Position numbers and translations under genes: made by a program
Notes under the pieces: generated by a model
Seen by the model: the letters and a program-made list of their open reading frames with translations, nothing else
Databases searched by the model: none
Told to the model about the DNA's origin: nothing
In this document: positions 1-64,000 of the stretch, piece by piece
How the letters are laid out: each line of letters begins with the position of its first letter
Position numbering within the stretch: position 1 is the first letter of the stretch
DNA from: Mytilus edulis
Taxonomy: Eukaryota
Direction of reading: 5' to 3'
Length of the DNA: 64,000 bases
Assembly: GCF_963676685.1 (NCBI RefSeq)
Contig: NC_092352.1
Coordinates: 56,110,001 to 56,174,000, forward strand

Positions 1-552
1 TTGAAAACATAATTTCCAACATTACAATTGGGCAACAAGCAAGGGACTCTTTTTCAGTCAGACTTGTTTTCAAAACAAAATTTGTCTGACAATATTTCAC
101 TGAAGTGTACTGAAAATTAAAGAAATCAAATTCAGCTCCCACATACGCATAGAAAAATAAAAAAGGGGGGGAGGTACACAATAAGTGTGATTATAATTTG
201 AAGTGGAAAGTCGACAAGTGGCTGTACTAAACACTACAAGTAAAAGTAAAACAGGTTAAGAACAGACCCAAAATGAAAGATATCCCTTAAATTCCTTCAG
301 ACAATGTGCCATTTTACTGTTATTGAGAAGAAAAAGGAAAACCTTAGATTTTTAAAGTTATAAGGGGAAATCCATTTTAGTTTGATCAACACTTTAAAAA
401 AGGGGTCCAATTGTATTTTCATAATAAAGAATATATACACCCAGGAATATTAAAAAGTTTTTGTACATGTTTTGACTATTTGATACCAGATACATTTGTA
501 GATATGCAGTTCTTTGGGAAAAGTATCTTCAAATAATATAAATATCATGATT

Positions 553-745
553 ATAGATATAGAAAGATGTGGCAACTCTCCGTCCAAATTTAACAATTTA
601 TAAAAGTAAACCATAATAGGTCAATGTACCGCCTTCTACACGGAACCTTGCCTCACATCAAACAACAAGCTATAAAGGATAGAGGGCCCCATAACTACCA
701 GTGTAAAACCATTCAAACGAGAAAACCAACTACTCATTTATGCAA
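553..745 (+). repeat. Dispersed repeat family A (ATAGATATAG.AAGATGTGG...GAGACAACTCTCCATCCAAG...AAAACCATTCAAACGGGAAAACCAAC)
   Basis: Homologous copies seen in this window at ~14690-14900, ~28398-28640 and ~33649-33898. Confidence 0.7.
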
Positions 746-1115
746 TTAAAAACCTAAAAAACTCAAAAGTATTTAATATCACTTGAAACTATTTTCAAAA
801 GAGATGATTATCCTTACCAGCTGTGAATTAATGGAAAATATATCAATTGGTCTCAATTTCACAGGCTTGAGTTATTTTCATCTTTTGATTTTGTCCAATC
901 AAGAATTAGCAAAATTTATTTTAGACACAATATTAGTAATAAATGTCGTAGACATTAGGAAATGAGCAACTTTTTTCAAATATTTTTTACGCCCCTTGGA
1001 AATATTAAATAAAAGCTACACAGGGGACATTGGTAATCTCTTTAGTAGCATATCAAACTTGTATCTATAAACATGCATGTCCTTTTATTAATGTAAATAT
1101 TTCTTAGCTTTCAGA

Positions 1116-1978
1116 ATGACATCCTGCTCTTTTAGCAGCTCAGTTGGAGGAGCAAATATTTCCTGTGGACCTAATTCCAAAGTACCAGATAATGTTGTTG
1201 TACCATTACTGTCATGTAAGAGATCTATCATCTCACATTTTTCATACTTCCACATTAACCAAAAAGCAGTTGAAAATGAGGGAGAGCTGATAAAGCTACG
1301 GGTAGGGCTTTTCTTGGAGGATATATCAACCCTGACTGTATGCCCTAACCAAAGACAAAAGATGGGACTAGGTTGGAGCTGTGGAAAACTGTGTACATTG
1401 TCTTACTGTCCTGGATACAAGAGTTTGACGAAAGGAACTATCACCAAAGATCAGTCAAGTTATCTGTTCCTTAAGGAAAACAGATGTATAGGAATTGGCT
1501 CAGGTAAGGCCAAAATAAGGTAAAAAATATTTGCTAAAGCCATGTACTGAACCGTTTTAAATCCATAGGTTGATTCAAATTTCTTGAATTTTATGGAGTT
1601 TTTCAAAAAAGAATACAAATAATAAACAGTCCAAATCCTGCAGGTTCATTCATAATTTTATATAAATAAAGCTTGACCTACATGTACAAGAAACATTTTG
1701 ATATGAATAAATTGTAGTTTTTATGTTTGCTCTAAATTATGCATGACATATTTGCCACTGGACATTAAGCAGTCAACAGTCCAATTTTATTTTGTTTAGA
1801 ATGTAAAACCGCCCCATATATATTGTATCAGTGTGTGTGTGTATGTTTTAGTTTTTGGCTTAATATATGTTTACTTTTTTATTTATTTTCAAGGATATGT
1901 TCAAAGTGTAGAAAGGTATTCATGGTATTATTGGACAATATGAAATCAGAACCTGAAGTGCAGCATGATTTTTCAGAG
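1116..1978 (+). pseudogene. Two spliced exons (1116-1503, 1893-1978) of a Cys-rich protein, probably the N-terminus of a transposon-associated gene
   Basis: Acceptor tttcag before 1116, donor gtaagg after 1503; acceptor ttcaag before 1893, donor gtaaat after 1978. Joined frame reads ...ELIKLRVG...VCPNQRQKMGLGW..C..C...GIGSG|ICSKCRK. Downstream exons could not be followed. Confidence 0.45.
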
Positions 1979-2190
1979 GTAAATGAATTTTATTTTCTTA
2001 CCAAACAAAATTTATAATAGGATCATGTAATCAGTGGTTGTCATTTATTGTCATATTTCATATTTGTAATGCCCTTCATATGACAGTAGTGAGGCATTAT
2101 GTTTTTCTGTCTGTGTGACTGTTTGTCCAAAATCCAAAAGTTTTGTGATTATGATTGGCTTTCTAGTTTGCCAGATTCAAAAGGGGTTTG

Positions 2191-4075
2191 ATACACATAT
2201 TCACTAAAAAATGTCAGACCTAAGTTTTATTATGTAAACAGTCTTAACCAGTAATCCTCAAAGTGTACACTTGGTATTATAATTTCAATGAGGAACAAAA
2301 AAGTTCAACATTTTTAATCTTATGATTCATATTTTCCAGCCACTTTCTCCCACAGGTATTTGGGGCATGGATCCCCCTTTTTTGGACCTCACTAAAAAAT
2401 AAATTGTTTAGTGTTTTTTTTTATTTATTTACAATATTCTTCAATATATAAACATAGATCAAGTCTCAACCATCCATTACTAGTCGATTACAATAACTTT
2501 TTTACTATCCATACGAGCCCCAAGTGAAAAAAGAAAAGGTAATTACCTTCGATGACTGACCTACGTTCACTTTGGAGGATCAGGTCAGGAAATCGATAAA
2601 AATTTCATATAAAAACTCACTTACTTTTCATAAAAAGTACATCCTTAGATTCCTGAGATATTTTTCTCGACGTTTAAATAGGTCACATGGTGATCTGCGG
2701 CGGTTTTGTCTTGTTTTACTGATATTGTTCTGCAATTGTCGTCCGTTTGAACCTTGATTCACGGAAGTGAAAATACAGCGCCATCTGCGTGGTCTTTCGC
2801 TGTGTTCCATAACTCCGTTTGACTAAACTGCTTTCCTGTTTTTGTTTACCAGTTTTACAGATGGGTTCCGAATGCAATGTAGCTATAAGAAAAGGTAAGA
2901 GATATTCGAATATTGTTTTTTTTCTGAAAAGTACGGGAAATTTCTAAAATGTTTGACGAAGATCAAATTGAAGCATTCAATTTAATCAAAGATGGCCACA
3001 ATCTACTTGTGAGTGGACAAGCCGGAGCTGGCAAAACATTCCTAATTAAAAAAAGCTGTAAAATATTTAAGAAAGCACCAAAGAAAGGCAGACATTGTGT
3101 GTTCTACTTGATCAAATGTAAAATAATTTGATGTGGAAAACAGTCATTAAACCAACTAATTCTAAAACAATGGTTTCCAGGATCACCTAAAAGTTCATTT
3201 GGTACAGGGGGGAGCTGTTAAAAATCTGAAATACCTGTGCTTTCTCCAGTTTTAGTATTGGATGATGAACCTATGCAAGTGAGAAACATTGAACATGAGC
3301 AAGACAAAAACAATGAAGAAAATTTTGAATGTGTGGTAAGTTTTCCTCACAATTTACATTTGAACAAATCATACATGATTTAATTTCCTTGCTTTAAACA
3401 TCTCTGAACTTTTCAATCCAAGAGTTCTAAAATTAAGTAAAAAAATGAACAAATATTAAAATTATTACCACAGCCTCATATTTTCCTGTTTTTAAAACAA
3501 TTTTGCACAGATCTACCAATTCCTAACTTGTCAATTATATGTGTCAGAATTATCTCCCTTTTCAGTTTATATCTCAATGTATATAACTATAACAAATTTA
3601 TTTGTTTGCAAGTTTTCAGCAACCAATCTTTTGAACAAGTTTTGTTTGTATTTATTATAATACATTGATAGACATCAAATTATTTTTTTCTCTGCAATAT
3701 ATATTATATTGGTTAAAAAAATGTGAAAGAAAAAATCATGAAATATATCTGTTACCATGTTGAGTTACCTGTTCTTATTGAAGAAAACTCTTACCAAAAA
3801 ACATAAAAATATGAATAAATAACTGGCATTTTTGATGCAGTACTTTCTTTTTAACGCTTGAACACAACTGCCAGAAGTATTCTGGATAGAAAAATTAAGC
3901 TAAGCATAGAAAAAATATATAGAACTGAAACTGCGTATTTTTATTTCAGTCTTGAGTTCAAGGCACGAATTACAATTGTTAAGCTGGACACACATATTCA
4001 CTAAAAACCGTCAGACCTAAGTTTAATAATGTAAACAGTCTTAACTGGTAATCCTTGAACTGCACACATGATATT
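2191..4075 (+). repeat. ~85-bp diverged direct repeat pair (2191-2278 and 3990-4075)
   Basis: ACACATATTCACTAAAAA..GTCAGACCTAAGTTT.AT.ATGTAAACAGTCTTAAC..GTAATCCT present in both copies. Confidence 0.75.
2949..3110 (+). pseudogene. Truncated N-terminal fragment of a PIF1-like (SF1B) helicase
   Basis: DQIEAFNLIKDGHNLLVSGQAGAGKTFLIK (Q motif plus Walker A), then a frameshifted IVCST resembling motif Ia; homology ends there. Confidence 0.7.
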
Positions 4076-5202
4076 AACATATAAATAGCACACAGCTAAG
4101 AGCAGGATAGAGCAGATTGTTGCAAAGCCAAGGTCGACTATGCTTTTTGGAGGGGTTCGGTGATTCAGGCTGTTAAAAGACTATTTCACATAAAGGCTTT
4201 GCATATAATATACACCACATAGGTTCATTGCTATAGAGATTTTAAAATACCATTTACGCATACTTGATTGTTTGCTAATTTTGTTTGTATTTGTTTTGTA
4301 TTTTTTAAAATTGTGCTTGTAATTCATAAATTGAGCTTGAATATTTTCAAATATATGTTGGTTGTTAGGCATTGATGTACTGAATATATAGTGTTGCTAA
4401 GGACAATTTTGCATATTTGTAAGCATAATTGCACTGCTATTCATTTTATTGCTCCATTAGGCTTCAATTGCCTATTTTTGCGCATTTTGTTTAAAATTAA
4501 CATTGTATATTTTCAACCTTAGTTGGTTGCTATGCATAGCAAATGGTTGCCATGGAAATTTTATACACATTTTCCTACTCAGTGGAACATGCTTTTATGT
4601 GACATTTATTGTGCTGTACAAATTAGATCATCTTTGTAAATATTTTTTTTCAAAAATTACTTTATAAGTTGACAATATTTGGTGTTTTTGTACAAAATTC
4701 ATTCCAAAACAGCATAACTTTGGCTCGCTTCCACCAATACATATACAATAGTCTACCAAATTTTATTTTTTCTTTGAATTATATGATAGTCATTCCTTTT
4801 TCTCAATATCATATTTTATGATATAGATGCACGGATTTTTTTATTAGATTTTTATGTTACCATATCAACCATAAAGAAACATTTTTTCCGGTACAATTTT
4901 TTTTATTTTATTATTTTAAGGTCATATTGTTAAAATATTTACCTGTAGTGACCAATATTCTTAATTAACATTACATTTTATGTGGAAATATCCTGTTATT
5001 TACCAAAAATAGTGTCTCAAAATGACTAGTTTCTATGGTAACCATTACTTGACTGCCAATAAAGATTTATTTCTTTCAATTTGCCTTTACTGTTTTTCAT
5101 ATAGTCTTATAAGTCTTTAATCTTCATTTTAACCAAGGTTTCATGCTTTTTAATTTTTTTACTTTCCATCTGAAGCTCCATGCTTATTGGCACAGCCTCT
5201 TA

Positions 5203-6584
5203 AAGGTTCAAGTGCTGCAGACAAAGGAACACTAAATCATCTGAAAAACATTTTCACTTTCGTCAACTTAAATCAGACATATTTGACAATTTTAACCACG
5301 CATGGGAGTTAATGTGTTTGGTAACAGAAGGTTAGGTCTGCTTATTAACTATGAAAGTTATGGAAATGGCAGACAAGGGTAATAGACCCCTGAATCCATA
5401 AAAAAAACTCGTCTGTTGACGACAGACAAGAGTATTTACAGTCTGTTGTTAGCTCTGTTGTTCAAAATGTTTGGCACTATCGGGAAACAAAATCTTTGAA
5501 AACGGATGACCAGACAGAGCCCGAGAAATTCTGTTGTGGAGAAGACATCGAAGAGGAAGTCATACTGTGTGGGGCTGGTAGGAATTGTACTAAGGGTGAA
5601 GTCTTTCACTATTTATGTGCTGGACTGGATACTGAAAATCTCCCTAATAATTGGTTCTGCAGCGACACATGCAGAAACGAGAAAGACTCCTACCCTTACT
5701 GCACCTGTCATCAAGATCTCGGTAATGATGAGCCAATGATTGGGTGTAGTGCTGGTTCCAAGTGCACGGCTGACGAATGGTACCACACGAAATGCTTGGA
5801 CATGACAGACGTTCCAGAAGGAAAATGGTAATGTAGATCTGCATGCAAATCGTCAAAAAAGTCTAAGAGTTGAAAGAAATCTAAGTCAAGATCAACTGTT
5901 AACAAGTCCGACGATTTCAAATACAATTACAGTAGGGATATAACATGGACAGGACTGAATCTGCTCTGCCGACGAGATGCAGTACGTGAGGCGGACGGTG
6001 AGGCCATAATATCGCATTTGAAGTTAGACCTCGTACACTTCTTTTCGACAAAACATCCAAAATATGTCATATTAGCACATAGACTGTTAGTCTCGATAAA
6101 TGGTTGGCTTCCAGATAAATTGAAGCACGATTTAATTTACAACAGAACAGTCAACTATGGGGGTGGAATTGGTCGAAATTTACCTATGGATTTCATGAAC
6201 GAAATTTTAAACATATTATTTAAGGATTTACTAGATTCGGCAAAGGGTAGGTACACCAATAATACAATACAAAGATGTAGTCAGATTGTAGGACCACTTG
6301 GCGAGGCATTGGACTCTGTCTTTGATTCCAAAGTAATTGAGAACGAGCTTTATAGACATAGGCGGCGAAATCTAGACCGGGACTTAAACGTCAGCAAAAT
6401 GATTACCTTTCTTGGTGATGAGTCCTTGTTTTCACAGACTCCTGGTCGTGATCATAGAGCTTTTCCAAAGTATTTTCACAACGAAAATCCAAAATTTCCT
6501 GGAAAGTTTCAAGGAAAAATGAAACAGCTCTCCAAAAGATTGGACAAACGCAGGAGGATTATAGCATGTATAGTAAACACTTGA
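5203..6584 (+). pseudogene. Decayed DUF6589/Academ-type transposase (C-terminal half) with two embedded PHD fingers (AcademHP-like)
   Basis: Reads ADKGTLNHLKNIF..; PHD1 (CCGE...LCGAGRNC...FHYLC...WFCSDTC); PHD2 (YCTC...MIGCSAGSKC..EWYHTKC...KW*C); then DAVREADGEAII...HPKYVILAHRLL...IYNRTVNYGGGIGRNLPMDFMNEILN, which resembles DUF6589. In-frame stops and frameshifts present. Confidence 0.7.
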
Positions 6585-7259
6585 ATACATACACAAATAT
6601 CATAGGTTTAGAAATGGAAGAATGCATAACATTATTTAAACAAAAAAATAATGTATGAATTGTTTGGAATGAAAACGCTAAATTGTCGATATTTATTTCC
6701 CTAATTTAAAAAAAACCATTTGGGTGTGTTTGTCAACGAGACAACTATCCATCAAAGTGCAAATAAATAGTATGTAAGCAAATATCGATTAGCCTTCAAC
6801 AATAAGTAAAATCCAAACCACATGGTCCGTTTTAAAAGGTCCCGAAATGACAAATGTAATAAAAAGAATCAAAGTGGACAAGGCAAGGGATCCAATGTAT
6901 TGATATACTTTCCCGGTTTTCAAAGAGTACAAGAGGCGTGTACAATCATCGGATTTAGATTAGACACATTTATGTGTAGAATAAATGCAAATTATATGAT
7001 TTGTAATTAATACAATAAATATTTTTTTTTTTTTTTTTTTAGGAGGGTGGGGGTCGATCTGCTCACCATTCGTTTAAAAAGTATTTTATACCGTATCACC
7101 TCACGACATGACATTGACGGAAATAAAACAGCCTTATACATATATGATTATTTTTATCTACAGCAGTAACACTTATTGATTAATTGACTTATGTCATAGA
7201 TTTTTTATTGGCGGGAAAATACCACGTAGCTTCCTTTTTACCATTTGTAATTTGACAAA

Positions 7260-8039
7260 ATGTATTCAAATTTAAGAAAACAACTTGACCGTTTTGAAAC
7301 CGAATTTAATTTGGCTCACAGGAATAATCCTCGCAGAAAAGCAATTTTGATGACGGACAGCAAGGGCAAATACCTACAAAATGTTGTTAATCGTGATGAA
7401 GATATAATTGAGATATTGTTTGAGAAGGGGGCAAAAAGAAGTAACAAATCACTTCTTAGAAGAGCGAAGGATTCTGTTCGAGGGTGTGATTCGCCCCTTT
7501 TAATGGTTTGGACAGGGACCTGTGACTTTACGAACTTCTTGCCGCGGGATAGAAATATTTCTATAAATGAAATATCTGTGGCAAACGTATTGGCCGATTT
7601 GAATGAAGTCAAGAAAGAAATTTTGGAGGTTAATCCAACAACTGAAATTATATTTTTACACTGTCCACACTTTTCAATTAAATTGTGGAATGACAAACAA
7701 GGTCACACAGAATCTGGCTCAAATGGAGATGATAATGTATTAGCTGAAAAAATTGATCAGTTAAATGAAGAAATAATTTCTTTAAATGCGGCCGATACAG
7801 GACCAACATTTTTTCTAGTCATATTAAAGTCCAGCAGAGTAAGGCGCGGTCGCGACCGGTCTTCTAGATCTATGAGGACGAAATACTCTTATAATTTTAA
7901 ATACTTGTATAAAGATGGCATTCACCCTATAAACCTTTTGGAGGAAGTTTGGCTACGGAAACTCCAGCAACTCGTTCTTAAAAAAATGTTACTGAACATT
8001 CATCCGGATAAACTGGAGATTTATTTTCTTCATTTCTAA
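7260..8039 (+). CDS. SGNH/GDSL hydrolase-fold protein, single exon, TE-associated type
   Basis: 259-aa open frame with block I ILMTDSKG, block II GAK, block III WTGTCD and block V DGIHP. Confidence 0.7.
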   Translation: MYSNLRKQLDRFETEFNLAHRNNPRRKAILMTDSKGKYLQNVVNRDEDIIEILFEKGAKRSNKSLLRRAKDSVRGCDSPLLMVWTGTCDFTNFLPRDRNISINEISVANVLADLNEVKKEILEVNPTTEIIFLHCPHFSIKLWNDKQGHTESGSNGDDNVLAEKIDQLNEEIISLNAADTGPTFFLVILKSSRVRRGRDRSSRSMRTKYSYNFKYLYKDGIHPINLLEEVWLRKLQQLVLKKMLLNIHPDKLEIYFLHF

Positions 8040-8321
8040 TTTCTCGTTTCGGAGAATGAGGATTGCCTCGCTCGCCGAAATTAATTTTTCGTTCGAAATA
8101 TTTAATTTCTCTGATTCAAACAACTATTGGAAATTCTGGTTGAAATGTATCACAATGAAAACAATATTTTATTTATGTCATCAATATACTGTACATTTTG
8201 CTATACAAATGTTTGTGGAAATCGTACATGTACTACATGTATCATGTGGACAATCAATAACCTTGCAAATACCAGTAGCAAAAAAGGAGAGACGTGACCG
8301 TGTATGACCAACATGGATAGT

Positions 8322-8853
8322 TGTAATGGCCTGACCATTAAGTATAACCACGACTGGGCTCAAGCAATAAGAATATCAGGTGCTGACAATTTATTCTCAA
8401 GCCAATCTAACAAAAGGTAAAAAGCTGAAAAACAAATAAAATACAATTTTACAATGTGTTCAATTAATGTTATTAAAACGAAATGTCAAAAGTAATAGAT
8501 ATCACAGTCCGTTGAATCCGAGAAAATGTTGTACTTTCAAGAGCAGTTAAATATCAAGTGTTTCACAGAGAGAATGTTCAAATATGTATAGAGTAATTTG
8601 AAGGCTTCAAAAACAATGTTGTAAAGTTAACTCACTCTGTGGTTAGCCACGTATTGTGTCCTATATGACGTTTGAAATGAAATGTTCCTCGTGATCGTTA
8701 TGACCTTGCAGTTTTCATGTAACGGATCCGTTTGAGAGAGGGAAAGGTAGCGACGGTACGATGTTTTAACGTTAAAGATGAATAATCCTCCTAAACTGGA
8801 ACACATAAATAGATTAAGAATATAATCAAACGAACTATATAAACTATGGAACC
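8322..8853 (-). repeat. 3' LTR of the BEL element
   Basis: About 97% identical by eye to 13232-13758 (about 14 substitutions, 2 small indels); plus strand starts TGTAATGG. Confidence 0.9.
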
Positions 8854-9030
8854 GTGTAACATAATAGTCTGATGTCTATCTGATATCACTTTTCCATAAA
8901 TTTTTCGAATATGAATACAAGATTTACACAAATGAATTAATCCCAATATAAATTGAATACATACAGGTGAAATGTCCACTATTTCGTGTGAGAAATATCA
9001 GATCTCAACGATTTTTCACTATAAAGGTTC

Positions 9031-12000
9031 CTAATAAGTACGTTCCACGTGAAACTGGGTAGGCATAGTTTCTTGTCCTTTAAAAGAAGGGTGTCTCGGA
9101 CGACATTGTTGTGTTCTGTAGAATGTTCTATTACTGCTGTATCGATAATGGGAACTGTTTTCTCCAACGTAGTTAGATGGCGATGACGATCGAAGATAGA
9201 TCGAAGTATTACAAGAGTTAGTAGTTGGTTGTCTTCCGATTTGGCGATATGACACATCTTTGTGAGTATCAGACGAAATAAGGCGTTTCGTCGTAACGTT
9301 CAATCCTGCAGATCTAGTCGCTCTATCTGTAGAGTGGCGTCCTCTATGTTTGATTTTGTCGTAGTAATGTCCAAGAAAAGGTGTTACTCTGTGACGATGT
9401 CCAGATAAGACTACTGGTTCCTTTTCACTTATATTCAAGTCAGATTTGGCAATACTGCTTCCTTCTCGTAGTAGACGTTGCTCATGCAATGGCAGATTGA
9501 GATTGGCAATAGGTCCTTCTTTCGGAATAGGTTTGTGAATGCTATTGATTTCCTCTCCATGAACTTTAGGTTCTGTTGATTTCGGATTGAAACTTTCTTT
9601 ATCTATAGATTTTTCTATAGAAGTCACAGATTTTGCTTTTACTGATGCGAGTGATGTCCCTTTAGATGAATTTGTGCGTTTACCAGGCTTGGTACTAGGT
9701 CCTGTACATTCAAGGGATTGTATTGAATGCGATTTAGCGACCTTGGCATTCGAATGAAAGTTTTTGTTGTTAGACTGAACAACAATTGGATTATTATCCT
9801 TAACGGCTATTTCCAGGCTTGAGGCAAGACGTTGTTTTGATTCCGTGATTGAAACGTAAGTTATTTTGTGTTGACTTCAATAGGAACAGTTTGCTTGTTA
9901 ATGTATGTATTTCCAATTATGACCCAACCAAGTCTCAACTTTTGGGCAAATGGAGTTCGGGATGGTCCTAGGCGTTGTTCAAGGAAGTGGTGTGCCTCTA
10001 TAAGGTCCCTTCAAATTAGGAGTAGAATTTGACAACGTTCCTCTAGTGGTGTAATACTTCCTCTGAGTTCTGTCAGATGAGGATGATGCATTGCAACTTC
10101 AGGAGTAGGAATTTCGTTTCGATTATTGGGAATATTATTACATTCAATTAATGTAGGCAGATCAAATTGTACGTCACTATGTACAGATTTTATGACGAAA
10201 TCTTTTCCTCTTTTCCCGGAAGTAGCTACTCTGCCGGAGCATGTCGTAAGAGAGTAGTTTTCAGGTTTCTCCCGAACGTTGAACAGACTGAAGAATTCAG
10301 GCGAGGCAAGAGACCGGTTGCTTTGGTCGTCACTAATGGCGTACATCCTGATAATTTTGTCTGTCTTGTCCTTGTGGTACACGTCCACAGGTAATATTTT
10401 GGCATAAGATTTCTCGCTCTTATGATCTTTGTAGATCTCTGTGCAGATCGAACTTACAGAGGTTAACTTGGTTTCAGCGGACTCTGTCTGCTCCCCGCCG
10501 TAGACTTGTGTAAGCTCCCCGCCGTAGGCTTGTCTGGGTGAGCTAAACTGGGAACTTTCAGATTGTTGTGGTCTAGTGATGTGAAGTGCTGTGGTATGTC
10601 GTTCACTTCCACACTCGTTACAACTGATACTTGCGTTGCAGTCCCGACTTCTGTGTGTGGTTGACTCACAACACTTGTAGCACACATTGTTTTGTCTTAA
10701 CAGTTCCTTGCGTTCCTCGATTGGTTTGGCTCGGAATGCTCGGCATTCATTCAAGGTATGCTTTGTCTTGTGTAGGATACACAGATCTTGTTGTTGACTG
10801 CTGTCTTCAGTTTGCTGTTCAACAGCCGTCTTATGGACGTTGACTTTAGAGTACGTCTGAGGTGTGAACCTTGGCGTAGCGTCTTTTGTATTTGGTGTTA
10901 CCTTTGACCCAAAGATGAACCCAGGATCGTTCTTAATTTTGCTAATTTCCCTGATGAAGGCAGAACATTCTGTGAAAGGTGGAAAGGCAACTTCATATTT
11001 TGACTTGTATCTTGAAGCTCTTGTAATCCACTTTTCTTGGAGTCCGTATGGCAGTTTTTCCACAATAGGATTTATCCCGGACGAAGAGTCAAAATATGCT
11101 AGCAAACATCCCAGCTTGGGATTTTCCTTGTGATATTCTATTTCTGATAGAATATCAGACAAGTCATTCTATTTCTGATAGAATATCAGACAAGTCATAA
11201 AGACGTGTGTTATCTTTGTTCGTCAAGGTAGGAAAATTGACGAGTTTACTCGTGATAGAGGCTTCCAACATTTCTGGAGCACCATATCACTCATCCAGTC
11301 TTTGCCATAACCTCTGTAGGCCTCTAGTAGGGTTGTTGGCATAATACTCATGGCATGTTTACCTGACTCTGGCCCTAGCCACTTAATCAGTAGGTCTATT
11401 TGTTCCGAGTCAGAAACTTGTAATTCGTCTATGACGTTTTTGAAGCTAGATTTCCATGTATGGAAGGATTCTGCCTGGTCATTAAAATTTGTTAGCCTGG
11501 AGAATAATAGGTCTTTGCGTAAAAGAAATCTAGTAATCTCTGATGTTGGGTTGATTTGTTGCTGGTGTGCAACAGGGATCTCTTCTATTACGTCTTGTTT
11601 TTTGTGTGAAACAGGGATCTTCTATAACGTCTTGTTTTGTGCGCAAGACAGGGATCGCTTCTTTAACACCCTGTTTTTGGTGTTCAGTAGGGCTCTCATC
11701 TGAAAGACCTAGTTTTTGTATGCCGGTTACTAATCCCAGATCTGGGATAAAGGTAACTTCCGGTGACTTATTATCTGAAGGGAAGACGGCAGATGTCTGT
11801 GACAGCAAGTTCAGTGCCACGGATGGCACGAACGCTGGTGCTTCGTGACTCAGCTCGATCTTAACAGGAATTTGTTTTTTTCTTTTGAGGTCCTGTTACT
11901 TCCTTTACAACAGTTGATACAGGAAGTTTATTGACGAAATCTTGCACACGCTGGAGCGGGTCTTCCTTTTCATCAGGAAGATCGCTAAATGCTTGGCTGC

Positions 12001-12951
12001 CGTCGTATTCCAGGACACGAGCCTCTCTTTGCTTCTAGAATGTTCATAGCAGCTTTAATTTCGGCTTTTTCACGTGTCGCACGTGCAGCCTCCCGTTCCA
12101 TCAAAGTTTTCCTGCGTATGGCCTCACGTTTCATGTCAGCTCTCTGGTGTGTAGCCTCAGCATTTCTACGTATAGCCTCTTGCTCCGCCTCGGCTTTTCT
12201 GCTTGTGGCTTCTTGATCTGCTCTGATGGCTTCTTGTTCTGCTCTGATGGCTTCTTGTTCCGCCTCGGCCTTTATTTCATTTTGCTTGAAAAGAGTCTGT
12301 TCTTTTATCATTGCCTCCTGCTTTAGGAGCAAGGCCTGTTTTTCAGTAAAAAGCTATTTGAGTTCTGGCAGCCTCTGCTTTGGCACGCTTCTTCCGTGCA
12401 AGACTTGAAATGTCTGAGACGTTGGAACTCCCACTGTGAGAGGATTTCTTGCCTCTAGATGTCTTTGTTTTTGTAGATTTAGCCTTTGTAACGGCAAGGC
12501 GATGCTCATGTAAGGTTTCCATGACTAGTTCCACTCTGAACAGACGAAAATCCAATGAGAGATTACACGCGTCTATGTCTTTTTGACTCTCCAATGTCCT
12601 GGTCCTTTTCAGAAAGTCCAGATATTCGTCTGTGAGTCTACGATAATTCGTACAGGCTTTTATGAGTTTATCCTGTACTGTTATCAGTTGCTGGAGTTCT
12701 TTTGGAGGCTTGGTGATCTCCAATAACTGTGGTTCTACATCTGACCAAAGGGTCTCTATTTCCTGACAGAACTTGTCACGTTTTTCTGTGAAAACTCCTT
12801 TACCTTTTTCTGTGAGGTCACGCACTCGCCTAGCCTCGACATTTTCATCTGAAAGTGTTGTATTAGACGGATTTTGTAGTAGTTCTAGATCTGGGACATT
12901 TCCCTCTGGGGGCTGTATCTCTTCTTGCTGTTCCGCGTGACTGGGATCCAT
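9031..12951 (-). pseudogene. BEL gag-protease polyprotein, frameshifted, with a low-complexity C-terminal extension
   Basis: ORF pieces 12343-12951, 11985-12332, 11530-11829, 10011-11162 and 9031-9627. A 31-bp tandem duplication at ~11137-11198 breaks the frame; 21-bp AEQEAIR repeats at ~12170-12270. Confidence 0.8.
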
Positions 12952-13231
12952 GATGTAAATCTACTAACTGTAGGCAGTGTTTGTTCAACGTTGTCGGTTT
13001 GCTGCCTAGGACGCACAAGCTGTGTTGCGTAGTGTCAAGGTAACAGCTACGAACGATGCTCCGTTGTATTTCCTGTTCAGGAGATGTGTAGACAAGTTGT
13101 TGTCAATTTACTGTACGTCAAGGGATGACGCGTACATGCAGGGCTCAACAGGTAGGTTGTTATGTAGCTGTATAACTAACGTGGAGTGGCGTTATCTGTG
13201 AGATACAACAGGCAAGTTGTAGACTTTTTAC

Positions 13232-13758
13232 TGTAATGGACTGACCATTAAGTATAACCACGACTGGGCTCAAGCAATAAGAATATTAGGTGCTGACAAT
13301 TTATTCTCAAGCCAATCTAACAAAAGGTAAAAAGCTGAAAAACAAATAAAATACATTTTTACAATGTGTTCAATTAATGTTATTAAAACGAAATGTCAAA
13401 AGTTATAGATAGCACAGTCCGTTGAATCCGAGAAAATGTTGTACTTTCAAGAGCAGTTAAATATCAAGTGTTTCACAGAGAGACTGTTCAAATATGTATA
13501 GAGTAATTTGAAGGCTTCAAAAACAATGTTAAGTTAACTCACTCTGGTGAGCCACGAATTGTGTCCTAGATGACGTTTGAAATGAAATGTTCCTCGTGAT
13601 CGTTATGACCTTGCAGTTTTCATGTAACGGATCCGTTTGAGAGAGGGAAAGGTAGCGACGGTAAGATGTTTTAACGTTAAAGATGAATAATCCTCCTAGA
13701 CTGGAACACATAAATAGATTAAGAATAGAATCAAACGAACTATATAAACTACGGAACA
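13232..13758 (-). repeat. 5' LTR of the BEL element
   Basis: Minus strand TGTTCCGT...CCATTACA (TG...CA termini), followed by GTAAAAAGTC rather than a TGG-type PBS. Confidence 0.9.
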
Positions 13759-14167
13759 GAATAATAGTAATAGTCGTTAACCATCACCGTCGTTACAGAT
13801 ATAACACATACAGATTTTCCGTTAAACATGGTGAATGTGGATTGCCTTTAAACATGGTGAATGAGGATTGCCTCGCTCGCCGACTTTATTGAAAGTGGAC
13901 AGATGTAAAACATACAGATTTCCCGTTAAACATTGAAATTTTAAAATACATTACGGCTTGTAAAAAATTAATGTGTCGATAAAGTTCGTTTTGTAAGATT
14001 CGGACGTCACGATTAGATTTATACACTCAGCAAAATTTAAAATATGGCGGAACAAAACAAGCGATCAGTTCGGTATGAACATGGATAATTTATTAAGGAA
14101 TTTAGTCTTTCCCAACAATGTAAGTACATTTTTCTTGTCTTTTATTAATACATGTTCATTGTTCTAA

Positions 14168-14468
14168 GGCAGCAACTATTTGATTTTCTGGGGGGGGGGG
14201 GGGGGCTATGGTTTTTTTTGGAAAAAAAAGTTTGTTTCCAGTTTTTGGAGAAAAAAATAATTTGTTTTTGATTCTGAGAAAAAAAAATTGTTTGTTTCAC
14301 CCTCAGCTGCCACTATATGTAATGCTAAAATTGAAAGAAAAAAAGTTGTTTTCGACTTGTCGCGAAAAAAATAGATTGTTTTTCGCCGCAGGCGAAAAAA
14401 AAAGTTTGCACAGAAAAAAAAACCATAGCCCCCCCCCCCCCCCCCCCGAAAATCAAATGGTTGCTGCC
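14168..14468. mobile_element. MITE with ~55-bp TIRs containing poly-G/poly-C (Kolobok-like GG...CC termini)
   Basis: GGCAGCAACTATTTGATTTTC(G)nCTATGGTTTTTTT ... AAAAAAACCATAG(C)nGAAAATCAAATGGTTGCTGCC; TAA-rich flanks (CTAA / TAAT). Confidence 0.8.
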
Positions 14469-16414
14469 TAATATACCGTATATGCTATTTTAGATTTTCA
14501 CAATAGTCTTTCCGCCGTCAAACCAGGGCGGAAAGTGCTAAAGGAAAATGATCAAATGCGATATGACTTCGCATTAGACAAAAAATAAAAAATGAAAATA
14601 TCAGCATGAAAACGTTAAATAGTGAATATATAATGCGAAGGCATATATTTTAGGACTAGTATTGTTCCCAATCTGATAATAACAAACACAGGTCAAAGTA
14701 CGGCTTTGATCAATACCAAACAGCAAGCTATAAGGGACCCCAAAATCATTAGTGTACACAATTCGAACAGGAAAACCAACGATATAATTTCAATATATAT
14801 CCAAACGGGAAAATACCAATGCACCACATCAACAAACGACAACTGCTGAACGACAGGTCCCTGAATCATACAGGACAGGTGCATAAATTGCGGTTATGGA
14901 TAGTTTTGTTTCGCCAGTATACAATACAGTTGCAGTTCAAGGCAACTCTTTCAGAAGTATCTTGTATTTTATTCTAACTAACAACGAACATTTTGTGACA
15001 GGGAATATAAGTAAGGGGGAAAGAAACCTATGTTTTGTTCTGTATAGGTATTTCCGCTGTTATATTTCGGAGCTCTCCAACTTGGAATTAATTGGTTTCA
15101 CAGATATGTAAAGTGTGGTGGGGTTAAAAAGTTTTAAATCGCTATATACAGGTTTAAAAGACTTTGATCTAAAGACAAATGTTTATATCTTTTTTTGATA
15201 TTTACAACAACAAAAAAACGGTGCGGGAAGTGGACATTATTACATTTACGGATGCGGGAACGGGAATATAAAAAAAAATCGGTTTTGAAAAAATAGGTGC
15301 GGGCGGGTCCGTCGAACAAGGAATTAAATTGGTGTGGCCTTACGTAAGAAAACATATAAACTGTAAACAATTGTAGTTTGTTTCATTTAAAAGGAACAGC
15401 ATTTATTTTTGTTCAAAAGTAATCAAAGGATTATAATTTAACACGCCAGACGCGCGTTTCGTTTACATAATGCAGGCGTTACACATCAGCGTATATCACC
15501 GAAGTACACCAAGCGTGTCCAACTAGCATACGCTAGTAATGTTTGATGCAGTCAAATTGTCAATCATATCTGTATCATGTGTACAATGTGATTAGAGCGT
15601 ACGAGAAGCGCACATTAGCGTTTATCGGGCATTGAAGTAACGTATATTGGCGTATGTCTGACGTTTGTCCAACATCAAATGCACGGTACCAAGGAAAAGC
15701 GTCCCTTGAATCGTGTTTGAGACGAGTGCCGGTCGTATCTGGGACCCGTGCTTTCGGGGTGTTTGAGACGTGTAATTATTGGTTGTTTGAACCTCTTCTA
15801 TACAATTTATACTTGGTTTTGTAAATTCACGCACATATCGATTTTACTTTTTTTATGCCACTTTAAATGTCAGAGCAATTTCCGTTTTAAAAAATTAGGT
15901 GTCATACCGCCAAATTATAGTACGTCACATCCGGTTTCATACGAAAATGGGTGGAAACAAATATTCCATTGAATTGGACAGTTGTAAGTGAGGAATACTA
16001 CATTTCTGGGCCATAAACATATATCTTAAGTATTTCAAAGCACCATTGTTTTTTTTTATTTGTGGTTTCTATAGAATATATTTTGAAACTTGAGGTTAAA
16101 TGGTTACTAAAGCTTGCACACAGATAAAAAAAAAAAGAAGAGAGGAACATTAGATTGGTTAATTCCAGTGATGGTTAAATTCTCTTATATGCACTAACAT
16201 TTTAAGTGATTTACTCTAGTACTAAACAGAATAAAACTTTATTCATGCCAAGTTTATCTCTATCAAATCTGCACAATTTTTTTGAAAAGTGCAAATTTAA
16301 CAAAGACTAATATAAAGGGGAAATCAATGATGGTATCAGAAAACGTTTTTGATACGACACGGGTGCGTTTTATATGTTCACGAAGCACTGAAACTACGTC
16401 AGGCGTATGTTCCA

Positions 16415-16700
16415 AGAAAGTAAGATCACAAAAATCCTGAACTCCGACGGGGAAATTCCCTAATCAAATAGCAAAATCAAATAATAAACACATTTAACGA
16501 ATAGACAACTGTCGTATTCTCGACTTTGTACAGGCATTTTCAAATGAACAACATGGTGAATTGAACCTGGTTTTATAGCGCTAAACCCTTCACTTGTATG
16601 ACAGTCGAATCAAGTTCCGTTATATTTACAACGATGCGAGAACAAATCAGACATACTAGGTTAAATTGTCAAAATAGGGAAGAGCAGTCATCACTTTTGT
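16415..16700 (+). repeat. Dispersed repeat family B (AAAGTAA.ATCACAAAAAT.CTGAACTCCGA...CAGGCATTTTC)
   Basis: Related copies at ~26340-27030 (split by an insertion), ~30820-30952 (reverse) and ~61447-61620. Confidence 0.65.
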
Positions 16701-17459
16701 CACAATTTTAATAAGAACAAAAAACAAACAAATGTTTAACATAAAAAGAATCTATCAAATTTAACGACCACATTCATAGCTTACTTTAATATATATGTAT
16801 TTTAAATCGACCCCTACAGATTAAAATATTGAATTCCTATGACCTCATTCACATCAACTAACTCTTAGTGTAAAGTCGCGTGTTTGACGTCAAAATGTAA
16901 ACGTCACACAAGAAAAAATAAAAAAATAATTTTGTCGTTCAAAGTATTTCAAAAATTATAATTTCACATTTGGAATTGTGGTATATCGAGTTAAAAAATC
17001 AAAAGTTTTGTTAGAACTTAATTCAGAAAAAGACAGAGATTTAAAGTTATCAACAAGTTCTTAAGAATTCTTAAAAATCCACATCGATGGTTAATACCAC
17101 TTCGGAGTTAAATAATTTTGTCGTCCAAAATATTTTCCATTCTAATAAAACAATAACATAATAGCGAGATCTTCAAGAGTACAGAGCCACGTCATATGTA
17201 CCAAGGGAATACAAAAAGTCACACGTACAAAACACACTAGCAATAAAGGAAAGATAATACAAACAACACATTGACGGGATGTATAAATACTGAGCCACGT
17301 CAAGAGGATATCACAGAAAACAGACCAAACAGTAAAAGTAATATTAATAATAGAGCAAAGACAAATAAAAGAACAATAAAACACGTTATTAAGATGATAA
17401 ACAACGTTAATACGCAGAATCTATACCTCAAGACCATCATGTATTATTTTTGAAGTTGA

Positions 17460-17898
17460 TACGGATTATTCATCAACAAGGTACAATGTATTGGTACCTT
17501 CCGATGAATTTTTTTTGGAAAAAAAAGAGACATTTTTTACATACTCCTGGTTAATCAACTTTCTGTTCAGACACTAGTGACGTTTTACAAAGTCTGAGTC
17601 GGAGCTCCTAGCTCTTGAATATGGAATAGGTTGGGAAATGTATATCCCTTATGCAAGTGAAGATCGTATATTGCTACTACGGTGGGGGAAATTGATAATT
17701 TCAAAATTAAAATCGTCTCGTGTGTCATATATTCTGGTACTGAGATAACTGTGTATATCAAATCCGAAGTATAAGTCTAAAAATGAGGTAGAGGAAGCCG
17801 TGTCTTGTTTCTTTAATTTTTAGTTCTGGGAGATATATTAATAAAACCCAATCAGAAAAGTTTGGATGGTTAATAGAAAGAACATCATCATCAAATGT
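17460..17898 (-). mobile_element. Penelope-like element RT 3' fragment
   Basis: Minus strand DDVLSINHPNFSDWVLLIYLPELKIKET..., same family as 25656-26156. Confidence 0.65.
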
Positions 17899-20033
17899 AG
17901 TCTTAGTAAGGAAAAATGATAAGAGTCTAAGATTGTGTGTAGATTTTAAACAGCTTAACAAGAAGTCTCGTCTTGATGTCTATGCTATTCCCCGTATAGA
18001 GGAAATACTCGACTGTCTTGCAGGAAACAAGTATTTTTCTACCGTCGATACGAAATCGGGGAGTCACTAAGTAGAGATTTACGAACTGCATAAAAAGCGC
18101 ACAGCTTTTACTGTAGGCCCTTTAGGAGTTTTCGAATTTTGTAGGAAGCCGTTTGGATTATCCAACTCACCTGCAACTTATCAGCGTTTAATGCACGATT
18201 GCTTAGGAGACTTGCACTTGAAAATATGTTGCATATTTATGGATGATATCATTATATTTTCTAGGACATTTGAAGAACATATGGAGAGGTTTAAACTTGG
18301 TTTTGACATAATTAGAGATACTTGTTTGGAAATGGCACCAACTAAATGTACCTTCTGAAAACCAAAGGTAAAGTATGTTGGTCATATAGTCTCAGAGGAA
18401 GGAGTTAAAACTGACCCCGATAAAATGGAGATAATTAAGAATTGGCCAACACCGAAAACTCCAGAGGAAATCAGGCAATTTATTGGTATTGCGGGATACT
18501 ACCGTAGATTTATGCGAAAATTCAGTCAGATTTCTTGACCTTAAATCGAATTAATGCTGACACCAGCTAAAAAGAACAAAAAGAAAATTCAAACCAAAAA
18601 ATCATGGACAGGAAATTGCATTTGGAAAATTAAAAGAACTTCTATCAACAGCACCAATTTTAGGATATGCCGATTATACAAAACCTTTTTTTAAATTACA
18701 CACAGAAGCTAGTATATCAGGATTATGTACTGTATTATATGAACATCATGAAGTACCCAACAGAGTTATACCATATGCAAGCTGTGGACTATCGAAATTT
18801 GAAAAGAACTATCCGGCACACAAATTAGAATTCTTAGCACTCAAATGGTCAGTTTGTGACAAATTTCACAGTTATCTTTATGGCCAATCAAATTATAAAC
18901 CGATAATAATCCACTCATCTATGCGTTAACACCTGCCAACTTAGATGCCACAGGACATAGGTGGATAGCTGCTCTTCCGTTATATGACTTTGACATTACA
19001 CACCGTCCTGGCAAAAACAACTCTGATGCAGATGGTTTATCAAATATACAGAATAGAATCTATCAAAGCTATATGTGGATTGATTTCTACACCATTATGG
19101 AAACTCTATCAATATCACTAAAAGAAGTTGATGAAACAACAATAGATACTAAACATCAAATTTACAACGACATAAATTGGGTAAGTATACAACATCAGGA
19201 TAAAGAGCTTCAACTATAGAAATGGTAAGGTATTACATATTTCAGATAAAACCGTTACACCTCCACCGAAACCAAAACTTAGATTAAAACCGATGTAATC
19301 ACCACCGAAACTTAAATCAGTCATAGTTACAGACACTTCAGACTTAACTACTGAATCTTCATCAGATGATGAAAATTAGTTTGTACCTACAATAAAAACA
19401 GACAATGCTCCATTAAGCACTGAGGATACTGCTGTGTTACAGGAAGAAGAAATTGAACAATAGGATACAACAGAATCAGTTGGGGACGTCCAATCTGATA
19501 TTCAGGAAATCAGAGATGATTCTGAATTAGGAAGCGCTTCTGGTATTGATGAATCTGATCATGAATTATTGAATGAAGATGATACCGTTCAATCTGATAA
19601 TGATAGTGATACGTTAGATGATTTGGTCCTTCGTCCGATACCTTCACCCAGAAGGTCGCGTCGTGCTAGGAGAGAACCAAGGTGGCTAAGGTCTGGAGAT
19701 TTTGTTATGAAAAGTGCAGTGATTTGTGATTGGAAAGCATAATTGAATTTATGGCTTCTGCAATTAAGGATGGAACTCTATCTGGATTAGAAATAGAAGC
19801 TGGAAAAGCTTTAATAGACATTATTTTGAAATTATCAAAGAAATTCAGTGAGATTATTCCATTCAGTTATTGAGATATGTGTATTATCTTTTATATGTTT
19901 GATAGTTAATTTCAATAATTGTTAGTAAGAAGTACTGAGAGCCAGAACTTCACATGTGTATTATATATTGTATTTTTGAAGAAGAAAAAATGACTGCAAT
20001 GACGGGGACGTCATTTCTAAATGCAAGGGAGAT

Positions 20034-21331
20034 TATAGTATAGCTTGATTTTGATCATTTATGTTAATAAATAGTATTTGTATATATTTGTTCACGCATT
20101 GACTGGTTGACTGACTGTGTGACAGAGTATACAGAATGACAGCACTTTGATTTGCTATTCACTTAGGTATTTACATCCTGGGTTCTCTATTTCTTTATTC
20201 CGATTGGTTACTCTGTGACCTCCTTTGATAATGAGGTACTCTTTTCAAATTCTTTAAAGAGATATAGAACATGTGACACTTTATTGTGATGTATAGATAT
20301 TTATTCTTCTTATTCTGGAAACCATTCTTTATATTCAGGTCAGTTATATTCTTTACATTAGTATTTGATGCATGTATTTCTATATTTTTATCTTGGTATG
20401 AAAGATATCCTCAATGCTCTGCAACTTTGTACTTGTTTGGCTACATAAATATTTTGATATAAGCGTCACTGATGTGTCTTGATAGTGTAGACGAAACGCG
20501 CATCTGACATACTAAAGTGTAATCCTGGTACCTTTGATAACTAAATATGAATGTGTTATGAAAATGTGTATGAAAGTCCACTTTGATTCCCATGAGTATG
20601 AAAGAGTTTATATTTTTACTTTAAGTTGGTAAGACAGAAAGAATATTACAGATATTATAATATTATTTTTTCATATTTGGCTGTTAGATTCCAGCATAGA
20701 ATATTGTCTTGCATTTAGTTTAACTAGATTATATACTATTTTTTGACATTAAGACTTATGAAGTCATATTTCTCTATATTCCGATTCCAGTATGTGGAGT
20801 ATAAATCAGTATAAGAGTACAGTAATCTTATAGAGGAGCACTGCTCAGCCCTTGTATTATATACACGATAAGCTGTGTTCTGTGTTGTCTATTTGTACTT
20901 ATGTGTTTTAATTAATATGTGTCTTGTCTGTGTTTTTTAATGTGTTATTTTTTAGTTTACGAATATCTCCGAATAGAATAGTGTATAAGAATTGATTAAT
21001 TTAAATGATGATCGTTGACACAAGGTGTTATTGATATATGTAGGTTTGCATATTGAACAGTCAACGGAAATAGACTTTGGTACAATGGCTTATGATTTGT
21101 AGTAAAACATACTTTATTAATTATGGTATATTTCGAACTGAAGTTAACTACTTGGATAATTTATATTTTATTATATTGATATGGAGTATAATTAGAGTTA
21201 ACGTTCTTTGAACGTATGCATTGTGTCTTATTGTGTGTTTTAAATATTACAGGGTGTTTATTTGAGATTGCCTATAATAAACCATTAGAACCTCACTCAG
21301 AGTTATTTTCGCCAAACTTGATGAGTCTACA
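20034..21331 (+). repeat. Putative 3' LTR of the Gypsy element
   Basis: Starts T(A)TAG right after the PPT, ends CTACA, with AATAAA at ~21276. No second LTR in the window to confirm it. Confidence 0.55.
20463..20510 (+). ncRNA. Degenerate minimal type I hammerhead ribozyme in a retrozyme fragment (~20405-20543)
   Basis: GCGTCA-CTGATG(T)-GTCT..AGAC-GAAAC-GCGC-ATC-TGACAT. Core A9 and stem III are mutated. Confidence 0.6.
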
Positions 21332-23095
21332 TGTATAACACAGTTTGGGCTTCATTGCTATACAATCTATTTTCGTGTTATTGACTATGTATAAACAAGG
21401 ACTTCAGTGTGAAACAAACATCAGAAAAATGTGATAAAAACATAACAATTTAATGTTTCAAAACAAAAAAATGAGAAAAATAAGCGTGAGATTTGAACCC
21501 CATCATAAACCCAATCCATTATTTACAGTTTCAAGCGCGTCCTATAAAGCCACGGCGACTTTTGAAGACATAGCTAATATTTAGCAGCTATAAAGGTACA
21601 ATTGAGTGATGTTTATCTTGTTATTAAACAAAGTAGTGTGTTTATGTATTAAGGACACTAAACCAATTCATTTTTGATAGAAAAAGTTGTATACATAACA
21701 ACAACAACAAAATACATAACTTTGTTTTGGGTTGAGGTGTCCTTCTTGTGGAATTCCCTGTTTTCCAATCTAAACATGGTAAATTCCGCAATTTAAAATA
21801 TCAGAGGAAATTGGCCCAACAATTTACCTCATTCTAAAAATTTAATATAATTCAAGATTAGGTTTCTAATTATGTTTTTTGAAGTTTTTTTTATAACAAT
21901 TACAAGAATACTAATAAAACTGAAAACTTGTAATGGTGGGCACATCGTTACTTTAAACTAAAATCATACAAATAAATTAGGTGATTAAATATCTCTACTT
22001 TTACACACGAATAGAAAAGAAAAAATAGAATCACAACCACAAACGATCGCGATATGATACAAACAAATATCTAATCAGAACTACAAATTAAACTGCGTAT
22101 CTAATACATAAACGCTTGATGAACAAATACCGCGACATGTCTTATAGCAATGCTAATTAACATTCATATATCACGTTCGATACTTAAAAGACCACTGGCA
22201 GGCAATGTAAATGGTTAACCACAATCTAAAACGTGTGAAAGTTAGAATTTGCATATTTTAACCAAGAGATTAATGACCTGATACAGGTCTCTTATATGGA
22301 CGCCACACCATAATCCAAAACTAACATAAATGAACTTGAATTTTAAAATACAAGTCTAACGAAAGCCAGAGGCTACTAAATTGGAAATGGCGGATAAATG
22401 AGGTTGGATTAAACATGTTAAGTGAGAAATTTCAACCCTCCCCGTATACATTCAACAATGTTTAACAATCCACAGTAAGAACAAAAAACACTAAATTTGA
22501 ACCACACAATGTTCTATCATCTTCTATTCCTGGCTTTCTAATACTTTATCTTGACTGTTTGTGTTATACGTGTGTACATGTATGTAATCAGTATCTTCCA
22601 TAGATTTGATTTTTAAAAGTAAAAATGGTGAAATATAATTCATTTTGTATCCATGACAACATTCGGCATTTATTTACCATAAAATATTGCAAAAAGGGTG
22701 GTAAAAATGTCACATATTCTCAAAAATTTGGTTCAAACTAGGTTTTCACTGCCTTTGAGTGATACCTTTTCAGAAACTGTTGATATTAATCTACCAAATG
22801 ATCATATAAAAATGGGTGTCTTTTGCCTCGATCATTTTGTCGTAAAGTTAAGTGCAAAATTCGTATGACAAAAGGTTGGAAAAAAACATTACAATAATTG
22901 CCGGACCAATATTTGGTATGACTATGAAAATACGGACTGTCATACAGAAAAAAGCCCATATTACATGCATTACATAATCTTGATGTCCCTATAAACCCAC
23001 CAGGAAGGCTATTTTAATCTTCAGCTATCCTATTTCACAGGGGCGTAAATGCGAAACTACACACTTACTGTGAAGTGCTACCAAACACACATACA

Positions 23096-24171
23096 CAGTA
23101 TATATAATTGTTGTGATTACAATTCGTCATTGGCGAAAAAAATGCATATAACGATTTATTGTCAGCCATCTTGTTTAATTACTTTTTTTGAGTTTCTCGG
23201 AATTTACCTGATCAGACTCGGAATTCATCTTGAACTCGTTATGATTTTGACAGAAAACCAATAATTAGCTGATTGCATGTTACAGCTGTCGACATCAAAG
23301 GACTAATTAATAAAGGTGTTGATTGCATTATTATATATAACAAAATGATAAGGTTAAATGGCGTCCGTTACATAAAGGGTTTATTAACCACTTAGCGACG
23401 TACGTGTTTGAAGTAAAATTTTGACGATTTCTCTCGTTCTTTTTATGATAGTCCAGAAAAGGAAAATGTTGTTATGATAAAAAATGTTCAAAAGAAAGAA
23501 GGGTCTCTGATTTAAAACTTTATCATTTAACTTTGATTTAGATAATTGATTTGAGTAGGTACTATAAAGTCGTTTTAAGTGACACACGTGTTTCAAGCAC
23601 AGTTTTACTTATTTACGACGGTCTAAAAAAGAAAACTGTCGTTATGAAGAAATCTTTTCATAAGGTTGGTAACAACCCCTCGAATGAGAGTAACCTTTCA
23701 ATGTACTGACTACACCATACATGAGGGATCAATTTCAAGTGATAAAAACTTTTTTTTTGTTGTAAAAACTACTTCTTAGTACAAAAGAGCACATGTTTTT
23801 ATTTTGAAGATACTTTCCAACATCTTACATCTTTCAGGTATCCAAGACTTTTTTATATTCCAGGACATATCTTCTTTATTTTTAAAAGTAAGTGGCCCCC
23901 TTCTCTTAAAGTTGTTCAAAATATAATAAATTTTCCCTCTAAAGTTCTTTTTTTTTTAAAGGTAAATGTTCAGTTTTTATTATTTACAGTATATACTGTA
24001 AGTTTGAGAGAATAATCATAGACAAAAATTGGGCAAACTCATCTTATTTAGGGGAAGGGGTGGGAAAAAAACATTTGTGTTACTTTGCGAAAAAAATAAT
24101 AAAGTGGCGAAAAATATATTGTTTTGGCGAAAGAGGTGGCGAAAAAAGTAATTGACCCAGGGGAAACCATG
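23096..24171 (+). mobile_element. Non-autonomous hAT element, older copy of 62766-63692
   Basis: 8-bp TSD CACATACA (23088-23095 / 24172-24179); right TIR GGAAACCATG; left TIR reduced to CAG by a deletion; body homologous to the 62766 copy. Confidence 0.85.
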
Positions 24172-25242
24172 CACATACAGCAAAATTACAATGATACATC
24201 AATTAACAAAATACTGCTAGTTGCTTCTGACATTACAGCTCTTGACCCCAATTACATCTATTGAAAGATTATGTCTGCATCATATGTCAATCAGGCACAA
24301 TCCCTATCATAACATCATAAAATATATGATAAGATCATAATTCGTATCATGCCAACAACTATTTAGAATAAATGTGTTAATTCTGATACAAAGACCTTAG
24401 GAGTAAATCAATTATAATTCTAAAAAACAACATCCGTAATGACTTGACAACAGTTTCGTATGCCTTCTGAACAAGTATGATTAAAGGTTTGGTTAGCTTT
24501 TGAATTGTATATGAAACAACGACAAGTAATCGGTATGTAACTAGCGTTTTACTTGCTTTGTTTTTTCTTGTTATGATCTGGCGAAAATCGGACTCATATA
24601 TACATGTATGATTATAAGAATATTAACGTCGACATAGCACAGTATGTTACCATATGAAAACCGGCTACACGGTGAAACTTCTACCGCAAATTAAACAGAT
24701 ATATTATCACTGAGAATCCTCAGTTTTAATTTAAAACATAAGATGATGAATTGTATTCCAAAACAATATATGTGTAGTGTATGGTAGCCCTACCTTATGA
24801 GGATAATATTCAAATTTTAAAGATATATAAAGAAATTGAGGCTTAACTCGCTCGGGCAAAGTTGCCTTTAACTTAATGTGGCTATTTTATGTACTTTTGG
24901 GGATATATCTCTTCATCTGTTTCGCTTCTTAGCATTTTTGGCTTTTACAGTTTTATCTTGAGCGTTCCTGATGGACGTAAATCAAGTAAATTAAGAGGCC
25001 AATCATATCGAAAAAGTTCAGTAGTTCATAATAGTTCTCTAGAATCCACACAACTAAGGGGGTTAACAGTATCACAGTACTTCTGGTATCCCTCTTTCAC
25101 TCCGGACAACGCTTTAGTACGTGTAACTTTAACGGACACCTGTTTGCTAAACATATAAATGAAGCAGTAATGGGCCGTTGTTTGAACAAAAGTTTGTGAA
25201 GTTTGAGGTGTCTAATACAAACAAGTTGCACTTACATACAGA

Positions 25243-26230
25243 AAAGAGGGACGAAATATACCAGAGGGACAGTCAAACTCATAGATTGAAAATAAACTGA
25301 CAACACCATGGCTAAAAATATTAGGACAAACAGAAAAAAATTGTACAGAAGACACAACATAGAAAACTAAAGACTAAGCATCACAAACCCTACCAAAAAC
25401 TGGAGGTGATCGCAGGTGTTCCGGAAGGGTAAGCAGATCCTGCTCCACATGTGGCACCCGTCGTGTTGCTTATGTTATTACAAATCCGATAAATAGTCTA
25501 ATTCGATAGGTCACATTCGTCAAAAGGGAAGAGCATTGTAGTTATTACATAAGGAACAAATCCGATATCATCTGTGAAACGGTTATTCCATAACGGTCAA
25601 TCATTTCGTGATGGCGTCCGTAAAATTTACGAAGGGATGATTTCAACATCACCATTTAAAATTCTTGGTTTAATAGCTTCCTTGTGAGCAGAACCCCTCT
25701 ATTAAGGAAATCATGATAGGAAATACAAGCTCGGGAATATCGTGTCAATTGGGAGATATATACTCCGTATGCAGGCGTTGTTGGAATGTTGCTACATAGA
25801 AATGGAAAGTTCACAATTGGGAAGCTGCAACCATCAAGTTTTGTTTTCAACTCACCCTTATTGTCAATTTCTAGATGGAAGTCAAGAAATGAGGAAGACT
25901 TAACTGTATCTGTAGTATCCTTTATCTCTAGTTTGATAGATTCATTCAACATAGTCACCAATTTTGTATTATTTAGTGAGAGAACATCATCTATATAGTG
26001 GAACGTAAAGTGAAAGGATATTGCTAACTTCTTATCTTTATAAGTTCCTGTATGAAGTAAGCAATATGATAATAAAGAAACAAGTCGACAAGAAGAGGGG
26101 CACAACTGGTTCCCATAGGAACTCCGACAGTCTGTTGAAAAACACGTACTCCACACGTAACAAATATGTTGTCAATCAGGAAATCAAGCATCTTGATAAT
26201 GTCAGTTTCAGAAAATGTGTTTCTTAATCA
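25243..26230 (-). mobile_element. Penelope-like element 3' portion (RT palm/thumb plus 3' UTR)
   Basis: FHYIDDVLSLNN...IKDTTDTVKSSSFLDFHLEIDNKG...FPIVNFPFLCSNIPTTPAYGVYISQLTRYSRAC. The end motif AAGAGGGACGAAA.A.ACCAGAGGG recurs at ~62380. Confidence 0.85.
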
Positions 26231-26654
26231 GTGAAATAATAAATAACTTTAGATTTGCCTAGAGCTACACTGTTCAGAAGTTTTGTTCCTTATATAACTG
26301 AAGTGTTCCTTTTCTTCTTTTTTCTTCAATCACAAAAAAACGAACCCCTAAGGCAAATTAAAAAAGGAAATTCCCACATCAAATGGCCTATTCTAATCGC
26401 TTCTTTCGCTTTGTGAACAAACCCATGCTCTAAATCCAATAAAATTTGTTTGCACTCCGAAATTGACATATTTGACCTAGATACGACAACCGTTCATTTT
26501 GGCTGTTCAAACTCCTCCCTCTGAAAAAATCACAGTGTCAGTCGTTTGATTCTTTACAATCAAAAAAGGTAGGTTCATGGAAGAGCCTACACAAACGATC
26601 TACACTTATACACATCGGACATAGAAATTACCTTAATTGTCCTAATCAGAATCG

Positions 26655-26818
26655 AAATAATTAATGCAAGCTATACTTCATTGTAGTTTTAACACGGGTA
26701 TGCATTATATTCGTGTTATTTTAGTCCTCACTATCGCTCGGGCAAAAATAATCACGAATATAATGCCTACCCATGTTAAAAGTACAATAAAGTATAGCTT
26801 GCATCAATTATTTCTTAA
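26655..26818. repeat. Foldback hairpin (~70-bp arms, GC-rich spacer)
   Basis: GAAATAATTAATGCAAGCTATACTTCATTGTAGTTTTAACACGGGTA... is the imperfect reverse complement of ...TACCCATGTTAAAAGTACAATAAAGTATAGCTTGCATCAATTATTTC. Confidence 0.8.
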
Positions 26819-28004
26819 ATCAAAAGCTGAACACATCGAACAAATAGATAACAACTGTTATATTCATGACTTGGAACAGGCGTTTTCTTATGTAGAGCAT
26901 GGAGGGTTTAACCAGGTTTTATAGCTTGCTAAACCTCTCAAATATATGACAGTGGCATACAATTCCATTCTATAGACAAATGGATATCGATGTGCGAAAT
27001 AAAAAGACATTAAAGGTAAAAATGTCAAAATTGTAACAGTTACGTGGTATATTTTCGACTTTCCACCAAATACCTTATTGTGTCCCCCTATTCTTACATA
27101 ATTGTTAGTCCAGTTATGAACATTAGCTGACGAAATCCGCAACGGTATCCTTTATTATCTTCAAATAATGATTCTAATTGATTGTTGTTTCTACATTTAG
27201 GCCCATGATATAACATCTTCTGGAGATGATACGTTTATATCATAAATAGCTGTATGGGTAGAAAGGCTGTGAAAAGACAAACATGATAGAGGGTCATGCA
27301 ATACTTGTACAGTTCAGGTTTTTATGTAACTGTATCCGACAATAGAAAAGGACGGATTGGAAAATAAAGCGGAATTGTTTTTACATGTATGAATATTTGA
27401 TGATATTATGCTGTTAAAAGTGGTAAACATGTATTTTCTCCAATATACAGACTGGTCTGTATATTTTATGTTGCCTTTTAATTCTTTATCTTTTTAATCT
27501 AGTAAGATTGAAACCATTACGCGTTGAAAATAGAAAAGTCCTTTTATATGACTTATGATAGTTTTGAATCTGAAATTCAGGTATTTCTACATCTGCAACA
27601 TTCTACATCACAAAGAATTGGTTCGTTAATTGCAAACCAAACTTGGCAGGAATTTCCCATTTACATCCTGTTATGGTTCCTATCTTACTAGTTCAAAAAA
27701 TACCAGAACATAGCGTCATCAAATAATGAATACCCAGTCTCCATCCTTTGCCAAGTGCATAATTTCTTAAAATAATTATGCGTGAGATGTATGTATACTG
27801 ACGTCTACTAATACAACCACACTTTTCGTGAACTCATCAAACCATACTTTTAAGGAGCGCTGGCAAAAGGAACGTCCATGAAAATTGACAATGCAGACTA
27901 TATCAATAAAGGAACAAGTGAAAGACAATTGTCATACATGTGTGTCATGAAGTTCTTTCATCTCAATTTATTTGCATATCAAAACATGTATAATGTTACA
28001 TGGT

Positions 28005-28228
28005 TCATTTTCTATGTTTGTGTTTCTTTCTACAATGACGCTTAGTAGGTTTCGTTGTAGTTGCCTCCGTTATGGTGGTTGTTTGTTCGGTTGTCGTATC
28101 GGGGCTTTCAGTCGTTGTATCTGGGCAGTTTCCTCGTGGAATGATATCACTTGCATCACAAAGAATACCAGTCGGAGGAGATGTACATGTTGATGGTATG
28201 GTGCAAGGAACAGAATTCACGGGAGGTA
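28005..28228 (-). CDS. Secreted Cys/Thr-rich protein, exon 6 (last)
   Basis: Acceptor ccttttag; (L)PPVNSVPCTIPSTC...PDTTTESPDTTTEQTTTITEATTTKPTKRHCRKKHKHRK*; AATAAA ~33 nt after the stop. Confidence 0.8.
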
Positions 28229-29052
28229 CTAAAAGGATATAGAAAGATAAATAAAAACATGTAATCATGTGTTTGTTGAATCATACCAAAGTCCTAAGTG
28301 ACATTTGTCATTAAACTGTTGTATGGATGTATTTATCGATTGATGGCTGACATCCAATGACCAGTACATTCATATCCAGATACCCATGTTATTGTTAATA
28401 GAAATAGGAAGGTGTGGTATGAGTGTCAATGAGACAACTCTCCATCCAAGTAACAATTTATAAAAGTAACATATACAAACGACAACTACTGGACATCATA
28501 TTCCTGACTTAAGCCAGGTGCAAACAATTGAAGCGGGATTAAACGTTGTAATGATACTTTTCTGAAACAATAGTATAACATCACAACATAGAAAGACATA
28601 CAATAAAATATCAATTGGAATGACTTAACTCAAATATACGAATAAAATGATGTGTACCATACCTACACGTGGAATAGTTGTTACCCTATCTGAACATGGT
28701 ATGCGGTGCGTCGATACGGAAGCGCCTTGTGTTTATCGGATGGAAAGCAATAACCAATTTACAAGTCTTTGAATTGACACGATAGGGGAAAATTCGCCAT
28801 ATTTTTTTTTCCAATGATAAAATTGAGAAAGGAAATGGAGAATGTGTCAAAACGACAACAACCCTTAATGTTGGGTAATGCAAAACAATGACACTTAATG
28901 TTGGTTAATGCAAAACAAAAACGATATAAAAAACAAATACAGGAATAATGACAAAAAAAACATGTAATATTTATTTTGCTTATTCAAAAAATATACTATC
29001 ATTAGCATTTTTTCTAAAAAAATATTCAATTAAACGATTATTATATACTTAC

Positions 29053-29073
29053 ATGTTGCAGGTGTTCCGGATT
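29053..29073 (-). CDS. Secreted Cys/Thr-rich protein, exon 5 (21-nt microexon)
   Basis: ttctcttgcag|AATCCGGAACACCTGCAACAT|gtaagt; phase 1-1; encodes ESGTPAT. Confidence 0.7.
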
Positions 29074-29651
29074 CTGCAAGAGAAGTATGATAAATTATCA
29101 GAAGGCTGAAACAATAAATTTACTTTTCAGTATTATAAGTTTTGGTTATTTATATGTGTGGTCTCTTTTTTGGATAAACACAATACTTTCTTATACTTGT
29201 ACTTTCTAGATGCCTATTAACAGTGTATAACAAAAAGCTACTAGGTATGACTGAATTGCACTGAAAACATAAAATTAATACAACTTTTCCACAACATCAC
29301 ACTAAAAAATTCAAAATAAATTTCAAAAAAAGGATGTTTACGCTTTTATTACAAGCAATTCCTATTCCACCAATGACATTTCAGTGGCTCATTACAAATA
29401 CAAATACCGTCATTGGTTGTATCAAATACAATATAGGAAATATGTAGTCGACGGGTAGTTATCAAATAGACTACATTTTAGATAAATGTTGAACTGATAA
29501 TCTTCACTTCAAGATTGAAAGAAACCAACAATAATGTTTTTAAAAAATGACACACAAAGACATGACAAAGAAGAAATACCGCAACTTTTTTTTTCTGTAT
29601 AATCTTGAATTAATTGGATGTTGGAAGAAATTTAACTAGGATTGTTCTTAC

Positions 29652-29759
29652 CTACAGCTTCTACAACTCCTGTAGAACCTTCTCCCGCAACGTCATTTGC
29701 GCCACAAATTACACATATATCAGTAAATTCTCCTGTGTGGTTTGTGAAGTCTCCTTTAC
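29652..29759 (-). CDS. Secreted Cys/Thr-rich protein, exon 4
   Basis: ctctttcag|...|gtaaga; 108 nt, phase 1-1; RKGDFTNHTGEFTDICVICGANDVAGEGSTGVVEAV. Confidence 0.8.
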
Positions 29760-30626
29760 CTGAAAGAGAATCAAAAACTTTAAAAACATTATATTTGTGT
29801 AAATGAACTAGTAGATTATGAATCACGACATACACATCGAACCAACAGAATCATTACAGATTTTTTTGATAGGTTTCCCTTTGGGGTATTACACCCTACT
29901 GTTTTAAATCGGGGGGTAATAAATTAACCTTTATCTAATAGAATACAAATAAACTATACTTAAACATGTCCGTTTGGTGACAAAAGACATTATCAAATCC
30001 AATCCAACGGATACTGAAAATCATTTTTGTTTGTTCTGGCAAGTACCAGTTGAAAAGAATATTAAATGATATGATATGTATTTTGCGATGCTTTCTGATC
30101 GTTTATCAGTGATATACATAACTCATCGTACTGTGTATGGTCAACATTGCATACTTTTAATGATTCCAATATCTAATAAGATATGGTTTGTATTTTCCTT
30201 TGATTGATTTGCATATTTGTCATGTCGGCTCCCTTAATTGCTGAATTTAGCATGTATTAGATAGTTGATTTGTGCATCGTTAAAGGTTTAAGTTGAATTG
30301 CTGATGCTAAAATATTAATTTTTGTCTCCGGTAGATAGTTGCCTCATTGTCTAAGATAGCATATTTCCGCACTTTTATATCAGATAAATCACAACATGCA
30401 AGTGATATAATGATAGAAAATCTAATTAATTCTATTGTCATGTATGTACTTTTGGGGTTTATCTTTTGAATTTATCAGTATTTATGTTGATAAGACTGAA
30501 AACAAACACAAAAAAGCATTATCAAAACATTTTCAGTAGAAAAAAAACCTTGAATGTAACAAGCAAACTTTTGTCTTTTAGAATCTTATTATATATCAAA
30601 ATGATCAACAATATATAAACACGTAC

Positions 30627-30712
30627 GTTCTAATAGAAATTTAAACTTCACAGGGCTCCCAATGTCATAAAAGATTGTAAAACAAACATAATCGTCAATT
30701 TCCTGCTTCATC
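30627..30712 (-). CDS. Secreted Cys/Thr-rich protein, exon 3
   Basis: cttttgtag|...|gtacgt; 86 nt, phase 2-1; MKQEIDDYVCFTIFYDIGSPVKFKFLLE. Confidence 0.75.
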
Positions 30713-32358
30713 CTACAAAAGTAAATTCTATAATATTCTTGGTCAAATCACAGTAACATGAACATCTAAACATGATTTTATTAAATTAAACATTTGCTTT
30801 GTTATTTTGACCGTTATTTTTGTACCAAGTCAGAAATACGACATTCGTTGTCGATTCGGTTGATGAGTTTGAGTTTTTGATTTTTCCATTTGATAAGGGA
30901 CTTTCTGTTTTGAATTTTCCTCGGAGTTCAATTTTTTTCTGATTTTACTTTTTGAAATGACGATTCAAAAACGATATTACGATTTTTTATACTGGTAACT
31001 ATGGTCAGTCACTATGGTAGACGACACATCTAATGCACTTTATTTCAAAACCAACCTTTAAGGGTTTCGAGTTACTGAATTTTTCAGAGGAATTTTTTAC
31101 GAACTGTATTTTTTAACATGATACCGAGCTGTCCACTTTTTCGATTATTTAAAAGATTTTAAACACCTTTGCATTTTTGTTAAACCTTTAATTAACCAAT
31201 AAAACAAATGTTTAACAACAAAAGTTTACAACTTATGTCAATAGAAATATTCGCTATACAGATAGTATTTCAAAATACAAAAATGGTATTGACATATCAA
31301 TCATAAACAGATCATCAAATGACAATACTCTTCAATTAATTAATACACATACATTTAAATGGTGTCTCAACTATTTGGTTCAGGGCATCAAAGTCCTTGT
31401 ATTGAACATGGTAGAAGCAAAATTTGTTTCATTGATAGAAATCGATGTTATAATTCAGAGTTAAACATATTTCTTCCCAAAAATTCTAATTGTCTTCAAG
31501 ATGTCTAACAATCATGTCTTAAACAAAGATATGAATATGGATACAAAATACAGTCCGACTAAAGCAATCCTCATTATTCATTTGAGTTTGTAATGCAAAA
31601 TGTGGATAGTGTGCTGGCTTCAGTCGGGTTTTTACAAAATATTAAGTGATATCTTTTCTTAGTTTGGTCACAGACCATCTGATATTTCCGTCGTAAAAAA
31701 TAAAGATAATAATCAGAATGACAAAATAATAATCCTAATGACAAAATATTAACTCAAGTAAGTAAGAACACCTAAGCGTATTAACTCTTAAAAACCAGTT
31801 GTGCGCTTTAATCCCATATTATTATTAAGCAGAAATCAAGCTTTTGAACGACAAAATTAGTTTTTGTCAAGCTGCTTTATAGCCAACCAAATTATTCCTG
31901 TAAATTGTGCTGTTCAAATTTCTAGAAATTTTCAAATTTTTGTTAATACGTCAAAGTAAATATTTTATCAAATTTTATGAAAGTTAAACGAGTCAAATCT
32001 ATTTTTATTCAAAATGTTAGGTACCCCTTAAACAATCCAAAAAGAAATGAGGAATAGTTTCCAATTTGACTTCTAGCTGTTACATTAAACAAAATAGGCC
32101 AAAACGACTTGAATCTAAGCGTTTATAATTTTATTCGTTTGTGCATATCGACATCAAAGCTGACAGGTATGTTCTGAAGTGATTACACCCCTCTTCATCT
32201 ATCAATATAACTAGGACACATGTCAAAGTATTTAGGAATTCTTCCGGTTTTTTTTTCGTTTTTTATTTTATTTCAGAGGACAGGTTGATCTTTATTGCTT
32301 TAATGACTGAGATTTATCCACAACATCAAGGAAAACAAAATATAAAACATTGACATAC

Positions 32359-32521
32359 CTAACAATAAGAAAGCGTTCTGTTATTTGATGACACCGCAAT
32401 ATTACAGAGCCACCATAAATACTTGTTTCACCATCACTACTAAATTTCCATGTGCCTCCATTGATATTAAATGTTTTGTTGCGCCATTCACAGGGAAATT
32501 TGCATGGAAACTCCGTGATGC
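32359..32521 (-). CDS. Secreted Cys/Thr-rich protein, exon 2
   Basis: atttcag|...|gtatgt; 163 nt, phase 1-2; ITEFPCKFPCEWRNKTFNINGGTWKFSSDGETSIYGGSVILRCHQITERFLIVR. Confidence 0.8.
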
Positions 32522-33224
32522 CTGAAATTTGAAGTTGATGATATTGGAAAATATAATTTGAAGTTGATGATATTGGAAAATATAATATGTGAACATGAAA
32601 AAACTTTCAATACATTAATTATTTTTATCTTTTTTATCTTTTTACTGAAATATACTACCTTGTCACACTACAAATACTACATTGGACTATCTTAATACAG
32701 TTGGTGGCAGACCAAACATTACATGTAGACGGGCGTGCACTACATGTAAACGCCATATTAACTCCGAAACTTCCGTAGACAAAAAAGTAAACAGGTGATA
32801 TGACCAAAAAAATCTAATAAAATCAGTCAAATTATTCTTAGTTCAGCTTTGGCTGAGGAAGTTTCAACACTAGTTTTTGAAAATATAAATAAGAGCACAA
32901 GCGAACATATATATTCCTTTTACGTACATCATTATTTACACTGAAATAGTCTACATCATGATAACTTTAATACACAGTGATTTGATTGATTAATAGGTAC
33001 TTTTCCATCCCAAATTCATGTATTTAGTTTTGATGTTATATTTGTTACTCTCGGATTTTGTATAATGCTTAGTTCGTTTCTGTGTGTGTTACATTTTAAT
33101 GTTGTGTCGTCATTCTCCTCTTATATTAAATGCGTTTCCCTCAGTTTTGAGGTGTGACCCGGATTTGTTTTTTTTTTCTATCGATTTATCAGTTTTGAAC
33201 ATCGGTATACTAATGTTGCCTTTA

Positions 33225-33485
33225 TTTGACGCCACTGTCAGCACTATTGTACTTTTTCGTGGCGGTCAGTTTTTTGTTTGTTTTTTGTTTTGTGTGGAGG
33301 AAATCGGAGTTCCCGGAGATAACCTCCGATCTTGGGTGGGAAAACTGACAAACATAGTCTATTAAGATTGAAGTGGATGTGCGTACCTGCCACGGTCGGG
33401 ATTCGAACGGACAACCTCATCAGCGATGACAGGCTATTGATATAGTAGTAACAAGCTCCTTAGCCCATTCGGTCAATAAGGCCCC
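33225..33485 (-). mobile_element. tRNA-derived SINE (degenerate)
   Basis: Minus-strand tRNA-like head with a GTTCGAATCC B box, then a central TCTCCGGGAACTCCGATTTCCTCCAC motif (V/Meta-SINE-like core). Confidence 0.65.
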
Positions 33486-34197
33486 GTGTTTAATTAAATA
33501 TTTTATTACAACTTGGTGATAATATTATAGAGTCTTCCTTGTTTATGCTTCGAAAAGCACATGTAGCATAGCACATGGCAAATTGTTTTTAAACTCTATG
33601 AAAGCTGCAATAAACGTTTCTTTTTTTTATTATTTCAAACAGACAACAATAGATATGGAAGATGCAGTATGAGTACCAATGAGACAACTCTCCATCCAAG
33701 TCACACTATACAAAAGTAAACCATTGTAATTCAAGGTACGGTCTTTAACACGGAGCCTAGGTTCACACTGAACAGCAAGCTATAAAGGACCTCAAAAATT
33801 ACTATTGTAAAACCATTCAAACGGGAAAACCAACGGTCTAATCTACATAAAAAACGAGAAACGATAAACACTTATGAACTACATAAACAAACGACAATGT
33901 TTATAATTGTTTCTTACGTCTTATCGGGATTGAAAACAACGACGTCATTGAATTTCATTCTTAAGAAATCAATTTTCGACTGATGGCTTGAAAATTTGTC
34001 TTGTAAAATTACAGTGATAAGTTATGCTTTTAACTGACAGTGGTACTATCGTTGGATTGTTCAAATGACTATCAATTTCATTTCATTTGAAAGTGGGGTT
34101 TTCCGGTTTTCCATTTGTAGGACTTATATATATATGGGAACTTGTATAACTAGTTCTGATACTATGTACGTAATATCAATAAAGTTGGATGTTCTGT

Positions 34198-36201
34198 CAC
34201 TACAAACCATTAAAAGTCTGAAATGGCCTATATCTGTACTCGACTGTACTGATTTTTACTCGACCAGTCTGAATTCGTCTGAGATTTACTTGATAGTACT
34301 CGACTGTAGTCTGAACCATACCTAACAGTCTGAATGTGTACTTAACCATTTTATAGGAGTCTGAACCGTACTCGACCTAGTCTGAACCGTATTCAACCTA
34401 GTCTGAACCGTACTCGACCTAGTCTGAACCATACTCGACCTAGTCTGAACCATACTAGACCAAGTCTTAACCAACCTAGACCTATTCTTTGTATCTATCA
34501 ACTGAATTTTATCAATTTAGGAATCTTTTAATAAAAATGAAATTTGAACAGCAACTTGAAATTAAAAATGTATTCAATACAGTATTGAAATTAAAATTTC
34601 ACAATAATCAATCATAATATAACTTCAACTCAATATTAATCAACACTTACATAATGATGTATATGTATATGTATATTTTCAATATTATTCAAAATTTTAT
34701 AAATTTTCGGAAGTATTTTATGGTAACTGGACTATTTTCACCATTAACTTAAGCCTAGTATAGATATATGGTGTCAGTTGAGTTCAGGTAATAATGCAGT
34801 GAATGTTTTTATTAAGATATATATAAAATAGTATATAATACAACTTAATAAATTTAAAAAAAAAAATGAGAGCTTAATTGTTTTGTTTTATTAAACCAAG
34901 AATTTAATATAATCATGATAATAGAATTTTCATAGCAATCAAATAAGTCAACATGACCGAAATGGTCAGTTGACCCCTTAAGGAGTTATTGCCCTTTATA
35001 GTCAATTTTTAACCATTTTTCGTAAATCTTAGTAATCTTTTACAAAAATCTTCTCCTCTGAAACTACTAGGCTAAATTAATCCAAACTTGGCCACAATCA
35101 TCTTTGGGGTATGTAGTTTAAACAATGTGTCCGGTGACCCGGCCATCCAACCAAGATGGCTGCCACGGCTAAATATAGGACATAGGGGTAAAATGCAGTT
35201 TTTGGCTTATAACTCAAAAATCAAAATATTTAGAGCAAATCTGACGGAGCGAAATTGTTTATCATGTCAAGATCTATCTGCCCTGAAATTTTCAGATGGA
35301 TCCGACAACCGGTTGTTGGGTTGCTGCCCCATAATTGGTAATTTAAGAAAATTTTGACGTTTTTTGTTATTATCTTGAATATTATTATAGATAGAGATAA
35401 ACTGTAAACAGCAATAATGTACAGCAAGGTAAGACCTAAAGATAAGTCAAACATGACAAAAATGGTCAGTTGACCCCCTAAGGAGTTATTGTCCTTTATA
35501 GTCAATTTTTAACAATTTTCATAAAATTTGTAAATTTTTACTAACATTTTCCACTGAAACTACTGGGCCCAGATCATTATAGATAGAGATAATTGTAAGG
35601 AGCAAGAATGTTCAGTAAAGTAAGATGTACAAACACATCACCATCACCTAAACACAATTTTGTCATGAATCCATCTGCTTCCTTTGTTTAATATTCACAT
35701 ATACCAAGGTGAGCGACACAGGCTCTTTAGAGCCTCTAGTTTATATAAGCTATATATAATATATTTTTTTTTATCCTAAATATAATCAGAGATATATTTC
35801 TTTTATAAGGTTAATTTTTTTATAAATATTGTTGGCTGTTGTTATATATATATATATATATATAAGTTAAAAAGAAATTTATTTTAAAAGTTTTTTGGTC
35901 TAGTATGGTTCAGACTGGTCGAGTATTGTTCAGACCTTTGGTTAAGTATGGTTTAGACTGGAAAAATAGGTCAAGTACATGTCGAGAATGGGTTAAGACT
36001 GTTTCAGACTGGTCGAGTAATAGTTCAGACTATTTTCAACGGCAAAGATAAGGGTCAAGTACGATTCAGTACAGTCAAGTATGGTTCAGACTGGGGTCGA
36101 TTAATGTCAAGTAAAAGTCAGACCAATTCAGACTGGTCGAGTAAAAATCAGTACAGTCGAGTACAGATATAGGCCATTTCAGACTTTAATGGTTTGTAGT
36201 G
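34198..36201. mobile_element. Non-autonomous CACTA (EnSpm)-like element with ~78-bp TIRs and 21-bp subterminal repeats
   Basis: CACTACAAACCATTAAAAGTCTGAAATGGCC... at 34198 and its reverse complement ending TTTGTAGTG at 36201; tandem AGTCTGAACCGTACTCGACCT units at 34358-34480; flanks TGT/TCT (imperfect 3-bp TSD). Confidence 0.85.
34939..35741 (+). mobile_element. Helentron-associated interspersed element (HINE-like), 5'-truncated, nested in the CACTA element
   Basis: 3' end AGGTGAGCGACACAGGCTCTTTAGAGCCTCTAGTT (subterminal IR plus short hairpin); internal core repeats at ~34946 and ~35446. Confidence 0.7.
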
Positions 36202-37056
36202 TCTGCATAAGGCACGAGAAAAGTTTTTGCGGTATCTATGGGTAGGGTGTTATTTAGCAAATGTACCTGACCATATCGGGAAATAGGTATTTAGTCGGAT
36301 CTTAACACGTACTTGTGATTTGGTTAAAACCGGTTTTCATAAAAATAAACGAAGAAATGTCGAAATGTTCAGGACTTAATTAAATCCGTATTTCGGTAAG
36401 ATGGTGCAAGCATACGATTTTTAATGCATCTTACACTTTGAGAAGCGAATAATCTTTAACTACTTTATTCAAATATTGTGTAAAAACGTTAATTATGAGC
36501 TATAAAAGTCAGGTGGCTCGAGCATTTTTCTGAGGAAGTTTTAAAAAATTGCAAAGAAATATTTTTACAGTGGGTTAGCTTTCATTGGTCTTCACTATCT
36601 ATAGATTAACAACTTTTGGTTATTTTTATAATTAAGAATCATCATTGAAGATGGAGTACGCTTGCACAGTTAATTAATTATATTGATGTGCCATTTGTAT
36701 GCAAGAGTGACATTCCGTTGTATTATGTGCCAATTCGAAAAAGTTATGCGAGTATTGTCTCCCTTTAACAGGTTCATTATTTTATAATTAAGTTTAGGTT
36801 TCTGATAAAATTTTGAATAATTAAAAAATGTATCAAGAGAGTGATGTCCCTTTGTAAATGGACGTGTGAGTTTTTGTGCAGCGGAAAATTAATTTAAACT
36901 CCTTAATATATTGGATATTTCTGGTGCCAATTTTTTGAAGATTTTCATATATTTGTTCTTCAAAAGGATTTAGAAAACAAAGATAGTGACATTTTGCACA
37001 GTATATGCATAATTTGACTTGTTTATGTGTCCTGTTGTGACATCCTGATATCAAAA

Positions 37057-38513
37057 ATGTCGAGGGTAAGCAGACAATTATCCATACATTTTTACACCAA
37101 AGGTTTCAAAGGGATAAAACACGATGACAAATACATATAAACAATGTTGGATCTATACAAATTACAGAAAAAGATTGTATTGTGTCTCTTAAAGACGTAG
37201 AGTCAAAAGATACGTTGGTAGTAAATGGTATAACATTAAGGAACAGGTCAGTTAACTTTTTAGATGTAGAAAAGTCAATAACACATGTTACCATAAAAGA
37301 TGCTCTGTACGAGTTTGACAATCGTGATATTGTTGCACAAATGATTAGATTTAGTCAAATTGTTCCCGGCTCTGTCAAAAGAGGTTATATAAAAGGAACC
37401 GAAATAGAAAATGGGGCACGGTATATTGATATATTGAACTGCGATCCTGTTCTTCCTCTCAGAACTAGCCTAGGCCGCTTTGAAGTTCGCCTATTTGCTG
37501 ACAATAACCGTACACCATGCTTTCATTGTAAGTTGATCGGTCATTCCTCATATCAAGATCGTCCAAAAATTATGAATGAGCGAAGGTGCTATAACTGTGC
37601 TGCTATTGGTCATTTAGCTAATGCTTGTCCGAATGAAGCGTATTGCTCTTACTGCAACATAAATGGGCATTCTAGACGAGACTGTGAAAGTTTTAAGCAA
37701 GACCAGGAAAATCAAGGTTATAGTAAGCATGGTCCGGAAATAATTGAGGGTAGACAAGAAACCAAATTAGATACACATTCAGATACACATTCAGTTTGTG
37801 ATAACGACACCTTTTCCGAAAGTGGGAAAAATGACACTACAGATACGCTAAATGTCCTTATAGGCGCGTCCAATTGTACAAGACTCGGCGAAACCAATGA
37901 AAATTTATTGAATGCTTCAAAATCAGGTGCAAATTTTGAAAATTTCACACAAATTTTAGACATTGCTGTTCAGAAAACAGATAGTTTTAAAGTGGATAAG
38001 GTTGCTATTTGTCTCGGTATAAATGATATAAGTAAACATAAGGATGACAGTGACCAAATAAATTTACTTGTGACAAAAGCAGTGGCTCAAGTGAAATCCG
38101 CCTATCCAGAGTCGCATGTCGGTCTTTGTAGCATCATTCCACGTAAAGGTAACACTAGTGCGCAAATAAATAGATTAAACCTATCGGCAACAAGCGTTAA
38201 CAAATTTATAAGAAAATTGTGCGCTCGCGAAGACAATGTAGATTATGTTGATTTAGAGAAATTGTTCTATAAAAATGGAACAATCATCAGATCTATGTTT
38301 GACAAAGCCGACAACAGCGGTGTGCATATAAACACTGAAGGTGCACAAAATATAAACAGAAAACTTGACGATTTCTTTCATTATCCGAAACCGTGCGTAC
38401 AGGAACTACACACACCAATGGACACAAAACGTAAGAGAAGCGACGGAACAACGACACCTACCTCCGCGGATAGAATGAGCAAGCGATCCAATACTGAACC
38501 TAAAAAAGCTTAA
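37057..38513 (+). pseudogene. LINE ORF1: RRM-like region, CCHC zinc knuckles and SGNH esterase domain (lesion near the N-terminus)
   Basis: CYNCAAIGHLANAC, CSYCNINGHSRRDC and a degenerate CFHCKLIGH; esterase blocks VLIGASN, SGA, LGINDI, SGVH. 443-aa open stretch 37182-38513. Confidence 0.85.
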
Positions 38514-41041
38514 CTCAAAATATGTCAAATCAAACTGTATTATTTTAATAAGAAATCAAAAACCTAAAACTGAAGAAAAAAAATGCATGCCTGAGTTTTT
38601 AAATTTTGTATATTTGTCCACTACTTTCAAACATCATATTTGTATATTGTTTCTATTGATTGTAGACTGTAGTTTTTATTTCATATATCATATGCATAAA
38701 AATAACTGTTTCAGGAAAGGTGAGCAGTATAAAGTCAAATTATTTAATATTTATGATAGATTGTTATGTTTAACCAAATACGGTTATGTAAACGCATTAT
38801 ATGTGATATGTAATGTATATAGTGTACATGTATGTGTTAAAGTTAACGTAAAGGTAATTACTCTTTATGAAGTTAAAAGTCTATTGTTTGGAAACAAAAT
38901 TAAAGATCATCACGTGTCATTAAACGTTACATCAAAAGTAAACAAAATTACCTTTTCAAATTTCTACAATGAGTATAAAAATAGCATCAATAAACGTAAA
39001 TGGATTAAGAAATGTTAATAAATGACATTAGTTTTTAATTGGATTGTTTCACAAAACATAGATCTTGTATGTTTACAAGAAACACATTGTACACAGAACC
39101 AAAATTGGCTTTGGAGCAAAGAATGGAAAGAATACGGGAGTGGTAAAAGTTTCTGGAATTGTGGTACAAACGAATCAAGAGGTGTGGGAATTTTATTAAA
39201 GAAAGATTTTACGTTTAGCTTTGATGTCTCAATGATAGATGATAAAAGTAGAATGCAAATTGGTGAATTTAAAACTAACACTGCGGTTTATCATATATTT
39301 AATTTGTATAGCCCAAATAAGGGTTCTGAAAGGAAACATTTTTTTGAAAACCAGAAAAACTTTTAAAATGAATTGTATTTAGATGATGGCACAGATCATT
39401 AAATTATTTTTTTAGGAGATTTTAATTGTGCGATAGATAGAAAACTAGATAGGTCCAATTTACACCAAAAGGATGATACAGGCTTAAACGAGTTAAAAAG
39501 TCTTCTATTGAATTTTGATTTAGATGATATATGGCGATCTAAATTTCCAACAAATAGACGGTATAGTTTTCAAAGAGGTAATTCAAAATCACGAATAGAT
39601 TATATTTTTGTACGAAATCCCTTAGCTGCAAAATTTTAAACACACGTATAATCACATTTCCATTTAGTGATCATGACATAGTTACTTCAAAAATAAAATT
39701 AGATGATATTGAAAGAGGACCGGGAATGTGGATCATGAATCTAAATACAATTAAGACTGATGAATTTTCAAATGCATTTAAAATGTTTTGGGAAAATTGG
39801 GTTAAAAGCAAAAACTGATTCAATAGCATTCAAGAGTGGTGGGATGTTACAAAATCAAAAATTAAATTTTTGACCATGGAAATTAGTCAAAAACTAAAAC
39901 GTTTATCAAAACAAAATGTCATTGCTTTAGACAGCTTGAAAAATTGAAACTTCAATTAAACGAATCAAATGAATCATGTGACAAAAGTTTAGAATTAGAA
40001 AATAAAATTAAGGAATATTATACTAAAAAAACAGTTTCCGCAAAAATTAGATCACGAACTAAATGGGCCGAAGACGGGGAGAAGTCGACAAAATACTTTT
40101 TTAATTTAGAAAAGAAAAATGGGCAGAATAAATTATGGCAACGTGTAAAAACAGAAAACGGTGAGTATAAATGTGACATTGATTCAATCTTAAATGAACA
40201 AGTAAAATTTTATACTAAAGTTTTTGCCACGGAAGGATGGGACAAAACAGCGGGCGAACAACTTTGTCAATTTATGGTAGACAAGGTAAGTAAGGAAGAT
40301 CAAGAAATGATAGATAGAGATATAAATATCTCTGAAGTAGAAAAGGTACTAAAATTACTTAAACAAAACAAATCACCTGGCGAAGATGGTATAATATCAG
40401 AATTTTATGTTTTATACTGGGATATAATTAAAGACGATTTCTTTAACTTACTACAAGAAATATTTAATGATACTATATTGAGTAACTCTCAACATAAGGG
40501 GGTCTTAACCTTATAACATAAAGGAGGGGAAAGGGAAAATATAAAAAATTGGAGACCACTAACTTTACTTAATTGTGATTATAAAATTATTGCAAAGATT
40601 TTATCTGAAAGACTTAAAATAGTATTGCCTAAAATTATTCATACCAATCAGAAGGGGTTTATTAAAGGTGGGAATATAAGCGAGGCTAACCGAATGATTC
40701 AGGACATTATATAATATATTGACAACGAAGTTGAAGAAGGAATAATATTATTTTTGGATCAACAAAAAGCGTTTGATAGGGTTGAATGGGAATGGATAGA
40801 TTTTGTATTGGAGAAAATTGAATTTGGTGGGAAATTTAGAGCATGGATAAAGATGCTATTATACAATGCTACTACGTGTATCAAAACTAATGGGTTTGTA
40901 TCAAGATACTTTTCGATTACTCGCTCCGCTAGGCAAGGGTGTCCAATAGCGCCTCTCTTTTATATCATACAAGCTAAACCCATGGCATGTGTTTTGTTAT
41001 AATAAAACACCCATGCAACCACGCATCCCATATTGCTGATA

Positions 41042-41222
41042 GGACCCGACACAAATATCAATTTCGTGTTTCGGTAGTTAAGCTTGGGATGGTCATTTTA
41101 AGATGCATTATTTGAATATAATCAAATATGAAAATTATTCATGTTTATATTGATATATTTATATTTTAATTCTTCTTCAATATATCTAGTTATTATGACA
41201 GATCTACCATCATCAGGGGTCC
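41042..41222 (-). ncRNA. Type I hammerhead ribozyme with ~126-nt loop II
   Basis: Minus strand GGACCC-CUGAUGA-U-GGUAG-[126 nt]-CUACC-GAAAC-ACGAAAU-UGAU-AUUUGU-GUC^GGGUCC. All core residues present and stems I, II and III pair. Predicted cut between 41048 and 41047. Confidence 0.8.
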
Positions 41223-41227
41223 AACTG

Positions 41228-43171
41228 TCAATTTAATGTTAAAGTCTTTAACTTTGATCTACTAAGCATATCTCCAATACTTTTATGTTTGCTATACGCA
41301 ACTATTGGTGCTGTATTGAATATTTGTACAAAGTCTTCGTCGAACTGTAATAAATGCCAGTGTTTCATTATACGTTTCTTTATTTTAAGTATAATATATG
41401 GATTATATTTAGTTATTAAAACTAACGGAATACTTTGCTTCTCTTTAGATTTGTTTTGTTGTAATAAATCAGTACGGTCAATTGATAAAGCATCAGTAAT
41501 ACTATCATCTATTTCCACGTTATCATAACCCCTATCTAATAATTTCACTTTAAAATTAGTTAGATTGTTTATTAATTTGTTATGGTCACTTGTATTTCTA
41601 ATTTGTCGTATTGCTTCACCTTTTATAAATCATCTGAATACATGCTGTGAGTGACAGCTATTTCTGTGCAGAAACAGATAAGAATTTGTTTCTTTAAAAT
41701 GTATTTCGAGGTCAAGAATGCCATATGTTGTAAATCTTTGACCTTTAATTACATCAACATCCAAGAACGACATGTTATCGTTTTTGATTTCATAGGTAAA
41801 CTTTAATAAAGGGTTATAATCATTTACTAGACGAAAAAAAATCTTTAATTTCATCTGATGTTCCATCATTTATTATGAATCCATCGTCTCTATATCTGCC
41901 ATGATAGAATATTTTGTCTTTATATTGAAATGCAGAAATAATTTGATTCATTGTTTCAAACATAAGTATGTCACAGATTTCCGGTGAAGGAACTGCACCA
42001 ATTGCCGTACCTATTACTTGTTTGTAAATTTTCCCATCAAATTCAAATACATTGTTTTCTAAAATAATTCTCAACAAATGTATTAATACATTGACTGGCG
42101 GAGCATTGCCTTTGAAGTTTGATTTGTCAAAACTGTCATAGGCTCGTTCAACCGCACTCAATAACGCTTCTTGAGGTAGATTAGTAAACATCTGTGTTAT
42201 ATCATATGAAACCAAAAGGCTGTTTGCTATAGGTTTTAATTTCTCAATGATATTAATGAACGATGTAGTATCTTTTATATATGTAGACTGATTTTGAACC
42301 ATTGGTATAAGAAAATAGTCAACGTAATGACCTATAAGTTCAGTTACAGAACCACACTGTGATATAACTGGTCTACCAGGTGGAATTATATTTAATCCAT
42401 CATGTATTTGTTTAAACGTCTCTGTTTCAAGACGGTGAATTTTTGGGAGAATATAAATTCTCCCTAATCGTGCATCTCTTAATTTTTGACCATTTGTTAA
42501 AAATTTAAATGATATTTTTTCGATTATGCCTTGGTCGTATAATGATTTAATATACTCAATGACCTGGATTTTCAGTTCTGCCATGTTAAATGAATTTAAT
42601 TGGCAGTAATGTTAAGTATTTAGTTGTCTTGTGACTTCTGTTATGTAGTCTAGCCTGTCTAAAATAACACAATTTGAATTTTTATTTGCCTTTTTTATTA
42701 CTATTGTTTCATCATTTTTCAAATTGCGTAGCGCTATTCTTTCGCCCTTAGTAAGATTGTTTTTTACATTTCTTTCTATTGGTAGAAAAGACAATTCTAG
42801 CTTGGTTAAATCTATGTAATTTTCCAACGTATGGCACGTAGAGGCAGGTTTATATCCTGTATTGCTACGAAATGGATGAAGGTCAGTTTTTTCTTGACTG
42901 AACATATACCGACTTCGTAATTTTCTAGCAAATTCATTGTAGTCTTTTAGTATAGACATTTTTGCATTTTTGCTTGATGGCGTTGGTATAAATTTTCAGC
43001 CTTTCGCCAACAGGATATATTCCTGATTTGATAATCTGCGTTTTGATATATTAATTACATGCTTTTTTGCATGTGCAGTTCTTTGCTGCATATTGTATTT
43101 ATTCCGTTCTTTTTTTTATTGTAGAATCGGAATTTTTGCTTTTTAGCATTTCTATTAAAACGACGTGCCAT
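41228..43171 (-). pseudogene. PLE reverse transcriptase, ~645 aa, RT only
   Basis: VINIS..LS.QEYILLAKGLKFIPTP, IVIKKANKNS..VILDR.DY, YILPKIH, GRPVIS, SYDITQMFTN, YKQVIGTAIGA, GRYRDDGF, FLDV, FIKGEAIR, AYSKHKSIGDMLSRSKL then stop. Two nonsense codons (42612-42614, 41630-41632) and homopolymer frameshifts. Confidence 0.88.
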
Positions 43172-43450
43172 TTTTGAGTTCACATTGGGTGATTCTCTTA
43201 GCTACGTGCCTTTGTTGAGCTCACATTGGGTGGCTGAAGAATTTTTAGGTTCACACATGTTATAAACCTTGAAAGAAGATCCGCCCAAATGCACGTGGGT
43301 TGATAGGGGTGACATTAAAATAGAAGGATTAAAATTACCAGGATGGGGGGGAGGAGAGATTATAGAAACCAAATTATGCATGTTTGCAGATGACACCCAG
43401 GTATTTAATAAAAATGAAAAATCTGTAGAAAATAATTTTAAAATTTTGTC

Positions 43451-44173
43451 ATATCCAGAAATCAACGCCACTTTGCTTATTTGAATATTATACTAAAGAA
43501 ATCGGATACGGGTCACGGAAATTACATTAAAATGATAGGAAATTTTGAAAAAATGTCTGTTTTAATTTAAATTTAAGTGATAGACAGGTTGCCGGGGCAG
43601 AAAATGAATATACACAACAATATACATCATTGAAAGGAAACATAATGACTGTTGTTGCAAAAATATAGGTTCCTGAGCTATTTTAAAAATCGAAGCGAGA
43701 GGCTTTTAACATTGCAGTGTAAAATACAGACTAAAATGGCTGAAACGTCAAATTTGCAAACTTCGTGTTGAAAATTGGCTTACAAGGTCATTACAAAACC
43801 AGGTTGCCGGGGTGAAATTTGAAACTTGAATTTCCAAAGAATACGCAAGTCCAAACCTTGTATGTGTAGTCGTTGAACTATAGGTTCCCACGTAAAGTTA
43901 AAATTTCACTATTTCAAGAAGAAAAAACTCACGAAAGCACGAAAAAATTCACTAAATTCGCGTTCATTGTTTTGATTTTGACCGCCTGACAACTTTACGG
44001 AAATATCAAAGTAATTGTAAATAAGGACTCTGTGACGGGCAACTTATAATATCCGTGTTTTAAAGATTTTAATGATATCAAGCCAGTCCAGTTCAATCTT
44101 CTATCACGTGGTACAATTCTCATTTACATATTATGAATATTAATTAGCAAAACCACTACTTATTTCTGGCTAT
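43451..44173. mobile_element. Non-autonomous TIR DNA transposon (possibly Academ-like) inserted in the LINE RT
   Basis: 3-bp TSD GTC (43448-43450 / 44174-44176); imperfect ~40-bp TIRs ATA(T/G)CCAGAAAT...TTTGCT.ATT. Removing it restores FKILSLYEKASG. Confidence 0.8.
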
Positions 44174-47100
44174 GTCCTTATACGAAAAAGCTTCGGGTTC
44201 TAAAACAAACTATGACAAAACACAAGGCTTACTATTAGGGGTTTCTAAAAGAAAACGATTTAAATTTGATAAAATCAAATGGATCACAGGAAATGTTAAA
44301 ACATTAGGGGTGTTATGAAATAGATGACGATGATATTTGGAGAAAAATTATAGAAAAAGTTAAAAATTGTATACATGTATGGAAAAGTAGAAAGCTTACA
44401 TTTAAAGGTAAAACACTTATAGTAAAAAATATGATACTTTCTCTTTGTTCTTACGAGATCGAAATACGAGAAATTTCGGATAAATACACTAAAGAGCTAA
44501 ATAATATGATTTGGAACTTTATATGGGACGGAAAAGTGAACCAGGTAGATAGAAATATCTGCTGTTTGGATGAAATAAAAGGGGGGATGGGAATGGTAAA
44601 TATAGATACGTTTATAAAACGTAAACAAACAAAACTTGTATATCGTTTAATTCAGGAGCCATTGGAAAGCTGGAATGCGATCGGTAAGTATTGGCTTCGG
44701 AAATTTGACGAAAAATATAATGATGCCTTTTTTGTATGTAAATGTTCAAGTTTAAATGGTTTAGATATGAACCAACTACCACAATTTTATCAGAAAATTA
44801 TAGATACGTGGTCAGGATTCATTCAAAAGGTTGATTCACCTCCATATAAAAGTGCTATTTTAAATACGAGGATATTTGGAACTCTTCTATTCGCTTCAAA
44901 AATAAACCATTGTTTTACTCTTCTTTTTTAAAAAGCGGTATCACAACTATCCAGGACATTTGGAATTCAGAAACTACAGATTTCATTAGCTGTAATGAAA
45001 TTTATAGGAAGCTGATTGATCGGCGAAATTGTATTTCCGAATTTTCAAAAATAAAACAGGCAATTCCTAAAGATTTCGTGCAAATTTTGAAATCTTGCAG
45101 AAACCAGAATTTCCATAATGAAAGTAAATTAAATATCAAATGACTTTGAGATCATTAACTTAAACAACCAAAAAATCAAACCATCAAAGTTAAAACTCAA
45201 TTGTATTCGTACGGTTTTAAATAAAGATGTATCTCCAAAATGTCAAATTAAGTGGGAGGAAATATTTGGAACAAATATACCTTGGGAAAATATGTGGTCG
45301 GGATTGAAAAATTTGAAAATTGAAAATAAAGTAAAAGAATTCCAATGGAGATCCTTGCACAATAATTTATATACTGAAGAAAAATTTTAAAAAATGAAGA
45401 CATCACATGGAAAATGCCACATTTTTTCAAAATGACAATAATATAGAAACCCTGCAACACTTATTTTTCAGTTGTTGTACATCACAGTTAATTTTTAAAA
45501 ACCTCCAAGAAATACTGATCAAATCAAACATAGAAAAAAACAATCCGTTTGGTGAAAAGGACGTTTAATTGGGTAAAAACACAGGAGAACTAAAATATGA
45601 TAATTTTTTAAACATAATTATCTTATATTTTAAATGGACACTATGGAAAATTAGGAATTCAATAAAATTTAACAAAACGCCTAAAACAACACAAGATATT
45701 TATAAAATCTGGAAACAAAACTTGAAAATTAATCTTAAATTTGTTCTTCTTTTGAAAGGCGTTGATATCATTGATAAGACAAAATTGGAGTCTGTAATAA
45801 AGAAAATTTAGACATTTAATATGGTATAATATAGCTTGATTCAAAGTACATTTTTTATGGTTTATAGTATTAGAATATCGATTGTATCAATTTATATAAA
45901 CATAAAAAAAGTGATCAAAAAGTATTAGCTTATCATGTTTATTGTAGTAAATGCACATCTTTTATGTGGGTATCTTATACTTATTTACTTACTATTTTGT
46001 ATTAAAGTATAGAACTGTTAGATGCTTCTAACATTATATGGTTATATTTTTTACACTAAATGTAAATCCAAGGTTAAAAGTGGACTACTTTTTTTATTGC
46101 CTTCTATTTCCCCTGGATAGACGGTTTCACTTTGTAAACAGGGACCCTTAGCCTGATCCTGGACGACTAAGGTAATTGTATACAGGAAATATTTAGGAAT
46201 AAAACGTTTATATGTCTCCCAAAAAATGTATCAATTCAATATATTTCAGTTTGTGTTATTGGTGTATCAAAAACATTGATGTACGAATATAATTTCATAA
46301 ATTTGAAACGTTTAAAGTGATTACATACCAATATAAAGAACCGTTCATCATTTTTGAAAAAGACTATGAATGAAAATCAGATTATTTATCTTCCCTTGAT
46401 GATAGATTGATTGGGAAATGAACCGGAGTTATCTAATGGTAATCACAGAGGGGGACTAGCAAGCAATTTTTAATTGTAGCTTATTCAACGTTAGAACAAT
46501 TTTTCACTATAAACGAATGTTACTTTATACACATATAAGGACTTTGTTAGCTAAATCTACAAATTTTATTAGATATTATGATTTTTTATTACAATAGATT
46601 TATATGCTATCAGTTATTGTACTACATGTATATAAAGTTAGGCATTTAAATGTATTTGTATCGAAGGTGCTCACAGTTAAGGCTAATCGTAGTTATTCAC
46701 ATTAGGCCTAGGCTTATTGGATACAGTTGGTAGCTCCTATGTTTATTACATATATTGATATGTTGTTGAGTCGAAGAAACCGGTACAACAAAGTAAAATA
46801 AAATATTGTATTGCAAGACAAAACGTGTGTTACTGCGAGCAACTGATCCTATTTCTGTGTTTGTCATGTTTCAAGCCTATTGAGTTAGAAGAAGCAACAC
46901 ATAAAATTCGGACAAACAGTGCGATAGGGAATTTAATTTGTATCATATCTATCAACTTTGATTTTATATGCTTACTTTAATAACCCCTAAGCTATCATGT
47001 TTGCCATGTTTCAAATCTTACAGAAAAGGTAACTTTACATTAGTACACGTGGTACATTTGAATACATTAAGAATTTTATCACTGCATCGAGTGTGATATG

Positions 47101-48001
47101 GTTTTTCTCCATTCAAAGATAGATATGTTTTTACATTGAAAACGCGAGGCTTGCCGGTCATTCTATATAATTATATGTTACTGTCGAAAGAGGATAAATA
47201 TCGTATATCACAAGATGCAGTGGTATAATCTTAATAGATACATTGTACCTCGGTATAATCTGGTTCCCTAATTATTTAAATGCGAAAGATATACAAGCTT
47301 TATTTTTACTCTCAACAAATTTCACGATCCGCCGACAAAATAGTTGATATCATTTGGGCATGCTTACTGAAGCAAATTCAGATGAAAGCAAAATGAATTG
47401 ACATCATAATTCAATTTTGACCAATAAAGAACTGAAAGCATACAAACAATTATATATATATATAGATTTCATTTTTTATTTTTAAAGAAAATTATTCTTT
47501 CATCCTATTTGAACAGTGTAATTTATGAAGAACACCCAAGGATTCTTCTTTTTAACTATTTTGATAATGAGTTCTCTCATTACATTATATATGTATTAAG
47601 GTCATCCTACTTTAAGGAAGGTAAATCTAAAAGATGGAAACGTTTAGTTCAGCTGTTTAATCGACGTGTTTATATATCTGAAGTTACTTTCTTTTCTTAA
47701 CAATTCACCTGACATCAATGAAACTCACTTTTAGAAACACATCTAAGATTTAAAAGGATAAAATTCTCTGCTGATGCCTTCACAATATTTCAACTCGCAT
47801 CAATACAAAATATCGTTGAACATATTAAACCACAGGCCTAACTAAATTTAGTTTTTATCAATTCATTAAACACTTATTTCATTAACCATTATCTTTTCTT
47901 TGTTTAGGTTATGTATATTAACTCATCATAGATAACAGGACTAAATTTAGTATACGCCAGTTCACAAATAAATCATTCTTTGACATGAAGAAAAATAAAC
48001 T

Positions 48002-48450
48002 GATAAAATTGAGAATGGAAATGGGGAATGTGTCAAAGAGACAACAACCCGACCAAATAAAAAACAACAGCAGAGGGTCACCAACAGGTCTTCAATGTAG
48101 AAATTCCCGCACCCAGAGGCGTCCTTCAGCTGGCCCCTAAACAAATATATACTAGTCCAGTGATAATGAACGCCATACTAATTTCCAAATTGTACACACA
48201 AGAAACTAAAATTAAAATAATACAAGACTAACAAAGGCCAGAGGCTCCTGACTTAGGACAGGCGCAAAAATGCGGCGGGGTTAAACATGTTTGTGAGATC
48301 TCAACCCTCCCCCTATACCTCTAACCAATGTAGAAAAATAAACGCATAACAATACGCACATTAAAATTCAATTCAAGAGAAGTCCGAGTCTGATGTCAGA
48401 AGATGTAACCAAAGAAAATAAACAAAATGACAATAATACATAAATAACAA
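48002..48450 (+). repeat. Dispersed repeat family C (GATAAAATTGAGAATGGAAATGGGGAATGTGTCAAAGAGACAACAACCC...)
   Basis: Head also at ~28816-28864; internal part similar to ~22350-22460. Confidence 0.65.
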
Positions 48451-48464
48451 TAATAATGTCTTAC

Positions 48465-48519
48465 CTGCAGAAATTTCAAACATGAAGAACAGCAAACATA
48501 CCAACATTTTTGTGTGCAT
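48465..48519 (-). CDS. Secreted Cys/Thr-rich protein, exon 1 (signal peptide)
   Basis: ATG at 48519; MHTKMLVCLLFFMFEISA-G with a phase-1 donor GCAG|GTAAGA that matches the phase-1 acceptor of exon 2. Confidence 0.65.
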
Positions 48520-48592
48520 ATTGCTTGCTCCTAACAGTATGTCTTTATCAAATAAATTCAGTGGACAATGTGAATAAATAGAATGGAGGATC

Positions 48593-48600
48593 TTTAAATA
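48593..48600 (-). promoter_or_regulatory. TATA-like box (TATTTAAA) upstream of exon 1
   Basis: Minus-strand TATTTAAA ~75 nt upstream of the ATG. Position only; weak evidence in AT-rich DNA. Confidence 0.35.
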
Positions 48601-50231
48601 CATACCTTATGTGCGTAATTTGCTTGAGTTTTTCTCAAACCTGTTGCAAATTACAACTGCCTTGATGACTAAATCAATTGTTAATACATTTTTAGTTTCT
48701 TAATTACTAGTGTGGGCACAAACATGTGTTGTCTGATAAATTTGTAAATTATAAAGCCAGCTGGTCCATATTTCTCCAAAATACGAAATTAAAATTTGGC
48801 CAATTTGGACACTGCTTTACATTGAAATACGTCTACAAAAAATGTCCGGAAGTCCTACATGTTAATACTGAGTGCAACCTCTCAGGGTGGGAAATGTGGT
48901 TCTACAAATATGTTGTGTTTTGTTATTCTCAAACTCACAGGAGCTACATGACTGCTAAATATTTAAATTTATTTTTCTGTAAAAGAAAGGAACTTCTTTA
49001 TAAGTAACAATCACATTGCGTATTACAAATTTGAACATTAGGTTTAAAGTGACTTATAGGTCCAACGGGCCGGGTGTAAATTTATTTAATTACTGTATTC
49101 TTATTATGTAATATTATATATACTACACATGTCACTATAATAAATGATATACTTACTTACTTACTTACATGAAACTAAAATAAAATTTTGGAATTGAAAA
49201 ATAAAATGTTATTGAATCTTTGGAATATGGATGTTATGTAAGGATTAGTGTGTCAGTGAAAATGTATGATAAGATACTAAAATTGTAATGATTATATTAA
49301 GTGTCTGTTTATCCTTATGTGTTTTGTACAATTTACACGATTTTCTACTGATTATGGCAATGAAACTCATCAGTAGACTTTTTGTTTAGCTTTTTTTTTC
49401 ATCATGCTGAAATTAATAATCAAAAAGAAGAATTATTGTCAATTATGTTGAAATTTAAATTTGATGCAAGAAGTGAGTGTATACAATTGATATGACCAAA
49501 TTTTGGTTTTCGTTTGTTTTGCATTCATAAAAAAGTAAAGGAAATTAATAAATTCGTCCCCTCGAACTCCGGTTAAAAATACATCCGCATACAATCCAAA
49601 ATGTGACAATTTTACCATGTTTTCAAACTCCGTTTTAAAAGAAAATCACGACTCGTTCTCGAATATAAAACTTATCGGAATAACTCCAACAAAATATTAG
49701 ACAATAAAATACATATTGTTTTTTTGATATATTTTAATTGTTGACACTATAAATATGATAGAATAGATCAGTAGTTTTTGTTGATTTTTAATCAGATACA
49801 TGTAGTATATGTACATCGGAAAATGAAAAATTACAATCAATCAATATAGATATATGGCCGTTAATTACCATTTTGTTTAATGTTTCGAAAGATCGAATGT
49901 ACTTTCATACAGGAACAATACATTGATTGGAGGAATTCGAACCATTGAAAATTTTTCTATCACCTGTTGACATTTGTGGATCTTCCTGTTTGTCAACACG
50001 GATACGTGATACAATGGTTATCCGATTCCAACGACTAGTCAATGCACTTTTATTTTTCAGTTTGTAGATTTTGTAAAGCAGCTGTTGCATGTTAACAATA
50101 AAGATATGTTGTAATAGACCTGCTACGCAGTAAACTCTCATAGGGTATGATGAAATCCTTTGCAGCCTCATATGGTAATACATCAAGATGAGATCTACCT
50201 ATTGTCCCAATAAAGTCATGATATTTTTAAA

Positions 50232-50476
50232 AACAACGAGGGGGGCCATGTTGACAAAAATCAATAAATGGGAGATAACTTCTACAGGTGATGATGAAAT
50301 CCTAAAAAAAAGTTCATTTGGTAAAACTTCATGATGTGTTCTATTGATGGTTCAAATTTGGTATTGATAATTCCAATAGAAGTGGTAGGAGGGCGTGCCA
50401 AAAAAAAAATGCTGGAAGAAAAAAAAACGTTAGAAAGAACAAAAAGGTCTTTCCTCGCGTAGAGGAAAGACCTTAA
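50232..50476 (+). mobile_element. HINE-like short element inside the tandem unit
   Basis: Terminal 13-bp hairpin AAGGTCTTTCCTC-GCGTA-GAGGAAAGACCTT, repeated at ~52343, ~54242 and (reverse) ~57187. Confidence 0.55.
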
Positions 50477-53400
50477 AAAACATGTCTATTTTCTACGGGA
50501 ACTCGGACTTCATATCTTTCTTTTATGTGTTGTGTGCGTATTTTGTTTGAACTGTTTGTTAGGTTACTAACTACAGTACTTCTGGTCAAAAATATGTAGA
50601 GGTGTGGGTATGCTGACATCAACAAAAATTGTAAGCCTTGTAAAATAGTTCTTGTTCATAGCCTAAATAAAATTTTGTTAATATATTTAATTTCCCAGTA
50701 GGCGCTCTCCATAACAACATTTTTTGATAAAGTTTAAGAAAGTAACAACATTCTAACAGTAAACCGATTAGATGAGTATCATTTATGTATTCGATACTCG
50801 AGTACTCGTTGACATCCCTAATAAACACATACCTTTTCTGCGTAATTTGTTTGAGTTTTTCTCAAACCTGTTGCAAATTACAACTTTCTCGATGATTTAA
50901 TCAATTGTAAATACATTTTTAGCTACTTAGTCACTAGTGTGGGCAAAAACATGTGTTGTCAGATAGATTTGTAAATTGTAAAGCCAGCAGGCCCATATGT
51001 CTCCAAAATATGAAATTAGAATTTAGCCAATTTGGACACTGCTTTACATTGAAATACTTCTACAAAAATATCTGGAAGTCCTACATATTTTACACTGAGC
51101 GCAAACTCTCAGGGTATGAAATTTTGTTCGACAACTATGTTGTGTTTTGTCATGCTCAAACTCGCAGGACCTACACGAAACTGAAATTAAATTTTGGAAT
51201 TGAACAATAAAATTTTATTGAATGTTTGAAATATGGATGTAATGTAAGAAATAGTGTGTCAGTGAACATTTTTGATAAGATACTAAAATTGTAATGATTA
51301 TATTAAGTGTCTGTTTATCCTTATGTGTTTCGTACAATTTACACGATTTTCTACTGATTATGGCAATGAAACTCATCAGTAGACTTTTTGTTTAGCTTTT
51401 CTTTTCATCATGCTGAAATTTATAATCAAAAAGAAGAATTATTGTCAATTATGTTGAAATTTAAATTTGATGCAAGAAGTGAGTGTATGCAATTGATATG
51501 ACCAAATTTTGGTTTTCGTTTGTTTTGTATTCATAAAAAAGTAAAGGAAATTAATAAAGTCGTCCCCTCGAACTCCGGTTAAAAATACATCCGCATACAA
51601 TCCAAAATGTGACAATTTTACCATGTTTTCAAACTCCGTTTCAAAAGAAAATCACGACTCGTTCTCGAATATAAAACTTATCGGAATAACTCCAACAAAA
51701 TATTAGACAATAAAATACATATTGTTTATTGATATATTTTAATTGTTGACACTATAAATATGATAGAATAGATCAGTAGTTTTTGTTGATTTTTAATCAG
51801 ATACATGTAGTATATGTACATCGGAAAATAAAAAATTACAATTAATTAATATAGATATATGGCCGTTAATTACCATTTTGTTTAATGTTTCGAAAGATCG
51901 AATGTACTTTCATACAGGAACAATACATTGATGGGAGGAATTCGAACCATTGAAAATTTATCTATCACCTGTTGACATTTGTGGATCTTCCTGTTTGTCA
52001 ACACGGATACGTGATACAATGGTTATCCGATTCCAACGACTAGTCAATGCACTTTTATTTTTCAGTTTGTAGATTTTGTAAAGCAGCTGTTGCATGTTAA
52101 CAATAAAGTTATGTTGTAATAGGCCTGCTACGCAGTAAACTCTCATATGGAATGATGAAATCCTTTGCAGCCTCATATGGTAATACATCAAGATGAGATC
52201 TACCTATTGTCCCAATAAAGTCATGATATTTTTAAAAACAACGAGGGGGGCCATGTTGACAAAAATCAATAAATTGGATAGAAGTGGTAGGAGGGCGTGC
52301 CAAAAAAAATGCTGGAGGAAAAAAAACGTTAGAAAGATCAAAAAGGTCTTTCCTCGCGTAGAGGAAAGACCTTAAAAAATATGTCTATTTTCTACGGGAA
52401 CTCGGACTTCATATCTTTCTTTTATGTGTTGTGTGCGTATTTTGTTTGAACTGTTTGTTAGGTTACTAACTACAGTACTTCTGGTCAAAAATATGTAGAG
52501 GTGTGGGTATGCTGACATCAACAAAAATTGTAAGCCTTGTAAAATAGTTCTTGTTCATAGCCTAAATAAAATTTTGTTAATATATTTAATTTCCCAGTAG
52601 GCGCTCTCCATAACAACATTTTTTGATAAAATTTTAGAAAGCAACAACATTCTAACAGTAAACCGATTAGTGGAGTATCATTTATGTATTCGATACTCGA
52701 GTACTCGTTGACATCCCTAATAAATACATACCTTTTCTGCGTAATTTGTTTGAGTTTTTCTCAAACCTGTTGCAAATTACAACTTCCTTGATGATTTAAT
52801 CAATTGTAAATACATTTTTAGCTACTTAATCACTAGTGTGGGCAAAAACATGTGTTGTCAGATAGATTTGTAAATTGTAAAGCCAGCAGGCCCATATGTC
52901 TCCAAAATATAAAATTAGAATTTAGCCAATTTGGACACTGCTTTACATTGAAATACTTCTACAAAAATATCTGGAAGTCCTACATATTTTACACTGAGCG
53001 CAAACTCTCAGGGTATGAAATTTTGTTCGACAACTATGTTGTGTTTTGTCATGCTCAAACTCGCAGGACCTACACGAAACTGAAATTAAATTTTGGAATT
53101 GAACAATAAAATTTTATTGAATGTTTGAAATATGGATGTAATGTAAGAAATAGTGTGTCAGTGAACATTTTTGATAAGATACTAAAATTGTAATGATTAT
53201 ATTAAGTGTCTGTTTATCCTTATGTGTTTCGTACAATTTACACGATTTTCTACTGATTATGGCAATGAAACTCATCAGTAGACTTTTTGTTTAGCTTTTC
53301 TTTTCATCATGCTGAAATTTATAATCAAAAAGAAGAATTATTGTCAATTATGTTGAAATTTAAATTTGATGCAAGAAGTGAGTGTATGCAATTGATATGA

Positions 53401-55349
53401 CCAAATTTTGGTTTTCGTTTGTTTTGTATTCATAAAAAAGTAAAGGAAATTAATAAAGTCGTCCCCTCGAACTCCGGTTAAAAATACATCCGCATACAAT
53501 CCAAAATGTGACAATTTTACCATGTTTTCAAACTCCGTTTCAAAAGAAAATCACGACTCGTTCTCGAATATAAAACTTATCGGAATAACTCCAACAAAAT
53601 ATTAGACAATAAAATACATATTGTTTATTGATATATTTTAATTGTTGACACTATAAATATGATAGAATAGATCAGTAGTTTTTGTTGATTTTTAATCAGA
53701 TACATGTAGTATATGTACATCGGAAAATAAAAAATTACAATTAATTAATATAGATATATGGCCGTTAATTACCATTTTGTTTAATGTTTCGAAAGATCGA
53801 ATGTACTTTCATACAGGAACAATACATTGATGGGAGGAATTCGAACCATTGAAAATTTATCTATCACCTGTTGACATTTGTGGATCTTCCTGTTTGTCAA
53901 CACGGATACGTGATACAATGGTTATCCGATTCCAACGACTAGTCAATGCACTTTTATTTTTCAGTTTGTAGATTTTGTAAAGCAGCTGTTGCATGTTAAC
54001 AATAAAGTTATGTTGTAATAGGCCTGCTACGCAGTAAACTCTCATATGGAATGATGAAATCCTTTGCAGCCTCATATGGTAATACATCAAGATGAGATCT
54101 ACCTATTGTCCCAATAAAGTCATGATATTTTTAAAAACAACGAGGGGGGCCATGTTGACAAAAATCAATAAATTGGATAGAAGTGGTAGGAGGGCGTGCC
54201 AAAAAAAATGCTGGAGGAAAAAAAACGTTAGAAAGATCAAAAAGGTCTTTCCTCGCGTAGAGGAAAGACCTTAAAAAATATGTCTATTTTCTACGGGAAC
54301 TCGGACTTCATATCTTTCTTTTATGTGTTGTGTGCGTATTTTGTTTGAACTGTTTGTTAGGTTACTAACTACAGTACTTCTGGTCAAAAATATGTAGAGG
54401 TGTGGGTATGCTGACATCAACAAAAATTGTAAGCCTTGTAAAATAGTTCTTGTTCATAGCCTAAATAAAATTTTGTTAATATATTTAATTTCCCAGTAGG
54501 CGCTCTCCATAACAACATTTTTTGATAAAATTTTAGAAAGCAACAACATTCTAACAGTAAACCGATTAGTGGAGTATCATTTATGTATTCGATACTCGAG
54601 TACTCGTTGACATCCCTAATAAATACATACCTTTTCTGCGTAATTTGTTTGAGTTTTTCTCAAACCTGTTGCAAATTACAACTTCCTTGATGATTTAATC
54701 AATTGTAAATACATTTTTAGCTACTTAATCACTAGTGTGGGCAAAAACATGTGTTGTCAGATAGATTTGTAAATTGTAAAGCCAGCAGGCCCATATGTCT
54801 CCAAAATATAAAATTAGAATTTAGCCAATTTGGACACTGCTTTACATTGAAATACTCCTACAAAAATATCTGGAAGTCCTACATATTTACACTGAGCGCA
54901 AACTCTCAGGGTATGAAATGTTGTTCGACAAATATGTTGTGTTTTGTCATGCTCAAACTCGCAGGACCTACATGAAACTAAAATTAAATTTTGGAATTGA
55001 AAAATAAAATTTTATTGAATCTTTGAAATATGGATGTAATGTAAGAAATAGTGTGTCAGTGAACATTTTTGATAAGATACTAAAATTGTTATGATTATAT
55101 TAAGTGTCTGTTTAGCCTTATGTGTTTCGTACAATAAACACGATTGTAATGAGAATGAAAATACGGATTTTTTTGTGTTTTTAAAATTTACTGTTACAAA
55201 ATGGTAGAATTTATTATAAGTTAAGGAATGTATCTCCCTCATGAAAAGCTCTGATTTCTTACACAGATTTGGCTATACTTTTTGGACCTTTTGGATTATA
55301 GCTCTTCATCATTTATATAAGCTTTGGATTTCAAATATTTTGGCCACGA

Positions 55350-55393
55350 GCATCACTGAAGAGACATGTATTGTCGAAATAAGTTTCTGGTGC
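55350..55393 (+). ncRNA. Minimal type I hammerhead, stem III mutated
   Basis: GCATCA-CTGAAGA-GACA..TGTC-GAAAT-AAGT-TTC-TGGTGC. Confidence 0.6.
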
Positions 55394-55698
55394 AGAAAAA
55401 ATGGTACCGTTAATGTTATTACTACCACTGGGTCGATGCCTCTGCTAGTGGACTGTAAGTCCCCGAGGGTATCACCAGCCCAGTAGCCAGTACTTCGGTA
55501 CTGGCATGAAAATACGGATTTTTTGTGTTTTTAAAATTTACTGTTTGAATGATAGAAACTATTATCAATTAAAGAATGTATCTCCCTCATGCAAAGTTAT
55601 GATTTCTTTCACGGATTTGGCTATACTTTTTGGACCTTTTGGATTATAGCTCTTCATCATTTATAAAAGCTTTGGATTTCAAATTTTTTGGCCACGAC

Positions 55699-55740
55699 CA
55701 TCACTGAAGAGACATGTATTGTCGAAATGCGCATCTGGTG
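55699..55740 (+). ncRNA. Minimal type I hammerhead ribozyme, intact
   Basis: CAUCA-CUGAAGA-GACA-UGUAU-UGUC-GAAAU-GCGC-AUC^UGGUG; the palindromic GCGC loop III is typical of dimer-active minimal hammerheads. Confidence 0.85.
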
Positions 55741-58700
55741 CAGAAAAAATGGTACCGTTAATGTTATTGTATACTAATCATTAGCAATGAATCTCATCGG
55801 TAGACATTTTGTTTAGTTTTTCTTTTCATCATGCTATAGTAATATTTAAAATAAAATGAAGAAATTTTTGTCAATTATGTTGAAATTTGGATTTGATGCA
55901 AGAACTGGGTGTATGCATTTGCTATGACCAAATTTTGGTTTTCGTTTGTTTTGCATTCATAAAAAAGTAAAGGAAATTTATAAAGTCATCCCCTCCAACT
56001 CCGGAAAAAAATACATCCGCATAAAATCCAAAATGTGACAATTTTACCATGTTTTAAAACTCCGTTTTAGAAGAAAATCACGACTCTGTCTCGAATATAA
56101 AACTTATCAGATAAACTACAGCAAAATATTCGACAATAAAATACATATTGTTTATTGATATATTTTAATTGTTGACACTATAAATATGAAAGAATAGCTC
56201 AGTAGTTTTTAATCATATACATGTTGTATATGTACATCGGAAAATGAAAAATAACAATTAATCAATATTAATATAGATACATATGGTCGTTAATTACTAT
56301 TCTGTTTAATCTTTCGACAGATCGAATGTACTTTCATACAGGAACAATACGTTGATTGGAGGAATTCGAACCATTAAAAATTTATATGTCACCTGTTGAC
56401 ATTCGTAGATCTTCCTGTTTGTCAACACGGATACATGATACAATGGTTATCCGATTCCAACGACTAGTCAAGGCGCAAGTTTGAGCATGACAAAACACAA
56501 CATATTTGTAGAACCACATTTCATACCCTGAGTGTTTGTGCTCAGTATTAATATGTAGGACTTTCGGAAATTTTTGTAGACATATTTCAATGTAAAACAG
56601 TGTCCAAATTGGCCAAATTTTTAATTTCAGATTTTGGAGACATATGGGCCTTCTGGCTTTATAATTTACAAATCTATTAGACAACACATGTTTGTGCCCA
56701 CTCTAGTGATTAAGAAACTAAAATTGTTTTACAATTGATTAAGTCATCAAGGAAGTTGTAATTTGCAACAGGTTTAAAAAAAAAACTAAAACAAATTACG
56801 CAAATAAGGTATGTATTTATTAGGGATGTCAACGAGTACTCGAGTATCGCTCGGTAGTACCGAGTATCGAATACATAAATGATACTCGACTAATCGGTTT
56901 ACTGTTAGAATGTTGTTGCTTTCTTAAACTTTATAAAAAAAATGTTGTTATTGAGAGCGCCTACTGGGAAATTAAATATATTAACAAAATTTTATTCAGG
57001 CTATGAACAAGAACTATTTTACAAGGCTTACAATTTTTGTTGATGTCAGCATACCCACACCTCTACATATTTTTGACCAGAAGTACTGTAGTTAGTAACC
57101 TAACAAAAAGTTCAATCAAAATACACACACAACACAAAAAGAAAGAAATGACGTCTGAGTTCCCGTGGAAAATAGACATGTTTTTTAAGGTCTTTCCTCT
57201 ACGCGAGGAAAGACCTTATTGTTCTTCTAACATTTTTTTTTTCTTTTTTTTTTCTTCCAGCATTTTTTTTGGCACGCTCTCCTACCATTTCTATTGGAGT
57301 TATCAATACCAAATTTGAATTATCAATAGAACACATCATGAAGTTTTACAAGATGAACTTTTTTTAGGATTTCATCACCCCCTTTAGAAGTAAAATCCCT
57401 TTTATTGATTGTTTTCAACATTGCCCCCTCGTTGTTTTAAAGATATCATGACTTTATTAGGACAATAGGTAGATCTCATCATGATGTATTATCATATGAG
57501 GTTGCAAGGTTTTCATCATCCCCTATGAGAGTTTACTGCATAGCAAATCTATTACAACATATCTTTTTTGTTAAAATGCAACAGCTGCTTTACAAAATCT
57601 ATAAACTGATAAATAATGTGCATGACATACATGAAACTAATATTAAATTTTGGAATTGAAAAATAAAGTTTTATTGAATCTTTGGAATATGGATGTAATG
57701 TTAAAAATAGTGTGTCAGTGAAACTTTATGATAAGATACTAAAATTGTAATGAATATATTAAGTGTCTGTTTGGCCTTATGTGTTTTGTACAATTTACAC
57801 GATTGTATACTAATGATAAGCACTGAAACTCATCAGTAGACGTTTTGTGTAGTCTTCTTTTCATCATGCTATAGTAATATTTATAATTAAAAAGAAGAAG
57901 TTTTGGTCAATTATGTTGAAATTTGGATTTGAAGCAAGAACTGAATGTACGCTATTGCTATGACCAAATTTTGGTTTTCGTTTGTTTTGCATTCATAAAA
58001 AAGTAAAGGAAATTAATAAAGTCGTCCCCTCTAACACCGGACAGAAATACATCCGCCGCATAAAATCCAAAATGTGACAATTTTACCATGTTTACAAACT
58101 CCGTTTTAGAAGAAGACTCTGTCTCGAATATAAAATTTATCAGAATAACTCAAGCAATAGAGACAATAAAATACATATTATTTATAGATATATTTTAATT
58201 GTTGACATTATAAATATGATATAATAGCTCAGTAGTTATTGTTGATTTTTAATCATATACATGTAGTATATGTACATCGGAAAATGAAAAATAACAATTA
58301 ATCAATATAGATATATGGCCGTTAATTACCATTTTGTTTAATGTTTCGACAGATCAAATGTACTTTCATACAGGAACAATACATTGATTGGAGGAATTCG
58401 AACCATTGAAAATGTATCTGTCACCTGTTGAAATTCGTGGATCTTCCTGTTTGTCAATACGGATACATGATACAATGGTTATCCTATTCCAACGACAAGT
58501 CAATGCACTTTTATTTATCAGTTTATAGATTTTATAAATCAGCTGTTGCATATTACCAATAAAGATATGTTGTAACAGATCTGATATTCAGTAAACGATG
58601 AAAAACGTATTGACTGCGTATGGAAGGATTGCGAAAATTTAAAATGTCACTGCTTGACAGCAAATTGTACCACTGAATGCCTCTTTGGATATTTTGATGA

Positions 58701-59199
58701 ACAACATTTTTATAAGTGAAAGATTTTAAATATCTTCTTCTGTTACGAGAAGTATAACCTTTGATTTTAACCTAAACAATTCTAAGAGCCTTAAACATTA
58801 AAAGACCGAAAAATAATCAATCCGCCTTTAATTTTACTTTATACCTGTAGAGATGCCATGATTTGTTTAAACCATTTCAAACTAAAAGAAGTTTATTAGG
58901 AAAAGCAATTGCTGAGAACATAGTCAGTGATTAGCTACTGTAAAATCCATTAGAAAAATACAACCAGGAACAAAGGTTCGATGACGATCATCGCATCTAT
59001 TTACATCAGTCCTCAAATATTCTACACAAAAAAAGAATCCAATAGAACATTTACTAAATATAAATACCGTGGTAAACATATGGTGCCGAAAACATTATGC
59101 ACATTCTGCATCATTAGTGAACAATTATAGACTCTGTTAAAATATAAATGTGTTCCTTTACTTTTTCAGGGATATCAATCGGTAAAAAGTTAAAAGCTT

Positions 59200-59979
59200 T
59201 TAACTATGTGTTCTGTTTTAGCTGGTATTACATTTTTTCAAAATATTTCTAGATAACGGAGCAGTCAACAGAGTTGTGGTTACAAGAGGAAAATATCGAT
59301 ATAACCCGTTCATTGGTTCATTGTAAGCAAGAACCTGAACTATAGGAAATCATATCAAGAAACGCAAATTCTGGCACTGGAAGAACAAATGAAGAAGTTT
59401 TCAAACAGCATTTGTATTAAACAGGATATGCATGAATATCTTATAATTTGTTGTCATCAATAATGCATTAATCGAATATATTAACTAGGCAAATCATAAT
59501 AAATAATGTACATAGAAAAAGCGATATTGAGTCGACAAATGTGATCAATATATACAACAGTATATATTTAATCACAAATATTGAAGTGGCCGTAAATGTC
59601 TTCTTCAAAGTGGTGAATATAATAAAGCTATTTGAATTTTAAATCATTCAATGTGTCACTGAACCGTCAACTTGGCCCTTCAAAATTGTCAAAAACATTT
59701 CTGCTATTTTCAATTACCGTTGACATTACCTTATTGCTATTTATATATAACCAGAGATACACGTACGGGGGACCATCAAATATAACACTAGAGATCAGGC
59801 TTACTCACTGGCATCTCCAATGCCGACTAGGAGTAAAAAGAAAGTGTTATGTATGCTGGACAAGCATTGGAAAGGGTATCCAGGAAAAAAGGCACCACAC
59901 TCGATATAGTTGTGTAGAGTGTGGCAATCATGTTTACCTTCCAAAATACTTCATCGTATACAACACTGTCAATAATTAA
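59200..59979 (+). pseudogene. piggyBac transposase C-terminal remnant
   Basis: RLTHWHL...KRKCYVCW...RHHTRYSCVECGNHVYLPKYFIVYN matches a decayed piggyBac Cys-rich domain (CxxC...T.Y.CxxC...LC..CF..YH). Upstream sequence too degraded to read; left boundary approximate. Confidence 0.55.
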
Positions 59980-60329
59980 TATGCATCACTTCTACCTGTT
60001 TCATAAATGTTAGCTGTTATTATTGTTAATTGAAGTTATATTTAAAATTGAATAATATTTCAATCATATGTCTATGACTTGACGATTATTATAAAACCCT
60101 ATTACCAGAGGAACTGGTGGATTACATACGGACAACGAATGTTAATGACTTTTCATCAATAATTCTAATGCAACAACATTTGTAACGTTCATTTTGATTG
60201 GATAACTCACTTATTTACATTGCATCAATTGACAATAGATGCTATGGGACGTACGCGCAAGCGCAGACGGCATATGACAGATTTTAAATACATGTTTTAA
60301 CGTTGTTTTCTGTCAGTTTCATTAGAATG

Positions 60330-60496
60330 GAGATTACAATATTGTATTTTAAGCTCCGACGGTATCAATTGGGGATTTGATGGTCGCAAATACCCGTTTA
60401 CTGTCTCCGCTAACGCGTCGCCTGTAAACTTAATTTGCGACCATCAAATCCCCAATTGATGCCGTCGGAGCTTAAAATACAATACAGTTATCTCCT
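60330..60496. repeat. Foldback hairpin (~50-bp near-perfect arms), end of a small non-autonomous element (~60160-60498)
   Basis: TATTGTATTTTAAGCTCCGACGGTATCAATTGGGGATTTGATGGTCGCAAAT versus ATTTGCGACCATCAAATCCCCAATTGATGCCGTCGGAGCTTAAAATACAATA. Confidence 0.85.
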
Positions 60497-60579
60497 AAAT
60501 ACCATGTAAGTGCCATTCATATTTGTTTTGATTTGATTTCTTTTGTGTTAATAAAAGTTGGAGTCGAGTGCAACCGCAG

Positions 60580-60664
60580 GAGCGGGATTCGAACTCACAA
60601 CCTCAGTGTTGACTGACTAGTGATTAAAGTAGTAACTACTTAGACCACTCGGCCACCGAGGCCC
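60580..60664 (-). mobile_element. tRNA-derived SINE head
   Basis: Minus strand GGGCCTCGGTGGCCGAGTGGTCTAAG (A box) ... GAGTTCGAATCCCGC (B box); same family as ~33396-33485. Confidence 0.75.
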
Positions 60665-61840
60665 TCAATTTATGTATGAACATTGAAGGTGATTTCAACT
60701 TTTAAAAAAATGTTTTGATGACATCAAGATTAGAAAGAAATAAAAAATTAATATGAAGTTTAGGAACTAAATATATATGTGTGTACGTGTGTAAACTTGA
60801 ATATAATTTATCAAAAAATCTGGAAATATAGATCCATAATCATAAAAGTGTGGATATTATTGAATTCTTGAAATATTTATTTATCCTTTCTACTATGATT
60901 TTTGTATCAAATTTTCTTATCTTCCCATTTTGATATTCATTTGAAGTTCATTTAGAAAATATTTTGCACATATAAAGAAAACTCCAGAACATCGCAGACA
61001 TAATTCTCGTAAACAACGCAGATCGGTGGCCGTGAATTCACATTGTTTGGTATTCCTTTTCATTAAACTGCAATTTTTCAGTCATAACTCAAAAATTACG
61101 TTCAGACGCCGAGTATTTGAAAATTAAGATAATGTAGAACATTTTTATGAAATATGAGGCCGATTATTGCTGAAACTGAAATGATATAGACTTTGATGTT
61201 TCGAAAAAAAACAGCTTTAATTTCTGTGCACGTCAAATAAATGCAGCCAAACGGCGGTGAGAAATTGATTATAAGGCCGCAAACTCGCGGGAAGAAACCA
61301 AATTTAGTTTTTAAGTCTTAACATTGTTTTATTTGACTTTAATAACGTAAACTAATAGAAAAACTTATCATTTGGTGCAATTTTAAAGAAAACATTATTG
61401 AATGTGCACAACCGATTGAATTGTATAAAAAAGCAGAATCATTTTAAAGTAACAGAAATACCGAACTCCAAGGAGAATTAAAAACGGTAAGTCCCTTACA
61501 TGTAACAAATGGCAAAATCAAAAGCTCAAACAAATTAAACGATTGGAAAACAATTATGATATCCCTCCCTAACTTGATACATGTACAGACATTTCTTTAT
61601 GTATAAAATGTTGAATTAAATCTAAGCGAGACTTTTACAACATGCATCTTCTAAGAAAATATTTAAAACATGTGTGCATATTTTAAAAAAAAGTGTCAAT
61701 GTCATATGTTTAACGTATCATCGGTCAGGAATGACACCGAGGTAAATCTGTTAGGTATAATAAGTACAGTGAAAATAACAGGACGAAGTACTCTATAAAA
61801 TACATTTATTAAAGAAATGAGTCAAAATTATTTATTTTTA

Positions 61841-62259
61841 TTAACCGCAATGGATAAGAAAACCGGCAAAGTGACTTTCAAACCCGACACCTATGCCAAT
61901 ATCAGAAGTCTGACTCACGTCGCATGTTTCCAACCAAACGTCGTCGTCTTTATCTAAGTGTGTTACGACTGATTCTGTTGTTTTTGGGTAGGATTTGTGA
62001 AAACTATTCAACAGTTCTCCAATAATAACACCGTTTCGCATGGTACATATCGTGATAAATGTGTTTACAGATGTGGTTGCAGTATACGTCAGAAAATATG
62101 TTCCAGAAACTGGTGCGATGAAATTTCCATGAAATGGTTTATATGCATTCCCAGAATTTAGGTGCATGTTGTCAAATTTGAGTTGCTGTCCTTTATTCAC
62201 ACAGAGTATTGGGTGTTTCGGCGAAGCCATAAATGCAATTTGTGGACATGATGAGGAAG
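61841..62259 (-). CDS. C1q domain-containing protein (C1qDC), last exon
   Basis: Acceptor ttttgcag; IAFMA...LKFDNMHLNSGNAYKPFHGNFIAPVSGTYFLTYT...VVTHLDKDDDVWL...SHFAGFLI is a globular C1q domain; AATAAA at ~61805-61810. Upstream exon(s) not identified in the window. Confidence 0.92.
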
Positions 62260-62765
62260 CTGCAAAAAAAATGCAAATAGACTACTATAGATGCATACTG
62301 GTATGTAAGGGTATAAGATACATCATATAGTATCTGTCCAATTTACGTTTTGAATTATTTTCTTACTAAACCTTTAAAAAAGAGGGACGAAAGAAACCAG
62401 AGGGCCTTCAAACTCAGATCAAAATAAAACTAACAACGCCATGGCTTAAAAAGAAAAATACAAACAGACATATATAGTGTAGTCCTACGTTCTATAAATA
62501 AAGGCAACAGTAGTATACCGCTGTTCAAAATTCATAAATCGATAGAGAAAAAACAAATCCGGGCTACAAACTTAAACTGAGGGAAACATATCAAACATAA
62601 GAGAACTACACCACAACAGAGACACAACACCGAAATGTAAAACACACAGAAACGAACTATAATGTAACAATGGCCACTTTCCTGACTTGGTACAGGGCAT
62701 TTAATGAAAAAATGGTGGGTTGAACCTGGTTTTGTGGCATGCCAAACCTCCCGCTTTACTGGTAG

Positions 62766-63692
62766 CAGGGTTTCCGCTGGCGGTCGCCATTTTCGCAATT
62801 TGGGAAAAATAATAATTGTGGCGATTAAAATTCATCATTGGCGAAAGAATTTGGCGAAAGAAATACATTTAACGATTTATTTTCAGCCATCTTGTTTATT
62901 TACATATTTTCGGGTTTCTTGGATTTTCTCGGATCAGACAATATACTCGGAATTCACTTTGAACTCGTTTAGATTTTGACAGATAATCAATAATCAGCTG
63001 ATTGCATTTTGTGATATCGACAACAAAGGACTAATTAATAAAGGTGTTGATTGTATTGTTTATCAAAATGATATGGTTAAATGGCGTCCGACACATGTCA
63101 CAAAATGATCATTTATTAACTACTTTGCGACGCACGTGTTCGAAGCAAACTTTTGACGTCTCTCCTTCTTTTAATGGTAGTCCAGAAACGAAAACGGTTT
63201 TTATGACAAAAAAATCGCCCGATTTAAAACTTTATCCTTTGACTTTGATATAGATAATTGATTTTAAGGAGTACTTTAAAGTCGTTTGTGTGACACGACA
63301 TGTTTCAAGCATGTTTCTACGTCTCAACTTTTTCATTTACGATGGTCTAGACTAAAAGAAAACTGTCGTTATGAAGATATCTTTGCAAAAGGTTAGGAAC
63401 AACCCCTCGAAAGGGAGTAACCCTTCAATGTATACCTACACCTTAAATGAGGGATCAATTCCAAGTGATAAATAGTAAATGTTAAGTGTTTATTCATTAC
63501 AACGTAGACTCTAAGATAATTTGAGAGAATAATCATAGACAACGATGAGGCAAACTCATCTTATTTAGGGGGAGGGAAGAATACACGAAAAATATATAAT
63601 GTTACTAGGCGAAAAAATTCAAAAGTGGTGGAAAAAATATTGTTTTGGCGAAAGAAGTGGCGAAAGAACTAATTGACCCAGGGGAAACCCTG
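62766..63692 (+). mobile_element. Non-autonomous hAT element (927 bp)
   Basis: TIRs CAGGGTTTCC...GGAAACCCTG with a perfect 8-bp TSD ACTGGTAG; subterminal TGGCGAAA motifs; splits a dispersed repeat (~62498-62765 / 63693-63820) that also occurs reversed at ~33000-33228. Confidence 0.92.
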
Positions 63693-64000
63693 ACTGGTAG
63701 TGTTAATTATAACATTAAAATGACAACATTACACGACACGGCTACAATAAACAAATAGGAGAAAATATAGGACAGAGAAACAAACGAATAATAGCCATCA
63801 AAGGGTAACAGGTTTATAAATAAAGACAAATGTAGGGTAAAAGCAAATTGAACAGATATTCAAACAACACAAACAATAACCTATAGATCAACAAACAGTT
63901 TTAACCAATGATACAGGCCTATCTATCGGAAGGCAGAAGTTCGTTGGCCTATAAAGCAGACGGCAGAGTGTTTTAAAAATCCATTTGAATTGTCTTAAAA

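Follow-up and report, generated by a model that had tools for sequence, protein, structure and literature searches.

A stretch of Mytilus edulis DNA of 64,000 nt (contig NC_092352.1 of assembly GCF_963676685.1, positions 56,110,001 to 56,174,000; hereafter the window) holds a Penelope-like element (PLE) that appears to consist of a reverse transcriptase (RT) and a self-cleaving RNA, inserted in a LINE. In the textbook view, PLEs without an endonuclease (EN) are telomeric, and spread within chromosomes requires a GIY-YIG nuclease. The locus raises the question of whether the EN is missing from this one copy or from a whole lineage, and, in the latter case, of how such a lineage inserts into chromosomes.

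The insertion in the window and its family

An earlier note on this DNA had described a discrete insertion of about 2.3 kb inside a LINE ORF, at 40991-43302, with neither a target-site duplication (TSD) nor telomeric repeats, and all of this was confirmed with slightly different bounds. The insertion is 2316 nt long (43307 to 40992, minus strand) and disrupts the RT ORF of the LINE, and positions 43304-43307 are microhomology (Table 1). LINE paralogs, which represent the empty site, align up to 40991 and restart at 43304, with a 4-nt gap in the paralog coordinates that marks the loss of 4 bp of the target where the LINE was split.

What remains in the window is a dead fragment, truncated at its front. 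It comprises positions 245-2559 of a 2559-nt unit and was wrongly taken for a complete element, as 244 nt are missing at the 5' end of the unit. It is 97.4% identical to an intact copy (L002). The single ORF of about 645 aa ascribed to it is in fact four ORF pieces, separated by three premature stops (42998, 42614 and 41632) and by two frameshifts, one of +2 at ~43116 and one of +1 at ~41841, and it has also undergone in-frame indels (-12 at ~42403 and +3 at ~41394). In itself, this copy is of no functional importance.

Table 1. Coordinates of the insertion, its parts and the interrupted LINE in the window
Feature	Position	Strand	Basis or remark
EN-less PLE family A copy, 5'-truncated, inactivated	40992..43307	-	own-genome DNA search; BLAST against natural full unit
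4-nt microhomology at 5' junction, common to element and LINE target	43304..43307	.	element alignment ends at 43307; LINE restarts at 43304
5' UTR remnant, 136 nt, including a 29-nt direct repeat overlapping the start codon	43172..43307	-	
Broken RT ORF, ATG 43171-43169 to TGA 41230-41228	41228..43171	-	weak Pfam RVT_1 match; intact sister ORFs
Predicted type I hammerhead ribozyme	41042..41222	-	manual and scripted parsing; covariation with family B and L060
Hammerhead helix I	41222-41217 / 41047-41042	-	6 bp
CUGAUGA core	41216-41210	-	followed by extra U at 41209
Hammerhead helix II	41208-41204 / 41077-41073	-	5 bp, around 126-nt loop
Hammerhead GAAA	41072-41069	-	
Hammerhead helix III hairpin	41069-41049	-	7 bp
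Predicted hammerhead cut	41048	-	after C of GUC
3' tail past cleavage site, 56 nt, ending ..UAUAACAAAA	40992..41047	-	constant 3' end of insertions
Host LINE RT ORF, upstream part (target)	39944..40991	+	ORF and LINE paralog alignment
Host LINE downstream continuation, ..GDIKIEGLKLPG..MFADD..	43304..43449	+	LINE paralogs

The copy belongs to a young Mytilus family of Penelope-like retrotransposons, here called family A. Comparison among natural copies gave a full unit of 2559 nt, made up of a 380-nt 5' UTR, one ORF of 649 aa and a 229-nt 3' UTR, and sister copies in the same genome, 95-97% identical, retain intact ORFs of 646-649 aa. The ORF contains the DKG-type N-terminal motifs of PLEs, the RT and the thumb. 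Across alignment A1 the RDD catalytic motif does not vary, nor do D162 and K163 of IVIKKA-DK, nor does the ADK(N/G)-type N-terminal motif. Precomputed annotation places Pfam DUF8422 and HTH_animal on relatives, a protein atlas lookup returned generic PLE clusters only, and a PDB sequence search found no match. A second, RG-rich ORF is present in family B and in the metagenome contig L060 and absent from family A, and no similarity was detectable between ORF2 of family B and the upstream ORF of L060, neither of which has a Pfam domain. Assembled contigs from 4 of 24 RNA-library runs contain the element, for which DNA carry-over is a possible source; they revealed neither molecule ends nor a signal at the cut site nor a circular junction.

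The insertions of family A share a characteristic signature. More than 60 other genomic copies stop at the same 3' base as the window copy (more than 30 junctions compared) and their 5' truncation is variable; TSDs were absent in 8 of 8 solitary copies, and no AT-rich or microsatellite target bias was evident at the 3' junctions. A reading of the insertion ends as the hairpin of a circularly permuted monomer was rejected, as one end is a 5' truncation point and the other the canonical 3' end. In addition, exact arrays of head-to-tail units, each unit with its one hammerhead, occur on C12 and C8 with a period of 2559-2566, and in family B on C7 with a period of 4262; they open with a 5'-truncated unit and close at the canonical 3' end. 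Upstream partial copies start at unit positions 2256, 2294 and 2504, and three loci (L007, L008 and L025) have inverted neighbours. At L020, a fragment from the cleavage site to the 3' end is followed by one full unit, L010 carries mini-units of 56-74 nt, and two metagenome contigs (L059 and L060) self-close as one unit.

Absence of the endonuclease

As the earlier note had read, the RT frame ends right after ..AYSKHKSIGDMLSRSKL.., at the point where related proteins enter a Cys-rich linker and the GIY-YIG domain. All intact sister ORFs stop directly after the ..HKSIGDMLSRSKL motif, more than 15 of them at the identical residue, and none extends into GIY-YIG, all ending at 646-649 aa. Neither EN coding capacity nor an EN remnant was found anywhere in the 2559-nt unit, by inspection of open frames and by tblastn with 39 PLE EN domains. 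The family A protein aligns with GIY-YIG-tailed proteins across the whole RT (residues ~20-645, 31-34% identity), and its ORF end is identical in family B, L060 and about 100 database relatives. The absence of EN is a property of the lineage rather than a deletion, both family-wide and across a large clade.

In an RT tree that was midpoint-rooted, without an outgroup or named Neptune, Poseidon, Nematis and Hydra references, about 48 sampled EN-less representatives of ~640-690 aa fall into one clade (SH-aLRT 99), next to an EN+ sister group with linkers of the form CX4CxxC/CX4CxCC; the family A element itself has no linker. For deep members of the clade, cluster entries gave no taxonomy. The EN-less elements apparently form a large monophyletic clade that branches beside Neptune-like GIY-YIG PLEs, and we speak of Neptune-related elements and secondary loss because of the sister group's linker motif and the midpoint rooting. 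The Mytilus genome contains no fewer than 10 additional EN-less families, whose open frames span 650-692 aa. The copies are intrachromosomal, tens of Mb inside chromosomes, and neither the window nor any of 58 loci has (TTAGGG)n or (CCCTAA)n repeats.

The proposal of a distinct EN-less PLE lineage stands as regards the clade and fails as regards a new class of architecture, for which there is a published precedent (PMC8557442). The element is a notable PLE variant and not a new class, because EN-less offshoots and ribozyme-bearing tandem copies have already been published for PLEs. EN- families are known to arise within EN+ clades such as Neptune, as with MjPLE01 (Craig et al., 2021; PMC8557442), EN loss inside Neptune or Chlamys has been discussed together with "alternative means of securing 3'-OH" (PMC8557442), and PLEs in general have hammerheads and layouts of the tandem or pseudo-LTR kind (PMC8557442). 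MjPLE01, from the kuruma shrimp, is an EN-less Neptune-like PLE (Koyama et al., 2013, cited in PMC8557442); compared by that description only, this precedent also lies inside chromosomes and arose beside or within an EN+ clade, but it is described as a single family, whereas the mussel lineage has diversified into a large clade that includes many young families.

The likeness to Neptune-clade PLEs extends to homology over the full-length RT, including the N-terminal motifs and a thumb ending in a ..KxLxDxLVRAKL-type motif, to a single main ORF with a hammerhead downstream of it, and to pseudo-LTR, tandem and inverted copies with 5' truncation. Unlike those elements, which possess a CX2-5CxxC linker along with GIY-YIG at the C-terminus, the mussel ORF stops where linker and endonuclease would begin, the unit is no longer than 2.56 kb, its full-size hammerhead has a loop 2 of 119-126 nt and one additional U, and there is neither a TSD nor a microsatellite target.

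The hammerhead in the 3' UTR

The remainder after the ORF, noted earlier as AT-rich and structured, proved to be so: these ~230 nt contain a predicted hammerhead ribozyme that starts 5 nt past the stop codon. Its core is complete (CUGAUGA, GAAA and GUC), with a single additional U between A9 and helix II. Families A, B and L060, which share 40-42% amino acid identity, keep the three helices fully paired through two-sided compensatory changes at 8 or more positions; the topology varies among them between type I and type III, with long loops, and the extra U and ACAC/GUGU are common to all. At the score of family A, the hammerhead descriptor has a chance rate of ~0.03 per 64 kb. The minimum-free-energy fold of L060 is the hammerhead, and that of family A lacks helix II, with a z-score of only -1.6. 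Two further hammerhead-like matches in the window, at 43135-43416 (+) and 19169-19365 (-), were dropped, their scores being within the chance range.

The L020 insertion starts exactly at the G after GUC, as do two mini-units of L010, at two independent loci. The complete core, the covariation and the copies starting at the cut site bear out a ribozyme beside the RT ORF; judging from these sequence features we take the hammerhead to be real, and the starts of these copies point indirectly to cutting after GUC in vivo. Rfam reported no ribozyme in the whole window at the gathering threshold, in the region at E<=10 or in ten related loci, which is plausibly explained by loops of 39-126 nt that defeat the models. 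No clear hammerhead follows the stop codon at deeper EN-less loci (L061-L066 and L081). Within families, substitution rates of hammerhead and loop gave no informative contrast, because the copies decay neutrally.

HDV-like ribozymes of R2, RTE and L1Tc serve the 5' processing of non-LTR elements. Similarly, the mussel ribozyme would be a self-cleaving RNA that frees the 5' end of the element from an upstream co-transcript, but it is a hammerhead and follows the preceding unit's ORF instead of being in a unique 5' UTR. Another parallel is PAc, a Poseidon PLE of Anolis (Frangieh et al., 2024; PMC11167929), with a hammerhead in a repeated UTR; unlike the mussel element, PAc nicks DNA with its own GIY-YIG, and no in vivo reads were found at its hammerhead cut site (PMC11167929), whereas two mussel loci start at the cut site of their own hammerhead.

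Mobility without an own nuclease

We consider it probable that the window holds a dead copy of an EN-less PLE whose RNA is cut by the hammerhead, whose reverse transcription starts at a fixed internal site and whose priming 3'-OH comes from elsewhere, which jointly explain the observations best. Transcription would run through the unit boundaries of tandem or partial-tandem copies, and the element RNA would receive its 5' end from the cut after GUC, indicated indirectly by the two loci, 56 nt upstream of the unit boundary. The cDNA would start at an AC-rich internal site (..AACAAAA), 56 nt downstream of an uncut hammerhead; such a start is proposed because the 3' end is fixed and by analogy with PAc, a PLE having been found to initiate internally in vitro (PMC11167929). 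The 3'-OH would not be made by the element and would most likely be provided by pre-existing nicks, breaks or replication ends. Microhomology would join the 5' end of the cDNA, a step supported by the observed junctions, leaving 5'-truncated, TSD-less insertions and small target deletions, and the pseudo-LTR and tandem arrays may have been produced by read-through templates or template switching.

The degenerate, 5'-truncated state of the window copy would also fit an ordinary EN+ PLE that has merely suffered deletion or decay; nevertheless, the single end residue of the more than 15 intact sister ORFs, a unit of only 2559 nt without EN remnant, and the ORF end shared by family B, L060 and ~100 database relatives refute this for family A, and we grant it next to no probability. 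That the element is a relocated Athena or Coprina, from the telomeric EN- clades, is very unlikely as well. Those clades likewise lack EN, have a hammerhead near the 3' end (PMC8557442) and rely on a 3'-OH made elsewhere, but the mussel copies have neither reverse-complement telomeric repeats, in the window or the 58 loci, nor a telomeric location, tens of Mb inside chromosomes as they are, nor an extended N-terminus, and their nearest EN+ relatives bear a Neptune-type linker. Parasitism on resident EN+ PLEs deserves more weight, although we still hold it to be less probable than not by a clear measure: nicks would be supplied in trans by Neptune-like, Naiad or Poseidon GIY-YIG, intact EN+ PLE ORFs, 787-980 aa long and spanning GIY-YIG, are present by the dozen in the Mytilus genome, and a PLE protein dimerises in vitro (PMC11167929). 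Family A might also borrow an ORF1-like protein, lacking as it does the RG-rich second ORF of family B and L060. The absence of TSDs in 8/8 copies, the small target deletion, 3' junctions without evident AT-rich or microsatellite bias, and the persistence of a deep, diversified clade without EN all argue against such dependence.

It is rather unlikely, in our view, that the element is an autonomous retrozyme, in which a 2559-nt monomer released by hammerhead cuts at both ends would be circularised by host RNA ligase and copied by rolling-circle reverse transcription into arrays, and small mussel retrozymes would have in the element their coding counterpart and possibly their mobiliser. The precise head-to-tail arrays, in which every unit has a single hammerhead (C12, C8 and, for family B, C7), their 5'-truncated opening and canonical 3' end, and the metagenome contigs that close as a single unit are consistent with it, and the published retrozyme model names PLEs as the RT source (PMC7229834). 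Non-LTR retrozymes (Cervera and de la Pena, 2020; PMC7229834) also form head-to-tail repeats with one hammerhead per unit, for which unit-length RNA is expected after self-cleavage; unlike the mussel PLE unit, which has 2.56 kb and encodes a 649-aa RT, they are non-coding, 170-400 nt long and have compact canonical type I hammerheads (PMC7229834). However, tandem and partial-tandem copies are generic to PLEs, with or without canonical hammerheads (PMC8557442). The L020 template was cut at the upstream hammerhead and read through the downstream one, which points to a linear RNA; the 56-74-nt mini-units of L010 resemble run-off on linear, 5'-cleaved RNA. The retrozyme at 55157-55770 of the window, which the earlier note (placing it at 55155) had suggested the element might mobilise, shows no significant similarity to it, and the link was not borne out. 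More doubtful still is the broader idea that the prolific, monophyletic EN-less PLEs of bivalves exist as hammerhead-bounded, unit-length circular RNAs, integrate with no nuclease of their own, and are autonomous coding counterparts of animal retrozymes that they possibly mobilise. Elements of this kind would supply the RT themselves, and some families would code for an RG-rich ORF1 as well.

The diversified EN-less clade departs from the textbook view, in that many young families with intact ORFs live inside the chromosomes of one mussel genome with no nuclease of their own. PLE hammerheads can be full-size and long-looped and have either topology, and such hammerheads are missed by Rfam models and standard descriptors. 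In addition, the clade provides indirect genomic evidence for hammerhead cutting of PLEs in vivo, which is suggested because copies begin at the cut site. Through the EN-less mussel clade, the source of the priming 3'-OH becomes directly testable.

Family A and its lack of an endonuclease

When the window's own genome (1.37 Gb; the window is C9:56.11-56.17 Mb) was searched at the DNA level, it gave at least 67 matches to family A, the Mytilus family of Penelope-like elements (PLEs) to which the window insertion belongs, mostly 94-97% identical. On the 3' side all of them end at window 40992, with variable 5' starts. Nearly all copies that reach the first base of the window copy carry a conserved 244-nt segment directly upstream, and therefore the window copy is 5'-truncated by 244 nt; the full unit (2559 nt) comprises a 380-nt 5' UTR, a 649-aa ORF and a 229-nt 3' UTR. 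The insertion splits a plus-strand LINE reverse transcriptase (RT) ORF, with a Pfam RVT_1 match (E 8e-8) in its left half and ..MFADD.. in its right half. Alignments of LINE paralogs run as far as 40991 and pick up again at 43304, with precisely 4 bases of each paralog left unmatched; thus, the insertion deleted 4 target bases, and the lack of a target-site duplication (TSD) described in the earlier note was borne out. The 5' junction shows 4 nt of microhomology with the target. The single ~645-aa ORF that had been described is, however, broken by three premature stops and two frameshifts, as revealed by alignment to an intact sister copy. The same LINE carries, just past the insertion, a repeat with at least 40 genomic copies (96-98% identity), probably a SINE or MITE-like element.

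More than 15 sister copies have intact ORFs of 646-649 aa, all ending ..HKSIGDMLSRSKLK(TLTLN/NVT). Outside the ORF, the remaining 610 nt of the unit have stops in all frames and no open frame, and tblastn of 39 PLE endonuclease domains against the unit gave only noise. Since the sister ORFs do not read through into a GIY-YIG endonuclease (EN) and the non-coding 610 nt hold none, the absence of EN is real at the family level, and the earlier note was right that it is not a mere deletion.

The database protein that matches best (99% identity) is an 'uncharacterized protein [Mytilus edulis]' of 647 aa, and another ~100 full-length relatives, ~640-690 aa long and including ones from Mytilus, Pinctada, Saccostrea and Argopecten, share the C-terminal endpoint. 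More distant relatives (31-34% identity) carry 130-165 extra C-terminal residues scoring as Pfam GIY-YIG, which establishes that the family A protein is a PLE RT. In an RT tree of 96 rows (IQ-TREE, LG+G4, quick search), 48 EN-less representatives, including family A and a second Mytilus family, formed one clade (SH-aLRT 99), and the next EN+ group has Neptune-type CX4CxxC/CX4CxCC linkers. Because this tree contains neither an outgroup nor named reference elements, we can only infer a secondary loss of EN within Neptune-like PLEs. The genome also holds at least 10 further EN-less families (38-47% identity; open frames 650-692 aa) and many intact EN+ PLE ORFs (787-980 aa). Family B, another EN-less family of this genome, forms arrays on C7 whose ORFs are intact and 99% identical, indicating very recent activity.

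The RT start codon of the window copy sits within the second copy of a direct repeat, and family A/family B protein alignments extend upstream across a TAG, suggesting that the ORF start has shifted. Larger EN-less units, in family B and the metagenome contig L060, have a second ORF between hammerhead and RT ORF, like an ORF1, with an RG/RGG-rich C-terminus; these ORFs have no Pfam domain and no detectable mutual similarity. Family A lacks this ORF.

Coordinates and elements of the features described
Feature	Position	Strand	Detail
Family A insertion	window 43307..40992	minus	2316 nt
Premature stops	window 42998, 42614, 41632
Frameshifts	window ~43116, ~41841
Direct repeat	window 43163-43232	minus	29 nt, 90% identical, 41 nt apart
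SINE/MITE-like repeat (probable)	window 43450-43798		~350 bp
Retrozyme dimer	window 55157-55770		two head-to-tail ~350-nt units
Predicted cleavage	window 41048	minus	after GUC
Helix I		minus	GGACCC/GGGUCC paired
Hammerhead core			CUGAUGA + one extra U
Helix II			GGUAG/CUACC around 126-nt AU-rich loop
Helix III			GAAA, then 7-bp hairpin
Family A head-to-tail arrays	C12:50.11 Mb, C8:63.78 Mb, C8:78.28 Mb		full units
Family B head-to-head arrays	G000:C7:17920518-17956506		six minus-strand, then ~three plus-strand units; period 4262 nt
Second ORF, family B	L048:3904-4704		266 aa; unit 4262 nt
Second ORF, L060	L060:697-1395		232 aa; unit 4251 nt
Family A copy in family B hammerhead region	L015:3751-3790 (5' flank)	minus
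Post-stop motif	L062:5345-5400, L063:5854-5915, L066:3806-3865, L081:3284-3345

The hammerhead past the stop codon

The coupling of the RT to a ribozyme, as proposed previously, held up: a hammerhead begins five nt past the stop codon, and its helices covary across three elements. Two relatives, family B and L060 (40-42% aa identity), share the core, the extra U and the ACAC/GUGU helix III base with family A. Family B (L043-L058) has a 667-aa ORF ending ..RRHKNLKDIVTSATLNN and, ~100 nt past the stop, a type III hammerhead whose open helix III spans 13 bp and whose loops measure 50 and 39 nt. The L060 hammerhead is of type I, with an 80-nt loop 3, and minimum-free-energy folding of L060 yields this same hammerhead. 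Every helix pairs completely in each of the three elements, 8 or more positions show two-sided compensatory changes, and a descriptor at family A's score gives ~0.03 matches per 64 kb in shuffled sequence. An Rfam search did not detect the family A hammerhead, and its minimum-free-energy fold lacks helix II (z-score -1.6).

Deeper EN-less loci have no clear hammerhead past the stop codon; in its place, relatives at 32-37% aa identity have in common a conserved motif, ..GGGAGUCGYGYAGGYCUGYCA.., directly past the stop, which may be an RT-binding element or other structured RNA.

Insertion ends and the RNA template

Among the natural copies compared, every family A insertion has ..UAUAACAAA(A) as its 3' end, which lies 56 nt 3' of the cleavage site; the flanks beyond are unrelated, a few with A-rich or (CAAAAA)n tails. 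This fixed 3' end matches the internal initiation of PAc, a Poseidon PLE in which reverse transcription starts at an AC-rich site non-homologous to the target (PMC11167929). TSDs are absent from 8/8 solitary copies. In some copies (L022, L025, L017, L019), the ..AACAAAA end at the 3' junction is immediately followed by runs like (A)n or (CAAAAA)n, a possible result of slippage or repeated copying where initiation takes place.

The first base of the L020 insertion (C7) is the G right after GUC, and two 56-74-nt mini-units in L010 (C8) likewise begin there. Two independent loci share one pre-specified start base, against ~50 observed 5' ends over 2559 positions, which is far beyond chance and indicates probable cleavage in vivo.

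Full units occur in head-to-tail arrays, and some adjoin inverted copies or are preceded by partial upstream copies starting at unit positions 2256, 2294 or 2504, matching the pseudo-LTR, tandem and inverted layout of PLEs (PMC8557442). Family A copies also adjoin or sit within each other, and such nested insertion is typical of PLEs. Tandem units with one hammerhead each would give unit-length RNA, and contigs L059 and L060 close on themselves, as could be expected of an autonomous retrozyme. The putative circular-RNA cycle and mobilisation of retrozymes (small non-coding hammerhead repeats) are ideas already published (PMC7229834; 10.64898/2026.07.22.740005). The RNA data, all assembled contigs, showed neither ends nor joints. 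Such arrays are, however, generic for PLEs, and L020 comprises the 56 nt beyond the cut site and then one full unit; the upstream hammerhead of its template would have been cleaved and the downstream one read through, so that a linear, 5'-processed read-through RNA fits better than a circle. The dimer at window 55157-55770, with a compact type I hammerhead (..CUGAAGAG..GAAA..) in each unit, is a classical mussel non-LTR retrozyme, and its best matches to the family A element are 10-24 nt (E>=0.6), none significant.

The most likely role of the hammerhead is that of a 5'-processing ribozyme, with the RT priming on 3'-OH ends that it does not make itself. Pre-existing DNA ends would be a somewhat more likely source than nicks supplied in trans by the resident EN+ PLEs.

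Known and new features

Craig et al. reported hammerheads in every PLE clade other than Naiad and most Chlamys (PMC8557442), and on their statements an EN-less PLE with a hammerhead is a known kind of architecture. The new details are how large and how young the EN-less clade of bivalves is, its two-ORF members, the full-size, long-looped hammerheads that come in both topologies and conserve an extra U, and the genomic copies beginning at the cut site.
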